DNA of 64,000 bases from IMG/VR virus record IMGVR_UViG_3300030329_003387. One strand, given 5' to 3'. The stretch comes from a virus. The position numbers were made by a program, and so were the translations under genes. Shown piece after piece: positions 1 to 64,000 of this stretch; positions within the stretch are counted from its first letter, which is position 1, and each line of letters opens with the position of its first letter. The notes below the pieces were generated by a model that worked only from the letters and a program-made list of their open reading frames with translations, ran no database searches and had not been told where the DNA came from.

Positions 1-579
1 ATCTTGAAGATGAAGACTGAAGGGTTCAACTTCCAACCAATGTTGGAGTTCTTAAACAACATGAATGAAAACCCTTCTGACCATGCTATTGTGGAGTTGT
101 TTGACTTCATGCAACATGAGCATCTACCTATCACTGATGATGGTCACTTCCTTGCGTACAAGGCTGTGGACAAAGACTTCAAAGATAAGTGGAGTGGAAC
201 CTTTGATAACTCAGTTGGTAACACAGTTGAAGTTGACCGAGGTAATGTTGATAGCAATCGTAACAACGGTTGTAGTAAAGGACTTCATGTAGGCTCTTTG
301 GATTATGTCAAAGACTATGGAAGTCAAGATGGTGGCGACCAGTTCTTAGTGGTCAAAGTCAATCCTATGGATGTTGTTAGCGTACCTCACGATTCACGAT
401 ACCAGAAGTTGCGTTGTTGCAAGTATGAGGTTGTGGCTCTGTTTACTGATCCACTCAAGGACTCCGTTCAGATGAGCGACAAGCCGCCTGTAGAGGTTGA
501 AGTGACTCATTACGACGAGGCATGGCGTGACAATGTTCGTGAGCGTATCGAGTCGCTCACGGCTCTGATGACCGCATAG
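1..579 (+). CDS. rIIB: rIIB-like protein, C-terminal part (5' end outside window)
   Basis: Motifs LPITDDGHFLAYKAV, CSKGLHVGSLDY and KVNPMDVVSVP..KLRCCKYEVV match T4-type rIIB proteins; the ORF is open to the window edge. Confidence 0.8.
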   Translation: MLKMKTEGFNFQPMLEFLNNMNENPSDHAIVELFDFMQHEHLPITDDGHFLAYKAVDKDFKDKWSGTFDNSVGNTVEVDRGNVDSNRNNGCSKGLHVGSLDYVKDYGSQDGGDQFLVVKVNPMDVVSVPHDSRYQKLRCCKYEVVALFTDPLKDSVQMSDKPPVEVEVTHYDEAWRDNVRERIESLTALMTA

Positions 580-603
580 TGTTTGTAGTGCATGTTGCAC
601 TAT

Positions 604-648
604 CGGAGCGGCAGGTTGCCCATACAGCCTGTCGTTCCGTTCTTTTAC
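604..648 (+). terminator. Intrinsic terminator
   Basis: CGGAGCGGCAGGTTG-cccata-CAGCCTGTCGTTCCG 15-bp stem with G-U pairs, followed by TTCTTTT. Confidence 0.75.
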
Positions 649-664
649 TCTAAGGAGAACAACA

Positions 665-1165
665 ATGACATTTGAAATGCTGTTTGCAGCACCAGAAAAT
701 ATTGGCTTTAATCCACCTGATGGCATTGAGTATTTAATGTTCGTAGCATTTTTCTTTTTCATCTTCTTTTGGGGGTTGTTAAAGGAGAGCGATTTACCCT
801 ACAGGTTTTTTGGTACTACCAGAAGTGAAGTACATCCATCACAAGAAACTGTGACATTACAGGTTATTGATGATGAAGGAAAGTCAGACTGGGAAGTTAT
901 CTGCGCTACAGCTATAGAACAAGCTAAAACCGGAGATCATAGAGCTAGGGAATGGCTTATTAAGAATGGCGTTAGTCTTGGCGGTAGTAATGCCACCACC
1001 ACTAAACAAGACCCACAGATCGTTAATGACGCTATAGACGCTCTAAAAACAGTAGGATACAAGGCTGGAGAAGCGCGAAAGATCATAGACTCTTTAATTA
1101 AAGATAGAGAGTATGATGACTTGCAGGAGTTAATAAAAGAGGCTTTAACCAAAAAAGGTGTATAA
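665..1165 (+). CDS. Membrane-anchored protein with C-terminal RuvA domain III-like segment
   Basis: N-terminal hydrophobic helix; C-terminal DAIDALKTVGYKAGEARKII...LQELIKEAL resembles RuvA_C; RBS AAGGAG. Confidence 0.55.
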   Translation: MTFEMLFAAPENIGFNPPDGIEYLMFVAFFFFIFFWGLLKESDLPYRFFGTTRSEVHPSQETVTLQVIDDEGKSDWEVICATAIEQAKTGDHRAREWLIKNGVSLGGSNATTTKQDPQIVNDAIDALKTVGYKAGEARKIIDSLIKDREYDDLQELIKEALTKKGV

Positions 1166-1166
1166 T
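1158..1166 (+). promoter_or_regulatory. GTGTATAAT promoter-like motif, copy 1
   Basis: Exact 9-mer recurring at gene junctions 1158, 9325, 12085 and 20022. Confidence 0.55.
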
Positions 1167-1169
1167 AAT

Positions 1170-1739
1170 ATGAATAGGTTAAAAGGAATGACCGCATATC
1201 TGTGCGGCGCTATGGACAGGGTAGAAGATGGTGGAGTTAAGTGGCGACAATATATGACCCCCAAACTCCAAGAGCTTGGGGTAGGAGTGTTAGACCCATG
1301 CGATAAACCAAGTGACTACGGAACTGAAGATCACGACACAAGAGATCATATAACCAGCTTAAAGAAGCGTGGAAAGTATGACGAAGTGTCTAAGATAATG
1401 AAACCTATTTGCGCTATTGATCTGAGAATGGTTGACATAGCTCATTTTATAGTAATGAGTTTAGATGTTGACTCCCACCTATGTGGTTCCTACCACGAAG
1501 CCTCAGTTGCTATAGCTCAGAAGAAGCCTGTTGTAATAATGTGCAAACAGGGGAAGGAAAATTTACCAAACTGGATGTTTGGTGTGGTTCCCCATGAAAT
1601 GGTATTTTCAAATTGGAGTGAACTATTGGAGTATCTACGTCACGTTGACGAAGATGATGATGCAAAACATATGAACCGCTGGCGGTTCTTTGACTTCGAT
1701 AAGGTTTACAATAATGATAGATTTTCAATTCAACCGTAG
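1170..1739 (+). CDS. Nucleoside 2-deoxyribosyltransferase-like / deoxynucleotide N-hydrolase-like protein
   Basis: YLCGAM, DP, DLRMVD.A and GSYHE motifs; start uncertain (1158/1170/1188). Confidence 0.65.
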   Translation: MNRLKGMTAYLCGAMDRVEDGGVKWRQYMTPKLQELGVGVLDPCDKPSDYGTEDHDTRDHITSLKKRGKYDEVSKIMKPICAIDLRMVDIAHFIVMSLDVDSHLCGSYHEASVAIAQKKPVVIMCKQGKENLPNWMFGVVPHEMVFSNWSELLEYLRHVDEDDDAKHMNRWRFFDFDKVYNNDRFSIQP

Positions 1740-2949
1740 AGACTTTATGAGAGTAGGCGGCATTAGTGCTGGACTAAGTGCCATTGGATTATCAGATATA
1801 AAAGCAGAAGATGCCCCTGTTTGTTTATCACCAAACGACAAATCAGTTATATGGGTTTGGCTAGGTGGTGGAGCAACACAAGTAGAAACATTCGACCCAA
1901 AGCCAGATGCTCCCGATAATGTTAGAGCAGTTAATGGCTGGATCAAAACAAATGCTGGTTATAGAATTGGTGCTGACTGGGAAAACTTAGCAACAGTTGG
2001 CGACAAGATGACCGTTGTTAGATCGTTTGCTCACGGTAACGCTAGTCATAGAACTGGTACTCATTGGGTAATGACTGGCTACAACAGTACAGATAATACT
2101 CCATTATCACCAGCTTACAATCCTTCATATGGTTCTATGGTAGCCAGTTCCTATGGGTCAAACAATCCAATCACTGGTATGCCAGCTTATGTAAGAGTCA
2201 ATAATATCACTTATGATGGTGGTGCTTGGCTTGGTTCTGACTATAAACCTTATGAAGCTACTGGCGAAGGTGTAAAAAATCTACAACTCAAAGTAGACGA
2301 AAAGCATTTTCTCGGTCGTCAGGATTTACTAACAGGTCTTGATAGATTGCGAGACAATACTAGCTTGCGCGATCAATCCTACAATATGCTTCTAGGCAAT
2401 ATTGCAGATGCTTTTGATGTTAAAAAAGAAGACCCAAAGAATTTAGAAGAGTATGGAAGTGGTATTGGAGAACAGCTACTTCTCGCTAGAAGGCTTGCCG
2501 AAAGAGGCACTAAATTCGTTACAATCCAATATGGCGGCTGGGATATGCACTCTAATATCTCTAATTCATTAAAGGGTAGAGTTCCACCAGTTGATAAGGC
2601 TCTTACTGCTCTAATTAAAGACATACACGATAAAGGTCTTAATAAAGATATTATGGTTGTTGTTACAGGTGAGTTTGGTCGCACATATAAAATAAATGGA
2701 AATGCTGGTCGTGACCATTGGCCTAGACTATCACCACTAATGATTTCTGGTGGAGATTTCCTTATGGGCTATGCTCTTGGCGAGTCTACTTCTAAAGCAG
2801 AAGAACCAAAGACAGACCCGCACAACCCACAGAACTTAACAGCAACATTACTTAAACACTTTGGTATTGACCAACACACGCAGAGATTAGACATGGCTGG
2901 AAGGCCACGTTATTTCTTAGACGTTGGTACTAAGTCTATATTGGTGTGA
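1714..2949 (+). CDS. DUF1501 family protein with Tat signal peptide
   Basis: NRRDFMRVG twin-arginine leader; WLGGGATQVETFDPKP, GGWDMH, GEFGRT, GRDHW motifs. Confidence 0.9.
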   Translation: MIDFQFNRRDFMRVGGISAGLSAIGLSDIKAEDAPVCLSPNDKSVIWVWLGGGATQVETFDPKPDAPDNVRAVNGWIKTNAGYRIGADWENLATVGDKMTVVRSFAHGNASHRTGTHWVMTGYNSTDNTPLSPAYNPSYGSMVASSYGSNNPITGMPAYVRVNNITYDGGAWLGSDYKPYEATGEGVKNLQLKVDEKHFLGRQDLLTGLDRLRDNTSLRDQSYNMLLGNIADAFDVKKEDPKNLEEYGSGIGEQLLLARRLAERGTKFVTIQYGGWDMHSNISNSLKGRVPPVDKALTALIKDIHDKGLNKDIMVVVTGEFGRTYKINGNAGRDHWPRLSPLMISGGDFLMGYALGESTSKAEEPKTDPHNPQNLTATLLKHFGIDQHTQRLDMAGRPRYFLDVGTKSILV

Positions 2950-2953
2950 TTTC

Positions 2954-3112
2954 ATGAAAGACAACAAAAAAACAATTAGCATGAAGATAGATGTAGGCAA
3001 GATACCTACAGGCCATCAAGCTAATACACATCAGATTCACGACAGTCGCCCAAAGAGGCGCAGAACACGACAAGCACAGCGTAGTGCTTGGAGAAGAGAA
3101 TACACTAATTGA
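2954..3112 (+). CDS. Small basic hypothetical protein
   Basis: Arg-rich C-terminus HDSRPKRRRTRQAQR; ATG 5 nt after the DUF1501 stop. Confidence 0.55.
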   Translation: MKDNKKTISMKIDVGKIPTGHQANTHQIHDSRPKRRRTRQAQRSAWRREYTN

Positions 3113-3230
3113 AATACTAGAAGCGTTCAGTCTTGTCCTGACTGAACTTGTCTGGTCAGTTGCTGAAATGGCTGTGAGTTAGTGATTTGAAGGAGGATTT
3201 GTCGCGCAGGATTTTTTCCAGAGGTGACAA

Positions 3231-3350
3231 ATGAAAAATTTTTGTTTAATAATTAGTTTTCTATGTTCCAATGCTTATTACATAAGTGGAACTATATTTT
3301 TTATATCGTTGATATATTTTCTAAAGACGTTTCCGCTGTTTAATTGGTAA
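3231..3350 (+). CDS. Small hydrophobic peptide (39 aa; not in ORF track)
   Basis: GAGGTG RBS, then MKNFCLIISFLCSNAYYISGTIFFISLIYFLKTFPLFNW. Confidence 0.35.
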   Translation: MKNFCLIISFLCSNAYYISGTIFFISLIYFLKTFPLFNW

Positions 3351-3365
3351 AGAAAGAGGTGAAGT

Positions 3366-3833
3366 ATGAAAAAGGTTTTAGGCTTTTTATTGGCAATACT
3401 AATGACATGTTCAGTTGCTAATGCTCAGGAGAAAAAAGTAATTAAACCTCCAACTACAGCGAGGCCGCAATCGCCTCAAGTACAAAGAGTTATTAATCCT
3501 TCAACCATCGCCAAACCTCCAACTACCACGAGATCGCAATTACCTCAAGGTTTTGGAAGACCCATACAAAGACCTATGGGGTTTGGCAAACAAGAGTGGC
3601 AACAACCACAACCACAACAGCAACAAGTCAGACCTAGCCACAACTACAGACATGGAAGCATAATAATTGGTAGACCATATATTCACCAATTTTATTACCC
3701 TTCCGTAGAGACTAGGTATCATCCAATACATGGATTTTACAGAGTGTATCATCCCCCTGTGATTATGCAACCACAACCTGTTCCGGTTTATCCAATGCCG
3801 TTTAGCGGGTTTTACTTTCAATTTAGGTTTTAA
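3366..3833 (+). CDS. Secreted Pro/Gln-rich low-complexity protein
   Basis: Signal peptide ending ANA-Q; KPPTT repeat; C-terminal SGFYFQFRF; GAGGTG RBS. Confidence 0.7.
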   Translation: MKKVLGFLLAILMTCSVANAQEKKVIKPPTTARPQSPQVQRVINPSTIAKPPTTTRSQLPQGFGRPIQRPMGFGKQEWQQPQPQQQQVRPSHNYRHGSIIIGRPYIHQFYYPSVETRYHPIHGFYRVYHPPVIMQPQPVPVYPMPFSGFYFQFRF

Positions 3834-3835
3834 TA

Positions 3836-4168
3836 ATGAAGAAACTAAACATGCTCTGCCTAGCAATAATGGCAATCACTATAGGATGTTTAGGATTGAT
3901 AAACTACAAACAGGAAAAAAGAATTACTCAACTTGAAGGTGAAATGTATCTCACTAACATATATCTTAATAACACATCAATTAAACTTGAAATGTTTTTA
4001 GATATGATAGAAGACGAGATGCACTCATCAATTAGGAGAATAGCAAGACCGATAGCAAGAGAAGAGGTTATAAAGGGCTTCCAAGAATTTGCTGAGAACT
4101 TCCGTAATGCAGAAGTTCAGAAAGGCTTGTCCAATGAAGAGTCTAATAGAGAAACTAAAGAGAATTGA
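3836..4168 (+). CDS. Hypothetical protein with N-terminal TM helix and coiled coil
   Basis: ORF track; hydrophobic N-terminus. Confidence 0.6.
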   Translation: MKKLNMLCLAIMAITIGCLGLINYKQEKRITQLEGEMYLTNIYLNNTSIKLEMFLDMIEDEMHSSIRRIARPIAREEVIKGFQEFAENFRNAEVQKGLSNEESNRETKEN

Positions 4169-4292
4169 TTTCACGTTATTAAACAGGTATATAATTCTCC
4201 TTATGATTGTTATAGTTCCGCTTACCATGTTTGCGTTGTGTTTGGGATTTCTACTAGAGATAATGACTACGGTTTCGGAAATTAAGAATTAA
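4134..4292 (+). CDS. Small membrane protein
   Basis: Long hydrophobic stretch; ATG 4134 overlaps the previous gene. Confidence 0.5.
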   Translation: MKSLIEKLKRIDFTLLNRYIILLMIVIVPLTMFALCLGFLLEIMTTVSEIKN

Positions 4293-4316
4293 AAAATGTG
4301 CATATAGCTACAACAG

Positions 4317-4357
4317 AATCCGCCGACTCATCGACTAGATGTCCGGCGGATTTTTTT
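4317..4357 (+). terminator. Intrinsic terminator
   Basis: AATCCGCCG...CGGCGGATT stem followed by a T run. Confidence 0.8.
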
Positions 4358-4365
4358 ATAAAAAA

Positions 4366-4476
4366 ATGTTTAAGATCTCATTTAAATCAAATTATTATGA
4401 TGCTCTAACTACTAATGGCTGGTATGATACTATAGTAGAAGATCCAAGCTGGATATTTTTTAGGGCAAGAAAATGA
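4366..4476 (+). CDS. Small hypothetical protein (36 aa; not in ORF track)
   Basis: MFKISFKSNYYDALTTNGWYDTIVEDPSWIFFRARK; its stop overlaps the kdsA start (ATGA). Confidence 0.35.
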   Translation: MFKISFKSNYYDALTTNGWYDTIVEDPSWIFFRARK

Positions 4477-5237
4477 TAGTAATAGCCGGACCTTGTGTAA
4501 TAGAAGGCGAAGAGGAAGTTTTATCTATAGCCAGAAAACTTTGCTCTACCGCTAGATTTTTAAAAGACAATGATATTGATTTTGTATTCAAAGCATCTTT
4601 TGATAAAGCAAATAGGTCGAGCATAAACTCCTATAGAGGTGTTAATATAGAGCAGGCGGTTGACATATTTAAGCAGATCCAGCTAATGGGGCTTAAAATA
4701 ACAACCGATATACACGAGCCTTGGCAAGCTGAAGTCATTTCAGAATGTGTTGATATAATACAAATACCAGCATTTCTTTCTAGACAAACAGATTTACTTG
4801 AAGCGGCAGCTAAGACAGGGAAGCCCGTAAATGTTAAAAAAGGACAGTTCATGGCTCCAGAGGATATGAACAACGTGATTTCAAAATTAAAGCATTTTGG
4901 CTGTTCACATCTTTATTTAACTGAAAGGGGAACCTTTTTTGGCTATGGTCATCTTGTCAATGATATGACATCCATAGTCAAAATGAAATCAACGGGCTTT
5001 CCTGTCATTTTTGATGCAACACATAGCGTACAAGAACCGGGAGGTCTTGGCGAAACTAGCGGCGGCAATAGAAGATTTGTAGTACCACTGGCTAAAGCGG
5101 CACTAGCGATTGGTGCTGATGGGTTATTTTTTGAAGTCCATCCAGACCCAGACAATGCTTTGAGCGATGGGCCAAACATGCTAAAACTAGACGAGTTCGA
5201 TGATGTGCTAAAAGGCTTGCTATCTATTCAAGACTAG
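4473..5237 (+). CDS. kdsA: KDO 8-phosphate synthase
   Basis: IAGPCVIE, FKASFDKANRSS, QIPAFLSRQTDL, NVKKGQF, FDATHSVQ, DGPN motifs. Confidence 0.95.
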   Translation: MIVIAGPCVIEGEEEVLSIARKLCSTARFLKDNDIDFVFKASFDKANRSSINSYRGVNIEQAVDIFKQIQLMGLKITTDIHEPWQAEVISECVDIIQIPAFLSRQTDLLEAAAKTGKPVNVKKGQFMAPEDMNNVISKLKHFGCSHLYLTERGTFFGYGHLVNDMTSIVKMKSTGFPVIFDATHSVQEPGGLGETSGGNRRFVVPLAKAALAIGADGLFFEVHPDPDNALSDGPNMLKLDEFDDVLKGLLSIQD

Positions 5238-5245
5238 AGTATTAT
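5217..5245 (+). promoter_or_regulatory. Sigma70-type promoter
   Basis: TTGCTA-17 nt-TATTAT upstream of ATG 5277. Confidence 0.5.
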
Positions 5246-5276
5246 ATACTGTAATACTTAGCAAATTGGAAATAGC

Positions 5277-6266
5277 ATGTTTCACCAAGAAGTAATAGAT
5301 TTTTGGAATAGCGTATTTCAGGAAAAGATACCTCCTGAAGATATAATAAATGTCAAGTCTTGGATGGGTCTTGGTGATTGCAATTATGAAATCGACCACG
5401 ATGACGACTCAATTCCAGAGTCAGGCATTGTCTATTGCAACATAGAACACATACACAAATTTTTTGAAAAATGCAAACAAACAGATAACAAGTATATTGT
5501 TATCAGCGGCTTCAGCGACTACGGAGTTGCCAAGCAGGAAGAACATCCTCCAGCATATGACTTTATAAAGTTTATGCCTTTTCTCTATGGAGAGATAGTG
5601 AAGTTAGGCTATGACCCTCTGTTCATTCCTCCGAGGTGCGAAATAGAACAATGCAATATAGAAGACGAATACTCTGTTAGGTGTTACTCTTACACCTATT
5701 CTACTTTTGACAAGATACCAGACAACGTAGTTAAATGGTACACAGTAAACTCAAGAATTGAAGACCCAAGAATAATTCACATACCTTTAGGAGTTGGTAA
5801 AGATGCAACAGATGATATAATTGCTACCAATAAACTATCTTTTTCAGATAGAATCAATCTTGCATATTTTAATTTCCAAGATCACACAACAGAAAGAGCA
5901 GAACTTAAGAGATACTTCTCGCAAAGGCAATTTCACTGGACTAGCGTTGTACAAAATCCCGAAAGATCCTATAGAGATTATCTAGATGACCTTTCCAAAC
6001 ACTTCTTTGCGGTGTCGCCAGAAGGAAATGGATGGGATTGTTACAGAAATTTAGAGGCTTTATATACTGGTTGCATACCTGTAGTCTCTTACGCTCCATC
6101 AGCAAATTACATGACAGAATTGCCAGTTGTAGTTCTTGGTGATATGTTTGACTTATCTGAAAACTTATTGTTAGAATTTATTTCTACAAAACAAAACTTT
6201 AACTTAGACAAAATAAAACTTTCCTATTGGAAAAATAGAATAGAAGAATCAAGAAATCTTTTATAA
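5277..6266 (+). CDS. Exostosin/GT47-like glycosyltransferase
   Basis: C-terminal FAVSPEGNGWDCYRNLEALYTGCIPVV. Confidence 0.7.
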   Translation: MFHQEVIDFWNSVFQEKIPPEDIINVKSWMGLGDCNYEIDHDDDSIPESGIVYCNIEHIHKFFEKCKQTDNKYIVISGFSDYGVAKQEEHPPAYDFIKFMPFLYGEIVKLGYDPLFIPPRCEIEQCNIEDEYSVRCYSYTYSTFDKIPDNVVKWYTVNSRIEDPRIIHIPLGVGKDATDDIIATNKLSFSDRINLAYFNFQDHTTERAELKRYFSQRQFHWTSVVQNPERSYRDYLDDLSKHFFAVSPEGNGWDCYRNLEALYTGCIPVVSYAPSANYMTELPVVVLGDMFDLSENLLLEFISTKQNFNLDKIKLSYWKNRIEESRNLL

Positions 6267-6278
6267 CGGAGAACAAAA

Positions 6279-7379
6279 GTGGCGTTCTTACAATCCACAC
6301 AAAAATTCAACATTACAGCGCCTATCAACCAACTGGGCTACGGCGTGACAGGTCTTAATATTGTCAAGTCTCTTTTAGAGAGTGGTCAGGATGTGTCTCT
6401 TTTTGTTTTAGGACAAATTCAAGCAGATCCAAATTTGCATGGCTTCCTCAAAGGTTGTTTTGAGTCGGCAAGATTTCCAGACTTTGATGCGCCTTCAATT
6501 AGGCTCTGGCATCAAAATGACATGGCGGAATTTGTTGGCGCTGGAGTCAGGGTTGGTTTCCCAATCTTTGAATTAAATAAGTTTACCGATCAAGAAAAAC
6601 ATCATCTTAAATTCCCAGATAAACTTTTTGTTTGTTCTCAGTGGGCAAAAGACGTAATTCTAGAACAGCTTTCTCCTGACGTAAAAGAAGATGAGGTTTA
6701 TGTTATACCTCTGGGTGTTGACAGAAGTATTTTTAGAGATTCTGTTTCAAGTAGGCCAACAACAACATTCCTAAATATTGGCAAGTGGGAGGTTAGAAAA
6801 GGTCATGACGTTTTAGTAGAAGCCTTTAACAGGGCTTTTACTGAAGAAGACAATGCTGAACTTTGGATGATGTGTGACAACCCGTTTTATACTGACGATC
6901 AAAACTTTGAATGGGAAAGGAAGTATAGAGGTTCGGCTTTGGGTGAAAAGATTAGAATTATACCAAGACAAGAATCTCAACAGGACGTTTATCAGGTCAT
7001 GAGCCAAGCAGACTGTGGTGTATTTCCCGCAAGGGCAGAAGGGTGGAATCTTGAAGCGTTAGAAATGTTAGCTTGCGGCAAGCAGGTGATTGCCACAAAC
7101 TATTCAGGTCACACTGAGTTTCTGAACGAAGAAAACTCACTACTTGTAGAAGTCTCTGAGTTAGAGGATGCTCAAGACGGCATTTGGTTCAAAGGTCAAG
7201 GTCAGTGGGCAAAGATTGGCGACGAGCAGATAGATCAAATTGCAGAGCATATGAAGTCTGTTCATAAGCTAAAACAAAGTGATGAACTAAATATAAATCA
7301 AGCTGGTATTGATACATCGAAAGAGTTCTCTTGGGATGCTACCGTGCAGAAAATAATGAAAGCCGTGTCAGATGAATAA
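6279..7379 (+). CDS. GT4 (GT-B) glycosyltransferase
   Basis: RKGHDVL and FPARAEGWNLEALEMLACG motifs. Confidence 0.9.
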   Translation: MAFLQSTQKFNITAPINQLGYGVTGLNIVKSLLESGQDVSLFVLGQIQADPNLHGFLKGCFESARFPDFDAPSIRLWHQNDMAEFVGAGVRVGFPIFELNKFTDQEKHHLKFPDKLFVCSQWAKDVILEQLSPDVKEDEVYVIPLGVDRSIFRDSVSSRPTTTFLNIGKWEVRKGHDVLVEAFNRAFTEEDNAELWMMCDNPFYTDDQNFEWERKYRGSALGEKIRIIPRQESQQDVYQVMSQADCGVFPARAEGWNLEALEMLACGKQVIATNYSGHTEFLNEENSLLVEVSELEDAQDGIWFKGQGQWAKIGDEQIDQIAEHMKSVHKLKQSDELNINQAGIDTSKEFSWDATVQKIMKAVSDE

Positions 7380-8049
7380 AGAACACCCCCTGCAAAAAGC
7401 CTCTAAAGCTAGAGCGCAGAGTATAAACTCCATAAAATATACCGACGAACCTTCCGACAGAATCAAGAAAGATATGGATGTTGAGCTTGATCTCATCACT
7501 GTTGATTGGGAAAACTTAATTCCACCTCCGCCAGCTAACGACAGTGACTCCACAAAAATAGATCTGCAAATCCTTGAGAGAAAGACAAAGAATCTAACGG
7601 AAGAAGAAAGAAATTTAGTTCTCTTAGTTGATGACGATGCCTTTCAGCTTTTCTCTGACTACTGCAAAAAGAATAATCTTTACTATCCAGAAGATCTCAT
7701 AAGAAAAGTTCAGAAACAAACAAATGCTGTAATCCTAAAACTAAAGTATAAGTTTGGTAGAGCTAGACCTTATCAATTAGCTCCTGAGCTTGGTTATGTT
7801 ATATCAACATTACAAACTGATACGCATCACACTCCTTCGTATCCTTCTGGACATCAACATAACGGCGCTATAACCGCTGAAATACTGTCAGATATTTACC
7901 CTGAACACAAAACTCAGTGGTATAAGCTTGCAGATATGTGTGGTGAAGCCAGAGTTTTACAAGGAGTTCACTATCCTAGCGATAACGAAGCATCCATGAT
8001 TGTTTGTAGGCTACTCTGGGAAAACATAAAGGAAAACCTTAAAGAATGA
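7372..8049 (+). CDS. PAP2-family acid phosphatase
   Basis: KYKFGRARP, PSYPSGH and RVLQGVHYPSD catalytic motifs. Confidence 0.9.
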   Translation: MNKEHPLQKASKARAQSINSIKYTDEPSDRIKKDMDVELDLITVDWENLIPPPPANDSDSTKIDLQILERKTKNLTEEERNLVLLVDDDAFQLFSDYCKKNNLYYPEDLIRKVQKQTNAVILKLKYKFGRARPYQLAPELGYVISTLQTDTHHTPSYPSGHQHNGAITAEILSDIYPEHKTQWYKLADMCGEARVLQGVHYPSDNEASMIVCRLLWENIKENLKE

Positions 8050-8888
8050 TAAATGCTCTCATTGTCTCAAAAGACAGAGCATGTCAACTAAGACTTCTTT
8101 TAGAAAGTATAAAGCTTAACGCTGATAATTTTTTTAACCAAATATTGATAATCTATAAAGGGTCTAATTTTCTATACGAAGAAGGTTACAGAAAATTACA
8201 ATCCGAACAAATATTGCCTAACTTAGCTTGGCAGCAAGAACAAGACTTTGTCTCAGACTTCAAAAACGCAATCAATGGATGTGGCAGTCATTTTATCTGT
8301 GGCATTGTTGACGATTGCGTGTTCTATAAAAGAATCCCAATCACTTGGCAAGACGTAGAAAGCACATTTGAAGACGATGTGTTTTGCTTTTCTTTTAGGC
8401 TCGGCCTGAACACAACACTCCAGTATTACATGAAGCCAGACGGAAGGTATCATCTGGAGGACTATGGGGAAAATGCCTACTTTGTCAAATGGAACTGGAA
8501 GAATTGGGATAGCACCCTGAACTATGGATACCCCATATCTCTTGATGGACATGTATTCAGAACAAAACAACTGGCTGAATTAACAAACAAATACCCCTTT
8601 GACTACCTTCGTCAATGGGAGGGCGTAATAGCTGGTAAAAGCAGGAAAGATGTGCCTGAAGAAAACATGGTAGCCTGCAAACAGAATTGCCTGTTTAGTA
8701 TAGCTACAAACTGTGTCCAAGACCCTCCTCTGGTCGCTGGTCTTATGTATCCGTACACAGAAGAATACTTAAACAATAAGTATCTTAACGACGAAGTAAT
8801 AGACTTAAATGGCTTAGAGTACGGTTTTCAAAATGTAAATTGGTGTCACACTGAAATGCCATTCAAATTTAGGAGTTTAAATGTTTAA
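8046..8888 (+). CDS. GT-A-like glycosyltransferase (paralog of 17464-18321)
   Basis: SKDRACQLRLLLES, VDD, FRLGLNT, PISLDGH. Confidence 0.55.
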   Translation: MINALIVSKDRACQLRLLLESIKLNADNFFNQILIIYKGSNFLYEEGYRKLQSEQILPNLAWQQEQDFVSDFKNAINGCGSHFICGIVDDCVFYKRIPITWQDVESTFEDDVFCFSFRLGLNTTLQYYMKPDGRYHLEDYGENAYFVKWNWKNWDSTLNYGYPISLDGHVFRTKQLAELTNKYPFDYLRQWEGVIAGKSRKDVPEENMVACKQNCLFSIATNCVQDPPLVAGLMYPYTEEYLNNKYLNDEVIDLNGLEYGFQNVNWCHTEMPFKFRSLNV

Positions 8889-9324
8889 CTTTTTTAGAAA
8901 GAAAGAGGAAGAGCCAGAGTTTGATCTGGAAGATGAAATTGACAAAATTCAGGAAGAGTTTGAAAAAGAACAAATGTCAATTCCAGAAGAAGATAGGATT
9001 TCCACGCTATCTTTTCACACAGACAAAGAGGGTTATATATGGGTAGATGTTTACTGGTCTGAACTAGAAGGCGCTCATATATCTTTTGCTGAACTTCTAG
9101 AAAAAGTTTCTAACGGAGATTTAGTCACAGATGTTTTTGATTTTGTCAAAAACAAGTGCGAAACAGAAGAGGAAATGAAATTATTTTCCGAAATAGTTGA
9201 AAGAATTACAGACATGCAAAAAATCCGTCTTTTTAATAGTATTACTGGGCTAGATCATTCCAGTCTTACCCCAGATGATGGGCCTGTTGTGAGTCCGACA
9301 AAGGTGATAAAAAATACCAAATAA
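8881..9324 (+). CDS. Acidic hypothetical protein
   Basis: ORF track; AGGAG RBS. Confidence 0.7.
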   Translation: MFNFFRKKEEEPEFDLEDEIDKIQEEFEKEQMSIPEEDRISTLSFHTDKEGYIWVDVYWSELEGAHISFAELLEKVSNGDLVTDVFDFVKNKCETEEEMKLFSEIVERITDMQKIRLFNSITGLDHSSLTPDDGPVVSPTKVIKNTK

Positions 9325-9333
9325 GTGTATAAT
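9325..9333 (+). promoter_or_regulatory. GTGTATAAT promoter-like motif, copy 2
   Basis: Intergenic, upstream of the AAGGAG RBS of 9375. Confidence 0.6.
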
Positions 9334-9374
9334 TATTTAGACAGTATACTAACTCCCTATGTAAGGAGTACAAC

Positions 9375-10004
9375 ATGACATCTAATAAAATAGCGTGGGA
9401 AAAATGGGATGACGATTTAATAGAGGAAGAATTGTTTGAAGATCTATACGCATTAGGCGACCCAGAAGACGAGGACGGTTCCGTTATAGAAGAAGCTTTG
9501 GAGTTTATGAGTAAAATACCAAAGCTGGTAAGCACCCCTACCGGAATGGCTCAATTGCACGACAAGATGAGCGTTCTAAACCAGTTTGACTGCTGGATGG
9601 GACACACAAACTTTGACATAACAAAAGCTGTTCAAAATGTAATTGAAACAGCAGAAGGAGTTGAACTGCTTCAGATAAGCAGTAGGTATAGATTTTTTCT
9701 AGGGGTAGGAAAACTTTTTAATTTTGCTGACGTTAGGAGAGACATAGAGTCAATACTATGCAACTCTAGCATTAAAGAAGACTTAAAGACCCTAGACGTA
9801 GATGAGTATACACAAGATACCGTAGAGCTTATAAAAGAAACTATACATTACGATAAGCACTGGGTAATATTTGTTAGACCTACTGGAGAGGTTAAGTATG
9901 CCAGCACTAACGAGGATAACGACGAGGGCTACCTAAATAAACTTCTTAAATACGAAAGAGACAAGGAAATTTTTGGCGGATTAATTCTTCAAAACGAAAA
10001 TTAG
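9375..10004 (+). CDS. Hypothetical phage protein
   Basis: ORF track; strong RBS. Confidence 0.75.
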   Translation: MTSNKIAWEKWDDDLIEEELFEDLYALGDPEDEDGSVIEEALEFMSKIPKLVSTPTGMAQLHDKMSVLNQFDCWMGHTNFDITKAVQNVIETAEGVELLQISSRYRFFLGVGKLFNFADVRRDIESILCNSSIKEDLKTLDVDEYTQDTVELIKETIHYDKHWVIFVRPTGEVKYASTNEDNDEGYLNKLLKYERDKEIFGGLILQNEN

Positions 10005-10005
10005 A

Positions 10006-10668
10006 ATGAACGATGACTCTTTAATAAACGAAATACATTCCTATGGCTTAAATAGCGCAGCTGGAGAAATATATTTACACGGCTTTTTTTCTAACGCAGA
10101 AGAAGAGCCGGGCGTTGATTATAGGATGGCTACAACGTTTATAAAAAACCTACACATCATTCAAAATATTAAACCTAATAAAGAAGTGTTAATACACATG
10201 CATACGATAGGAGGTAATTGGCAAGACGGAATGGCAATATACGATTCTATATTGCTATGCCCAAGTCATGTAACAACCGTTGCGTATTCAACAGCTTCTT
10301 CTATGAGTAGTGTTATATTGCAGGCTTCTGATTTAAGATTAGCTATGCCCGATACTGATTTTTTGATTCACTTTGGTTCTGTATTTGCTGATGGAAACAG
10401 CTTGGCTGTTATCTCTGCGGTAGATCACGAAAAGAAGTTAAACAGTAGAATGCTTGACATATATACCGATAGGTGTATTAGGGGTAAATTTTTCAAACAG
10501 CACTACAAGTCACTCACAAGAGATAAGGTTAAGTCTTACATAGCCAAGAAGTTAAAAAACAAAGTTGACTGGCTTCTCAGCGCTGAAGAGGCTGTTTTTT
10601 ATGGATTTGCGGATGGAATCATTGGTGAAAAAGGATATGAGAATATTCAAAGCATTAGACCAAAATAG
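10006..10668 (+). CDS. clpP: ClpP-like serine protease
   Basis: HTIGG, ASSMS (Ser), LIHFG (His), DWLLSAEEAVFYGFAD (Asp). Confidence 0.85.
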   Translation: MNDDSLINEIHSYGLNSAAGEIYLHGFFSNAEEEPGVDYRMATTFIKNLHIIQNIKPNKEVLIHMHTIGGNWQDGMAIYDSILLCPSHVTTVAYSTASSMSSVILQASDLRLAMPDTDFLIHFGSVFADGNSLAVISAVDHEKKLNSRMLDIYTDRCIRGKFFKQHYKSLTRDKVKSYIAKKLKNKVDWLLSAEEAVFYGFADGIIGEKGYENIQSIRPK

Positions 10669-10676
10669 GTGTTCGC

Positions 10677-10973
10677 ATGTTAAAGAAAATTTTTTGCATA
10701 GCTCTAATAGCTAACATAGTATTAAGTTCCTTTTGTCTTCATTATCTTCTCAAACAAGAAAAGGTTGAGCTGAATATAGAAATTGACAAAAGTTTTGTAG
10801 AGAAGATGGATATGCTGGATAAAAAAATGGACGCAATGTATTTTGACTCTAGGGAAAGAGACACGATACTTTTGAGATTGTTAGTTGACATTCGCGGTGA
10901 ATTGAAAGGTCCAACTATAGACTCTAATTTAAAAGGAAAAGTAGCACTTAATGAAGGAAGTTACGGAAAGTGA
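10677..10973 (+). CDS. Hypothetical membrane-anchored protein
   Basis: N-terminal TM helix. Confidence 0.6.
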   Translation: MLKKIFCIALIANIVLSSFCLHYLLKQEKVELNIEIDKSFVEKMDMLDKKMDAMYFDSRERDTILLRLLVDIRGELKGPTIDSNLKGKVALNEGSYGK

Positions 10974-11463
10974 ATTTCTAGAGGCTTATCGCAATCTTGA
11001 CAACACTAGGATAATGAATAAAGTTTGTTCAAGATACAGAAATACGATACCTCATGATGAAATAGAAAGATGTAAACTGGTTGCTCTTTGGGAAGCTATG
11101 AAAGCTTTTGACCCAAATGGTGGCAGGAAGTTTACGTCCTTTCTGTACAACAGAATTGATTGGGAGTGCAAAAAAGAAATACAGAGAATAAATAGGCATA
11201 AGAAGAGGACAGCCTTTTTTATTGATGGACAGTCGGAAGGAAGTCACACTCCTGATTACAGAAACTTAAGAAGCTATGAAACTGTTAATATGGAGGAAGC
11301 AATAGAAACATTGGTTCCAAAATATAAAAATATATTACATCAAAGATTCTTTGAAAGAATGACGATGCAGGAAATAGCTGACAGGAACAATTATAGTAGG
11401 GAAACTGCAAGAAGGTACATAAACATAGCACTGGAAAAGCTGAGAGAATGTTTACCGAAATAG
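10951..11463 (+). CDS. Phage sigma70-family factor (regions 2 and 4)
   Basis: ALWEAMKAFDPNGGRKFTSF (region 2); MTMQEIADRNNYSRETARRYINIALEKLR (region 4 HTH). Confidence 0.85.
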   Translation: MKEVTESEFLEAYRNLDNTRIMNKVCSRYRNTIPHDEIERCKLVALWEAMKAFDPNGGRKFTSFLYNRIDWECKKEIQRINRHKKRTAFFIDGQSEGSHTPDYRNLRSYETVNMEEAIETLVPKYKNILHQRFFERMTMQEIADRNNYSRETARRYINIALEKLRECLPK

Positions 11464-12092
11464 CCTGTTACAGCCAAGATTCAACTCTTAATGACATCTT
11501 ACTGACAATATTTACATCTTCAGAACAAGGAGTTGACTGCGTTGCCCTGCCTTCCGGATTTATGAGCAGGGTGCAGGATTTTATTAAAGACCAAACATTT
11601 GCTGCGGTTATAGACTTTCCTTACGGGATAAGCACAACTCAAGTACGATTGCACGAAATACTACTTGCAATACGTCATGGAGCTTTTTTTATAGACTTGG
11701 TTCTAAACCCAAGCTACATAAAAGAGGGAAGCTGGAAAAAATTAGAAGAAGATCTCAAAACATGCTTAACCGTTTGCAAACAAAATCAGGTCGTACTACG
11801 GCCAATTCTTGAATACAAATTGTTTGAACCAAAAGAAATCCTCAGCGTCTGTGAAATTTTAGAAAAAAACACAGTAACCACTCTTATAAACTCTACAGGT
11901 TCAATAATAGATGAACCAAGCGACAACGCTATTATCTGCCATTCAATACAGAAAAATACTGACATATCAGTCATTTCTTGTAGCAATAGAATAACACAAA
12001 AGTATTTTGATATATTTTCTGATATGGGAATAGAGGGTTTTAGATTTACTTCCTCTTCAATAGCTAAAAATATACTGTCAAATGGTGTATAA
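11448..12092 (+). CDS. DeoC (deoxyribose-phosphate aldolase)-like protein lacking catalytic lysines
   Basis: AVIDFPYG, GAFFIDLVLN and LRPILE match DeoC; LINSTG replaces FVKTSTG. Confidence 0.7.
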   Translation: MFTEIACYSQDSTLNDILLTIFTSSEQGVDCVALPSGFMSRVQDFIKDQTFAAVIDFPYGISTTQVRLHEILLAIRHGAFFIDLVLNPSYIKEGSWKKLEEDLKTCLTVCKQNQVVLRPILEYKLFEPKEILSVCEILEKNTVTTLINSTGSIIDEPSDNAIICHSIQKNTDISVISCSNRITQKYFDIFSDMGIEGFRFTSSSIAKNILSNGV

Positions 12093-12093
12093 T
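12085..12093 (+). promoter_or_regulatory. GTGTATAAT promoter-like motif, copy 3
   Basis: At a gene end, upstream of 12166. Confidence 0.6.
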
Positions 12094-12165
12094 ATATTGG
12101 ATAGGAATCTTATCGCAGGAAAAAAAGGACAAGTGCTGGCCATAAAAATATAGAGAGAAATAGAC

Positions 12166-12831
12166 ATGGCAACAAGCACACATAAGTATTATATCAGCGA
12201 AAGTTCAACTTCCGATGGTATAGCAGACAACGATGGTGGCGTAATCATGCACGGTGGTAACATCGGCAGCTCTCGTCACACAAACAAAAGCATCCTTGAC
12301 ATTGTTAAAGGTGCTGATGATTACGGTTCAATGGTTAAAGCCAATACTGGTACTGCCAATGAGATCGGAATCACCACAGCAAGATCTGACGGTACACTTG
12401 CTTATAATCCTAACGGAAGAGCAGTTACTAGATCTTCAACTGACACGGGCTTTTTGATTAGAGGCGGTTCTCCAACTTTAATTAGCGGAGTATCTGGTAC
12501 TGGTGGAATTCTTTCCATTCCCGGTAGTGATACTACTGCAAGACGTGCTGGTAATCTTCACTTTACAGAACGTGTATACCAAAAGGGTACATGGGCGACA
12601 ACTATCTTCGACCTATTTGGCGGAGGCTTGTTGCAGAGCGATGGTACAGCTAAGGCTGGCATCACAAATAGAGGAACACGATACAACCATAACAGTATCG
12701 ACAACTCTAAAGCTGATAGCCCAGATGACGCTGCAAGACCATCAAGATCTGTTCCCGGTGAAGCAGTTATCCTATTCAACTTCGTTAGTTACTCAACTAA
12801 TATGGTTGACTATAGCGATATAACCGGCTAG
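12166..12831 (+). CDS. Gly/Ser/Thr-rich hypothetical protein, possibly a virion component
   Basis: Composition; flanked by the promoter motif and a strong hairpin. Confidence 0.5.
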   Translation: MATSTHKYYISESSTSDGIADNDGGVIMHGGNIGSSRHTNKSILDIVKGADDYGSMVKANTGTANEIGITTARSDGTLAYNPNGRAVTRSSTDTGFLIRGGSPTLISGVSGTGGILSIPGSDTTARRAGNLHFTERVYQKGTWATTIFDLFGGGLLQSDGTAKAGITNRGTRYNHNSIDNSKADSPDDAARPSRSVPGEAVILFNFVSYSTNMVDYSDITG

Positions 12832-12849
12832 TCAAGTTTAGTAATAATT

Positions 12850-12879
12850 GGGGGTGTGGGGTAAATACCCCATACCCCC
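12850..12879 (+). terminator. Strong G/C hairpin (terminator or RNA stabiliser)
   Basis: GGGGGTGTGGGGTA-aa-TACCCCATACCCCC; no U-tract. Confidence 0.5.
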
Positions 12880-12900
12880 TATATTATGGAGTATTGCACG

Positions 12901-13245
12901 ATGAAAACCCTGTTAGCTTTTTTGCCGCCCCTCTTGGTTGCAGCTGGCGATACAATGCCTTTTGCATTTGATTGGGGAACTATATCGGCTACAGGACTAT
13001 TGGGATGGTACTTATGGTATACAACCAAGGTTATACTTCCTTCACATCAAAAACAAATTTCTGTCATGCAAGAAACTTTTAGTAGTGATTTCAAAAACCA
13101 AAGAGATCATTACGAAAAAATATTAGATGACTTGCAAGACCGTTATGATGCGAAAAATGAGATTGAAGCAAAAAGAATGCAAAGAGTAAGTGATACTCTG
13201 GACAAAATAAACATGACACTAAATAAGATTGGAGAAAAACAATGA
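12901..13245 (+). CDS. Holin-like membrane protein
   Basis: TM helix GTISATGLLGWYLWY followed by a coiled coil. Confidence 0.4.
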   Translation: MKTLLAFLPPLLVAAGDTMPFAFDWGTISATGLLGWYLWYTTKVILPSHQKQISVMQETFSSDFKNQRDHYEKILDDLQDRYDAKNEIEAKRMQRVSDTLDKINMTLNKIGEKQ

Positions 13246-13481
13246 AGGCTGTCAAAAGTAAAAAGGGAATCTTGGCAATAGTATCAATACTGATTGCTTT
13301 ACTTGCAGCCATCTGGCAAAACGGAGGACTTGATGGAATTATTATAGACGTTCCGGGATCTAATCCCATTGAAGTTAATATTCCAGAAAGCTGCGATTGC
13401 GATGAAGGTTGCGAATGTGATGTTGATGGCGGCGATTGTGTTTGTGTTGACACATGCGATTGTCCTGTCTGCACCGGATAA
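13242..13481 (+). CDS. Membrane-anchored Cys-rich small protein
   Basis: TM helix, then an acidic tail with 9 Cys including four CxC. Confidence 0.65.
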   Translation: MKAVKSKKGILAIVSILIALLAAIWQNGGLDGIIIDVPGSNPIEVNIPESCDCDEGCECDVDGGDCVCVDTCDCPVCTG

Positions 13482-13503
13482 TTATGAATATGACGAGATA
13501 GAA

Positions 13504-13541
13504 CAGAGAGTGGTCTGCCATATGAGGCAGGCCATTTTCTG
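13504..13541 (+). terminator. Hairpin, possible terminator
   Basis: CAGAGAGTGGTCTGCC-atatga-GGCAGGCCATTTTCTG. Confidence 0.5.
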
Positions 13542-13574
13542 GTCTTTTAGGCACGAATTTATGGAGAGAAGAAA

Positions 13575-13958
13575 ATGAAGTATCCCAAAATTAAAGCTGA
13601 GTGGGAACCAATTTCAAACTTACACGTAAATGTGACCAGTCAAGAATTAAAAATTTATGTTAACGGTTCGCTAAAAGAGCAAAGAGTTTTTGACCGCTGG
13701 GCAAGAGAGCATGAATTTTTTATACCTGCTTGGGACGCTAAAGGAAATCTTTTAGAAGAACAGACAAGGATTTATTTTACTGTTGAAGCTAAAACTGACA
13801 ATTTTTCTTCAGAGACTATAACATCTAATGTTATACAGCTAGAAAGCATTTCTATAAAAGAAAAGCCAACGGACTTGAAGGTGTCCGTCATGCCCTTTCC
13901 TCAATTCTATCAAGAATTTGATTCGCCAATTTTTGTCGTGGGTAGCGGGGTTAATTAA
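13575..13958 (+). CDS. Hypothetical beta-rich protein
   Basis: ORF track; GGAG RBS. Confidence 0.6.
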   Translation: MKYPKIKAEWEPISNLHVNVTSQELKIYVNGSLKEQRVFDRWAREHEFFIPAWDAKGNLLEEQTRIYFTVEAKTDNFSSETITSNVIQLESISIKEKPTDLKVSVMPFPQFYQEFDSPIFVVGSGVN

Positions 13959-15200
13959 ATGAGCTGGAAAAACCTACACGAACAATCTTTGATATTTGAC
14001 TGGCACAATCACGGAACTCTCAAGAACTTTTTGTTTGACCGTTCTCTTGACGGTAAAGAGTCTAGGTTCTTAACTAGATTATTTAAGAGGGCTTTTTGGC
14101 CTCTAAGCGAAAGAAACACGCTACCAAAGATGGAAGAAGGAGGTTTAGATGTAGTTCTTTCCACATCTTACATACCTGAGATAGAGTGGGTGGATGATCA
14201 AAAGCTCATCAAATTTCTAAAGTGGCTCTATCCTTCTGTAAACAAAAGAGTTTTTCAGCCTACTTACTTTGACGCGACCAATGCAATGATGGATCGCATG
14301 GAAAAAGAAGTTGACGACTACAATGCAATCTCTATGTCGGAAAGACAATTTAAATTTGTAAAAAACATAAAAGAGCTTGAACAAACTGTTGCTGATGAAA
14401 ATTTGGCAATGATACATTCTGTGGAGGGAGGTCATTCCCTAAATGGTGAATTAGCAAAGAAGCGTGTTGGTGAGACAACCGCTGTGAAACCCCTTATAGA
14501 AAATGAGCTAATGGAAAATCTTGAACACTTCTATAACAGGGGTGTTGCCTATCTTACTCTTGCTCACTTTTACCCAAACCACTTGGTTAGTCCTGTGTTT
14601 CCATACCCAGAATACGGTATTAAAAGAAGTAATTGGAAAAACCTAATGGCTGGCTGGGATATGAATAAGGGTCTAACATCAACTGGTAAAAAGGTGGTGC
14701 AAGCCATGAAAGAAATGGGTATGATTATAGACATAACCCACTGCACGCCAAAAGCTAGGCAAGAAGTCTATGACATAGTTGGTAATGACTTGTCTAAGGT
14801 TATTGCTAGCCATATCGGTGCTTATGCCGTTAACCCAGACCCGCTAAACTTAGAGGACTGGGAAATAAAGTGGCTAGCAGACCATAACTGTCTGATAGGT
14901 ATTATCTTTATGAATTATTGGCTAAGCCCAATAGATTCAGGATTAGGCTTAAAGCATATAGAACGTACAATAGATCACATAATAAATATAGCTGGAGATA
15001 AAGTTCTTGCAATAGGAACTGACTTCGACGGGTTTACAGATCCTCCAGATGAGATCACAGACATATCAGAGTTACCTAGATTGACTAGGTATCTAAAATG
15101 TCTAAAGTCATCTGTAAACGAAGACAAATACAGCGATAGTACAATCACAAATATTTTAGGTAGAAATTCTCTAAGGTTCTTACTAGAAGGCTGGAAATAA
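13959..15200 (+). CDS. Membrane dipeptidase family (M19) metallopeptidase
   Basis: DWHNH, SVEGGH, YLTLAH, MIIDITH, ASH, IGTDFDG motifs. Confidence 0.9.
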   Translation: MSWKNLHEQSLIFDWHNHGTLKNFLFDRSLDGKESRFLTRLFKRAFWPLSERNTLPKMEEGGLDVVLSTSYIPEIEWVDDQKLIKFLKWLYPSVNKRVFQPTYFDATNAMMDRMEKEVDDYNAISMSERQFKFVKNIKELEQTVADENLAMIHSVEGGHSLNGELAKKRVGETTAVKPLIENELMENLEHFYNRGVAYLTLAHFYPNHLVSPVFPYPEYGIKRSNWKNLMAGWDMNKGLTSTGKKVVQAMKEMGMIIDITHCTPKARQEVYDIVGNDLSKVIASHIGAYAVNPDPLNLEDWEIKWLADHNCLIGIIFMNYWLSPIDSGLGLKHIERTIDHIINIAGDKVLAIGTDFDGFTDPPDEITDISELPRLTRYLKCLKSSVNEDKYSDSTITNILGRNSLRFLLEGWK

Positions 15201-15370
15201 TGTTTAAAAAAAATAAATACACAGAAGCTCTAAGGCTTAATACCAAAGGTCGTATAAAATATGAATACGAACACCCAAGGACTGGGGAAGTATTCTTATA
15301 CTCAAGGAAGGGTCCTCATAAAAAGGGTGGAGTTACATTAATTTATAAGGGTAAAGCAAAAAATGGCTAG
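15200..15370 (+). CDS. Small basic protein (56 aa; not in ORF track)
   Basis: MFKKNKYTEALRLNTKGRIKYEYEHPRTGEVFLYSRKG...; overlaps both neighbours. Confidence 0.55.
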   Translation: MFKKNKYTEALRLNTKGRIKYEYEHPRTGEVFLYSRKGPHKKGGVTLIYKGKAKNG

Positions 15371-15626
15371 CGAAGAAAATAAGAATCTATCTAAACACGA
15401 GAAGAGAGAACTCAAGAATAAGCTTAGATTGGATAAAAAAGACGATAAACGAAGCTATAAACTTGAGAAGATTAAAGAAGTTAGCAACAAGGCTCTTGCT
15501 GTTGCAGCAAAAAGAAAATGGCTAGTATTTTTAATTGGTATAGGTCTTGTCGCTTATTTTGTTATTTCAAGTGGCGGTTTAGGCGGTGGCGGTGGTATAA
15601 TGGATAAGATTAAATCTTTTTTTTAG
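15363..15626 (+). CDS. Small membrane protein
   Basis: Basic N-terminus, TM helix, Gly run. Confidence 0.65.
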   Translation: MASEENKNLSKHEKRELKNKLRLDKKDDKRSYKLEKIKEVSNKALAVAAKRKWLVFLIGIGLVAYFVISSGGLGGGGGIMDKIKSFF

Positions 15627-15641
15627 ACTAGGAGAATAGTA

Positions 15642-15824
15642 ATGGAAAAGGTTAAAGCTCTTTTTAAGAGTCGTAGATTTTGGACTGCCGTGGGCGGCGT
15701 TTTTGTTGTAGCCGCTCAAGAAACTCTTGGGTTAGATCCAGACACAACTAACAGAATTGTAGCTCTGGCTGTAGCTTGGATTCTTGGGGACTCTCTAAGA
15801 GTTACCGAGACCAACAAAGAATAA
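15642..15824 (+). CDS. Small two-TM holin-like protein
   Basis: LFKSRRFWTAV, two hydrophobic helices; AGGAG RBS. Confidence 0.5.
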   Translation: MEKVKALFKSRRFWTAVGGVFVVAAQETLGLDPDTTNRIVALAVAWILGDSLRVTETNKE

Positions 15825-15842
15825 CTTTAGCGGGCAATTCGC

Positions 15843-15873
15843 AAGCCTAGCCTCTCTTAGGGGCTAGGCTTTT
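15843..15873 (+). terminator. Intrinsic terminator
   Basis: AAGCCTAGCCTCT-ctt-AGGGGCTAGGCTT then T run. Confidence 0.8.
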
Positions 15874-15888
15874 ACATACGGAAATAAC

Positions 15889-16176
15889 ATGACGGAAAAA
15901 ACAAAAGAAAAACACGTACTTATATTCTCTGCACAGTGGTGTGGTCCTTGTAGACAAATGAAATCCAGTGTTCTATCGGATTCAAAAGTAAAACAAAGAC
16001 TCTCTGAATATGATTCTGTGCAGTATCTAGATATAGATGAAGCTAACGGAAGACAGCTTTCTGCTGCTTACAGAGTCTCTGCCGTTCCCACAGTCATTAT
16101 TGTAAATGAAGAAGGAAGACCTAAAAAAATGGGTCACTTCATGAACACTTATAATTTCTTGGAGTTTTTAAAGTGA
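15889..16176 (+). CDS. Thioredoxin
   Basis: WCGPC active site and cis-Pro VPT. Confidence 0.9.
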   Translation: MTEKTKEKHVLIFSAQWCGPCRQMKSSVLSDSKVKQRLSEYDSVQYLDIDEANGRQLSAAYRVSAVPTVIIVNEEGRPKKMGHFMNTYNFLEFLK

Positions 16177-16469
16177 GTAAGAAGAAAAAACATCAAGTGG
16201 TGGTATTTGTTACCGAATGGTGTCCTCATTGCCAACACATGAAAGAGCATACTTGGACTGATCCAAGCGTAATCAAAGCCGTAAAAGCCTATCATAGCGG
16301 TAAGCCAGCTTTCATAGTCTGTAACAAGCCACAGAATAGAAAATTTGTTTCGGAATTTGACGTAGAGAGATACCCTACGGTTGTAATTATGGATGAAGAT
16401 CATAACGTTGCAAAAAAAGCAAACAACATGAGTCCTGAAGATTTAGTGCAATTCTTAGAAGATTTTTAA
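16173..16469 (+). CDS. Thioredoxin-like protein
   Basis: WCPHC and YPT. Confidence 0.85.
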   Translation: MSKKKKHQVVVFVTEWCPHCQHMKEHTWTDPSVIKAVKAYHSGKPAFIVCNKPQNRKFVSEFDVERYPTVVIMDEDHNVAKKANNMSPEDLVQFLEDF

Positions 16470-17467
16470 TGTCGCTTAACAAAAAAAGCAGAATATTAAT
16501 AACCGGAGGAAAGGGTTTTCTTGGAACTCATTTAGATGAAGAGCTGAGAAATCAAGGTTATGAAAATGTATTTACGGCCTCTGGTGTAAGACAAGGTCTC
16601 GACCTTGGTGAAGAAGCAAATGTCGGATGGCTGTTTGACTTTACTCATCCTGAATACGTCATTCACTTAGCCTCTAGAAATGGAGGCGTAGGAGCAAACT
16701 TTAAATATGCTGGAGGACTCATGTATGAGAACCTCAATATGAGCATAAAGATAATTGAGGAAGCTAGACAATATGACGTAAAGAGGATAATAAATGTTGC
16801 AGACATAGCTTGCTACCCTTCTAACTCACCCATACCGTATGTTGAAAATGATTTTTGGAATGGGTATCCTCATCTAGTCAAAGCTCACTACGCAATAGCA
16901 AAAAGAACAATAACCGACATGCTTTCTGCCTATAGAAAGCAGTTTGGTATGAAGAATACAACTCTTATATTCTCTGATATATACGGGCCGAAAGACGAAT
17001 TTGACCCTCATGCCGGTAAAATCATACCATCAGTTTTGACAGAGGCTAGGTTTTCAGTAGAAAACAATGTGCCACAATTTGTCTCTTCCGGAAGTTCAAA
17101 ATCAACCAGAGACTTTATCTACGTTGACGATTGTGTCAAAGCTATATCGCTAGCTCTTGAAAATGAAAACACTCCAGAGTTGATCAATATTGGAAGTGGT
17201 GTAGAAACTAAAATAACAGAGCTGATTAAAAACATTTGTGAGCTGTATGGCTATGAAGGAGATATGATCTGGCAAGAAAAGCCATCACACGGAATAGAAA
17301 GAAGATTTTTAGACACTTCGCGAGCTAAAAAATATCTTGGTTTTGAAGCACAGACAAGTTTAGAGACTGGCATAGCCAAGACTATTAACTGGTACAACAC
17401 AAACATGAGTTCACCTCAACTGTACAGAGCCAAAGATTTGCCGCCAAGCCTACAGGCACTAAGATGA
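16469..17467 (+). CDS. GDP-L-fucose synthase-like extended SDR (divergent active site)
   Basis: TGGKGFLG, HLASRNGG, YAIAK, RDFIYVDD. Confidence 0.8.
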   Translation: MSLNKKSRILITGGKGFLGTHLDEELRNQGYENVFTASGVRQGLDLGEEANVGWLFDFTHPEYVIHLASRNGGVGANFKYAGGLMYENLNMSIKIIEEARQYDVKRIINVADIACYPSNSPIPYVENDFWNGYPHLVKAHYAIAKRTITDMLSAYRKQFGMKNTTLIFSDIYGPKDEFDPHAGKIIPSVLTEARFSVENNVPQFVSSGSSKSTRDFIYVDDCVKAISLALENENTPELINIGSGVETKITELIKNICELYGYEGDMIWQEKPSHGIERRFLDTSRAKKYLGFEAQTSLETGIAKTINWYNTNMSSPQLYRAKDLPPSLQALR

Positions 17468-18321
17468 TAACAACCATAATTATCTCTAGAGATAGACCAG
17501 CACAGCTACACCTACTCTTGGAAAGCCTTAAGATAAATGGCGGCAACCTATTTGACATAACCGTTCTATACGAATCTTCGAGCGATTATTTTGAAGAAGG
17601 CTACAAACAAACACAGCACCACTTCTCTAAAAAATACAGAAGAGACGTTAGTTTTCCAATCAGGTGGAAAGCTAAAAAAAGCGAAAATATAAATGAAGAT
17701 CTTCTTGAATTGCTATCAAACCCTAGAGAGCTTGTATGTCTTTTTAACGACCAAAACATTTTGTTTGACAAGGTTTGCTCATATAGAAAAATAAAAAGTT
17801 TATTTACGCATCATAGTTTGTCCTCCTTGTCATTAAGACTCGGCAATAACACAGTTATACAAAACCCTTACGAGGCTGCTTCGTTTCATATAGATCAACC
17901 AAAAGAGGGCGACTTTGTTTTAGATAGATTTCTTGTGTGGGATGCAACAAAATTAAAAAGCTACACAAACTTTGCTACGCCATTTTCTACCAACGGTCAT
18001 ATATACTACTACAATCTAATAAAAAATGTTTTAGAAAGAACTAACGTTGATGATTTTGAGCAATTTGAACTGGTAGTTCAGAAAGCTTTATACAACGGCG
18101 CGTTTGTTGGAAAAATACCACCGAACATGGCGTGCTTAGAATATAGTGCTGTTTTACATAATTCATGCAACAAAGTTTCCGACTACAAGGTAACACGTTA
18201 TGACAACAGCGAACTAGGAATCAATCACAGATATACAGATGGAATGAGAATACAGTACAATGATTTTGATTTCAAACATGTGTCAAAACCATATCAAGAT
18301 TTTACGGTGTATTTTAGATGA
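17464..18321 (+). CDS. GT-A-like protein (paralog of 8046-8888)
   Basis: SRDRPAQLHLLLES, SLRLGNNT, PFSTNGH. Confidence 0.55.
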   Translation: MITTIIISRDRPAQLHLLLESLKINGGNLFDITVLYESSSDYFEEGYKQTQHHFSKKYRRDVSFPIRWKAKKSENINEDLLELLSNPRELVCLFNDQNILFDKVCSYRKIKSLFTHHSLSSLSLRLGNNTVIQNPYEAASFHIDQPKEGDFVLDRFLVWDATKLKSYTNFATPFSTNGHIYYYNLIKNVLERTNVDDFEQFELVVQKALYNGAFVGKIPPNMACLEYSAVLHNSCNKVSDYKVTRYDNSELGINHRYTDGMRIQYNDFDFKHVSKPYQDFTVYFR

Positions 18322-19289
18322 AAATTATATGCACAACAGTCGTTAGAGCTGCAAAGCAGGGCGATATTCACGGCGGTTTATACGTTGTTGATGTTGATAC
18401 AGAGGAGGTTGTTCACTATGAGCCTTATCAAAAAGATTTTATCAATGATAATGAGCGTGGAGGAGAAAGAGGTCTGCGTGGCATTTGTGTTCTTCCTGAT
18501 CGCATTATCGTTTCTGATTCTGCCGGTTTTATTGAGCTAAATAAAAATGACTACTCCATAGTAAAGTCACACCAAGACCCGACAGCCTTCAAATCTATTC
18601 ACGAAATATGCTATCACGACGGTTTCATATGGGCTACATCAACAGCTTATGACGCTATAGTAAAAGTTGACCTAGATTTTAACCTTCATGGATTTTGGGA
18701 AATAAAAGGGAAGAGTCTACCAGACCACAAAGCCTTTACAGGTAAAGAAAAGATAGACCCTAAAGACCGTTCTCATGATGACAACTATCACATAAATTCA
18801 ATATGCACACATGATGGAGAACTTCTTTTTTCAGGGCTAATAACTGGCCTGTACAATTTTGAAGATGTCAAGGCTGTAACGCCTATGCCATATATATCAG
18901 GTAGTATACTGCAAGAGATGGGTATAGCGTCTCCAAACATGAGAGTTACAAAAGCTGCAAGCTTTATACATAACTTTTATGAATATGAAGATATGTTTGT
19001 TGCTAACTTTACAAGCTTTAGTTGTTTAGGCATAGCTAACAAGCAGATGGGAGGAGTTGTGTTCGACGTAGCTCCCATACCAAGATCTAAGAAAGCAAAA
19101 TTTTGTGTTGACGAAATAGCAGTAAACAACTGGAACAGAGGTCTTGCAAGACATGACAACCTATTGTTTGTAGGTTCTTCTCCTGCTAGAATACTTGTTT
19201 ATGATTTGAACAAGGCTGAGTTCATTAAGGAAATACAACTAGAGGAAGATATAAGACATGCGATACATGGACTGGAGGTTTTAGGATGA
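18318..19289 (+). CDS. Putative beta-propeller protein
   Basis: GLRGI, HINSI and WNRGLA blade-like repeats. Confidence 0.55.
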   Translation: MKIICTTVVRAAKQGDIHGGLYVVDVDTEEVVHYEPYQKDFINDNERGGERGLRGICVLPDRIIVSDSAGFIELNKNDYSIVKSHQDPTAFKSIHEICYHDGFIWATSTAYDAIVKVDLDFNLHGFWEIKGKSLPDHKAFTGKEKIDPKDRSHDDNYHINSICTHDGELLFSGLITGLYNFEDVKAVTPMPYISGSILQEMGIASPNMRVTKAASFIHNFYEYEDMFVANFTSFSCLGIANKQMGGVVFDVAPIPRSKKAKFCVDEIAVNNWNRGLARHDNLLFVGSSPARILVYDLNKAEFIKEIQLEEDIRHAIHGLEVLG

Positions 19290-19501
19290 CGTTCAATGAG
19301 GATCTCGCTGTAAAAAACGGCGCTGAAAAAATGAAAATTTCTGACGACAGGTCAGCGTGGGTGTTGCCAGAAAAAGAATCGTTTCGTAAAATGATAGCCT
19401 ACGCTCAAAAAGAAAGGTGGATTTGGATTCATCCACAGTATAAAAATGGGCAAGACGATAAGAAGAAAAAGCAAAAAAGACAAGAAACGTCTAAAGCGTG
19501 A
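19286..19501 (+). CDS. Small hypothetical protein
   Basis: ORF track; overlapping start and stop. Confidence 0.6.
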   Translation: MTFNEDLAVKNGAEKMKISDDRSAWVLPEKESFRKMIAYAQKERWIWIHPQYKNGQDDKKKKQKRQETSKA

Positions 19502-20022
19502 ACGAAGAACAAGAACAAAAAAACGCGATGACTCGTCCAACTTGGGATGAGTATTTCATAAATTTTGCACAATTAACAGCAACCAGAAGTCCCGACTCTC
19601 AAACGAAAGTTGGGTGCGTTTTGGTTCATAAGAACAGGGTAATCAGTGCTGGTTACAACGGTTTTTGTACCGGCGTGATTGACGACGACCTTCCTACTTC
19701 TAGGCCGGACAAATATCCCTTCATGGTTCATGCTGAACAAAATGCAATAAGCAATATGATAATAAGGCCGAAAAAGAAGGTGATAGCCTATGTTACACAC
19801 ATGCCTTGTTACAGGTGCGCTAAATTGCTTTGGCAAAACAACATAAAAACTTGGAAAATTTTAGCTGGACAAAAAGCACACGGCTATTCCGAGGAAGATA
19901 AGCTAATACACGACCATCTGTTTGAAAATGGACTTAAGATAGATTGGATTACCCCAAGATGGTCTTACTTGAACGATCTTGTGGTAGACAAAGAAAATGA
20001 TAAGCAGCTATCGCTTTTCTAG
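19498..20022 (+). CDS. dCMP deaminase
   Basis: WDEYF, GYNG, HAEQNAI, PCYRC zinc motifs. Confidence 0.92.
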   Translation: MNEEQEQKNAMTRPTWDEYFINFAQLTATRSPDSQTKVGCVLVHKNRVISAGYNGFCTGVIDDDLPTSRPDKYPFMVHAEQNAISNMIIRPKKKVIAYVTHMPCYRCAKLLWQNNIKTWKILAGQKAHGYSEEDKLIHDHLFENGLKIDWITPRWSYLNDLVVDKENDKQLSLF

Positions 20023-20030
20023 TGTATAAT
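20022..20030 (+). promoter_or_regulatory. GTGTATAAT promoter-like motif, copy 4
   Basis: Upstream of the structured nrdJ leader. Confidence 0.6.
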
Positions 20031-20033
20031 AAA

Positions 20034-20186
20034 ATGTCGGGGTTTAAAGAGTTAGCATAAAGACTGGACTAAAGTAACACCTCCTCGACGTGCAATAAGC
20101 CCTAAGCGCTTAGTTTAACCTTGTGATTTTTTTTAACCTAGACAAACCGCTTAGGTTTTAGGTGTTACTTTTTTACGGAGTCATAC
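20034..20186 (+). ncRNA. Structured 5' leader of nrdJ (candidate cis-regulatory RNA)
   Basis: AAAGTAACACCT (20071-82) pairs with AGGTGTTACTTT (20160-71); inner CCTAAGCG/CGCTTAGG; 8-aa uORF. Confidence 0.5.
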
Positions 20187-22388
20187 ATGTCTGTTCGAGA
20201 ACTTTCTGATTATACTTTTGTGGCAAAATATGCAAGATGGATACCGGAAAAGAAGAGAAGAGAAACTTGGGACGAAGCCGTTAGTCGAGTAAAGCAAATG
20301 ATGCTTGACAAGTATTTCGACAAACCTGAAATACACGAAGACATTGAGTGGGCTTACGAGATGATGCGAAAGAAGCGAGTTCTTGGATCTCAAAGAGCCT
20401 TACAGTTTGGTGGAAAACCAATCTTTAAACACAACGCAAGAATCTATAATTGCATCACCTCTTTTTGTGATCGACTGCGTTTCTTTCAAGAATGTATGTA
20501 TCTTTTGTTGTGCGGTTGTGGTACTGGCTTTTCTGTACAGAAGCACCACGTAGAAAAACTACCACCTCTGATTAGAAATAAAAGCGGAACTAAGAAGTTT
20601 GTCATACCAGATACCATTGAGGGGTGGTCAGACGCCGTTGGTGTTTTAGTGGCTAGCTATTTCGATCAAGATGAACTATTCCCAGAGTACGTAGGCAAAA
20701 GCGTAAACTTTGATTACTCTGAAATTAGACCAGCCGGAGCATTCTTAAATTCTAGCGGCGGTAAAGCTCCCGGTCCAGAACCCCTAAAAAATGCCCTATC
20801 TAGCATCAGAAAAATTTTAGACAAGGCGCTTAAAGAGCTAGAGTTCTGTGACAAGTCAATAAGAGATCTCACTCCAATTCAAGCTTACGACATAGTTATG
20901 CACAGTGCGGATGCTGTTATTTCTGGCGGCGTTCGCAGAAGCGCTACTATATGTTTATTTAGCGCAGATGATGAGGAGATGGCAAAAGCTAAGACTGGAT
21001 CTTGGTTTGTGGAGAACCCACAAAGAGGACGTTCTAATAATTCAGCCTTGTTGTTAAGAGACAAAACAACGGCAGAACAGTTCTCTGAATTAATGAAATC
21101 AGTACAAGAATTTGGAGAGCCGGGTTTTGTATGGTCTGACTCTACAGAATTAATAGTCAATCCTTGTGTTGAGATTGGCATGTGGCCTGTAGATGAAACA
21201 ACCGGCGAGAGCGGTTGGCAGGCTTGCAATCTAAGTACAATTAATTGCGCTAAGATAAAAACGGAGGAAGACTTCCTTGAAGCCTGTAAAGCCGCTTCTA
21301 TAATTGGCTCTCTTCAGGCTGGGTTTGCAAAATTTCCCTACCTCGGAAAGGCAAGCGAGAATATTGTTAGTAGAGAGGCACTTCTAGGCGTTTCCATGAC
21401 AGGTATAATGGAGAAACATGAGATATGTTTAAATCCTGACACGCAGAAGCAAGGGGCTAAAGTAGTTAAAGATGAAAACAAAAGAGTCGCTAAGATCATC
21501 GGAACCAATCAAGCCGCTAGAACTACTTGTATTAAGCCTGAAGGTACTAGCAGTTGTGTTCTTGGTACTTCCTCTGGTATCCATCCACATCATGCTAAGC
21601 GTTATATACGAAGGGTTCAAGCGAATAAGATGGAACCCATTTACAACTACTTCAGAGAAGTGAACCCAAGAGCTTGTGAAGAGTCTGTATGGTCTAACAA
21701 TGATAGCGACGATGTAGTTGCATTTTGCGTAGAAGTTCCTGCGGGATCTAAGACTAAGAATCAAGTTGGAGCTATAGACCTCCTAACACATGTAAAAAGC
21801 ACACAGCAAAGCTGGGTAATTCCCGGCACTAATAAATCCCTGTGTACCAAGCCTTGGCTTGTACACAATGTTTCTAATACGATTAATGTAAAACCAGATG
21901 AATGGGAAGAAGTAGAGAAGTTTATTTATAAAAACAGGAAATACTTCTGTGGTATATCTTTGTTGCCAATTACTGGAGACAAGGACTATCCCCAAGCGCC
22001 ATTCACCGCAATCTACCTACCAACAGAACAGGTTCGTCACTACGGAGACGCATCTTTGTTTGTCAGCGGTCTTATAGAGGTCGCCCTTAACCTATGGGAA
22101 GACAACCTATGGTCGGCCTGCGACTCACTTTTAGGTGTCGGAGCTAAGATAAAGGGTAACGGAAAAAAAGAGTGGGCTGACAGATGCAAGAAGTTTGCGG
22201 ATAGATATTTTGAAGGAGACCTAAGAAAGCTTACCTATTGCATGAAAGATGTCTACAACTGGAAAGAGTGGGTGGACTTAAATAGGGAGTTTACTAAGGT
22301 TGACTATACGGAAGTTATAGAGGAAGAAAACAACGTCAAGCCCGAACAGGAATGGGCTTGCGCCGGAGGAAAGTGCGACATCATCTAA
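20187..22388 (+). CDS. nrdJ: Class II (adenosylcobalamin-dependent) ribonucleotide reductase
   Basis: GCGTGFSV, GGVRRSA, NPCVE, TTCIKPEGT and C-terminal CAGGKC; no beta subunit nearby. Confidence 0.9.
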   Translation: MSVRELSDYTFVAKYARWIPEKKRRETWDEAVSRVKQMMLDKYFDKPEIHEDIEWAYEMMRKKRVLGSQRALQFGGKPIFKHNARIYNCITSFCDRLRFFQECMYLLLCGCGTGFSVQKHHVEKLPPLIRNKSGTKKFVIPDTIEGWSDAVGVLVASYFDQDELFPEYVGKSVNFDYSEIRPAGAFLNSSGGKAPGPEPLKNALSSIRKILDKALKELEFCDKSIRDLTPIQAYDIVMHSADAVISGGVRRSATICLFSADDEEMAKAKTGSWFVENPQRGRSNNSALLLRDKTTAEQFSELMKSVQEFGEPGFVWSDSTELIVNPCVEIGMWPVDETTGESGWQACNLSTINCAKIKTEEDFLEACKAASIIGSLQAGFAKFPYLGKASENIVSREALLGVSMTGIMEKHEICLNPDTQKQGAKVVKDENKRVAKIIGTNQAARTTCIKPEGTSSCVLGTSSGIHPHHAKRYIRRVQANKMEPIYNYFREVNPRACEESVWSNNDSDDVVAFCVEVPAGSKTKNQVGAIDLLTHVKSTQQSWVIPGTNKSLCTKPWLVHNVSNTINVKPDEWEEVEKFIYKNRKYFCGISLLPITGDKDYPQAPFTAIYLPTEQVRHYGDASLFVSGLIEVALNLWEDNLWSACDSLLGVGAKIKGNGKKEWADRCKKFADRYFEGDLRKLTYCMKDVYNWKEWVDLNREFTKVDYTEVIEEENNVKPEQEWACAGGKCDII

Positions 22389-22531
22389 TGCTTAGAAGTA
22401 TTACAATAGACAATGACATGCTAAAATGGATCGCTAAAAAACTCAACGAAGAAGTAGAAGCTGGTAACAAAATTACCAGAAGCACTCTCTCAAGTTTGAT
22501 TTGGGAATACGAAAAAAAGGAAGAAAAGTGA
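22388..22531 (+). CDS. Small ribbon-helix-helix-like protein (47 aa; not in ORF track)
   Basis: MLRSITIDNDMLKWIAKKLNEEVEAGNKITRSTLSSLIWEY; overlaps the nrdJ stop and dut start. Confidence 0.5.
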   Translation: MLRSITIDNDMLKWIAKKLNEEVEAGNKITRSTLSSLIWEYEKKEEK

Positions 22532-22962
22532 ATTACGATTACAACTTTTTTGAAGTCAAGCAGCTACACGAATCATCTCAAGTCCCAACGAAGGGTCATC
22601 TAAACGATGCCGGTTGGGATTTGTATTCTTTTGAAACCGTAAGCATCCCATCAGATGCAACTGTATTAGTCTCCACCGGAATAGCGGTTGCAATACCAAA
22701 AGGTTATGCTGGATTAATATGGGATAGATCCTCTATGGGTGTAAAAGGTGTTCATAGACATGCTGGCGTTATAGACTCTGAGTATAGGGGTGAGGTAAAA
22801 GTTTGCTTGCATAACACCACTAAAGAGACGTACCATATAGAGAAGGGGGACAGAATAGCTCAATTATTAATACAAGAAGTCCCAACCTTTATACAGCATG
22901 TTGTAAAAGAGTTAGATTCCACCCAAAGAGGTGATGGAGGCTTTGGCTCTACAGGTAAATAA
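22528..22962 (+). CDS. dut: Trimeric dUTPase
   Basis: AGWDL, RSS, GVIDSEYRGE, RIAQL, RGDGGFGSTG. Confidence 0.95.
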   Translation: MNYDYNFFEVKQLHESSQVPTKGHLNDAGWDLYSFETVSIPSDATVLVSTGIAVAIPKGYAGLIWDRSSMGVKGVHRHAGVIDSEYRGEVKVCLHNTTKETYHIEKGDRIAQLLIQEVPTFIQHVVKELDSTQRGDGGFGSTGK

Positions 22963-22963
22963 A

Positions 22964-23635
22964 ATGCCCAGAAGAAAAAAACCAGAAGCAGGACAACCAA
23001 CTAAAAGAAGGAAAGCTTTAAAACCTAAAACTAAAAATCAAGAAGGTTACATCAGAACTATATCAGAAAATGACGTAACTTTCTGTACCGGCCCAGCAGG
23101 TACAGGAAAAACAGCGGTAGCTGTTGGCTTGGCTTGCGATTATTTGTTAGATAAAAGGGTTGAGAAGATAATTGTAACTAGACCTGTAATTGAAAGTGGT
23201 AGGGGTTTAGGTTTCCTGCCCGGAACTTTTGAAGAAAAAATACATCCTTATCTTGTGCCTGTACTGGAAGAGATGCAGTACAGGTTAAATAGCAATAGAG
23301 TTCAAGCATACAGAGAAGAAGGCAAGATAGAAGTAGTGCCTTTGGAATATATGAGAGGGCGAAATTTCCATAATTGCTTTATGATATTAGATGAAGCACA
23401 AAACGCCACTTTTGAACAGCTAAAAATGTTTATAACGAGAATCGGCTGGGATTCAAAAGCTGTCATCAATGGAGACATTGAGCAAACAGACCTCCTAAAA
23501 AAAGACCAAGGCGGTCTTGAGGAGTTTCTTGAGCGTCTTGATGACATTGATGGTGTCGGCATTTCCGAACTTACGGAAGAGGACATTGTCAGAAATAGTA
23601 TTATTTCAAGAATTCTTAACGCACTGTACGATTAA
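22964..23635 (+). CDS. phoH: PhoH family ATPase
   Basis: GPAGTGKT, LGFLPG, YMRGR, LDEAQN, GDIEQTD. Confidence 0.95.
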   Translation: MPRRKKPEAGQPTKRRKALKPKTKNQEGYIRTISENDVTFCTGPAGTGKTAVAVGLACDYLLDKRVEKIIVTRPVIESGRGLGFLPGTFEEKIHPYLVPVLEEMQYRLNSNRVQAYREEGKIEVVPLEYMRGRNFHNCFMILDEAQNATFEQLKMFITRIGWDSKAVINGDIEQTDLLKKDQGGLEEFLERLDDIDGVGISELTEEDIVRNSIISRILNALYD

Positions 23636-23636
23636 T

Positions 23637-23990
23637 ATGCCAACATATGATTATCAATGTAACACCTGTGGAATTGAATTTGAGCAATTTCACGGCTTTA
23701 ACGAAGAGCCTTCCCCTTGCAAATGCGGAAGTTCAGATATAAAAATTGTTATCAATCAGCCTCCCATCGGCTTTGTAAAGGGAGAAGCCAAAACTCTTGG
23801 GCAGCTTGCCGAGAGAAATACAAAAAAGATGGGACGTTACGAGCTTGATGACAAAAGAGCTTACCAAAATGCAGAGAAGAAAGAAAAGAAAAAAGACTGG
23901 TGGGAAAAGTCTGGAGATGCCAGCAAATCCGATATAAACAAAATGAGCAAGTCTCAAAAAGCAAAATACATTAGAGACGGGAAAAAGTAA
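23637..23990 (+). CDS. FmdB-family zinc-ribbon protein
   Basis: MPTYDYQCNTCG...CKCGS. Confidence 0.8.
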   Translation: MPTYDYQCNTCGIEFEQFHGFNEEPSPCKCGSSDIKIVINQPPIGFVKGEAKTLGQLAERNTKKMGRYELDDKRAYQNAEKKEKKKDWWEKSGDASKSDINKMSKSQKAKYIRDGKK

Positions 23991-24292
23991 TGGAATTTAA
24001 GAAGTATGTAGAAAGAGCTAAAGGCGAGTTTATAGTTGTGACATGTGCCGACTGTGATAGACCATTACTGAATGTCATCAAGACAGGAGACACAGAAGAC
24101 AAACATTTTATAAAAGCTCATTGCGTAAATAAGAGATGTACCCCGCAAAATACCAGAGGCGAGAGCTGGGTTCATGAAATTAATGGATCTTTTGTATATG
24201 CAACAATAAAAGAAAGAGATATAATAGAGTCTATGGAAGAAGATGAGGATGGTGTAATGAATATACACATGAGGAAAAAGAAAAATGACTAG
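23990..24292 (+). CDS. Hypothetical zinc-binding protein
   Basis: CADC and CVNKRC. Confidence 0.6.
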   Translation: MEFKKYVERAKGEFIVVTCADCDRPLLNVIKTGDTEDKHFIKAHCVNKRCTPQNTRGESWVHEINGSFVYATIKERDIIESMEEDEDGVMNIHMRKKKND

Positions 24293-24596
24293 TGAATTTT
24301 TTGAACAAGAACAGTTTGATTACACCTACTACAACTCTGACGGATCGGAATCTCAGGAAGACGAAGATAATTCATGCGCTTATCTAGCAAAAAGCAAAAA
24401 AGTGGAAAAGTACTACGTCAAGTTTTTTAGGGGTAGAGTCATAGACCCCTATGGAATGGATTCTGGCAAGCTCAAGTCAAACATGACAGAGTATAAAAAA
24501 GTTCAAAAGAACACCTTTAAGTTTTACGTTGAGTATTTAAAAACTAGAAAATCAAGCTATTTGTCTTGGGCCGAGAGGAGCGTTATTGATGTCTAA
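24285..24596 (+). CDS. Hypothetical protein
   Basis: ORF track; overlaps neighbours. Confidence 0.7.
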   Translation: MTSEFFEQEQFDYTYYNSDGSESQEDEDNSCAYLAKSKKVEKYYVKFFRGRVIDPYGMDSGKLKSNMTEYKKVQKNTFKFYVEYLKTRKSSYLSWAERSVIDV

Positions 24597-24918
24597 AAGA
24601 AAAACAGGAAAGCTAACCAAGGTAGAGAAGTTCTATATCGACAACAACACAGATAAGACTGTAGAAGAAATAGCTAAAGATCTTAATAGAACAGAGAACG
24701 CTGTAAACAAATACATTAGCGAGTCTACAGACACGGGTCATGTTGACACAGCTCAGGATGAAAAATCCACAGTTGGAGAGCTTATGGGTCACAAAGAAGA
24801 TCGTGGAGTTACAATCATGACGCCAGCTGCGTCCGAATTAGCCGATGAAACTAGACCTACAAGAGTTCAAAACACCACAAGATACAGTGATGCAATTCAT
24901 ATAATTAAAGACAAATAA
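24589..24918 (+). CDS. Hypothetical HTH-like protein
   Basis: KTVEEIAKDLNRTENAVNKYI. Confidence 0.55.
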   Translation: MSKRKTGKLTKVEKFYIDNNTDKTVEEIAKDLNRTENAVNKYISESTDTGHVDTAQDEKSTVGELMGHKEDRGVTIMTPAASELADETRPTRVQNTTRYSDAIHIIKDK

Positions 24919-24919
24919 T

Positions 24920-25423
24920 ATGAACTTATCTGATATACCAGACCGCGAATACAACGTGGCAAAGCAATTAGATTCTTATGTAAATCAGTACGGCGACAAG
25001 AACCCAATGTGGATAGCCGAACTTTCAAACGGCGAAACTATCTACCAAGATGACGGCAGACCCAACGCAACACCAGAAAGTGCTTGGGCTAGGCTAAAGA
25101 TCTACTGCGAAAACGAAGGTTTGCATGTCACAAACTTAAAAATTAAAAATAGATCCAACGCAAAAGATGTTCCCGCCAACAAGGACGGATACTTCTTTTG
25201 TAAATGTGCATCAGCTTTTATGTTTGGTGGCGAGACTTTACACTCATTCATCGTTGGATATTTGGATAATGGCAGACTGCTTGTTAGAAAATGGGCTATG
25301 CCGGAAATGATTTTAGAAAGAGTTGAAGAACGAGACCCCTTCGCAAACCCTGACTGCTTGATAGCGAAGGATGGAGCATTGAATGGACAATTACAAACAC
25401 AAAACGACGGGTCAGCCGTGTAA
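24920..25423 (+). CDS. Hypothetical protein
   Basis: ORF track. Confidence 0.7.
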   Translation: MNLSDIPDREYNVAKQLDSYVNQYGDKNPMWIAELSNGETIYQDDGRPNATPESAWARLKIYCENEGLHVTNLKIKNRSNAKDVPANKDGYFFCKCASAFMFGGETLHSFIVGYLDNGRLLVRKWAMPEMILERVEERDPFANPDCLIAKDGALNGQLQTQNDGSAV

Positions 25424-25793
25424 TGCCGCTGAATACATAGCGGAAATGGTTTGCTTGAGAAAAGCTGAATCGCAAAATGTCGGAAGGCCAGCTTACGCAT
25501 TATGGAATACGGCTAAGTGGAAAAAAGAATTCCAAAGCCAGATAACTAAAGCCTACCAGCTTCTAAAAAAATATACCGACAAGGCCATAATCTCAGCGCT
25601 AAACTCCCCCAAAGGAAAACGCATATATTCCTTGAGGGTCAAAAATCTAGAACCTCTTGTAAAACAATCCCAAAAACAGTTGGATAAAATTAATCCCGAC
25701 GTGATAGAATATACAGACAATACAAAAGCAAGACCTTCCAAACCTTATGGTCGAGAAAGTAAAATCAGCAAACTTAGGAAGTTAGATGGCTAA
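25383..25793 (+). CDS. Basic hypothetical protein
   Basis: ORF track; GGAG RBS. Confidence 0.7.
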   Translation: MDNYKHKTTGQPCNAAEYIAEMVCLRKAESQNVGRPAYALWNTAKWKKEFQSQITKAYQLLKKYTDKAIISALNSPKGKRIYSLRVKNLEPLVKQSQKQLDKINPDVIEYTDNTKARPSKPYGRESKISKLRKLDG

Positions 25794-26877
25794 GAAAAAA
25801 GAACTTTCAATCTTTGATACGCTCGTAAAAAAGTACGGCGAAGACGTTGTTAAAAGCGGCAAAGAAGTATTTGAAGAAATTAAAAATAAGCAAATTATTC
25901 CTGTCAGCCCTTGTCTAGATTACGCTCTTGGCGGCGGAATCCAAGAAGGTAGTTGGGTTCAAATGATAGGAGATCCAAAGAGCGGCAAAACAACGACCGC
26001 CTTGCAAATAGCCGCTAACGCACAGAAAGAAGCCTATGGCTCAAGAGATGTATGGTACATAAATGTAGAGGGAAGACTAAATAGAAAAAACTTGGAAGGA
26101 ATAAAAGGCTTAGACGTTGATAAAATCAACATATTTGAATCACCTTCTGAAACTCTAAGCGCAGAGAAGTACTTAGGGGCTATAGAAAGAATAGTCAAAG
26201 AATGTCCGGGTTCTGTCATTATCATTGATTCTGTTTCTTCTATGATAGCACAAAAAGATTTAGACGAAGAAGTTAGAGGAGACTACAGGCCGGGACTCCA
26301 AAAGATACTATCTAACTTCACAAAGAAACTTGGCGGCGTAGTTCCTAAACAAGGTGTAATTATAATCATGATTACACACTACATATCCAATGTCTCTGGC
26401 TATGGAAAAAAGAAGGTAGCTGACGGTGGTGTAAAAATACAATATCAAGCTGACACTATTTTAGAAATAAACAGAGTTCAGCCTTGGAAGGTTGACGACA
26501 AGGCAGACTCGCAACAGGTGGGTCAGTGCATCTTATGGAAAGTTGTCACTTCTTCTGCCGGAGGATTTACCGGAGGTGGAGCCGTTAGCTGGCTTCGTTA
26601 CGGCGTTGGCCTTGACAAAAAGCAAGAGTTATTTTCACAGGCGGTTGATTTTGATATTATCGAACAGGCTGGTGCGTGGTATACTTGCCACTTCGCTATT
26701 GACAGCCCAGATTCCGTAGCCGATATTCTGTCTGAAAAAGAAGTCGATCCATCAGATGAAGATGCCGTATTAAGACTTTTTAAATTTCAAGGACAGGCTA
26801 AGCTATTAGACTTCATGGATGAGTATCCACATCTCTGGGACTTGCTTGACAGCACAATGAGGGAGATATTGTATTGA
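25786..26877 (+). CDS. recA: RecA/UvsX-like recombinase
   Basis: LDYALGGG, GDPKSGKTT, IIIDSV, QAGAWY. Confidence 0.92.
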   Translation: MAKKKELSIFDTLVKKYGEDVVKSGKEVFEEIKNKQIIPVSPCLDYALGGGIQEGSWVQMIGDPKSGKTTTALQIAANAQKEAYGSRDVWYINVEGRLNRKNLEGIKGLDVDKINIFESPSETLSAEKYLGAIERIVKECPGSVIIIDSVSSMIAQKDLDEEVRGDYRPGLQKILSNFTKKLGGVVPKQGVIIIMITHYISNVSGYGKKKVADGGVKIQYQADTILEINRVQPWKVDDKADSQQVGQCILWKVVTSSAGGFTGGGAVSWLRYGVGLDKKQELFSQAVDFDIIEQAGAWYTCHFAIDSPDSVADILSEKEVDPSDEDAVLRLFKFQGQAKLLDFMDEYPHLWDLLDSTMREILY

Positions 26878-27299
26878 AGGTAAAAGGGTTTGACGGTCGC
26901 GAGCATCATTGGAGACTGAATAAATACGCAGTTTCTGGCGAGGATATTAGACCAAGATCAAACTTGCATATTTCCGCAAGAAAATTGTTGAAATCACTTT
27001 TTCCTTATGATACAATTTTGGAAGAGGTCGTCCTTCCCGGCTCAAACAAGCCGTCGAGACCATCCAAACTTTATGCTGACTTTTTTATTCCAGCCTACAA
27101 TCTTGTCGTGGAAGTTCACGGAAGGCAGCACTTTGAGTTCGTGAGTTTTTTCCATAAGAATAAAGCGGACTTTCTAAAATCTAAAAGCAGGGATAAAGAC
27201 AAACAGAGATGGTGCGAACTTAATTCTATAGAATTCGTATCATTAAAATTTTCGGAAGGTGAAGATGAGTGGAGAGAAACAATACTCGAAAAACTTTGA
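26874..27299 (+). CDS. Vsr/DUF559-like endonuclease
   Basis: ADFFIP, VVEVHGRQH, RDKDKQRWC. Confidence 0.75.
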   Translation: MKVKGFDGREHHWRLNKYAVSGEDIRPRSNLHISARKLLKSLFPYDTILEEVVLPGSNKPSRPSKLYADFFIPAYNLVVEVHGRQHFEFVSFFHKNKADFLKSKSRDKDKQRWCELNSIEFVSLKFSEGEDEWRETILEKL

Positions 27300-27744
27300 G
27301 CTTGACGGCCTTATACAATCTCTAAACGAATACAGTGATCTAAAAGGCATAATAACCGCAAAAATACATCCAGAGGTTGAAGAAATCATAAACCTTACAG
27401 AAGACGATCTTAAGAAACTAAAACCTGAAGAGTGTCTACGCAAGGCTTTTTTATTATCTGGATATTGCGGCTATGTGCAGAAAATAGAAAACAAACACAA
27501 AGTAAAACTAAACTGGTGCAATGACATCCTTTACAGAATGACAGTAGAGCATGACCACCTGTTTGGTAAATATATGAAATGGGAACAGAAGTTACACACG
27601 CTATCAATTAATGACGACTTTGCTGAATCCGTTATGAAAGCAAAAAGCACAGCAGAAAATAACATTACTTGGATAGATAATAAAGTTAGAGATATGCGTA
27701 GACAAGTAGACGCATTAATGGAACTTGGAAGGAGAAGGTATTAA
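27265..27744 (+). CDS. Helical hypothetical protein (possible recombination mediator)
   Basis: Coiled-coil character; located between recA and dnaB. Confidence 0.5.
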   Translation: MSGEKQYSKNFELDGLIQSLNEYSDLKGIITAKIHPEVEEIINLTEDDLKKLKPEECLRKAFLLSGYCGYVQKIENKHKVKLNWCNDILYRMTVEHDHLFGKYMKWEQKLHTLSINDDFAESVMKAKSTAENNITWIDNKVRDMRRQVDALMELGRRRY

Positions 27745-28193
27745 TGACCCCTCTAGAACTTATCAAAGAAGGAATTTTGAACGATGATATGGAGCAAGTT
27801 ATTCTGGGCTACAAAAGCCTCACGGGAGAATCAGTCTCAAGAGGATCAGGAGAAGAGCCAGAGCCAGAAGACGGACAAGTGCAAGAAGCATCAGTGCAAG
27901 AAAATGTGCGGGAAGAAAAATCAAAAGACTTAGACTTTTCAATAAAGAGGTCTAAAACTGACAGTAACGCTAAGTATGCAAAAGCAGAATCAATCAAAGT
28001 TGGTGAGAATCAGTTTGTTGACGATGGCCTTGAAGCGTCGGAAGTAAAGACTCCAGAAGTCAAAAGAACAACAAGACGGCCTCCGGTTGATTTGATAGAT
28101 GTTACTTGCCATGTCTGCGGAAAGACAGAACAAATAAACCCTCAACTTAAAAGTGGAGAATTCTACAGATGCTCAAGATGTATTGGAGGGTAA
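27744..28193 (+). CDS. Hypothetical protein with C-terminal zinc ribbon
   Basis: CHVC...CSRC. Confidence 0.7.
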   Translation: MTPLELIKEGILNDDMEQVILGYKSLTGESVSRGSGEEPEPEDGQVQEASVQENVREEKSKDLDFSIKRSKTDSNAKYAKAESIKVGENQFVDDGLEASEVKTPEVKRTTRRPPVDLIDVTCHVCGKTEQINPQLKSGEFYRCSRCIGG

Positions 28194-28196
28194 CAA

Positions 28197-29654
28197 ATGG
28201 AAGAACAAATTTCAAATCCAGCGTCCGAAAGGGTTGTTTTATCGGGCATAATTAAACATGGATCAGAGGCTTTTATAGACGTTGACGACATAATAGATGT
28301 AAGCACGTTTACTTTAGAGCAAAATCAAATTATTTATGCTTGCCTAAAAAAGACATTAGAAAATAGCTCTAGTATAGATCTTCCGTCCGTCTTGAGTGCG
28401 GCTGAAGATTTAGGAATGACAGACTCTTTCAAAGACAGGGTTCCTCCTAATCATATCCAAGGATTAATGAACTTCGATGTTCAACTTGAAAATGTTAGGA
28501 CTCACGCAAAGAAACTAAAAAAACTCGAAATAGCCAGAGATGTCAGGCTCAGAGCAAAAAGAGTTATAAAAGACATAAATGATGTCACAGGGGATGAGTC
28601 TGTTGACACTATCATATCAATCGGTGAGTCTCCTTTTTTTGAACTATCTTCGACTCTCAACAACTCCGTAGAGGATAGACCGATAACTCTTGGGGACGAA
28701 GTTTCTAATTATATACAGCACTTAGAAGAAAACCCCTGCGATATGCTGGGTTTGAGTAGCGGCTTCGCAAGATTTGACGCAGCTATTGGTGGTGGTTTTC
28801 GACGTAAATGTGTGGATCTGATAGCTGCTCGTCCTAAAACAGGAAAGAGTATGCTGGCAGACAATGTAGCCGCTCACATAGCTACTGAATTAAAAGTTCC
28901 TGTTTTGATATTAGATACGGAAATGTCAAGAGAGGATCATTTCAACAGACTTCTAGCAAGATTCAGTGGGATAAACATCAACGATATTTCCACTGGAAAG
29001 TTCACAAAGATGGTGAATGGCAAAGAAAGAATTGCTCAGGCCGCAGAAAAAATCAAAGATGTTCCGTTTGATTATATCACTATAGCTGGGAAGCCTTTTG
29101 AAGAAACACTTTCGATTATCAGGAGATGGATTGTCAAACGTGTCGGCTTCGACGAAAACGGAAGAACAAATGATTGCATGGTCATATACGACTATCTAAA
29201 ACTTATGGCATCTAATGAAATTAATGACAGCATGAAAGAGTTTCAGGTGCTAGGATTTCAAATAACAAAGCTACACAACTTGACTGTTGAGTATGACTTT
29301 CCTTGCCTGAGCTTTGTTCAGCTGAACAGAGATGGAATTACAAAAGAATCTACTGATGTTGTTAGTGGTTCTGACAGATTGATTTGGCTCTGTAGTAGTT
29401 TCACTATTTTCAAAACAAAATCTGACGAAGAAATGGCTGAAGACAACGGAGCTACAGGTAATAGAAAACTAATTCCAATCGTTACTAGACATGGTGGTGG
29501 CTTAGATGATTACGACTATATCAATATTGATATGAAAGGTGAGATTGGAACTGTTGAAGAAATGATGACTAAATCAGAAGCTTTAAAAGGGACTCAATTA
29601 CAACGAGAGGGATTCGTAATTGAAGACGGTGGAGAAGCGGAGAGGCCATTCTAA
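28197..29654 (+). CDS. dnaB: Replicative DNA helicase
   Basis: AARPKTGKS, DTEM, IYDYLKL, VQLNR. Confidence 0.93.
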   Translation: MEEQISNPASERVVLSGIIKHGSEAFIDVDDIIDVSTFTLEQNQIIYACLKKTLENSSSIDLPSVLSAAEDLGMTDSFKDRVPPNHIQGLMNFDVQLENVRTHAKKLKKLEIARDVRLRAKRVIKDINDVTGDESVDTIISIGESPFFELSSTLNNSVEDRPITLGDEVSNYIQHLEENPCDMLGLSSGFARFDAAIGGGFRRKCVDLIAARPKTGKSMLADNVAAHIATELKVPVLILDTEMSREDHFNRLLARFSGININDISTGKFTKMVNGKERIAQAAEKIKDVPFDYITIAGKPFEETLSIIRRWIVKRVGFDENGRTNDCMVIYDYLKLMASNEINDSMKEFQVLGFQITKLHNLTVEYDFPCLSFVQLNRDGITKESTDVVSGSDRLIWLCSSFTIFKTKSDEEMAEDNGATGNRKLIPIVTRHGGGLDDYDYINIDMKGEIGTVEEMMTKSEALKGTQLQREGFVIEDGGEAERPF

Positions 29655-30697
29655 TGTTTCAAACAAAAGAAGACAGGATTGCTTTGGCAGATTTAATGTC
29701 TGACAATATAGGTGATCTTTTAGATTTTTTAGAAATAGACTACACAGACAATGGCGATTACTACGCCTTTGTCTGTCCCATACACGAAGGTGCTGACAAT
29801 CCACACGGATGCACGATGACCGTGTTTGGCGAGTGGAAAGGCGCTTGGAAGTGTTGGACTAGAGGTTGCGAAAAACAGCACACTCATTCAATACTCGGAT
29901 TTGTTAGAGCTGTACTTAGCGCAAGAAAAGACAAAGAAGTTTCATTCAATGAAGCTATCAATTTTTGCAAGGACTTTCTTAACGTAACCGGAAGTGACAT
30001 CAAGGATAGAGCAAAAGATATACCGGCTATACTACAAAAGTACCAACAAAAAACAAAGCAGAAAAAACAGAAAATACTAAACATACCTAGAGAAGAAATT
30101 AGGAAAAGTCTAAAGATACCTTCCAAGTATTACATCAATAGGGGTTATACTAAAGAGGTGTTGGATAAGTTCGACGTTGGAAACTGCGATTCAAAAGGCA
30201 AACAGATGAACGGCAGAATTGTAGCTCCCGTTTACGACGAAAACTTTGAATATGTTGGTTGCGTAGGAAGAACTACAAAAGAAGATCATAACGGCTATAA
30301 GTGGATAAATTCTAAATACTTCAACTCAGGCTCTCACTTATACGGTTACTGGCTAGCCAAAGAAAAGATAAGAGAAAAGAAAACGATTGTTTTGGTAGAA
30401 GGTCAGGGTGACGTATGGAGGCTTCACGAAGCAGGGATAGAAAACTGCGTAGGTATATTTGGGTCTTCACTCAGTGATACACAGTCTAGAATCATACAAA
30501 CTTCTGGAGCCTTTAATGTTGTTATATTGACAGATAACGACGAAGGTGGTGAAAAAGCTAGAAGATCAATTAAAGAAAAATGCGGAACTCTTTTTAACAT
30601 TGTCGAACCAAAGTTTTCTGCTAAAGATATTGGCGAGATGACCGTACAACAGATACAAAACGAAATTAAACCTCAACTGGAGGGCAAGTATGTCTAG
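29654..30697 (+). CDS. dnaG: DNA primase
   Basis: CPIH...CWTRGC zinc finger; TOPRIM VEGQGD and DNDEGG. Confidence 0.92.
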   Translation: MFQTKEDRIALADLMSDNIGDLLDFLEIDYTDNGDYYAFVCPIHEGADNPHGCTMTVFGEWKGAWKCWTRGCEKQHTHSILGFVRAVLSARKDKEVSFNEAINFCKDFLNVTGSDIKDRAKDIPAILQKYQQKTKQKKQKILNIPREEIRKSLKIPSKYYINRGYTKEVLDKFDVGNCDSKGKQMNGRIVAPVYDENFEYVGCVGRTTKEDHNGYKWINSKYFNSGSHLYGYWLAKEKIREKKTIVLVEGQGDVWRLHEAGIENCVGIFGSSLSDTQSRIIQTSGAFNVVILTDNDEGGEKARRSIKEKCGTLFNIVEPKFSAKDIGEMTVQQIQNEIKPQLEGKYV

Positions 30698-31487
30698 GAT
30701 AATTGGATTCTCTGGAGCAAAGCAAAGCGGTAAAACCACATCAACAAACTTCCTTTACGGATACCAACTTAGGGTAAATGATGTAATTGAGAAGTTTATG
30801 ATGAACCAAGACACTGGCGAACTTCTTGTTAACACAATAACAATTAATGAGAAGGGCGAGGAAGAAGAGGGATTGGGCATTCTCGACATTGAGAGAAGAG
30901 ATCCCGAATTTGTAGAATACGCAGCACAAGAAATTTGGCCTTATGTGAGATCGTTTAGTTTTGCCGACCCCCTCAAGATAATAGCGATACAACTATTCGG
31001 CCTGTCAGAAGAGCAGTGTTTCGGAACAGACGAAGATAAGAATTCACTTACGGATATTAGAATTCAAGACATGTCTAGGTTAATTTCTGGCCCAGATCAA
31101 ACGGAGCTTGTGAAGATATCAGAAGCAGAAGCTCATCTTACAGCAAGAGAATTTTTACAATACTTTGGAACAGATATATGCAGAAGACTCAAATCGGACA
31201 TATGGGTTCGCAGTTGTGTAAACAGAATAAAACAAAGCGGAACTGAACTAGCAATTGTTCCAGATATACGTTTCCCAAACGAAGTTAAAGCTATACGCAA
31301 AGCTGGAGGTAAGGTCATAAGACTGACAAGAAAGCCTCACGAAGATAGTCACGACAGTGAAACAGCTCTAGATGGCTTTAAAAAGTTTGATCATGTTATT
31401 GACAACCAAAACATGACGATTGACGAAACTAATAGAGCATTGTTAGAAATTATAAAGGAATGGGGATGGATAACTCCAAAGGCTTAA
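30690..31487 (+). CDS. Deoxynucleoside monophosphate kinase
   Basis: GAKQSGKTT, SFADPLK, REFLQYFGTD, DIRFPNE, HDSE. Confidence 0.9.
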   Translation: MSRIIGFSGAKQSGKTTSTNFLYGYQLRVNDVIEKFMMNQDTGELLVNTITINEKGEEEEGLGILDIERRDPEFVEYAAQEIWPYVRSFSFADPLKIIAIQLFGLSEEQCFGTDEDKNSLTDIRIQDMSRLISGPDQTELVKISEAEAHLTAREFLQYFGTDICRRLKSDIWVRSCVNRIKQSGTELAIVPDIRFPNEVKAIRKAGGKVIRLTRKPHEDSHDSETALDGFKKFDHVIDNQNMTIDETNRALLEIIKEWGWITPKA

Positions 31488-32023
31488 TCGTAGAAATTCC
31501 GTTTACACAGGATATGGTCAACTCTGCTAAAACTAAGGCTAAGCAGATGGGATCAATTAAGAATTCAATACTCAAGGGTAAAGGTAACTTTGCTGGATTT
31601 CTTGGGGAAGAAGCCGTCGCTGCGTACATCAGTGCGGATATTATTAGTTTTGAAGAGGGAGATGCCAAATACGGGCATGATATCCTCAAAAATGACAGAA
31701 GGATTGAAGTAAAGACTAAAAGGCGCACAGTCGCTCCAAAGCCTTTCTATGACGTTTCAGTCGCTGCTACAAGCAAGCACCAAGCGGACAAGAGAGGGTT
31801 AGATCTTTACATTTTTGCGAGCATACAGTTTGATGGTCACACGCCGAAGAGGATATGGATCATCGGACAAAAAGACAGGGATCAATATTTCAAACAGGCT
31901 AGGTTTATCAAAAAAGGAGAGAGTGAAGGCAACAATGGTTTTCGCGCTCATACTGACATGTACAATTTGATAACTACAGAATTAGATGGTTTAGATGATA
32001 GTTTGCTACCACAGAAGCAGTAG
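31460..32023 (+). CDS. PD-(D/E)XK nuclease-like protein
   Basis: GEEAV, HDI, IEVKT. Confidence 0.65.
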   Translation: MGMDNSKGLIVEIPFTQDMVNSAKTKAKQMGSIKNSILKGKGNFAGFLGEEAVAAYISADIISFEEGDAKYGHDILKNDRRIEVKTKRRTVAPKPFYDVSVAATSKHQADKRGLDLYIFASIQFDGHTPKRIWIIGQKDRDQYFKQARFIKKGESEGNNGFRAHTDMYNLITTELDGLDDSLLPQKQ

Positions 32024-33014
32024 TTTAGGAACTCTGGAGTTCTGCGAACAAAAGTATTTTCTCCAGTACAATCTATCCTACAAGGACAAGACGAACAAAA
32101 AAGCTCTCATGGGTACTATTACCCATAAGGTTATGCAGATACTTGGAGACAAGTCACTGGCTGTTGCCAAAGGTGAAGACAAGGTCGTTGATGACGAGCT
32201 TGGTACTTTTACACTGAAGCAATGTGACGATCTATCGTATGTAAATGACTTGGCTTTTGACTATTATGTCAACAATTTTCCAGAGGTTGTCCTTACGGAC
32301 TCTGAAAAACGAACCTGCTTAAAATGGGCTGAGAAAGCCGTGGCCTATCAGGATGGAATGTTTGATCCTAGAAATCAAGATGTATTTGCGACAGAGCTTT
32401 TCTTCGACATTGAAATACAGGAAAACTGGGCAAAGTACAACTACAGGGTAGGTAAAGAAAATGTCAAAGGCAACTTGGCTATAAAGGGAACCGTTGACTT
32501 AATCGTAAAACAGGGCGAAAACTATTACGAGATACTAGATTATAAAACCGGCAAGAGAATTAACTGGGCTACTGGAGAAGAGAAGACTTTAGAGAAGCTA
32601 CAAAAAGACACTCAGCTCCTCCTGTATTACTACGCCCTAAAAAACATGTACCCAGAAGCAGAGTTTTCTGTAAGCATTTTTTATATTAACGCTGGTGGTG
32701 TTTTCTCAATGGTCTTTGACGAAGACGACTACAAAAAAGCAGAAAACATATTGAGACAAAAATTTGAGAAAATTAAGAGAAGTCAAAATCCAAAACTCTT
32801 ATCTAACGAAAACTCACATTGGAAGTGCCGCAAGCTCTGTAAGTTTAGCCAACCTTACAAAGAAGGTTCAAAGAAAAGTGTGTGTCAGCATATTAGAGAT
32901 GAAATAAGAAAAGACGGAATCTTAAAAGTTGTTGAAAAATACGGAGATGTCAACAAGCTGTCAGCATACGGAGATGGCGGCGGTAGACTCGCAGAAGATA
33001 CTAAGAAAAAATGA
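31995..33014 (+). CDS. Cas4/AddB-like PD-(D/E)XK exonuclease
   Basis: N-terminal C, GTVDL, DYKTG, QLLLY and C-terminal Cys cluster CRKLC...C. Confidence 0.85.
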   Translation: MIVCYHRSSSLGTLEFCEQKYFLQYNLSYKDKTNKKALMGTITHKVMQILGDKSLAVAKGEDKVVDDELGTFTLKQCDDLSYVNDLAFDYYVNNFPEVVLTDSEKRTCLKWAEKAVAYQDGMFDPRNQDVFATELFFDIEIQENWAKYNYRVGKENVKGNLAIKGTVDLIVKQGENYYEILDYKTGKRINWATGEEKTLEKLQKDTQLLLYYYALKNMYPEAEFSVSIFYINAGGVFSMVFDEDDYKKAENILRQKFEKIKRSQNPKLLSNENSHWKCRKLCKFSQPYKEGSKKSVCQHIRDEIRKDGILKVVEKYGDVNKLSAYGDGGGRLAEDTKKK

Positions 33015-34918
33015 ATTGGACTCCATTACATTTACACAGTCACTACAGCCTACTTGATGGCCTGTCTAGGCCGCAACAGATCGCAAGCAGGTGTGCAGAC
33101 TTGGGATTTAGCTCTTGCGCACTGACAGATCACGGAACCGTGTCTGGAGCTGTCTCTTTCACTAAGGCTTGTAAAGCAAAAAATATCAAACCTGTGTTAG
33201 GCTGTGAGTTCTATCTCAGTCAAGACGACGCAACGGTAAAAGAAACATCAAACAGAACCCTGAGTCATCTTGTAGTGCTGGCAAAGAACAAGACTGGCTG
33301 GGGAAAATTGATCGAGGCTGTATCTCGCAGTAACGATGAAGATGTTTATTATTACAAGCCGCGATTAGACTTAGATTTGCTCGGTCAATATGCTAACGGA
33401 GACCTTTTGGCTTTTAGTGGGCATTTAGGCAGCGACATGGCTAACGCGATTTTTACAGACTATAAAGCTGCGTATGGTCAAGAAACAGAGGCTGGAGTTA
33501 AGAAGTATATAGACCCAAGCTGGGTTGAGAAAGTCACAAAAGTCGCATACAAATATATGGATATATTTGGTAAAGAAAACTTTCTAATCGAAGTGCAGTG
33601 TATAGACCAAGATAACTCTCCAGCAGCAAAGCTTGTAGCGCAAGGGATGCGCTATATCGCTAAAACATTAAAGATACCCTCGATAGCGACCTCAGACTCA
33701 CACTATCCAGAAAAGAAGGATTCACCAGACCACCTACTACTTTTGTGTTCTGCGATGAAAACAACTCTTAGAAAGATAAAAAGCAAGTTAGATAACAATG
33801 AGGACGTTGGTTTCTCTGGGTTTATGAAGTCTAACAACTTCCACATCCCAACTTTACAAGAGATGAAGGCAATACATACAGAAGCTGAATTGCAGAATAC
33901 CATGCATGTGGCCGACATGTGTGAAAGCTATGACATTCTTGGTCAGCCAATGTTGCCTAAGTTTAAATGCCCAGAAGACATGGCGGAAGAGGCTTACCTA
34001 AAACATTTATGCAGAGAGGGATGGAAAAATTTCCTCATGCCAAGTGGTAAGATAAACACAAAAACATCTGAAGATATATATGCCGACAGAATAAAAAAAG
34101 AACTTAAAGTCATAAGTGATGCAAACCTGTCTGGATACTTTCTGATAGTAAGAGATATAGTTAACAATATTAGATCAAACTCTTGGATTCCCGGACCCGG
34201 AAGAGGTTCTGCTGCTGGATGCTTGGTTTCTTATTTGGTGGGCATAACACAGGTTGATCCCATTGAGTATGGATTAATCTTTGAAAGATTTTATAACGCC
34301 GGAAGAAATACAGAAGATCACATATCACTTCCAGATATTGACATAGATGTACCGGCATCCAGAAGGGACGACACCATAGACTATATAAGAGACAAGTATG
34401 GACATTCAAAAGTAAGTCAAATGGTTACATTTGGAAGACTTCAAGGGCGAAGCGCACTTAAAGAAGTTCTACGTATGAATGAGGCTTGCGGTTATGACGA
34501 AATGAATGTCATAACAAAAAGTCTACCACCCGAACATGAAATATCTGACCAACTAGCGGACATGGACGATCCATCAGTAATACGGTGGACTTTGATAAAT
34601 CAGCCGGAAGTCTTGAGAGAGTATTGCAGGATGAATGACGAAGGCGAGCTAGAGGGCGACTATGCAAAATTGTTTGAACAAGCAATGCGCATTGAAGGTA
34701 CATTCAAGTCTCAGGGTAAGCACGCAGCTGGAGTTGTAATTTCCTCCAATAATTTGAACGAGGTATGTCCTATGGTTAGAGACAAATCTAGTTCAGAAAA
34801 AATGGCCGGTATGGAAATGAACGACCTTGAGGCTATGGGTCATGTCAAGTTTGATGTTTTAGGCATCTCACTTTTAGATAAAGTAATGGGTATTAGAGAC
34901 CAACTGGAAGAATCTTAA
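33011..34918 (+). CDS. dnaE: DNA polymerase III alpha, N-terminal part (PHP, palm, thumb)
   Basis: HLHSHYSLLDG, TDHG, GRGSAAG, PDIDID, HAAG, KFDVLG; ends about 20 aa after KFD. Confidence 0.95.
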   Translation: MNWTPLHLHSHYSLLDGLSRPQQIASRCADLGFSSCALTDHGTVSGAVSFTKACKAKNIKPVLGCEFYLSQDDATVKETSNRTLSHLVVLAKNKTGWGKLIEAVSRSNDEDVYYYKPRLDLDLLGQYANGDLLAFSGHLGSDMANAIFTDYKAAYGQETEAGVKKYIDPSWVEKVTKVAYKYMDIFGKENFLIEVQCIDQDNSPAAKLVAQGMRYIAKTLKIPSIATSDSHYPEKKDSPDHLLLLCSAMKTTLRKIKSKLDNNEDVGFSGFMKSNNFHIPTLQEMKAIHTEAELQNTMHVADMCESYDILGQPMLPKFKCPEDMAEEAYLKHLCREGWKNFLMPSGKINTKTSEDIYADRIKKELKVISDANLSGYFLIVRDIVNNIRSNSWIPGPGRGSAAGCLVSYLVGITQVDPIEYGLIFERFYNAGRNTEDHISLPDIDIDVPASRRDDTIDYIRDKYGHSKVSQMVTFGRLQGRSALKEVLRMNEACGYDEMNVITKSLPPEHEISDQLADMDDPSVIRWTLINQPEVLREYCRMNDEGELEGDYAKLFEQAMRIEGTFKSQGKHAAGVVISSNNLNEVCPMVRDKSSSEKMAGMEMNDLEAMGHVKFDVLGISLLDKVMGIRDQLEES

Positions 34919-34919
34919 T

Positions 34920-35171
34920 ATGAGTAGACAATTTATAAAAGATAGGATTGAGAACAAAAGATACGTTGAGTTCAAATCTCTGTCGATATGCAAAATAAAT
35001 GATTTTTATGACAGGATGGTACAAAAAGATATGTATCAAGTTCACTGCTCCAACCCTAAATGCTTACAGCAAAAAGAATCTACATCAAAAAAAATACCAT
35101 TCAGTATGCTTTACGAAGATATTGAACAAGCGTTAAATAAATTTATTGAACTAAGGAAAAAGATAAGATGA
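34920..35171 (+). CDS. Hypothetical protein between the dnaE halves
   Basis: ORF track; ATGA overlap with the exonuclease. Confidence 0.65.
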   Translation: MSRQFIKDRIENKRYVEFKSLSICKINDFYDRMVQKDMYQVHCSNPKCLQQKESTSKKIPFSMLYEDIEQALNKFIELRKKIR

Positions 35172-35851
35172 ATTACAGAGATATTATTGTATTTGACTTT
35201 GAGACGGGTGGTAGAAACCCATATAAGTGTCAACCGACACAAATTGCCGCAGTTGCTATTCATGGGCGCAAGCTCACCGTGCAGCCCGGAGGTTATTTTA
35301 ATAGTGAAATACGACCTATTTTAGATGACGATAAGGCTATTGAGCTGGGTTTAGATCCAGTAGAGGACGAAGCTCTCGCCGTCACTAGAAAGAATAGAGA
35401 AGATTTAGCAAAAGCGCCGCAGCCAAAAGCGGTTTGGCAAAAGTTCACAAACTTTGTCAATAAGTACAACTTCAAAAAAACAAACTACTACGCTCCTATC
35501 GCTGCTGGTTACAACATAATTGGTTTCGACATGCCTATCGTTGAACGTATGTGCCAACAATATGGTCCTACGCACAACAAGTCAGGCAGGCAGGGCTTGT
35601 TTAATCCTATTCACAAGGTTGATTTAATGCATACGGTATGGATGTGGATGGAGAACAACGCAGACGTTAAATCCTTAAGTATGGATTCAATGAGAGACTT
35701 GCTTGGTATGGACAAAGAAAATGCCCATGACGCTTTACAAGACGTAAAAGACACTGCCAATCTATTAATTGCCTTCATGAAGCTTATCAGAAGGGTTTCT
35801 CCTAGCGTAAAATTTGAAAAGGCATTTGCAGATGGAAACATCCACCTTTGA
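35168..35851 (+). CDS. dnaQ: DEDDh 3'-5' exonuclease (epsilon/DnaQ-like)
   Basis: DFETGG, YNIIGFD, HDALQD. Confidence 0.88.
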   Translation: MNYRDIIVFDFETGGRNPYKCQPTQIAAVAIHGRKLTVQPGGYFNSEIRPILDDDKAIELGLDPVEDEALAVTRKNREDLAKAPQPKAVWQKFTNFVNKYNFKKTNYYAPIAAGYNIIGFDMPIVERMCQQYGPTHNKSGRQGLFNPIHKVDLMHTVWMWMENNADVKSLSMDSMRDLLGMDKENAHDALQDVKDTANLLIAFMKLIRRVSPSVKFEKAFADGNIHL

Positions 35852-37403
35852 TCCTATAAACCTATCTTTTGACGACGAGTCCACATGGGACACAATCTGT
35901 AGCGGAAGAACAAAGGGCGTTTTTCAGTTAGAGAGTAGTTTAGGAAGAAGTTGGGCTAAGAAAGTTAAGCCCAAGAATATGGAAGAGCTTTCCGACTTAA
36001 TAGCCATCATCCGTCCGGGATGTTTAAAAGCTATAGTTGATGGAAAGTCTATGACTCAACATTACGTCGATAGGAAGAATGGTGAAGAGTCAGTAACATA
36101 TTTACACGAATCATTAGAGCCAATCCTAAAGAAAACTCAGGGTGTACTTGTTTATCAAGAGCAGTCAATGCAGATAGCTCAACAGTTAGCTGGTTTTAGC
36201 CTTCAGGACGCTGACGACCTTCGTAAGGCCATCGGCAAAAAGAAGGCAGATCTAATGGCTAAAGTAAAGAAGTCTTTCTTAACTGGGGCTGATAGTAAAG
36301 GTATCGTTACCAAAGAAACGGCTGAAGAGATTTTTAGTTGGATTGAAAAATCTAGCCGTTACGCCTTTAACAAATCTCATGCTGTTAGTTATGCTATTTG
36401 CGGATATTGGAGCGCATACGCTAAAACGCATTATCCGCTACAGTTCTACTGTAACTATCTTAGGTATTCGGGCGGAAAGCCAGATCCACAGAAAGAAGTC
36501 AAGGAGCTTGTCACAGACGCTAAGTCTAACGATATATTCATACATCCTCCATCCTTAGATCATCTCAACGAAGAGACTGACGTAATAAACGACACAATCT
36601 ACTTTGGACTCAAAAACGTCAAGTCTCTAGGCTCTAATACGATAGCAACAATAAGAGATAATATTTCTGATCTAAAAGAGTCTTTGAAATCAAAGGAATG
36701 GACTTGGTATGAATTTTTAGTCCTCATTTCTAGGAAGATAAACAAAACGGCAACCAGAGCTTTAATATCGTCTGGAGTTTTGTCAAACCTTAAAGTTTCA
36801 AGACAAAAGATGCTCTATGAATTTGACACGTTTGAAAAGCTATCCAACAAAGAAATAGAATGGGTTTCAGAAAATTACCAAGCCTTTGACTCGTTGCTAG
36901 AGCTTCTTAGAAGTCTAGGTAGACCGAGAAAAGAGGGTGGCGGGGTTACAAATAAGAATAGACTGGAGATAGTAAAAGATTTGATACAGCAGCTAGAAGA
37001 TCCGCCAGTCTCCCTACACGACGATCCAGAGTGGATAGTTAGAACGGAAGAAAATTACTACGGCGTGTCACTAACCTTTTCCAAAGTAGAGTCTTCAGAT
37101 ACCAGCAGGGCTGACACCACATGTAAAGATCTCATCAATGGCAAAGAGGGCAAGGTCATGATTGCCGCAACAGTTTCCGAAACGAGGAAGTATGTACCGA
37201 AAAAGGGCAAGAACGCTGGCAATGAAATGGGTTTTTTAGAGATAGAGGATGCTACTGGTAGCGTTGATAATATAACTCTTTTTAATGAAGCTTGGATTAA
37301 ATATAAAAATGTTCTATATAATGGAAACAATATACTTATAATAGGAAAATCATCCAAGGGCAAAAGAGATGGCGTTATAGTAGACGAAATATTTGAACTG
37401 TAG
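35832..37403 (+). CDS. dnaE: DNA polymerase III alpha, C-terminal part (fingers, HhH, OB)
   Basis: GVFQLES, RPG, YQEQ, LRKAIGKK, YAFNKSHA, IEDATG OB fold. Confidence 0.95.
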   Translation: METSTFDPINLSFDDESTWDTICSGRTKGVFQLESSLGRSWAKKVKPKNMEELSDLIAIIRPGCLKAIVDGKSMTQHYVDRKNGEESVTYLHESLEPILKKTQGVLVYQEQSMQIAQQLAGFSLQDADDLRKAIGKKKADLMAKVKKSFLTGADSKGIVTKETAEEIFSWIEKSSRYAFNKSHAVSYAICGYWSAYAKTHYPLQFYCNYLRYSGGKPDPQKEVKELVTDAKSNDIFIHPPSLDHLNEETDVINDTIYFGLKNVKSLGSNTIATIRDNISDLKESLKSKEWTWYEFLVLISRKINKTATRALISSGVLSNLKVSRQKMLYEFDTFEKLSNKEIEWVSENYQAFDSLLELLRSLGRPRKEGGGVTNKNRLEIVKDLIQQLEDPPVSLHDDPEWIVRTEENYYGVSLTFSKVESSDTSRADTTCKDLINGKEGKVMIAATVSETRKYVPKKGKNAGNEMGFLEIEDATGSVDNITLFNEAWIKYKNVLYNGNNILIIGKSSKGKRDGVIVDEIFEL

Positions 37404-37432
37404 TTGCAAAAGCTCTTTAGTGAGCGTATATT
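37404..37432 (+). promoter_or_regulatory. Sigma70-type promoter of ssb
   Basis: TTGCAA-17 nt-TATATT. Confidence 0.6.
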
Positions 37433-37469
37433 GTATGTAGTAAGAACAACTTATTGCAAGGATGGTACT

Positions 37470-37886
37470 ATGAACACTATTTCAAATTATTGCCGATTTA
37501 TTGGTCGCCTAACTGAAGACCCACATCTCATCAAAGTAGACAAAACAGAGTTATGTCGATTTACTTTAGCCGTAACTGAATATAGGCGAGAAAAAAGCCC
37601 TGACGGAGAAAGTAAGAAAAAGAAGAGCGTAAATTACTTTGATTTTGAAGCTTGGGACACCGGAGCGACAACTCTTGGCAAATATTGTAAAAAGGGTGAC
37701 ATAGTAGATGTAGTGACCTCAGCTAGAAATAATAACTGGACAGACAAAGAAGGAAACAAAAAGTTTCAGACAAGATTTAGAGTGAAAGAGTTTAAGCTTT
37801 TTAACACAAATCAAAACACGTCTAGTGTTCCGGATGGGGCGAGCAATGAAGGTAAGCTCGAAAAATCCGAACTGCTAAATGAATAA
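37470..37886 (+). CDS. ssb: Single-stranded DNA-binding protein
   Basis: IGRLTEDP, FTLAV, AW, KKG, WTDKEG. Confidence 0.9.
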   Translation: MNTISNYCRFIGRLTEDPHLIKVDKTELCRFTLAVTEYRREKSPDGESKKKKSVNYFDFEAWDTGATTLGKYCKKGDIVDVVTSARNNNWTDKEGNKKFQTRFRVKEFKLFNTNQNTSSVPDGASNEGKLEKSELLNE

Positions 37887-38376
37887 ACAGAGAAGAAATA
37901 CAACGGACAAAGAGCTTGAAGACCAACTAATTCGTAACAATTACGGACTGGTTGTTAGTCAAGCTCTTTCTTTTTTATCTAAAAACTCTAGCTTAGATGA
38001 ATTTATACAGGCCGGACTGATAGGTCTGCTAAGAGCTATAAGACAACATGATGAAGATATATCTAAGTTTTCTACCTATGCTACCGTATGCATTAGGAAT
38101 GAGATACAAAAACTAAAAAGCAAAAACAAAGACAAAGATGTTAAAGTATTCTTTGACAACAATCTTTTAGCAAAAAGTCTAAAAGATAAGTACTATATAA
38201 AAGAAAGCTTCTTTGATTATGTGCCGGATTATCTATCAGAAGAAGAGAACTTCATACTCAAGCTAAAGCTTGAAAATTATACCAACGCAGAAATTTGCGA
38301 TTTTCTAAATTGCACTAGAGTTGTTTTGAATAAAAAATTAGAGACGCTCTTTGAAAAAATTAGGGAAGCTAATTGA
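37879..38376 (+). CDS. Second sigma70-family factor
   Basis: NYGLV, QAGLIGLLRA, KFSTYATVCIRNEI; degenerate region 4. Confidence 0.85.
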   Translation: MNKQRRNTTDKELEDQLIRNNYGLVVSQALSFLSKNSSLDEFIQAGLIGLLRAIRQHDEDISKFSTYATVCIRNEIQKLKSKNKDKDVKVFFDNNLLAKSLKDKYYIKESFFDYVPDYLSEEENFILKLKLENYTNAEICDFLNCTRVVLNKKLETLFEKIREAN

Positions 38377-40013
38377 TGAGAAAGAAAAGAATATTATTTT
38401 GCGGAGAGGCTACCTATCTAAATACAGGTTATGCAACTTATGGTAGAGAAGTTTTAAACAGGCTTTACCAAACAGATAAGTACGAATTAGCAGAATTTGC
38501 TAGTTATGGGACTCCAGAAGAAGCCGCAAAGAACAATATTCCGTGGACTTTTTATCCAAACATGCCCGACACCTCTAACAAAGCTGAGGTAGATCAATAC
38601 AACTCCATTCCTACAAACCAGTTTGGGGAATGGAGATTTGAGGAAGTGTTGCTTAGCTTCAAACCGGATATTGTTTTTGACATTCGAGATTTTTGGATGC
38701 TTGACTATCAAAGTAGGTCGCCATTCAGAAGGATGTTTCATTGGGTTATAATGCCTACAGTAGATGCTTCCCCACAAAACGAACAATGGTTGGCTACATT
38801 TTCTGAAGCTGACGGCGTTTTTAATTATTCTGATTGGGGATATGAGGTTCTAAAAGAAGAGTCTAACGGCGCTATTAATTGTTTGGGTAGCGCTCCTCCT
38901 TCTGCCGACCAAGCCTACCAACCAGTAGCAAGCAAAAGAAAGCATAAATCTGAACTAGGGTTTGACCCAGATAGTAAAATAATTGGCACTGTAATGCGCA
39001 ACCAAAGAAGGAAGTTATTTCCTGATTTGTTTGAAGCTTTTAGAAAGTTTTTAGATAAGAGTGGTAGCAGTGACGTTTTTCTATACTGCCACACTAGCTA
39101 TCCAGACATTGGATGGGACATACCCAAACTACTGAACAAATACGCACTGTCAAGCAAGGTCATCTTTACATATGTATGCCCAAGCTGTGGTCATGCTTTT
39201 CCATCGTTTTTTGCTGACGCAAAGACAAAATGCCCAAGATGCGGCGGTTCTGGAGCTGGATTATCAAGCGTAAAGAATGGAACGAGCTATGAATTCCTTG
39301 CTTCTATCATGAATACGTTTGATCTGTACGTTCAGTATGCAAACAGTGAAGGTTTCGGTTTGCCACAGGTTGAAGCAGCTGCTTGTGGAGTGCCTGTCAT
39401 GAGCATTGATTACTCTGCCATGAGTAGTGTTGTTAGAAAATTGGGAGGAATACCATTAAAGCCAAAAGCTCTCTACAACGAAATGGAAACTGGTTGTGAC
39501 AGGGCAGTACCCGACAACGACAAGACTGCGGAGGAGATGAAAAAGTTCTTCGACATGTCAGATAAAGATCGTCAATTTTTAGGAAAGCTTTGCAAGGCGA
39601 ACTTTGATAAATACTACCAATGGGATTCAACCGCTAAGAAATGGGAGCAGTATTTTGATTCTTTAGAAATTAGACCCGATCAAGAAACTTGGCTGTCACC
39701 ACCCAGAATACACCACCCAGATATAGACGTTCCTGCCTATCTCCCTACACAAGAGTATGCTCAATGGCTGATAGTCAATGTTTTAGGAGAGCCTGAAAGA
39801 CTTAATACTTATTTTGAAGCAAGAATGATTAGAGATCTAAATTATGGGATGTACATAGAAGGCACTGGAGATATGTACTTCAATGAGGACTCTTATAAGT
39901 TTGTTCGCCCAGAATATCAGCCGTTTGATAAAGAAATTGCATACAAGGTTGTTGCTGACCTTGCAGAGAGAAGGAATTTCTGGGAATCAAAAAGGAAAGA
40001 GGTGGTTAGATGA
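38376..40013 (+). CDS. GT4 glycosyltransferase with inserted zinc ribbon
   Basis: TGY, RNQRRK, EGFGLPQVEAAACG; CPSC...CPRC insertion. Confidence 0.88.
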   Translation: MRKKRILFCGEATYLNTGYATYGREVLNRLYQTDKYELAEFASYGTPEEAAKNNIPWTFYPNMPDTSNKAEVDQYNSIPTNQFGEWRFEEVLLSFKPDIVFDIRDFWMLDYQSRSPFRRMFHWVIMPTVDASPQNEQWLATFSEADGVFNYSDWGYEVLKEESNGAINCLGSAPPSADQAYQPVASKRKHKSELGFDPDSKIIGTVMRNQRRKLFPDLFEAFRKFLDKSGSSDVFLYCHTSYPDIGWDIPKLLNKYALSSKVIFTYVCPSCGHAFPSFFADAKTKCPRCGGSGAGLSSVKNGTSYEFLASIMNTFDLYVQYANSEGFGLPQVEAAACGVPVMSIDYSAMSSVVRKLGGIPLKPKALYNEMETGCDRAVPDNDKTAEEMKKFFDMSDKDRQFLGKLCKANFDKYYQWDSTAKKWEQYFDSLEIRPDQETWLSPPRIHHPDIDVPAYLPTQEYAQWLIVNVLGEPERLNTYFEARMIRDLNYGMYIEGTGDMYFNEDSYKFVRPEYQPFDKEIAYKVVADLAERRNFWESKRKEVVR

Positions 40014-41134
40014 AAGTCCTCTATATAGGTTGTTACAGAGATGGTACTGGATGGGCGCAAGCGGCAATAGATTACATACTTTCTATGGACGCCGCTGGAA
40101 TAGACGTTGTTCCAAGACCAATAAAACTAAATAACAACAAGCCAGACATACCTAAAAGAATAATTGAGCTTGAGAAAAAAGACAGTATCGGCAGTGATGT
40201 TTGCATACAGCACGTACTTCCACACATGATGGATTACAATGCTAGATTTAAGAAAAATATAGCCCTATACGCAAGCGAGACAAGCAATTTTAAGGCATCT
40301 AACTGGGCTAGAAAAATAAACTGTTTAGACGAAGCTTGGGTTATAAACAATCAAATGGTGGACGCCGCAAAAGAAAGCGGGGTAAACATACCAATAAAGG
40401 TTGTTCCTCATGCCACAGATTTTTCTAAGTTTGAAAGCAATCATAGAAAGGTTGATATACCAAACATAAGAGACACCTTTACTTTCTACTTTGTTGGCGA
40501 GATGAACAACAGAAAGAATATGGCGGCTTTTATAAGAGCGTTTCATCTAGAGTTTGACCCAGACGAACCCGTCTCAATTTTAATAAAATCAAACAGGTAT
40601 GGTATGTCTTCCGACGAGTGCGCGGCAGAGATAAAAAATGTATGCGATAAAATTAAAACATCTCTTAAAAAGTACGCAAATCTAGAAGACTATAGAGAAG
40701 ACTTAATAGTTACAGATTATTTAGGCGAACAAGAGCTTTATGGTCTTCACAGGGCTTGCGACTGCTTCGTTATGCCTAGTTACGGAGAGGCTTGGTCTAT
40801 ACCAGCTTTTGACGCTATGGGCTTTGGTAAAACACCGATATGTTCAAATACTGGAGGAATGGCAGATTATATAGGTGACTCTGGAATTTTGATTGACGGT
40901 AGATGGGAGCCAGTTTCTGGAATGACAGACACTTTTGCCGACCTTTTTACAGCCGAAGAGGATTGGTACTCCGTAGATGTAAACCAGCTTAGAAAAGCGA
41001 TGAGAAAAATATACACAATGAAAAGCTCAGAACAAGAAGAATACAGCAAGATGAAAAGAAACGGACTTGTTCAAGCACAAAAATATTCTCACGAAAATAT
41101 AGGCAAACTAATAAAAGAGCTTTTGAATGAGTAA
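40010..41134 (+). CDS. GT4 glycosyltransferase
   Basis: RKN, PSYGEAWSIPAFDAMGFG. Confidence 0.88.
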   Translation: MKVLYIGCYRDGTGWAQAAIDYILSMDAAGIDVVPRPIKLNNNKPDIPKRIIELEKKDSIGSDVCIQHVLPHMMDYNARFKKNIALYASETSNFKASNWARKINCLDEAWVINNQMVDAAKESGVNIPIKVVPHATDFSKFESNHRKVDIPNIRDTFTFYFVGEMNNRKNMAAFIRAFHLEFDPDEPVSILIKSNRYGMSSDECAAEIKNVCDKIKTSLKKYANLEDYREDLIVTDYLGEQELYGLHRACDCFVMPSYGEAWSIPAFDAMGFGKTPICSNTGGMADYIGDSGILIDGRWEPVSGMTDTFADLFTAEEDWYSVDVNQLRKAMRKIYTMKSSEQEEYSKMKRNGLVQAQKYSHENIGKLIKELLNE

Positions 41135-42143
41135 TCCAGTAGCATCTATAACAAGAGCAGCGACCAGAAAATTTAATGAGCCGCTAAACATACTAACCTT
41201 TCCTACGCACGAAAGGTATGAAAGTCTTTTGTGCAGGACTGGCCATAATTTTTATGCCTACAGAGCTGAAGGTGTAAAAGACTGGAACTCTAATTACGCT
41301 CCTCTACCAGAGAATTACCAACTGCTAAACCCAGAGCTTGGCGAATCACAAATACCACTGAATGTAGATTTTGATCTCATTCTCTCTCAAAACAAATTCG
41401 GTCAATTTCAAATTGCAGAGCCTTTATCAAAAAGACTGCACTTGCCGATGGTTAGTTTAGAGCATACATTGCCAGTTCCTTACTGGCCTCCCAATGTAAA
41501 AGAATCCACAAAATACATGAGAGGCGACACAAACATATTTATATCAGAATACAGCATACACGACTGGGATTGGAGTCCGCAGGGAAATGACACAGCAGTA
41601 ATAACACACGGAGTGGACTCGCAGACTTTTAAGCCACAAGAAGTAGAGAGAGAAAATCAAATACTATCCGTTGTTAATGACTGGATTAATAGAGATTGGT
41701 GTTGCGGATTCACTTTATGGCAAAGAGTCATTCAAGGCTTACCATTTAAGGTTGTTGGAGATACTCCCGGCCTGTCAGTCCCAGCATCCAGCACAGAAGA
41801 ATTAGTAAACGCATACTCTTCCAATAGAATTTTTCTAAACACTTCTACAATATCTCCCGTACCAACAGCCTTGCTGGAAGCCATGTCTTGTGGTTGCGCT
41901 GTTGTTACGACAGCGACATGTATGATACCGGAGATTGTAGAAAATGGCGTTAACGGTTTTATAAGTAATGACGAAGAAGAGCTAAAGCAATACTTAGTTG
42001 ACCTCTTGAATGACGAAGAGCTTGCTAAAAAGCTAGGCGAAAACGCAAGAAAAACCATAGTCGAAAACTTTTCACAAGAAGAGTTTATCAGGAAGTGGGA
42101 CTTTTTACTTAAACAAACTGCTAAAAAGTTTTTTAGGGGATAA
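41127..42143 (+). CDS. GT4 glycosyltransferase
   Basis: LLEAMSCG, IVENGVNG. Confidence 0.88.
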   Translation: MSNPVASITRAATRKFNEPLNILTFPTHERYESLLCRTGHNFYAYRAEGVKDWNSNYAPLPENYQLLNPELGESQIPLNVDFDLILSQNKFGQFQIAEPLSKRLHLPMVSLEHTLPVPYWPPNVKESTKYMRGDTNIFISEYSIHDWDWSPQGNDTAVITHGVDSQTFKPQEVERENQILSVVNDWINRDWCCGFTLWQRVIQGLPFKVVGDTPGLSVPASSTEELVNAYSSNRIFLNTSTISPVPTALLEAMSCGCAVVTTATCMIPEIVENGVNGFISNDEEELKQYLVDLLNDEELAKKLGENARKTIVENFSQEEFIRKWDFLLKQTAKKFFRG

Positions 42144-42144
42144 G

Positions 42145-42654
42145 ATGAAGATTAACATAACACTAGGCGGGTCTGGCTACAAATCTGGATTTGTGAACAT
42201 AGACCCAACACTCAAGAGAATGGGTGAAGAAGTAGTTCTAGAGAATGCCAATGATGAACAAACAAATGTCATAAAGGCAGACATTCGTAATTTAGATGAA
42301 ATAACCCTAGAAAACGAATGTGTAGAAATTGTAGCAGAAGACATACTAGATTATCTACAGCTTGGAGAGTCTAGAAAAGTTTTAGCTCACTGGATCAGTA
42401 AGCTTAGGCATGGCGGCAAGATAGTCGTTGGTGGAACGGACATTCTAGAAGTATGTAGGATGTTTTACAAAAAAGCTATAGACACAGAGTCTCTTAATGT
42501 CCTCATGCATGGAAATTTTGAGGAGGCTTGGAGCGTTAAATTAAGTCATACGACTATGGAAGATCTTGTCTCTTTCTTAGAGTCACAAGGTATCAAAGTT
42601 ACAAAGAAAAGATTACAAGGCGTTAATATGTTAGTAGAAGGAGAAAGGCCATGA
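42145..42654 (+). CDS. Class I SAM methyltransferase-like protein
   Basis: LGGS..GFVNID, DIR, KLRHGG. Confidence 0.6.
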   Translation: MKINITLGGSGYKSGFVNIDPTLKRMGEEVVLENANDEQTNVIKADIRNLDEITLENECVEIVAEDILDYLQLGESRKVLAHWISKLRHGGKIVVGGTDILEVCRMFYKKAIDTESLNVLMHGNFEEAWSVKLSHTTMEDLVSFLESQGIKVTKKRLQGVNMLVEGERP

Positions 42655-43448
42655 TGGACAATCAGTTAACTAGCTCCTGTAAAGATTGTGTTTTTGCTGT
42701 TTATATTGGCAAAACACAGACAGAGTGTAAGTTAGGTCGAGTAGAGAAGTTTAGAGAAAAGGGAGTTGACATCATTGAAGCAGAGGACTTAGAAGAAAAT
42801 GAGTTCTTTGTGGTTGAGGCTTGGTGCAACTACTACAGAAATCAGGAATGGAAAGAGGCGTTTGACACAAGCGTTAGTCTAACAGACAAAGTAAAAGAAG
42901 AAGCCGTCTTTCCCGTAGGCTTTATAGTTTTGTTTGATAATGACTCCTCCACCGAAGATCTAGAAAAAACTATTTCTGGCATTAAGGAAATAGAAGGCGA
43001 GGCTTCATATGTCACCATAGCCAATAGTTCAGAATCAGACCCTATAGAATTCATTTCTACAGTTCAAGATTTGTTTGGAGATTCTGAAATAGATTACAAA
43101 GTAACTAGGATTATGGAAGAAGAGGCATATCAATACCAATCTATAGATTTGTGTTTTCCTAACATTAACAATAGCTACTACTATGTTTTGAGAGCTGGAA
43201 ACAAGCCTGCAAAGGATGTAATTTCTTTAATTGACAAGCAAACGAACACAGAACTTGAACCTGTTGTCTATATCAAAGGCGATGAAAATCTAAATGGAAC
43301 TGTTGTTCAGGCTACCATGCATAAGTTTTTGAATGGATACTACGGAATGACACTTCTTGAAAAAATAGAAGGCATACAGAGTGAAGACGGAAGTACCAAA
43401 AGTGTAGTTTGGACTTGGGAAGAAATTAGAAATGGAAAAGAATCCTAG
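42651..43448 (+). CDS. Hypothetical protein (Cys motif plus degenerate GT-A)
   Basis: CKDC, C, WC N-terminal Cys; cluster context. Confidence 0.5.
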   Translation: MMDNQLTSSCKDCVFAVYIGKTQTECKLGRVEKFREKGVDIIEAEDLEENEFFVVEAWCNYYRNQEWKEAFDTSVSLTDKVKEEAVFPVGFIVLFDNDSSTEDLEKTISGIKEIEGEASYVTIANSSESDPIEFISTVQDLFGDSEIDYKVTRIMEEEAYQYQSIDLCFPNINNSYYYVLRAGNKPAKDVISLIDKQTNTELEPVVYIKGDENLNGTVVQATMHKFLNGYYGMTLLEKIEGIQSEDGSTKSVVWTWEEIRNGKES

Positions 43449-44220
43449 AGTTACAATTCTTATAGCTTGTTATAACGACGAAGAGTATATAGCAAAAGCT
43501 ATAAAAAGTGCTATGCACCAAGACTATGAGGGACCTATAACAATTTGCGTTGTTAATGATGGCTCTACAGATAAGTCTTGGGACATAATAACTTCTTCTG
43601 AAAAGAGTGTTGCCAGCGATACATTTGAAGGTTCGCAAGTTTTTATAACTTGGCCTAGTGATGATTTTTCCGATAGAAAATTCGTTGCTATAAACAGAAC
43701 AAATGGAGGCCCTAGTGCTGCTAGAAATACCGGCATCAACTACACGTTGCAGGATACAGATATCTATGCAATTTTAGACGCTGACGATGAAATGTATCCT
43801 GAAAAGATAACAAAGTGTGTCAATGTTATGAAACAGGACATGAAATCTATTGGAGTTGTCTATGCTGATTATGACACTAAACATACTTCTACAGGAAAAA
43901 TAATCAGAGAGTATAAAGAACCTTACACCAGAAGAAGATTAATAGAAGAATGCATGGTTCATAGCGGAAGCATTATAAACAAACAAGCACTACTAGATGT
44001 TGAAGAAGCTACTGGCTACTACGACTCTACTATGAGAACATGCGAAGACTATGATCTTTGGATGAGAATAAGCGAAAAATACATCATAGCTCATGTTGCA
44101 GAGTCGCTGACTCTTGTTAGAGTAACAGGTGACAACTCTAGCTTTGTAGTGAACAAAAATGTCTGGCAACAGAACTGGTCTAGAGTAATGGAAAAATTGC
44201 AAGACAGGGCAAATGCGTAA
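43432..44220 (+). CDS. GT2 glycosyltransferase
   Basis: YN, NDGSTD, GPSAARNTG, LDADD, EDYDLW. Confidence 0.92.
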   Translation: MEKNPRVTILIACYNDEEYIAKAIKSAMHQDYEGPITICVVNDGSTDKSWDIITSSEKSVASDTFEGSQVFITWPSDDFSDRKFVAINRTNGGPSAARNTGINYTLQDTDIYAILDADDEMYPEKITKCVNVMKQDMKSIGVVYADYDTKHTSTGKIIREYKEPYTRRRLIEECMVHSGSIINKQALLDVEEATGYYDSTMRTCEDYDLWMRISEKYIIAHVAESLTLVRVTGDNSSFVVNKNVWQQNWSRVMEKLQDRANA

Positions 44221-44932
44221 ATATAACCGTTTTACAAGCTCAACGAAGCACAATGGAGCTGGCAAAGACGCTGATAAACCTTTAAGTGTCATTATACCAG
44301 TAGCCGGTATGGGTCATAGAATGAAATCCTATGGCCCTAAGTGTTTGCTGCCAGTAAATCAAAGACATACCATACTAGACAAAATAATATTAACGGTAAA
44401 AAAGATTTACCCGTTTTCTGAGATAATAGTTGTGGTAGGGTTTGAATCCGACAGGGTTATAAAAACTCTGGATAGAGACATAAGGATTGTAGAAAATCAA
44501 TCTTATAGAACATCGAATATAGTGGAGAGTCTTAGGCTTGGAGTAAACAACTCAGTCCATGACAATGCACTGATAATATATGGAGATCTTATATTCAATG
44601 TAAGTTCGCTGAATGACATAACAAGGAAAGGCTCTTCTATTGTTGTTGATAGCCAGTCTAGATTTGATGAAGAAGAAATAGGCGTAACTATAGTGGACGG
44701 AGAAGTTACAAACTTTGCTTATGGGTTAGAATCTAAATGGGCGCATATAGCATACTTGGAAGGTTTGGAGTTTGAAATGTTTAACGATTTATGTCAAGAC
44801 AAGACAAAAAACAAAATGTATCCATTTGAGCTTTTCAATATAATAATAAACTCTGGAGGTTTCTTTAGATCTGTTGAACCTCCTCGAATGCAAATAAAAG
44901 AAATTGACTCTCTTAAGGACTTGAAAAAATGA
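44213..44932 (+). CDS. Sugar/choline-phosphate nucleotidyltransferase (LicC-like)
   Basis: PVAGMGHRMKSYGPKCL, YGD, EID. Confidence 0.8.
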   Translation: MRKYNRFTSSTKHNGAGKDADKPLSVIIPVAGMGHRMKSYGPKCLLPVNQRHTILDKIILTVKKIYPFSEIIVVVGFESDRVIKTLDRDIRIVENQSYRTSNIVESLRLGVNNSVHDNALIIYGDLIFNVSSLNDITRKGSSIVVDSQSRFDEEEIGVTIVDGEVTNFAYGLESKWAHIAYLEGLEFEMFNDLCQDKTKNKMYPFELFNIIINSGGFFRSVEPPRMQIKEIDSLKDLKK

Positions 44933-45975
44933 AAGTTATGATTTCTAGTGACGGTCCTCATGCGCACTACTATATAAGAATGGGATGGGCTAAAGTTTTT
45001 CAAGCTATAGGTCACGAAGTAATTTTATGGGACACAAATACAAAGTCTGCATATGACGCATTTGATGAGTTTGAACCCGATATATTTATGGGTCAAACTT
45101 ACAACATGAATAGATCTCTCTTTAACTGCATAAAAGAGCGTCCAGAAATGAAGGTTGTAATGCGAGCTTCTGACTGGGGCGACATGCAAAAAGAGGTGGA
45201 TAAAGAAAAATATCCCATCCTGACGGCTACGAAAGATGAGTCTATATGGATAGAAAGACTTAAGAGAGAGTGCGACAAGCCTGACTTCGTTCACAATCAT
45301 TACCATGATAATTGGATGAAGGTCACGCACAATAGGTGGGAAGTAATAGGTGTAAAAGTTGTCTCAATGATGCATGGCGCAGATGTGTTCGACTATGCAA
45401 ACGCTGGTGAAGTAGATCTTCTAAAATCTGATATAGTGTTTGTGGGTGGTTATTGGCCTTACAAAGCAGAAAGGTTAGATCCATATCTTCTTAGGTTGTG
45501 CCATCCTGTCGGCAAGTTCAATATAAAAATCTTTGGAGGGTCTGATTGGCCGGTAGTTCAGTACGCCGGAAAAATCTCTAATGAAAATGTAAAACACGCC
45601 TTTAGATCTGCTACCGTCTGCCCAAACGTCAGCGAACCCCACTCACAGGACTTTGGATATGATATAATTGAGAGACCGTTCAAAGTATTGATGAGCGGCG
45701 GCTTCTGCATTTCAGACTACGTTGAGTCAATGGCAAACGACGTATTCACAAACGACGAAGTTCTGTTTGCAAAAACACCAGAAGAGTTTGAGCAACTAAT
45801 TCAATACTACGTCAATCACCCTAAAGAAGCAGCACTATACGCAGAAAAAGGATTTAATTGCGTTCTACAAAATCATACTTATTTTCACAGAATCGCTAGG
45901 CTGTTTACCGAACTAGACATGCCTAAAGAAGCGGAAAAATGTTTAATGTTCGTAGATAGCATGGTGGAAAAATGA
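44929..45975 (+). CDS. CgeB-like GT-B glycosyltransferase
   Basis: DIVFVG, ERPF, GGFCISD, HTYFHR. Confidence 0.8.
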   Translation: MKVMISSDGPHAHYYIRMGWAKVFQAIGHEVILWDTNTKSAYDAFDEFEPDIFMGQTYNMNRSLFNCIKERPEMKVVMRASDWGDMQKEVDKEKYPILTATKDESIWIERLKRECDKPDFVHNHYHDNWMKVTHNRWEVIGVKVVSMMHGADVFDYANAGEVDLLKSDIVFVGGYWPYKAERLDPYLLRLCHPVGKFNIKIFGGSDWPVVQYAGKISNENVKHAFRSATVCPNVSEPHSQDFGYDIIERPFKVLMSGGFCISDYVESMANDVFTNDEVLFAKTPEEFEQLIQYYVNHPKEAALYAEKGFNCVLQNHTYFHRIARLFTELDMPKEAEKCLMFVDSMVEK

Positions 45976-46922
45976 AAATACTTGTGACTGGATCGACCGG
46001 ATTCATAGGAAAGCATCTTTGTTTGCAATTAAAACTTCTTGGACACGAACTGATTACAGTATCCCGCCGTCCAATAATGATAACCAAAAGAGACGTTAAA
46101 CTTAGCGATCACTATGCGTTAGACCTTGGCGAAGTAGACAGGTCAAAAGATAGCTACTACATTTTTGAGAACATATGCAAGCAGCACAAGCCTGATTTAA
46201 TATATCACTTAGCAAGCAACGCTGTAGTAAAGCCTGACGATGAAAACCCACATGGCATTATTTTAGACAACACCGTAAGTACACAAAAAATAGCTCATTA
46301 CGCGCCTGAAGGATGTAAGGTTGTCTTGGCTTCTTCTGTCATAGTTTATGGCGATTGGATTTTTAATTCACCAAGCCCTGACAGAAAATACAAAGAATCC
46401 TCTGCCTGCAAGCCAACTTCAATTTATGGAATGACCAAGAGGGCTTCTGAGAGCATAATTGAGTCATATACATCTTCAGGCAAAATAGATGGGGTTTCTG
46501 CTAGATTGTGCGCGACCGTAGGCTCCGGACTGACTCATGGAATCATAAAAGACTTCATAAGAAAAATAAAAAGCGACAACCCAAATCTAGAAGCTTTAGG
46601 CTCTTATCCCGGATCTACCAAACCTTTCTGTCATATAGACGATGTGGTAGAAGCACTGATACTTCTTGGTACACAAGATGCAAAAGGCAAGGTATTTAAC
46701 GTAGTTCCTGATGATTCAATTACAGTTGAGGAAGTTGCGGAAGCAGCAATGTCTGCTCTAGAAATACAAAAGCCTATAAAGTGGCTTGGAGAAGAAGCAA
46801 ACTGGAAAGGCGATAATAGAATTATTAGAGCTAGTAACACATTGTTAAAATCTGCGGGTTGGAATCCTAAGTTTCCTAAATCAAAAGATGTCATCTTTGA
46901 TGTAGTAAAGAGAAGCAAATGA
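45972..46922 (+). CDS. NAD-dependent nucleotide-sugar epimerase/dehydratase
   Basis: TGSTGFIG, SS, YGMTK. Confidence 0.9.
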   Translation: MKILVTGSTGFIGKHLCLQLKLLGHELITVSRRPIMITKRDVKLSDHYALDLGEVDRSKDSYYIFENICKQHKPDLIYHLASNAVVKPDDENPHGIILDNTVSTQKIAHYAPEGCKVVLASSVIVYGDWIFNSPSPDRKYKESSACKPTSIYGMTKRASESIIESYTSSGKIDGVSARLCATVGSGLTHGIIKDFIRKIKSDNPNLEALGSYPGSTKPFCHIDDVVEALILLGTQDAKGKVFNVVPDDSITVEEVAEAAMSALEIQKPIKWLGEEANWKGDNRIIRASNTLLKSAGWNPKFPKSKDVIFDVVKRSK

Positions 46923-47974
46923 AAGTACTCTACTACCCACTAATACAACAACAAGCCATTTCGTCAAGACAGGCTGGAGACTATCTGACAGACACTCTCT
47001 TTCATGGTCTCAGATCTTTGTTAGGTGAAGATCTCATAGACGGCTACAGAATGTGGCATGTCTACAATGATGCCCATCCAGAATCTTTGTCTCACTTGTG
47101 GGGCAAAGGTTTTACTACTTATGGTTTATTGCCAAACATAAAGATTGACAGGGATGACATTGGCGGCAAGATACAAAGCAGATATTTTGACTATGTTATC
47201 TGTCCTATGCATCACACTATGGTTCAAGACTGGAACACGGCAAAGGGTATTATAAAGAAGGTTCTTGAATTTTACCCAGCCAACAGAGTTTGCCTGATAG
47301 ATGGATGGGATAGACCCTACACCGACACCTCTTTAATATCTTTAGTTCCGTTCTTTAAAAGAGAGATAAACGAAGAAACAAGCCAAGCAAAGCCCATCTC
47401 ATTTTCTATACCTAAAGAAAAGCTGCGACCTTTAGGCGGTAAGACAAAACAGATTGATTTTGCTCCGCTAGTTCCAGCGTATGGTCACTTTGACGATCCG
47501 CATATGAAGTCTTACATTTATGATAATGAAAAAGACTACTATGATATGTACGAAGAAAGTTACTTTGCTTATACGTGTAAAAAAGGCAGAGAGCATGTTC
47601 TTGAGGAGTCTTGGGATTGTATGCGACATTATGAAATATTAGCAGCCGGTTCTGTTCCTTACTTTACAGACATAGAAAAATGTCCTCCAAAAAGCATGTT
47701 TAGATTTCCTAAAGACCTTTGCGTAAAAGCAAAAAAAATGTCTGGAGTCATGCCCGGAACAAAAAAACCTTTTGATCCAGAAGAAGACACGTTTATAGGA
47801 ACGTCTAAAGCTATACAAGATGGTTCAGCCAGAGGTTATATAGACTATCCAAATTTCAACAACGCGGAATATGAAAATCTGCTAAGAGATTTTAGAGAGT
47901 ATACAAAAAAATACTTAACTACAGAATCTATGGCAAAATATCTTTTAGAAGAAATGAAAAAATGCTCGGAATAG
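46919..47974 (+). CDS. Putative glycosyltransferase
   Basis: WDCMRHYEILAAGSVPYF, similar to the exostosin-like C-terminal motif. Confidence 0.6.
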   Translation: MKVLYYPLIQQQAISSRQAGDYLTDTLFHGLRSLLGEDLIDGYRMWHVYNDAHPESLSHLWGKGFTTYGLLPNIKIDRDDIGGKIQSRYFDYVICPMHHTMVQDWNTAKGIIKKVLEFYPANRVCLIDGWDRPYTDTSLISLVPFFKREINEETSQAKPISFSIPKEKLRPLGGKTKQIDFAPLVPAYGHFDDPHMKSYIYDNEKDYYDMYEESYFAYTCKKGREHVLEESWDCMRHYEILAAGSVPYFTDIEKCPPKSMFRFPKDLCVKAKKMSGVMPGTKKPFDPEEDTFIGTSKAIQDGSARGYIDYPNFNNAEYENLLRDFREYTKKYLTTESMAKYLLEEMKKCSE

Positions 47975-48684
47975 AAAAAGCTATATGTCTATGTTTAGAC
48001 AAACGAAAAGACGAATGGGAAGACCTACAAAGACAGTGCGAGTCGAAGGGTATTGAGTTTGAAAAGTTTATCGTTGGTGATGGCAAAACATTAGACCCAG
48101 ATATGTACGATAGAATAGACGTTGAAGACGCAGATCTTTCTGATTGGAGTTATGGAAATGACACCACTAAAATCAGACACTACAACGCTTTCATGTCACA
48201 TATTGAAATATTCAAAAGAGCAAAAGAACAGGGGCTAAATCGTTTTTTACTTCTTGAAGACGATGCTTATTTTACAGAGAGATTTGATGATGTAATGTCT
48301 AAGGTGGAACAAATAGCACATCAGTACGAAGAGAACAACAAAAGACCTTTTGTTTTTGATATGTTTTTTCTTGGTTGGTGGATAGGAGAGGCTGACGATC
48401 CTTGGAATAAGACAGTTGAAAGAATATACAATGAGAATGGAGGGGTGGCATTGGGAACCGTGTCGGAAGCACACTTCACTTGCGGCGGAATGCACGGCGT
48501 TATTATCAATAAAACTATCTTAAACAAACTCATAGAGCTTGAGCCTAAAAATCCAATAGACTCACAGCTAAACTCAGGGATACATCAAGAAATGAATACT
48601 TGCTATGTTATGCCCAAAATCATACACGACAAAGGTTTGTTCAGTAATTGTGAACAAAACAGGATTGAAAGAAATAAGCTATGA
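47962..48684 (+). CDS. GT25 glycosyltransferase
   Basis: CLDKR, SH, LLLEDD, PID. Confidence 0.8.
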   Translation: MLGIEKAICLCLDKRKDEWEDLQRQCESKGIEFEKFIVGDGKTLDPDMYDRIDVEDADLSDWSYGNDTTKIRHYNAFMSHIEIFKRAKEQGLNRFLLLEDDAYFTERFDDVMSKVEQIAHQYEENNKRPFVFDMFFLGWWIGEADDPWNKTVERIYNENGGVALGTVSEAHFTCGGMHGVIINKTILNKLIELEPKNPIDSQLNSGIHQEMNTCYVMPKIIHDKGLFSNCEQNRIERNKL

Positions 48685-49346
48685 AAGTTGCGGTTTGTCT
48701 TTCTGGACAACTAAGAAGCTTTGTTAGAAGCCGAGACTCACTTTTTAAAAACATAATAGATCCTACAGACGCAGATCTCTTCGTCTATGGCTGGGATTTT
48801 GAAAAGCGAAATGAAAATGATGTAACCAAGAGGTTCTCTGAGGACGGTACTGTAGAAGAATTCTTAGAATTGTACAAACCAAAATCTTTGATTCTTGAAA
48901 GCTGTGATGAGTTTCTAAAAGACAAAAACTTTTCCTTCCGTACAAAAGCTCCAGAGACCAGCGCTGAAAGAATGATGTGTATGTTTTATACAAATATGCA
49001 GTGTTATCAGCAGATAAACAAAGAAAACTATGATGTTGTTTTTAGATGCAGAACAGAAATAGAATACGAAAGACCAATAACAAACGAAGAGCTAGAAATT
49101 TCATATACAAATCTAGTTATACCAAAAGGTCTTGATGGAAGAGGTGGATACCAAGATTCATTTGCGTTTGGTTCTGTAGAAGATATGAACGTATACAATT
49201 CTGTATATAACAACGTAGAGTACTATGCTAAAAACGGCATAATGATACATCCAGAATACATACTAAGATATCACTTAGATTATAATAATGTGCCAGTTAA
49301 TAGAATTAATTTTCCTATGCTTCTTAGGGGTAAGAAATACGGATGA
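48681..49346 (+). CDS. Putative glycan-modifying protein
   Basis: KVAVCLSGQLR, YDVVFRCR, DSFAFG, HPE. Confidence 0.55.
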   Translation: MKVAVCLSGQLRSFVRSRDSLFKNIIDPTDADLFVYGWDFEKRNENDVTKRFSEDGTVEEFLELYKPKSLILESCDEFLKDKNFSFRTKAPETSAERMMCMFYTNMQCYQQINKENYDVVFRCRTEIEYERPITNEELEISYTNLVIPKGLDGRGGYQDSFAFGSVEDMNVYNSVYNNVEYYAKNGIMIHPEYILRYHLDYNNVPVNRINFPMLLRGKKYG

Positions 49347-50719
49347 TAAAAGTTATAATATTTGATCTTGACGGTGTATTAGTAGAAGCTAGAAATATAC
49401 ATTACGAAGCTTTAAATAGAGCTTTGGCTAAATTTGGAGAAGAATATGTAATATCGCTTGAAGAACACCTTTCTTCCTATGACGGACTTCCTACAAAAAA
49501 GAAACTGGCCAAACTGTCCAAAGAAAAGGGATTGCCAACCAATATACATACAGAGGTTTGGCAAGAAAAACAAAAATGCACACAAAAAGTAATATCAGAC
49601 GTGGTTAGTCCCTTTTCACATGCTGGTATATGCATGGTACTAAGAAGGCTTAGCAGCGATGGGTATAAGATATACTGCGCTTCAAATTCAATAAGGTCTA
49701 GTGTAAAGCTAATGCTTTTAAAGGCAGGCTACCTAGAATATATAGATGAATACTTTTCCAATGAAGATGTAAAAAACCCAAAACCACACTCTGAAATATA
49801 TCTAAAATGCATGATACATGCTGGAGTTAACCCAGAAGAATGCTTAATTGTAGAAGACTCTCATATAGGCAGAGAGGCGGCTGCAAAATCTGGAGGAAAT
49901 GTTTTAGGCGTAAAAGGTCTAGAAGACGTAAGATTAGATAACATACATAAAGCTATAGAAAAAGCTGAATGTAAGCATCAACCAATAAGACCTAAATGGC
50001 AGGGTGGAAATATGAAAGTTTTGATACCAATGGCTGGAGCTGGCTCTCGTTTTGAGAAAGCGGGATATACCTTTCCTAAGCCACTTATTGAAGTAAACGG
50101 CAAGCCCATGATACAAGTTGTCGTTGAAAATTTGAACATTGATGCTCAGCATATATTTATAGTTCAAAAAAGTCACTATGAAAAATACAATCTTCAGTAC
50201 CTACTTAACTTGATAGCTCCTAATTGTGAAATAGTTCAAGTTGACGGAGTGACTGAAGGTGCGGCTTGCACGACATTGTTGGCAAAAGAATTTATCAACA
50301 ACGATGAGCCGCTTTTAACAGCAAATTCTGATCAGTTTATTGACTGGAATAGCAATGAGTTTTTATATTCAATGCAAGCTTCTGGTGTAGATGGAGGAAT
50401 TTTAACTTTTGAATCGGTTCATCCAAAGTGGAGCTTTGCAAAGCTTGATAAAGATGGGTTTGTTTCCGAAGTTGCTGAAAAGAAACCGATCAGCAACAAG
50501 GCAACGGTGGGCGTATATTACTGGTCTAAAGGTAGCGACTATGTAAAATATGCCGAGCAAATGATTGCAAAAGACAGACGGGTAAACAACGAGTTTTATG
50601 TTTGCCCTGTATTTAACGAAGCTATAGAAGACAAGAAAAAAATTAAGGTGTTCGACATCGACAAAATGTGGGGTCTCGGAACGCCAGAGGACTTAGAGGT
50701 ATTTTTAAATGACACTTAA
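49343..50719 (+). CDS. HAD phosphatase fused to a BcbE-like nucleotidyltransferase
   Basis: FDLDGVL, KP, VEDS; then IPMAGAGSRF, TEGAACT, NSDQ, RVNNEFY, LGTPEDL. Confidence 0.85.
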   Translation: MIKVIIFDLDGVLVEARNIHYEALNRALAKFGEEYVISLEEHLSSYDGLPTKKKLAKLSKEKGLPTNIHTEVWQEKQKCTQKVISDVVSPFSHAGICMVLRRLSSDGYKIYCASNSIRSSVKLMLLKAGYLEYIDEYFSNEDVKNPKPHSEIYLKCMIHAGVNPEECLIVEDSHIGREAAAKSGGNVLGVKGLEDVRLDNIHKAIEKAECKHQPIRPKWQGGNMKVLIPMAGAGSRFEKAGYTFPKPLIEVNGKPMIQVVVENLNIDAQHIFIVQKSHYEKYNLQYLLNLIAPNCEIVQVDGVTEGAACTTLLAKEFINNDEPLLTANSDQFIDWNSNEFLYSMQASGVDGGILTFESVHPKWSFAKLDKDGFVSEVAEKKPISNKATVGVYYWSKGSDYVKYAEQMIAKDRRVNNEFYVCPVFNEAIEDKKKIKVFDIDKMWGLGTPEDLEVFLNDT

Positions 50720-51371
50720 AGTTTTTATCGGATGGGATAGTAGAGAAGTTGATGCCTATAATGTTTGTGTCAAATCTCTAAAAGAACACGCATCACAAGA
50801 ACTCGACATTACGCCAATTGTTAGAGATACACTTATTGATACTGGCGAATATTACAGACCGCAACCAGAAGCTGGTTCCGTGGAGTTTACTTACACTAGG
50901 TTTTTAACACCATATCTAGCGGATTACAACGGCTGGGCATTGTTTATAGATTGCGACTTTCTATTTACGAAAGACGTGGCTGAATTGTTCTCCATGACAG
51001 ATGACAAATATGCACTGATGTGCGTCAAACATGATTATGTACCCAGAAACGCTGTGAAGATGGACGGACAAAAACAGGTTTCTTACCCAAGAAAAAACTG
51101 GTCTAGCTGTATTTTGTGGAATTGCGGACACCCATCTAACAAGGCACTAACAAAAGACATAGTTAGCGGAGAGTCTGGCGCGTTCTTACATAGATTTCAA
51201 TTTCTCAAAGACGAAGAGATTGGAGAACTGCCTCTTGAGTGGAATTGGTTAGAGGGTGAGTATGATAAACCCGAAACTCCACCCGCAGTAATACACTTTA
51301 CGAATGGTGGTCCGTGGTTTGAGAACTGGCAAGATGTAGACTATGCTGAACTCTGGAGGAGTTATCTCTAA
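50709..51371 (+). CDS. GT8-like glycosyltransferase
   Basis: IGWDSRE, FTYTRF, DCDF, YPRKNWSS, HFTNGGPW. Confidence 0.82.
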   Translation: MTLKVFIGWDSREVDAYNVCVKSLKEHASQELDITPIVRDTLIDTGEYYRPQPEAGSVEFTYTRFLTPYLADYNGWALFIDCDFLFTKDVAELFSMTDDKYALMCVKHDYVPRNAVKMDGQKQVSYPRKNWSSCILWNCGHPSNKALTKDIVSGESGAFLHRFQFLKDEEIGELPLEWNWLEGEYDKPETPPAVIHFTNGGPWFENWQDVDYAELWRSYL

Positions 51372-52351
51372 TGAAGGTAGCTATATGTTACACAAAGAGA
51401 AGAACAGACCAGATAATGGAATCCTTTACTCAGGGCGTTGTCGATTCTGGAGATCATGTTGAGATAATAAAATCAAAACGTGACTTACATAAGCTTGAAA
51501 AATGCGATATTTCTTTTCAAATAGCCGAAGTTACAAGATATGAGTCATTGTGCTTTCATTCAGATCCTAATGGTATGGCTGAAGAAGGTTACATGAGGGT
51601 CGCTATAAAAAACAAAATGATAGAACTTGGCCGTCAAAGAATAATGCTTGATTGCGGAATTTTGAGTGATGACAGAAATAGAAATGTGGATGAGAGATAT
51701 TTTTCTATAGGTGTTGACGGAATTAAAAGAGGAGCAAGCTTCTACAACGAAAACAGCCCAAGAGATAGATTTAAAAAAAGAAGATTGAGAATTAAAGAGT
51801 GGAGACCATCTGGAGATCACGTTCTCATTATTGGCCAGACACATTACGGCGCTGGCTTGGCGCATGTAGGAACTGAGAGCGACCCCATGTCCAACATGTG
51901 GACTGACCCAACAGATTACTACCATAATTTGGTAAAAAGGGTGAGAGAGTATACCGATAGACCAATTGTCTTTAGAACGCATCCGGTAGGTGATAAAGAA
52001 ATAAGAAATAGAATTAGACCTCCAGAAGGAGTTCATGATATTACTCTTACCGACGCTAGAGAAGTCCCGATTAAAGATGATTTAAAAAATGCTTGGTGCG
52101 CTATAACAAGAACGTCTAACGGCGCTGTTGATGCAGTATTTAATGGCATACCAGTTATAACAGAAGATCCAATTTGTTTAGCTTATGACGTTGCCGGACA
52201 TACAATCAAAAAAATAGAAGATCCAGAAAAACCGAGCAGAACTCAGTGGCTTTATGACATGTCATATGCCGAATGGTCTTTGGAAGAAATGAGACAGGGA
52301 CTGCCTTGGAAACACTTAAGGAGTAATTTAAAACATGCACAGGATAAATGA
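51371..52351 (+). CDS. KpsS/KpsC-like (Capsule_synth-type) GT-B protein, paralog 1
   Basis: FRTHP, ITRTSNGAVDAVFNGIPV, YAEWSLEEM. Confidence 0.55.
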   Translation: MKVAICYTKRRTDQIMESFTQGVVDSGDHVEIIKSKRDLHKLEKCDISFQIAEVTRYESLCFHSDPNGMAEEGYMRVAIKNKMIELGRQRIMLDCGILSDDRNRNVDERYFSIGVDGIKRGASFYNENSPRDRFKKRRLRIKEWRPSGDHVLIIGQTHYGAGLAHVGTESDPMSNMWTDPTDYYHNLVKRVREYTDRPIVFRTHPVGDKEIRNRIRPPEGVHDITLTDAREVPIKDDLKNAWCAITRTSNGAVDAVFNGIPVITEDPICLAYDVAGHTIKKIEDPEKPSRTQWLYDMSYAEWSLEEMRQGLPWKHLRSNLKHAQDK

Positions 52352-53015
52352 TGTATGGTGCGTTCCTGACGGGGACCAACTTATAACAAGAAAAATAAAC
52401 GAAAGAAAAAAGAAAGACTCCGACCCTACACATACGGATCTTTACTATGAAAGACGAGTTAGAAAAGCAGCCTTAGAGCATGTCACTAATTTTGGAACTT
52501 TTGTCGATGCCGGAGCTAATGTTGGTATATGGAGTAGACCAATGTCTGATCTGTTTACAACAGTAGAAGCGTTTGAGCCAGCTGAAAAAAACAGAGAGTG
52601 CTTTACAGAAAACGTTAAGGAATTAGATAATATCAATTTGTACAGTCATGGGTTAGGGGAAACACGAACTCATGGAAACTTGCTTTTAGGTGTTAAAAAT
52701 TGTGGCGACTGCAAAATACTTTACCAAGATGAGATCAAAGGTGTAAAGTTTAAGCCTGAAGATTCCGTTGAGGTAAGAACATTGGATTCTCACAACTTTC
52801 GTGAAGTTGGTTTAATCAAAATCGACACACAGGGTCACGAACTACGAATACTCAAAGGCGCTGTAGAAACCATGAAAAAGTGGAAGCCAGTTGTTGTTTT
52901 TGAGATAGACCAAGACAAAGACCTATGCTGCGACCTTCTAGAGTCCATTGGGGCGAGTAGAATACCAGTAGATAATAAATGCTTAATGATATACGGATTT
53001 AAACATACGTTATAA
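52335..53015 (+). CDS. FkbM-family methyltransferase
   Basis: DAGANVG, FEP, LIKIDTQGHE. Confidence 0.9.
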   Translation: MHRINDVWCVPDGDQLITRKINERKKKDSDPTHTDLYYERRVRKAALEHVTNFGTFVDAGANVGIWSRPMSDLFTTVEAFEPAEKNRECFTENVKELDNINLYSHGLGETRTHGNLLLGVKNCGDCKILYQDEIKGVKFKPEDSVEVRTLDSHNFREVGLIKIDTQGHELRILKGAVETMKKWKPVVVFEIDQDKDLCCDLLESIGASRIPVDNKCLMIYGFKHTL

Positions 53016-53044
53016 TCAACCTCAGAAAACTTGTCAGGCATGTC

Positions 53045-53821
53045 ATGAAAATCCTATACGTAACTACTTTTAACAACAAACTGTACAACGCAACCGGAAG
53101 AGACATGATTGAATCTTTCGTCAAGTATAAGACGGAAGGCGATTTACTTATTGCTCACGAAGACGGTCTAGACGCAGTTATTCCCCACCATAGAAAGTTT
53201 ATTTTTCATGACTTAGAACAAGATAACTTTCTTTCTTCATGGTTAAAGGAAAACGAGGACATTATACCTGTTGAGCTTGGTGGTAAATTTGAAGGTGTCT
53301 ATGAGGAAAAAACCAAATTCAATCAAAGAGCTTCTCAGTGGTTTAGAAAGATAGTAGCACTCAACGCGGCTATGGATAATAAGTCAGACTACGAAGCTAT
53401 AGTATTCCTAGATAGCGACACGGTGGTAAATAAACATCTGCCCGGATCAAAGATAGAGGAGATATTTAGCGGTCACTCTATGTTCTATCACTTAGGTCCT
53501 CACAGGAAAAAGTCAGGCACTGGGATAGAGTCCGGTATAATTGGATTTAACTTAAAAGAAGAGGGGGTCTTACTCTTAAGTATTGTTATTAATAAGTTCA
53601 GGAGTGGTGAGTTTAGAAAATATCTTAGGTGGGATGACGGTTATGTATTTAGAATGGTCGTTGAAGAATATACAAATATAGCAACCAGAGACATTGTAGA
53701 TGTCCAAGAAAACAATGTCGTAGAACATGGACCTTTTGCTGAATATTTAGTACACAAAAAAGGAATACACTGGAAAGAACACGGTTTACCATCTATGAAA
53801 GGTTCTAAAGATCCACGATAG
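53045..53821 (+). CDS. GT-A-like glycosyltransferase
   Basis: FLDSD, ESG, WDDGYVF, HKKG. Confidence 0.65.
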   Translation: MKILYVTTFNNKLYNATGRDMIESFVKYKTEGDLLIAHEDGLDAVIPHHRKFIFHDLEQDNFLSSWLKENEDIIPVELGGKFEGVYEEKTKFNQRASQWFRKIVALNAAMDNKSDYEAIVFLDSDTVVNKHLPGSKIEEIFSGHSMFYHLGPHRKKSGTGIESGIIGFNLKEEGVLLLSIVINKFRSGEFRKYLRWDDGYVFRMVVEEYTNIATRDIVDVQENNVVEHGPFAEYLVHKKGIHWKEHGLPSMKGSKDPR

Positions 53822-53822
53822 A

Positions 53823-54587
53823 ATGGCAGTATCTCCGCCAAAAACCATCTTGACAACACACGAAAGAAGCAAAGTTGTCGGCAGAGCGTTCGCTGAAGGC
53901 TGCGGTGGCGGAGTCATAAATATATTTAAGCTTCAAGAACTAGCAAAGAGGAAGATAATTGTTCCTCGCGTAGCCAGCTATGGCATACTTAGAGGGTGTG
54001 GAGAAGCAATAAAAGCCGCAAAGGATTACTGGCATATTGATCACGGTTACTTTTTTAGATCAAGCACACCAGAAGCGTATGACGGTTATTACAGGATCAC
54101 TAAAAACAACTTCTGGCACGACGGGCTTAGTAAGTGTAATTCAGACAGGTTTGCTAGATTAAAAATGCAAGGCTTGCAACTGAAAGACTGGAGAAAGACT
54201 GGCAATCACATAATAGTAGTACCCCCATCAAAATACATGGCAGATCATTGGGGTATGCATGACTGGTTAAGAGACACCGTCGCAGAAATTAAAAAATATA
54301 CGGATAGAGAGATAGTCGTCTCTATCAAAAATGAAACACCGCTAGAAAGGGTCTTGCCAAATGCATGGGCTTTGGTGACAGATCATTCAAACGCAGGGAT
54401 AACAGCTCTATTAGAAGGAGTCCCTACTATCTTCACTAACCCAGCAAGAAAGCTTGGGGAAATATCAGAGATAGAAAATCCACCTATGGATCGTGACTTT
54501 TTTTATGGGTTGGCTTACCAGCAATGGACTTTAGAAGAAATAAGATCAGGTGAAGCATGGAATTACTTGGGCGATACAAAACATTAA
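53823..54587 (+). CDS. KpsS/KpsC-like GT-B protein, paralog 2
   Basis: IDHGYF, LVTDHSNAGITALLEGVP, YQQWTLEEI. Confidence 0.55.
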   Translation: MAVSPPKTILTTHERSKVVGRAFAEGCGGGVINIFKLQELAKRKIIVPRVASYGILRGCGEAIKAAKDYWHIDHGYFFRSSTPEAYDGYYRITKNNFWHDGLSKCNSDRFARLKMQGLQLKDWRKTGNHIIVVPPSKYMADHWGMHDWLRDTVAEIKKYTDREIVVSIKNETPLERVLPNAWALVTDHSNAGITALLEGVPTIFTNPARKLGEISEIENPPMDRDFFYGLAYQQWTLEEIRSGEAWNYLGDTKH

Positions 54588-55150
54588 TAGAAGAAGTAGA
54601 AAATAGACAACCAAAAACGATACTAGAAGTTGGTACTCATCGTGGCAATAGCGCGATCACTATGGTAAACAAAGCCAAGCAGTACAACGACGATGTATTT
54701 TATTATGGATTTGATATATTTGATTGGGCTGACAGTGACTTTATGGCTAAGGAATTTAATGGTAAAGTTCCTCCAGTTTTAGCCCAAACCAGAAAACGTC
54801 TCAAAAGAGAAGGTATTCAGCACAAACTGATGGTGGGAAATACCAATAGTACTCTTTCAAAATTTTCGCCAGATAGACAAATAGATTTTGTATTTATTGA
54901 CGGTGGACATTCGGTCGAAACAATAGAAAGCGACTGGAACAACATAAAGAAGTTTATGGATGATGAAACCGTTGTAATATTTGATGATTACTACGAAAAC
55001 AGAGACGATTTTGGATGCAAAAAGTTAATAGACGAGCTGTTACAAGACAAAACATTTTCTGTTGAAAAACTAGAACCAATAGAAATAGTAGAAAAAAACA
55101 ATATACATCTAAGATTAGCGAAGGTTACAAAGAATGTCGGTACAAATTAG
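54557..55150 (+). CDS. Class I SAM methyltransferase (Methyltransf_24-like)
   Basis: LEVGT, FIDGGHS, FDDY. Confidence 0.85.
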   Translation: MELLGRYKTLIEEVENRQPKTILEVGTHRGNSAITMVNKAKQYNDDVFYYGFDIFDWADSDFMAKEFNGKVPPVLAQTRKRLKREGIQHKLMVGNTNSTLSKFSPDRQIDFVFIDGGHSVETIESDWNNIKKFMDDETVVIFDDYYENRDDFGCKKLIDELLQDKTFSVEKLEPIEIVEKNNIHLRLAKVTKNVGTN

Positions 55151-57176
55151 TGATTTAACCATAGTTAGCGCAGCTTGGAACTGTTCAAGTTTTTTAGAGG
55201 CGAACTGGAAATTAATATCTGAGTATTCAACAGATGGTCTTCAGTGGGTTGTTGCAAATAATCACCCAGAAAAAAGCTTGGGCATGGTTGAGACTATTCC
55301 TAACTTTAAAATTGTTGACGGAGTTCCTAAATCGGAAATAGATATACCGCCAAGAAGCAGGGCTATACATATAGGAAGTTATCACCACGCCGCTGGTATT
55401 AACAAAACAATACCACACATTAAAACTAGATATGCTTTGTTTTTAGACCCTGACTTTTTTATAGGGCCGTCTTTAGTAGAAATAATTGACTACATGGACA
55501 AAAAAGACCTTGCGTTCTTTGGGACACCTTATGCAATAGATGGGTCTGATAGGCCAAGTCATACGTTCCCGTGTGTTTACTGCATGTTTGTGGATACAAC
55601 AAAAGTTGACATCTCTACCTTTGACTTTACTCCACAGCCAAGCGATCTGTACAAAGGCGACACTGGAACAAAAGTTTATTTAGACCATTTAGATTATCCT
55701 CATGAGTCGGTTAGACAATCTGTCGCTGACATGAAGGTAAAGGATCAGCTAGCGAAAAGACCTCATATCAAATGGCCATACACAAAAAGTACGCTGCAAT
55801 CTGTCTACGGTATGAAGACTCCAGAACATGCAAAAAATAACTACTTCTGGAAAAACGGAGGCGAATACTTTGGCTCTCATGTAAGAATGAAAATAAAAGC
55901 TAGAAACGAAGAGGGAACTGTATTCTCCGCTAAAGCAACTGAACCACACAGTGAAGCAGCTCACATAATGAATATTGTAGAAGCTGTTCAACATATAAGA
56001 CAGGTGGAGCCACAAAAAATGGTGACTCCTCTATTTAGAGTTCTTATGCACGAAGATGCTATAAATGAAAGTCATAAAGTTCTTAGGTCAGGCTATGTAT
56101 CTCAAGGCAAAGTTAACACTATTTTTGAAAAAAAGCTTATGACTCATTTCAGTAACAAAAACATAGTTACTGTTAATTCTGGAACGTCAGCTCTACATCT
56201 TGCGTTTGACCTAATAAAACAAGCAGAGTCTCTAGATGAATCTTGTCAAGTTGTTTGCAGTCCATTAACGTGCGCGGCTGGATTGCTACCAATAGTTTCA
56301 AACGGACTTTCCATAAAATGGTGCGATATATCACCATCAAATCTAAATATAGATTTAGACAAGGTGGCAAAGCTACTTAATGAAAACACAAGAATTCTTA
56401 GCTTTGTTCATTGGGGCGGATATCCAATAGACTACAAAAAGCTACAGGAAATAAAAAAGCAATACGCGCTAAAATACAAAAAACTATTATATATTGTTGA
56501 GGACTGCGCTCACGCTTGGGGTTCTACTTGGAACGACCGTCCTGTTGGTGCAGTTCTTAACGATAATTCAACATTTAGCTGTTTTAGTTTTCAGGCCATA
56601 AAATCTTTAACAACTGGAGATGGAGGTCTTTTAATCACGCCGTCCGGGTTCAAACAAATAGCAAGAAAAAAGAGATGGTTTGGAATAGATAGAGATAATA
56701 ATGAGGATTTCAGAGGCGGGTATCCTATTCAAGATTTAGGTTTTAAGTTTCATATGAATGACATTTCTTCTGCCCTTGGAATTGGCAACATGCCACATAT
56801 TAAAAGTGCAATAGAAGATACTAGAGAAAACGCCGATGTCTACTATAAGAAACTTTCCGATCTTCGTTATGTCAAACTTCTGGATAACGACTATCAGTCT
56901 CGGTCAAGTTACTGGCTTTTTACTATAAGGGCTATGTATAGAGATCAGCTTTCAGAACACCTAAAGGAGTCAGGCATACAAACCAGTCTCGTGCATCACA
57001 GAAATGATACACATCCTGTATTTAAAAACTTTAAACCGAAGGCAAATGCACTACCAGTACTAGATGAAGTTTCTAAGGATATGCTTTGCGTTCCTGTTGG
57101 TTGGTGGATGACACCACACAGAATTAGAAGAATTGTGGACAGGATAAAAGATTTTTACGTACAGAGAAAGGGTTAA
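55134..57176 (+). CDS. GT-A-like domain fused to DegT/DnrJ sugar aminotransferase
   Basis: N-terminal FLDPDFF; C-terminal NSGTSALHLA, EDCAHA, FSFQAIKSLTTGDGG (PLP lysine). Confidence 0.85.
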   Translation: MSVQISDLTIVSAAWNCSSFLEANWKLISEYSTDGLQWVVANNHPEKSLGMVETIPNFKIVDGVPKSEIDIPPRSRAIHIGSYHHAAGINKTIPHIKTRYALFLDPDFFIGPSLVEIIDYMDKKDLAFFGTPYAIDGSDRPSHTFPCVYCMFVDTTKVDISTFDFTPQPSDLYKGDTGTKVYLDHLDYPHESVRQSVADMKVKDQLAKRPHIKWPYTKSTLQSVYGMKTPEHAKNNYFWKNGGEYFGSHVRMKIKARNEEGTVFSAKATEPHSEAAHIMNIVEAVQHIRQVEPQKMVTPLFRVLMHEDAINESHKVLRSGYVSQGKVNTIFEKKLMTHFSNKNIVTVNSGTSALHLAFDLIKQAESLDESCQVVCSPLTCAAGLLPIVSNGLSIKWCDISPSNLNIDLDKVAKLLNENTRILSFVHWGGYPIDYKKLQEIKKQYALKYKKLLYIVEDCAHAWGSTWNDRPVGAVLNDNSTFSCFSFQAIKSLTTGDGGLLITPSGFKQIARKKRWFGIDRDNNEDFRGGYPIQDLGFKFHMNDISSALGIGNMPHIKSAIEDTRENADVYYKKLSDLRYVKLLDNDYQSRSSYWLFTIRAMYRDQLSEHLKESGIQTSLVHHRNDTHPVFKNFKPKANALPVLDEVSKDMLCVPVGWWMTPHRIRRIVDRIKDFYVQRKG

Positions 57177-57177
57177 A

Positions 57178-57981
57178 ATGAAGTCACATGAAAAGTCTTG
57201 GCACAGGACTAGAAAGTACAGAATAGAGTTTTTAGGTGATATTTCTTCACTGCATGAAAGCGGAGATTATACCAACTTTAGACAGATAGAAAGTTTGCGT
57301 AAAAACATAAGTGGAGATAACGCTAAGAGAGCAAACGGTGAATTAAGCTATCTATTAAAAAACAACCCAGAGATATTAACTGAAAATTTAGACAAGATAA
57401 AAGAATGGGACTCATTTGGTAATCCTGTGCTACAAAGTTTTGAGCGTGAAAATTTTAAGATTGACTGCTCGGATTCAGTTTTTCCACCGCTGTACGACAT
57501 AACAAAAATAAAGGAAAATCTCAACCTCTCCTCAAACTTTGACATAGTGGAAGTTGGATGTGGCTTTGGAATAGAAGCTAAAATTTTTCACGATATTGTT
57601 GGTTACAAGAGCTACACCCACGTAGATCTTCCAGACATGTTAAAACTTCAGTCAGTTTATCTTTCTAACTTTAAAACACCTAATATTACCTACATAAACC
57701 CATACAAAGACATTGATAAACTAAAAACTCATTACGATTTGTTTATATCTAACTTTGCTTTTACAGAGATAACTCACGATGTACAAAAATTCTATTTTGA
57801 CAACATCATAAAAAAATGTAGCACGGGAATAATTGTAGGAAAAATGGCGCCACACATAGAAAGCGTGATGAATAACAAAATAACCAAAGTGCAAATTGAT
57901 TGGATTAAGTCAGAATTTAACATCAAGTATGAAAAGAATTCTGCTTATGGCAGAGGGGGTTTAATATATTTTTGGAAATGA
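57178..57981 (+). CDS. Putative sugar O-methyltransferase
   Basis: VEVGCGFG, VDLP, DLFISNFAFTE. Confidence 0.75.
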   Translation: MKSHEKSWHRTRKYRIEFLGDISSLHESGDYTNFRQIESLRKNISGDNAKRANGELSYLLKNNPEILTENLDKIKEWDSFGNPVLQSFERENFKIDCSDSVFPPLYDITKIKENLNLSSNFDIVEVGCGFGIEAKIFHDIVGYKSYTHVDLPDMLKLQSVYLSNFKTPNITYINPYKDIDKLKTHYDLFISNFAFTEITHDVQKFYFDNIIKKCSTGIIVGKMAPHIESVMNNKITKVQIDWIKSEFNIKYEKNSAYGRGGLIYFWK

Positions 57982-58598
57982 ATAAATTTAAATACAAAAC
58001 ATTTAAGTACAGATTTGCTTCAATATTGCAGAGGGTTTTTAGCTGTGTAGATATGTCATGCCTACACGAAGAAATAAAACTATTTGATGTAGACACAGAC
58101 CAATCTTCAAAGTATCACAAAAAGTTTTACGAGCTTCCCGAAGATCATTTGTTCTTTTTAAATTTTAGAGAATTTGTAGTAAATGAAATAAAACCGCTAT
58201 TTGACGAACCTATAATCTTTCAGAAAAAGCCTACCTTTAGAGTTCATCTAAGAAACAATGTTGCGGTAGGCGCTTTTCACAGAGATAGGGACTACAATCA
58301 TTTCACAGATGAAGTAAATTTTTTCGTCCCGTTAACAAAAGCGTTTGGCTCAAATACTGTGTGGGTGGAAAGTGAAGAAGGAAAAGAAGACTTTAGCCCT
58401 ATGGAAGCGGACTACGGTGAGTTCTATATGTGGGACGGAGCTAACTTAGCACACGGAAACAAGAAAAACGAGACAGGGTCTACTAGGGTCAGTTTTGATT
58501 TTAGGGTATTGCCTAAGTCAAAATACACAACAACAGACAAGAAAAGCGTCACTCAAGGGATGTCCTTTAAGATAGGCGAATATTATGAAGAGCTATGA
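57978..58598 (+). CDS. StrG-like 2OG-Fe(II) oxygenase-fold protein
   Basis: PTFRVH, FHRD, HGN, RVSFDFR. Confidence 0.7.
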   Translation: MNKFKYKTFKYRFASILQRVFSCVDMSCLHEEIKLFDVDTDQSSKYHKKFYELPEDHLFFLNFREFVVNEIKPLFDEPIIFQKKPTFRVHLRNNVAVGAFHRDRDYNHFTDEVNFFVPLTKAFGSNTVWVESEEGKEDFSPMEADYGEFYMWDGANLAHGNKKNETGSTRVSFDFRVLPKSKYTTTDKKSVTQGMSFKIGEYYEEL

Positions 58599-59166
58599 CA
58601 TACTTGTACTAGGCTCCTCATACCTAACAGAGCTTTCGGTTAAACATCTTTTAGATATGGGTGACTACAACCTTGTTGGCTATGTACCTTGTAGAAATAC
58701 ACCAGTCGAAGGAGACATACCTCTAAAAAGAGTAGATGTTAATCACCCGTGTGATATAAAACTCTCACTTCAATACGACATCATAGTTGAGGACACATCA
58801 AACACTTACAATCTTCACACTGGATTGCTTCCTCAATATGGCGGTAGAGATATATTAGACCATACTATTAAAAATAAAGAGCGAGAACAGGGGCTGACTT
58901 TTCACAAAATGACTGAGGATCTTGATTACGGCCCAATAATAAGCAAAATAACATACCCAGTACTAGATACTGACTGTTCTTTTGATTTGTATAAAAGAAT
59001 GCTGGAAATAGCACCCCTTTTTGTGCATAGCAGTTTGAAGCTATTAAATAGCATGAAACAAAAAGAAATAGAAAAATGTTACAAATATCCTCCTACTATG
59101 TATAGTAGAGGAGAGTTTAAACTTAGTGAAAAATTTAAAGAGTTTATAAAATGCAAAAAGCACTAG
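58585..59166 (+). CDS. Sugar N-formyltransferase-like protein
   Basis: NLHTGLLPQYGG, TFH, LDYGPII. Confidence 0.8.
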   Translation: MKSYDILVLGSSYLTELSVKHLLDMGDYNLVGYVPCRNTPVEGDIPLKRVDVNHPCDIKLSLQYDIIVEDTSNTYNLHTGLLPQYGGRDILDHTIKNKEREQGLTFHKMTEDLDYGPIISKITYPVLDTDCSFDLYKRMLEIAPLFVHSSLKLLNSMKQKEIEKCYKYPPTMYSRGEFKLSEKFKEFIKCKKH

Positions 59167-60140
59167 TAACAGGTGGAGCTGGGTTTATAGGTCACCACCT
59201 AATAGAACATATATTAAAAAATACAGATTGGTTTGTTGTTTGTTTGGATAGGCTGGACACTTCTGGAAACCTCAATAGAATATCCGAATTTCTTGAAACT
59301 AACCCTTCTTGGAAAAAAAGATTTAAGTTTTTATACCACGACCTAAAGGCTGAAATAAACTCACAATTAGCAAGGCAGATTGGTAATGTAAGCATAGTCT
59401 TTCATCTAGCCGCCTCTTCTCATGTAGATAGAAGTATTGAAGATCCTTTAAGTTTTGTTTACGACAACGTGGTAGGTTCTTGTAATCTATTCAATTTTGC
59501 CAGAAATTGTGACACTATCGACTACATACAAAATTTTAGCACGGACGAAGTGTTTGGCGATGCGCCAGTAGGAACTGCCTACAAAGAATGGGATCGTCAC
59601 ATGGCAAAAAATCCATACTCTGCTAGTAAAGCTGGGGCAGAGCAGTTAGGAATTGCATTTCATAATACCTATGGACTTCCTATCATCACAACCAACTGCA
59701 TGAATGTGATTGGTGAAAGACAGCATCCTGAAAAGTACCTACCATTATGCATCAAAAAAATATTGGCAGGAGAAAAGATATACATACATTCAGATCCAAA
59801 CAAGAATCCCGGAACTAGATTTTATGTACACGCAAGAAACGTTGCTGACGTATCTTTATTCTTGACAGAAAAAGCAGAAGCTGGAGACAAGTATAATCTT
59901 GTTGGGCAAAGAGAAGTTTCAAATTTAGAACTAGCACAAATGGTAGCTGAAATTTTAGGAAAAGAGCTTAATTACGAACTAGTTGATTTTCATTCTTCTA
60001 GACCCGGACACGACTTAAGATATGCGCTAGAAGATACAAAAATATGCAATATGGGATACAGCTATCCTGTGTCGTTCGAGGATTCTTTAAAGAAAACAAT
60101 ACAGTGGACGATAGACAATCCTAAGTGGTTGGCAGGATAA
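59151..60140 (+). CDS. NDP-glucose 4,6-dehydratase (RmlB-like)
   Basis: TGGAGFIG, AASSHVDRS, STDEV, YSASKA, RPGHDLRY. Confidence 0.9.
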   Translation: MQKALVTGGAGFIGHHLIEHILKNTDWFVVCLDRLDTSGNLNRISEFLETNPSWKKRFKFLYHDLKAEINSQLARQIGNVSIVFHLAASSHVDRSIEDPLSFVYDNVVGSCNLFNFARNCDTIDYIQNFSTDEVFGDAPVGTAYKEWDRHMAKNPYSASKAGAEQLGIAFHNTYGLPIITTNCMNVIGERQHPEKYLPLCIKKILAGEKIYIHSDPNKNPGTRFYVHARNVADVSLFLTEKAEAGDKYNLVGQREVSNLELAQMVAEILGKELNYELVDFHSSRPGHDLRYALEDTKICNMGYSYPVSFEDSLKKTIQWTIDNPKWLAG

Positions 60141-61081
60141 TGAAATTTTTAATCCCAATAAAAAATAACAAATACTTTAAAATTGTTTCAAAAGCTCTTA
60201 AAGCAGGGCTAGAGAAACAAGGACAGGTAGCCGAAATCATACTTAGAAACGACCTGTCTAAAAAAGAAGAGTGTATCAAAGAGTATGATTTTGTTTTTGT
60301 GTTTACGATAACGGGAGATTGGATAAGAGATTTAGCTATTAAATATGGAAAGCCTTACATCTACATGGATAAGGGGTATTGTAGAAATGCCAGACTTAAA
60401 AAGCCTGAAGCATTTATAAGATTTAGTCCAAACAGCTGGCAACCTTTAAAGCACCTAGATAAGTTTTCGGATAGAGATGATAGGTGGGAGGAACTGCTAA
60501 AAATACCAATAAGAAAGTGGTATGAAAAAGACGGAAAAGTATCCAAAGTAGAAACTCTAGAGCCAAAACCTCACTTTAAAGAAGAGGGTGAGTATATACT
60601 GTTTGCTGGAAGTTCTGCAAAATACCATCTATATATGGGCATTGAAGAACCAACCACATATACAAAAAACATAGTTAAAGAGATTAGACAACTTACAGAC
60701 CGTCCTATAATATACAGACCTAAACCAAGTTGGAATGCAAAGCAAGAAGTAGAAGGTACAATATTTTTAGGCGACAATAAGATAAAATACCACGAACTGC
60801 TAAAGAAAGATCTGTATTGCGTCATAACTCATACCAGTAACGCTGCTTTAGAAGCTAACTTCTACGGAATACCTACAATCGTTCTCGGAGAGGCGATAGC
60901 TAAACCAGTATCTAGCACAAAGCTAGATGGGATAAATAATATATATAGGCCAACACTTGAAGAGAAGCATTCATTAGGCAGATCCCTATCCTACTTTCAA
61001 TATAGAATTGAAGAGGTGGAGGATGGAGTCATGTTTGATAATCTAAAAGGCATTTTTGAGGAGGAATTAAATGGGTCATAA
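60140..61081 (+). CDS. KpsS/KpsC-like GT-B protein, paralog 3
   Basis: MDKGY, YRPKP, ITHTSNAALEANFYGIP, YFQYRIEEV. Confidence 0.55.
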   Translation: MKFLIPIKNNKYFKIVSKALKAGLEKQGQVAEIILRNDLSKKEECIKEYDFVFVFTITGDWIRDLAIKYGKPYIYMDKGYCRNARLKKPEAFIRFSPNSWQPLKHLDKFSDRDDRWEELLKIPIRKWYEKDGKVSKVETLEPKPHFKEEGEYILFAGSSAKYHLYMGIEEPTTYTKNIVKEIRQLTDRPIIYRPKPSWNAKQEVEGTIFLGDNKIKYHELLKKDLYCVITHTSNAALEANFYGIPTIVLGEAIAKPVSSTKLDGINNIYRPTLEEKHSLGRSLSYFQYRIEEVEDGVMFDNLKGIFEEELNGS

Positions 61082-61451
61082 AACACTAACGGGCGCTGTT
61101 CAGGGTAAGTTTTGGGGAACAACAAGATGCTTTTTTGAGAATGCAACAAGTGAGGTTCATTACATAGAAGCTAATAAAGATGGCTATTGTTCTCGTCATC
61201 ATCATGAAAATAAATGGAACAGATTTATCGTGCTTGAAGGAGCTTTGAAGGTTATTATATATAAGCAGGATAGTGAAGATGAGACAATACTGAGACAAGG
61301 TATGTTTTCTGACGTTCCTCCCGGAATAGACCATAGATTTGTCGCAATGGAAGACACAAAAGCGTTAGAGGTTTATTGGATAGACGGATTAGACCCTAAA
61401 GATATAGTTAGGAAAGATACTGGTGGTTCTGGAAGAAGTACAGATAAATAA
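61071..61451 (+). CDS. Cupin (sugar isomerase-like)
   Basis: KFWG, SRHHH, PPGIDHRF. Confidence 0.75.
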   Translation: MGHKTLTGAVQGKFWGTTRCFFENATSEVHYIEANKDGYCSRHHHENKWNRFIVLEGALKVIIYKQDSEDETILRQGMFSDVPPGIDHRFVAMEDTKALEVYWIDGLDPKDIVRKDTGGSGRSTDK

Positions 61452-62214
61452 ACCTGTTTTACTTATAGGCTCTGGTCCAGCTATAGATGAGTATCTTACA
61501 CCGGAGATAGCAAGTAAATATTTTACATTGTGTACCGGAAGGGCTATATATGCGCTAGATCACGTAGATATAGTTACCTGTCTAGATCTGGTCAGGTTCG
61601 TCCATAATATATCTAACTTTTCAGATAGATTTGATCACTTTTTAGTTCCTCACTGCCTAACCACCAGATTCTGGACTGGAAGCAAGTCTGGAATACTAGA
61701 GGTCACGAACACGACTCCTATCTACACTTTTAACACTGGAGCTAGCAGTCCAAGCTCAACAAAAGATTGGTCGGACGTTCAGTACACATACAAAAAAAGC
61801 CCAAAGCACGCAAAGATGTTAGCTCACATGAGCCAGTTTGAAAGCTACAAAAAACAAATGGGCGTTAACGAAGGGTGTACAATATTGCACCCGCATGTAG
61901 CTTACGAAAATGTACTTAGGGTACTGTCGATCTCTTCCACATTATCGCAAAAGATAGAGATGTTTTTGAGAGAAGATGTCGATTTAACACATTGCCCTAT
62001 AGATCAGTTTTTATTAAAAGACAATACTCTGAGAAATCACTGTAGTTGTTTGCACTTCTTAATAAACTGGCTTTGGCTAAAAGGAGTTAATAAAGTGCAT
62101 ACAATTGGCATAACAAGAGAGTATGAAGGTTGGGGACACACAAGACAGTTATTTGATTTTTACGGTATCAATTTTACTATGATGGAAGACTTTGGCGGAG
62201 AAATAAAATTATGA
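61423..62214 (+). CDS. Hypothetical protein, possibly a sialyltransferase/Maf-like fold
   Basis: VLLIGSGP N-terminus; cluster context. Confidence 0.4.
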   Translation: MVLEEVQINKPVLLIGSGPAIDEYLTPEIASKYFTLCTGRAIYALDHVDIVTCLDLVRFVHNISNFSDRFDHFLVPHCLTTRFWTGSKSGILEVTNTTPIYTFNTGASSPSSTKDWSDVQYTYKKSPKHAKMLAHMSQFESYKKQMGVNEGCTILHPHVAYENVLRVLSISSTLSQKIEMFLREDVDLTHCPIDQFLLKDNTLRNHCSCLHFLINWLWLKGVNKVHTIGITREYEGWGHTRQLFDFYGINFTMMEDFGGEIKL

Positions 62215-62681
62215 TTTTAATATCTCATAGAGGTAACGTTTACGGTCCAGAACCTAGATTAGAAAACAGTCCTGTCTATATAAACTCTGCCTTGCAAGAA
62301 AATTACTTTGTAGAAATAGATGTGTGGAAAATAAAAGACTCTTGGTTCTTAGGTCACGATGGACCAGCATACGAAACAACCGAAAAGTTTTTAACACAGA
62401 AGAATCTACTAATACACGCTAAAAATTTAGATGCATTAAAATGTTTGTTAGAGCTAGACGTTCACTGCTTTTGGCATCAAGAAGATTTCTATACTATTAC
62501 CAGTAGGGGTTTAATAATTAGTTATCCGGGCTACGCTACTGGCGAAAATGTTATTTGCATGAAACCTGAGCTTATATCAATGGACACAATACGTGACTGC
62601 CATGCAATATGTTCAGATTATGTAGGAATTTATAAAGATAAAAAGCCAGAAATCAAGGTGGGTTTTAGTGAAACACGCTGA
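62211..62681 (+). CDS. GDPD-like phosphodiesterase-fold protein
   Basis: ISHRGN, EN, VEIDV, LGHD, HAKN. Confidence 0.75.
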   Translation: MILISHRGNVYGPEPRLENSPVYINSALQENYFVEIDVWKIKDSWFLGHDGPAYETTEKFLTQKNLLIHAKNLDALKCLLELDVHCFWHQEDFYTITSRGLIISYPGYATGENVICMKPELISMDTIRDCHAICSDYVGIYKDKKPEIKVGFSETR

Positions 62682-63462
62682 CGTAACGATTGTCATACAA
62701 GGTCCTTCTGTTAGCGTATCTGGAAAACTGGGTGCTGCATTTAGAAATTTAGAAAACTACAGCAAGCACGTTGGCAATATTGTAATATCAACTTGGGATG
62801 ACAGCAAAGTAAAGCCGTCAAAAAGGATGCTAAGCAGGCTTGGTATCAAGTATGTTGAAGATTCTAAAGATCATTATAAGAATCATTACAACAACTCTAA
62901 TATAGCATACCAATCTGCAACTTCACTAAATGGATTAAAACTTGTTAAAACCAAATACGCTATAAAAGTAAGGTGTGACGAAAAGTATACCGATATTTCT
63001 AAATTTATAGAGGTAATGAAAAGCGCGCCAGAAAAAATAACGACTAGCAATTTTCTGTTTACTTCTGATGACTTTAGTCAATTCCACATATCCGATCACG
63101 TAATTGGAGGCAAGACGGAAAACTTGATAGGAATGTTTGATAATGCGTCCATGCTATGCAAACACTACGCTAATAAGACAGACCCTATAACAGGAAGTGA
63201 CTTAGCTATAGACAACTACAGAAATGGAAAAACAAAAAACGACGAAATATCACCAGAGTCACTTTTGTTTTTGTGCTTCCTAGCTTATAAAGAAATTGAA
63301 ATAGACTGTTCAAAGTCTATAGAAATAATGAATAATAATTGCCAACTTGTTGAATTAACAGATATGGGAGACTTTCTTTGCCATATGTCTTGTATACCCT
63401 ATACAAATTACGATAGGGTATTAGAGGACACGGCTACTATAACATCAATGAACGATCTATGA
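62668..63462 (+). CDS. WavE-like lipopolysaccharide synthesis protein
   Basis: VIQG, IVISTW, SLNGL, YAIKVRCD, FHISD. Confidence 0.7.
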   Translation: MKHADVTIVIQGPSVSVSGKLGAAFRNLENYSKHVGNIVISTWDDSKVKPSKRMLSRLGIKYVEDSKDHYKNHYNNSNIAYQSATSLNGLKLVKTKYAIKVRCDEKYTDISKFIEVMKSAPEKITTSNFLFTSDDFSQFHISDHVIGGKTENLIGMFDNASMLCKHYANKTDPITGSDLAIDNYRNGKTKNDEISPESLLFLCFLAYKEIEIDCSKSIEIMNNNCQLVELTDMGDFLCHMSCIPYTNYDRVLEDTATITSMNDL

Positions 63463-63593
63463 CCAGAAGTAAAGATATAGGTTTTATATTTTTAATGTCA
63501 CTCTTAATTACAGTGCAATTTCCAGTCGAACAATCCACTTGTATATTTTTAGCTTTCGTAGCTTACAGGAGAAAAAAATGCCTAAAATATTAG
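63459..63593 (+). CDS. Small hydrophobic peptide (44 aa; not in ORF track)
   Basis: ATGA overlap; MTRSKDIGFIFLMSLLITVQF... Confidence 0.3.
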   Translation: MTRSKDIGFIFLMSLLITVQFPVEQSTCIFLAFVAYRRKKCLKY

Positions 63594-64000
63594 TTACAGG
63601 AGGTGGCGGGTACGTAGGAAACGTATTGTGCCGACATCTATTAGACAAAGGTTATGAAGTAAAGTGTGTTGACAACTTTCATAAGGGTCAATGTGACGCA
63701 ATTATTCCGTTAGCAACAAATCCAAGATTTGAGTTTGAATATGGCGATGTAACCGTCTTGGAACAAATGAAGGAGGCTGTACGTGGGTGTGACGCTATTA
63801 TTCATCTCGCTGCTATTGTTGGCTTTCCGGCTTGCAAATCCCAGCCCGCTTTGGCAACGGCGGTAAACGTAGAAGGCACTAGAAATATTATTTTCGCAAG
63901 AGAGGCTTACAACCCTAAGATTCCTCTTGTTTATGCGTCCACAGGCAGCGTGTACGGTAAGGTGGAGGATATTTGCACAGAAGAGTCCGCACTCAACGCT
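63578..64000 (+). CDS. NAD-dependent epimerase/dehydratase, 3' truncated by the window
   Basis: AGGAG RBS; MPKILVTGGGGYVG, HLAAIVG, ASTGSVYG. Confidence 0.88.
   Translation, partial: MPKILVTGGGGYVGNVLCRHLLDKGYEVKCVDNFHKGQCDAIIPLATNPRFEFEYGDVTVLEQMKEAVRGCDAIIHLAAIVGFPACKSQPALATAVNVEGTRNIIFAREAYNPKIPLVYASTGSVYGKVEDICTEESALNA

Follow-up and report, generated by a model that had tools for sequence, protein, structure and literature searches.

Introduction

Polymerases encoded by genes in pieces are known already. The dnaE gene of cyanobacteria, and dnaE among metagenomic 'fractured genes', comes in two pieces, and the fractured pieces are adjacent with a gene between them (Dassa et al., 2009, PMC2677866); split inteins ligate these halves, and the intervening gene encodes a homing endonuclease. 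An intein-free split polymerase of family B, gp43A/gp43B, occurs in Aeromonas phages 25 and 44RR (Petrov et al., 2010, cited in PMC2988022), and the two proteins of phage 25 co-purify and are active (PMC2988022). The PhiKZ polymerase is a stable and active complex in which DNAP-N and DNAP-C are paired 1:1 (PMC13648687). Within family C, group 2.2 jumbo phages encode a minimal Pol III alpha catalytic module as two stand-alone proteins (Iyer et al., 2021, PMC7824862); this version lacks the PHP and other domains, its genes are far apart and it occurs alongside a family-B polymerase.

The locus described here is an intein-free split of a C-family polymerase, and this layout is a new form; full-text searches of the literature turned up no account of it. 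Like gp43A/gp43B and the PhiKZ enzyme, it specifies a phage replicative polymerase as two separately translated chains. Those enzymes, however, belong to family B, which is unrelated to family C, and their non-covalent assembly was shown by experiment, whereas the present account covers gene architecture and selection. The PhiKZ polymerase also has a palm-insertion domain built from both chains, an addition absent from the clade of the window. In contrast to the cyanobacterial and fractured genes, there is no intein here, the site is different and the gap holds an exonuclease and a micro-protein. Unlike the jumbo-phage version, a full-length DnaE is cut once, and the halves lie 1–7 genes apart with no other polymerase found in the record.

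Layout of the locus

We analysed a 64,000-nt stretch (the window) of IMG/VR virus record IMGVR_UViG_3300030329_003387. ORF listing gave four + strand genes at 33011–37403 that adjoin or overlap one another, and the coordinates bore out the ORFs of the original prediction (635 aa, 83 aa, an exonuclease and 523 aa). The features are as follows.

31995–33014, + strand: PD-(D/E)XK (Cas4/Dna2-like) nuclease, replication-module neighbour upstream (Pfam PDDEXK_1, 80 bits)
33011–34918, + strand: DnaE N half, 635 aa, with PHP, palm and thumb (Pfam, PHROG 405, Taq DnaE alignment)
34920–35171, + strand: small conserved protein, 83 aa, starting 1 nt past the N-half stop
35168–35851, + strand: DEDDh (DnaQ/RNase T-type) 3'-5' exonuclease, 227 aa (Pfam RNase_T, PHROG 192)
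35832–37403, + strand: DnaE C half, 523 aa from the conserved ATG, with fingers, HhH and OB-like end (Pfam, PHROG 405, Taq alignment)
35832–35851, + strand: 20-nt overlap of the exonuclease 3' end and the C-half start, with the ATG 17 nt before the stop
37404–37886, + strand: SSB, TTG start, zero spacer after the C half (Pfam SSB, 58.5 bits)

The start of the N half overlaps the stop of the upstream nuclease gene, which also adjoins the locus in the relatives L010, L012, L014, L017 and L018. The exonuclease start and the stop of the 83-aa ORF form an ATGA overlap. Read from a TTG at 35814, the C half would comprise 529 aa; the gene callers of other assemblies also placed its start at the ATG at 35832. 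SSB is called shorter in other assemblies of the same phage (138 aa, with a start about 66 nt downstream). The surroundings form a complete replication module, in which DnaB, primase, SSB, RecA and nucleases are encoded. Inside the operon, promoters and terminators were no more frequent than expected from shuffled sequence, and no such element was found between genes on the + strand.

Domains of the two halves and position of the break

The N half matched Pfam PHP with 134.7 bits and DNA_pol3_alpha (PF07733) with 234 bits, the latter over model positions 2–260 of 260. It carries PDIDID and KFDVLG, and both motifs aligned to Taq DnaE. Alignment to Taq and M. tuberculosis DnaE indicated that nine of the nine positions that we take to be PHP metal ligands are filled, one of them by a His where Taq has Cys (residue 138). 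The C half matched DNA_pol3_finger (PF17657) with 163 bits over model positions 16–165 and HHH_6 (PF14579) with 31 bits, both above the cut-off; its OB match (PF01336) was weak, at 20.1 bits under a cut-off of 27. On PHROG 405, a model of the contiguous polymerase with 1190 positions, the N half matched 42–616 and the C half 622–1070.

All domains of a DnaE-type enzyme (Pol III alpha) were thus found, but spread over two polypeptides instead of one: the first chain stops at 34916–34918, a new start lies at 35832 and two genes lie between. Single-chain DnaEs (Taq 2HPI, E. coli 2HNH/5FKU, M. tuberculosis 5LEW and the contiguous P0136, P0166 and P0177) have the same domains in the same order with intact motifs; here, by contrast, the chain is broken between Pfam DNA_pol3_alpha and DNA_pol3_finger, with other genes in the break. 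The closest contiguous metagenomic relatives shared 46–47% identity.

In the alignment to Taq DnaE, the N half covered residues 7–626 and the C half 645–945, and the N half stops 18 aa past KFDVLG. Five to ten unaligned residues of the N tail and 6–13 of the C head stand for a variable linker that is 2–16 aa long in contiguous relatives. The break lies within that linker, with conserved sequence neither lost nor duplicated. The original prediction, which had placed the break at the palm/fingers junction with almost no loss or duplication and at a site other than that of the cyanobacterial split intein, is supported. Comparison with contiguous relatives revealed no docking module added at the new termini in the clade of the window.

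Absence of splicing elements

The halves could in principle be rejoined covalently, if RNA splicing, translational bypass or protein trans-splicing took out the 0.9-kb insert. Inteins do occur in family relatives (P0135, P0144 and P0164), and P0130 and P0209 have probable split-intein ends, in all cases at other sites; introns are frequent in phage polymerase genes, and the dnaE of vB_BceM_WH1 is in three pieces. However, no intein/Hint family matched the four proteins at E ≤ 0.01, and neither PF14890 nor the intein families matched anywhere across the 93-kb record. The termini of both halves are flush with those of contiguous homologues, so that the earlier description of the split as intein-free was upheld. 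Rfam gave nothing at E ≤ 1 over 32000–38500, and no known intron, although an intron of a novel class could escape such a search. The gap is almost wholly protein-coding, and its two genes are under purifying selection. In place of a homing endonuclease it contains the RNase_T exonuclease and the 83-aa protein, the latter with no match to an endonuclease family.

Comparison among relatives argued in the same direction. The N half ends with TAA in the window, whereas L003 uses TGA and L005 TAG; stop-codon recoding therefore cannot join the halves. The gap ranges from 0.15 to 4 kb and its contents vary, which excludes splicing as a mechanism of the family, and 1–7 variable gap genes are incompatible with any single splicing or hopping mechanism. 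We consider covalent rejoining exceedingly unlikely. A pair of inverted repeats (34937–34949 and 35858–35870) was also considered as an RNA pairing that joins the halves; it is not conserved in L003, L005 or L014 and was rejected.

The exonuclease and its overlap with the C half

The exonuclease matched Pfam RNase_T with 49.5 bits and PHROG 192, 'DNA polymerase exonuclease subunit'. Its motifs Exo I (DxE; FDFET), Exo II (D; GFDMP) and Exo III (H-x4-D; HDALQD) could be aligned with those of ExoI and of 2P1J, the exonuclease domain of PolC, and it is the sole RNase_T gene in the record. It is likely the epsilon-like proofreader of the proposed complex.

An ATG before the exonuclease stop was kept in 20 of 21 distinct junctions; its distance from the stop is 17 nt in 17 junctions and 11–20 nt in the other three. 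It was retained even where a TylF-like gene, and not the C half, follows the exonuclease. By comparison, the last sense codon varies (CTT, ATT, ATA, ATC, TTA, TTT, GTT or GAT), and the stop is TGA, TAA or TAG. Conservation of the ATG 17 nt before the stop points to translational coupling, and this ATG inside the exonuclease end is likely a site of termination-reinitiation.

The end of the exonuclease in the window, CAC CTT TGA T, has its +1 frame in the frame of the C half. A prfB-like programmed +1 frameshift at CUU UGA (35846–35851) could accordingly fuse the two, and the enzyme would then consist of the N chain and an exonuclease-fingers fusion. This reading carries very little probability. 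CTT TGA was found in only two of the 21 distinct junctions, the others having ATT TGA, ATA TAA, ATC TAA, TTA TAA, GTT TAG, GAT TAA and more; the exonuclease is followed by the TylF-like gene in seven loci and by a GlmS-like gene in L010; and on reading the sequence we saw no strong Shine-Dalgarno-like stimulator 3 nt upstream of CUU UGA. What is conserved is the in-frame ATG before the stop, as ordinary reinitiation requires. With CTT TGA not conserved, the frameshift was rejected as a feature of the family.

The 83-aa protein

Across 31 IMG/VR loci of the clade of the window, the 83-aa protein invariably lies after the N half and before the exonuclease, and homologues were found in L010 (hhalign 96.9%) and L014. 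It is present in three clades and absent in a fourth. In L012 an unrelated 315-aa protein takes its place, and in the contiguous relative L017 no gene of its size was among the called genes of the module. The original prediction had proposed it as a possible assembly subunit; from its distribution it is not a universal one, and we regard it as a lineage-restricted accessory.

An AF2 model of the protein (pLDDT 85.9) had an alpha-beta4-alpha arrangement. No family was found for it in Pfam, PHROGs or the Atlas, and it is unlike the 165/167-aa PHROG 13596 proteins, the 315-aa L012 protein and a 78-aa L010 protein. The window ORF at 31460–32023 is likewise unrelated to the PHROG 13596 proteins. 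An AP2-like or homing-endonuclease remnant was considered for the 83-aa ORF and rejected, the fold matches being weak (YkuJ, Z 6.2; AP2, Z 5.1, under trust level; Foldseek E ≥ 0.1).

Conservation and spread of the split

The dN/dS ratios were 0.017 for the N half, 0.051 for the 83-aa protein, 0.020 for the exonuclease and 0.025 for the C half (dS 0.6–1.4), indicating strong purifying selection on all four genes. IMG/VR look-ups returned 8 + 31 matches with the architecture, some sharing contigs. A survey of synteny, suggested together with the original prediction, found the gene order intact in every IMG/VR relative with enough flank.

The window is a metagenome contig, and an assembly or sequencing artefact could mimic a split gene. 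This explanation has next to no probability: the same layout recurs, at 43–100% identity, in dozens of assemblies made independently from separate samples, which refutes it. An identical N half was present on at least 23 contigs, Tara Oceans assemblies included, and misassembly, a concern raised at the outset, is thereby excluded. The same end site was found in 141 of the 150 nearest cluster representatives (50% identity). The split is not rare; it predominates in a very large group of aquatic phages.

The gap of relatives holds from one gene (a 49-aa ORF in phage phiT1, outside the aquatic clade) to seven, including genes for a TylF-like methyltransferase, UDG, GlmS-like and GT-like proteins. 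The locus had originally been described as a polymerase wrapped around an exonuclease. An exonuclease does lie between the halves in the window; the gaps of relatives hold varied cargo, and the exonuclease of the contiguous L017, unlike that of the window, lies upstream of dnaE. The break is better described as a cargo-accepting site.

Among cultured phages, Rossellomorea phage phiT1 (PV767480.1) has dnaE as two CDS (gp20 / gp19 / gp18) broken in the same linker. Its N half is about 32% identical to that of the window, and its gap lacks an exonuclease. This lone record falls among contiguous DnaEs that lie outside the aquatic clade, suggesting that its split probably arose independently; no paper on phiT1 was found. 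A DNA-level search of cultured phages gave only a 94-nt match, in Chryseobacterium phage MA9V-3, whose dnaE is contiguous.

Trees favoured an origin of contiguous DnaEs by re-fusion, but the alternative, in which all split forms make up one clade, was not rejected by an AU test (p = 0.173). A broader reading joins these observations. The broken state would be ancestral to the very large aquatic clade, the few nested contiguous DnaEs would be re-fusions, and the exonuclease, joined in most lineages by the micro-protein, would act as a structural bridge between the chains of a four-subunit C-family core replicase, with the break as a landing site for genes. We put this forward tentatively and regard it as rather unlikely in full.

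A proposed two-chain replicase

We consider it quite probable, from the arrangement and conservation of the genes, that the N and C chains form a functional non-covalent C-family replicase, as the original prediction had proposed, and that its genes are co-translated. The phage would then make its replicative polymerase, of family C, as separate polypeptides. The N chain (PHP, palm and thumb) would bring the catalytic aspartates, and the C chain (fingers, HhH duplex-binding domain and OB) the nucleotide- and template-binding parts. As neither chain would polymerise alone, the two would have to assemble non-covalently along the natural palm/fingers interface. One transcript would carry all four genes, and coupled translation (1-nt spacing, ATGA overlap and 20-nt overlap) should lead to near-equal amounts of product. 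Gene structure, the site of the break, conservation, purifying selection, the lack of splicing elements and the variable gap are observed; that the chains physically assemble and are active, in what stoichiometry, and that the exonuclease binds the PHP domain, is what we infer.

Alternatively, the split gene might be decaying or repurposed, with the host Pol III or another phage polymerase replicating the genome and the halves having separate roles or no polymerase role. The record is 62% complete, so a second polymerase may lie elsewhere in the genome, and neither a sliding clamp nor a clamp loader was seen in the record. On the other hand, dN/dS is about 0.02 for both halves, the catalytic motifs and PHP ligands are intact, and the halves co-occur in order at every locus with enough flank; the genes also lie within a complete replication module, and no PolA or PolB was found in the 93-kb record. 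Decay or repurposing is therefore very unlikely.

If the two-chain replicase is borne out, it would mark the first demonstration that a C-family (bacterial-type) replicative polymerase can function in two chains with no intein involved. The palm/fingers linker would then be a site that naturally tolerates a cut, of use in engineering split enzymes and in studying palm-fingers communication. The variable gap clearly exemplifies how a broken essential gene turns into a cargo hot spot. Annotation pipelines built around a single dnaE gene mis-describe the replisome of the phages with the split, an abundant group in marine and fresh waters. The phage of the window is itself uncultured and marine, and hundreds of its aquatic relatives share the two-protein polymerase.

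Organization of the split polymerase genes

The DnaE halves and the two genes between them were closely packed at 33011–37403:

33011–34918, + strand: DnaE N half, 635 aa; Pfam PHP and DNA_pol3_alpha
34920–35171, + strand: small ORF, 83 aa, without any Pfam family
35168–35851, + strand: exonuclease, 227 aa; Pfam RNase_T
35832–37403, + strand: DnaE C half, 523 aa from ATG 35832 (529 aa from TTG 35814); DNA_pol3_finger, HHH_6 and a weak OB match

On PHROG 405, a contiguous phage polymerase model of 1190 positions, the N half covered positions 42–616 and the C half 622–1070. Polymerase motifs were intact across the two halves, and the exonuclease carried its DEDDh motifs. All nine of what we take to be the PHP metal-ligand positions were occupied, one by His versus Cys in Taq and M. 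tuberculosis; with 9/9 filled, the PHP domain (33011–33790) may itself be catalytically competent beside the exonuclease. The replication module also contained a 187-aa ORF (31460–32023) whose D...EVK motif suggests a PD-(D/E)XK nuclease; it had no Pfam family and was unrelated to the PHROG 13596 proteins that relatives carry in the gap.

Position of the break

In the alignment to Taq DnaE (2HPI), the N half extended as far as residue 626, with the C half beginning at 645; against E. coli alpha, the matches stopped at 563 and restarted at 585. Compared with the nearest contiguous relatives (P0136, P0166, P0177, P0130 and P0209), 5–10 residues at the N-half end and 6–13 at the C-half start were unaligned, standing in place of a poorly conserved linker of 2–16 aa. 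Because the broken termini only replace this variable linker, the original prediction was accurate: the cut is clean, ~18 aa past KFDVLG, with nothing lost or duplicated.

Conservation of the arrangement

The window belongs to a 93-kb record estimated to be 62% complete. At least 23 contigs, assembled from independent samples and some of them from Tara Oceans, carried an identical N half, and every place displayed had the same four genes. As far as the contigs extended, the order N half, small ORF, exonuclease, C half was kept in eight IMG/VR loci (72–100% identity) and in 31 loci found via the small ORF, some of which share contigs with the eight. This survey ruled out misassembly. Between two relatives (L005 and L007; dS 0.6–1.4), dN/dS was 0.017 (N half), 0.051 (small ORF), 0.020 (exonuclease) and 0.025 (C half). 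The split arrangement is real, neither an artefact nor decaying.

In L003, a relative at 82% identity, the exonuclease began with ATT instead of ATG (7926–7935; TCATTAATTAC versus AGATGAATTAC in the window). The frame was open throughout, and starting at the first ATG would lose the Exo I motif; the codon is thus read either as a rare ATT start or as an error in the sequence.

Search for elements rejoining the halves

Intein families had no match in the four products or in the whole 93-kb record, and the alignment to contiguous relatives left termini too short to hold intein fragments, which bears out the claim that the split is intein-free. Rfam gave no match at E≤1. The N-half frame was closed by TAA in the window, by TGA in L003 and by TAG in L005, which excludes stop-codon reassignment. 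A 13-nt inverted repeat flanking the insert in the window was not kept in relatives and was discarded as a candidate.

The gap itself differed among relatives, as follows.

Gap contents in relatives, with N-half identity to the window
L014 (66%): small ORF, 165-aa PHROG 13596 protein, exonuclease
L012 (53%): 315-aa glycosyltransferase-like protein, exonuclease
L010 (55%): seven genes spanning 4 kb, namely 78-aa protein, small-ORF homologue, UDG, PHROG 13596 protein, exonuclease, GlmS-like protein, 37-aa ORF
Seven loci (~72–75%): TylF-like methyltransferase between exonuclease and C half

These differences are the most telling argument by which rejoining of the halves appears excluded, and the broken polymerase gene can be pictured as a hot spot for cargo genes. 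In the clade of L014 (N halves of 666–693 aa), the N-half frame extended ~45 codons beyond the usual end and overlapped the small ORF in a different frame, as with the N half (6001–8049) and small ORF (7937–8164) of L014; gene callers therefore missed the small ORF. The TylF-like SAM methyltransferase gene (L036:4362–5099; PF05711, E 2.4e-8) occupied the same junction in L037, L044, L045, L049, L051 and L053. The C halves starting at L010:11987, L012:9535 and L014:9309 opened with a Cys-rich extension (S/M-CGC-[EK]F ... C-x2-3-TW), absent from the window clade, which may bind metal and act as a small docking element.

Translation of the four genes

A prfB-like CTT TGA at the exonuclease end could have driven a +1 frameshift into the C half; however, CTT TGA occurred in only 2 of 21 distinct junction sequences, the others reading ATT TGA, ATA TAA, ATC TAA, TTA TAA, GTT TAG, GAT TAA and so on, and we rejected this explanation as a feature of the family. 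An ATG just ahead of the exonuclease stop was present in 20 of the 21 (exactly 17 nt before it in 17), and it serves whichever gene comes next, C half or TylF-like gene. The TylF-like product begins METS... at this overlapped ATG, and the C half then starts anew as MNTFDP. Judged from the sequences, the conserved ATG is a signature of termination-reinitiation coupling, not of programmed frameshifting. Together with the 1-nt spacing between N half and small ORF and the ATGA overlap of small ORF and exonuclease, it suggests coupled translation of the four genes from one transcript; inside the operon, promoters and terminators were inconspicuous.

The small protein

The 83-aa protein was kept at one position in the window clade (31 loci), L014 and L010. 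No similarity to it was found in L012, and judging by called genes alone it was absent from the contiguous-dnaE relative L017. Its AF2 model was a confident alpha-beta4-alpha fold (pLDDT 85.9). The top structural matches, YkuJ (Z 6.2), an AP2 domain (Z 5.1) and Foldseek matches at E≥0.1, were all under the tool's trust level, and a protein atlas search returned nothing further. Position and conservation, the two points in its favour, make a role as an assembly subunit possible; the absence from L012 speaks against a universal one.

Distribution and phylogeny

All of the best 120 90%-identity clusters (53–100% identity) were 490–690 aa long with DNA_pol3_alpha and no fingers domain, and all but a truncated one had PHP. 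Among the nearest 150 50%-identity cluster representatives (37–57% identity), 141 stopped at the same site. Six ran on into the fingers domain: three plain full-length, one with an intein in the fingers and two with a weak N-intein-like segment after them. The last three were two truncated proteins and an N half (P0237; L019:2028–4316) whose C terminus continued into a circularly permuted YpsA SLOG domain (PF12694, E 1.6e-35); the exonuclease lay farther downstream, as did a probable C half.

FastTree (154 rows) and IQ-TREE (51 rows) recovered the aquatic group of marine and freshwater phages as a single clade (98*), in which contiguous forms made two well-supported clades nested among split forms. 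One split followed by two re-fusions would be most parsimonious, but an AU test did not reject a tree with all aquatic split forms as one clade (lnL difference 52, p = 0.173). Contiguous L017 had the same replication module, with the exonuclease upstream of dnaE.

Proposed mechanism and known systems

A non-covalent multi-chain C-family replicase, as originally predicted, is the best-supported reading and in our judgement a probable one: architecture, selection and the lack of a rejoining element favour it, while experimental precedent comes from family B only. The N chain would supply PHP, catalytic palm and thumb, and the C chain fingers, HhH duplex-binding domain and OB; the exonuclease is probably an epsilon-like proofreader. 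By analogy with E. coli alpha-epsilon, it would bind PHP. No PolA, PolB or beta clamp was found in the 93-kb record, itself incomplete.

In family B, gp43A and gp43B of phage 25 co-purify and are active (PMC2988022), and DNAP-N of PhiKZ pairs 1:1 with DNAP-C in a stable, active complex (PMC13648687). Cyanobacterial split DnaE and metagenomic 'fractured' dnaE, in contrast, use split inteins, break at other sites, as had been claimed, and have pieces that flank a homing endonuclease (PMC2677866). The jumbo-phage Pol III alpha is different and minimal, with distantly encoded pieces and PolB alongside (Iyer et al., 2021; PMC7824862). Surveys of C-family polymerases (PMC3919608, PMC12926913, PMC3201878) put fragments down to errors or inteins, or leave the form out, and we found no description in the literature of a full-length DnaE that is cut at the palm/fingers junction and has an exonuclease gene inside the break. 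The split DnaE is real, conserved and widespread, and looks functional; it is a variation on the known 'genes in pieces' theme, not a new kind of system. It may somewhat surprise replication specialists and is open to direct test.

Split DnaE in cultured phages

In Rossellomorea phage phiT1 (PV767480.1; 9714–12996), the dnaE annotation comprises gp20 (573 aa) and gp18 (469 aa); the 49-aa gp19 between them is not evidently similar to the small protein. The break lies in the same linker: gp20 ends ...FDLLGLKTLKVIQNSVDQINQGVAV and gp18 reads MFDILDIPLDD...GVFQLES. Its identity to the N half of the window was ~32%, and it fell outside the aquatic clade, among contiguous DnaEs; no close relative was found among cultured phages and no paper on it in the literature. 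Judging by this single record, the same permissive site seems to have been broken independently, and phiT1, a cultured Bacillaceae phage, offers a tractable model for intein-free split DnaE. In Bacillus phage vB_BceM_WH1 (LC597490.1, 194353–198551), dnaE is annotated in three pieces (gp235–gp237), ~720 and 400 nt apart; these interruptions probably reflect introns or insertions of another kind, located at different sites.
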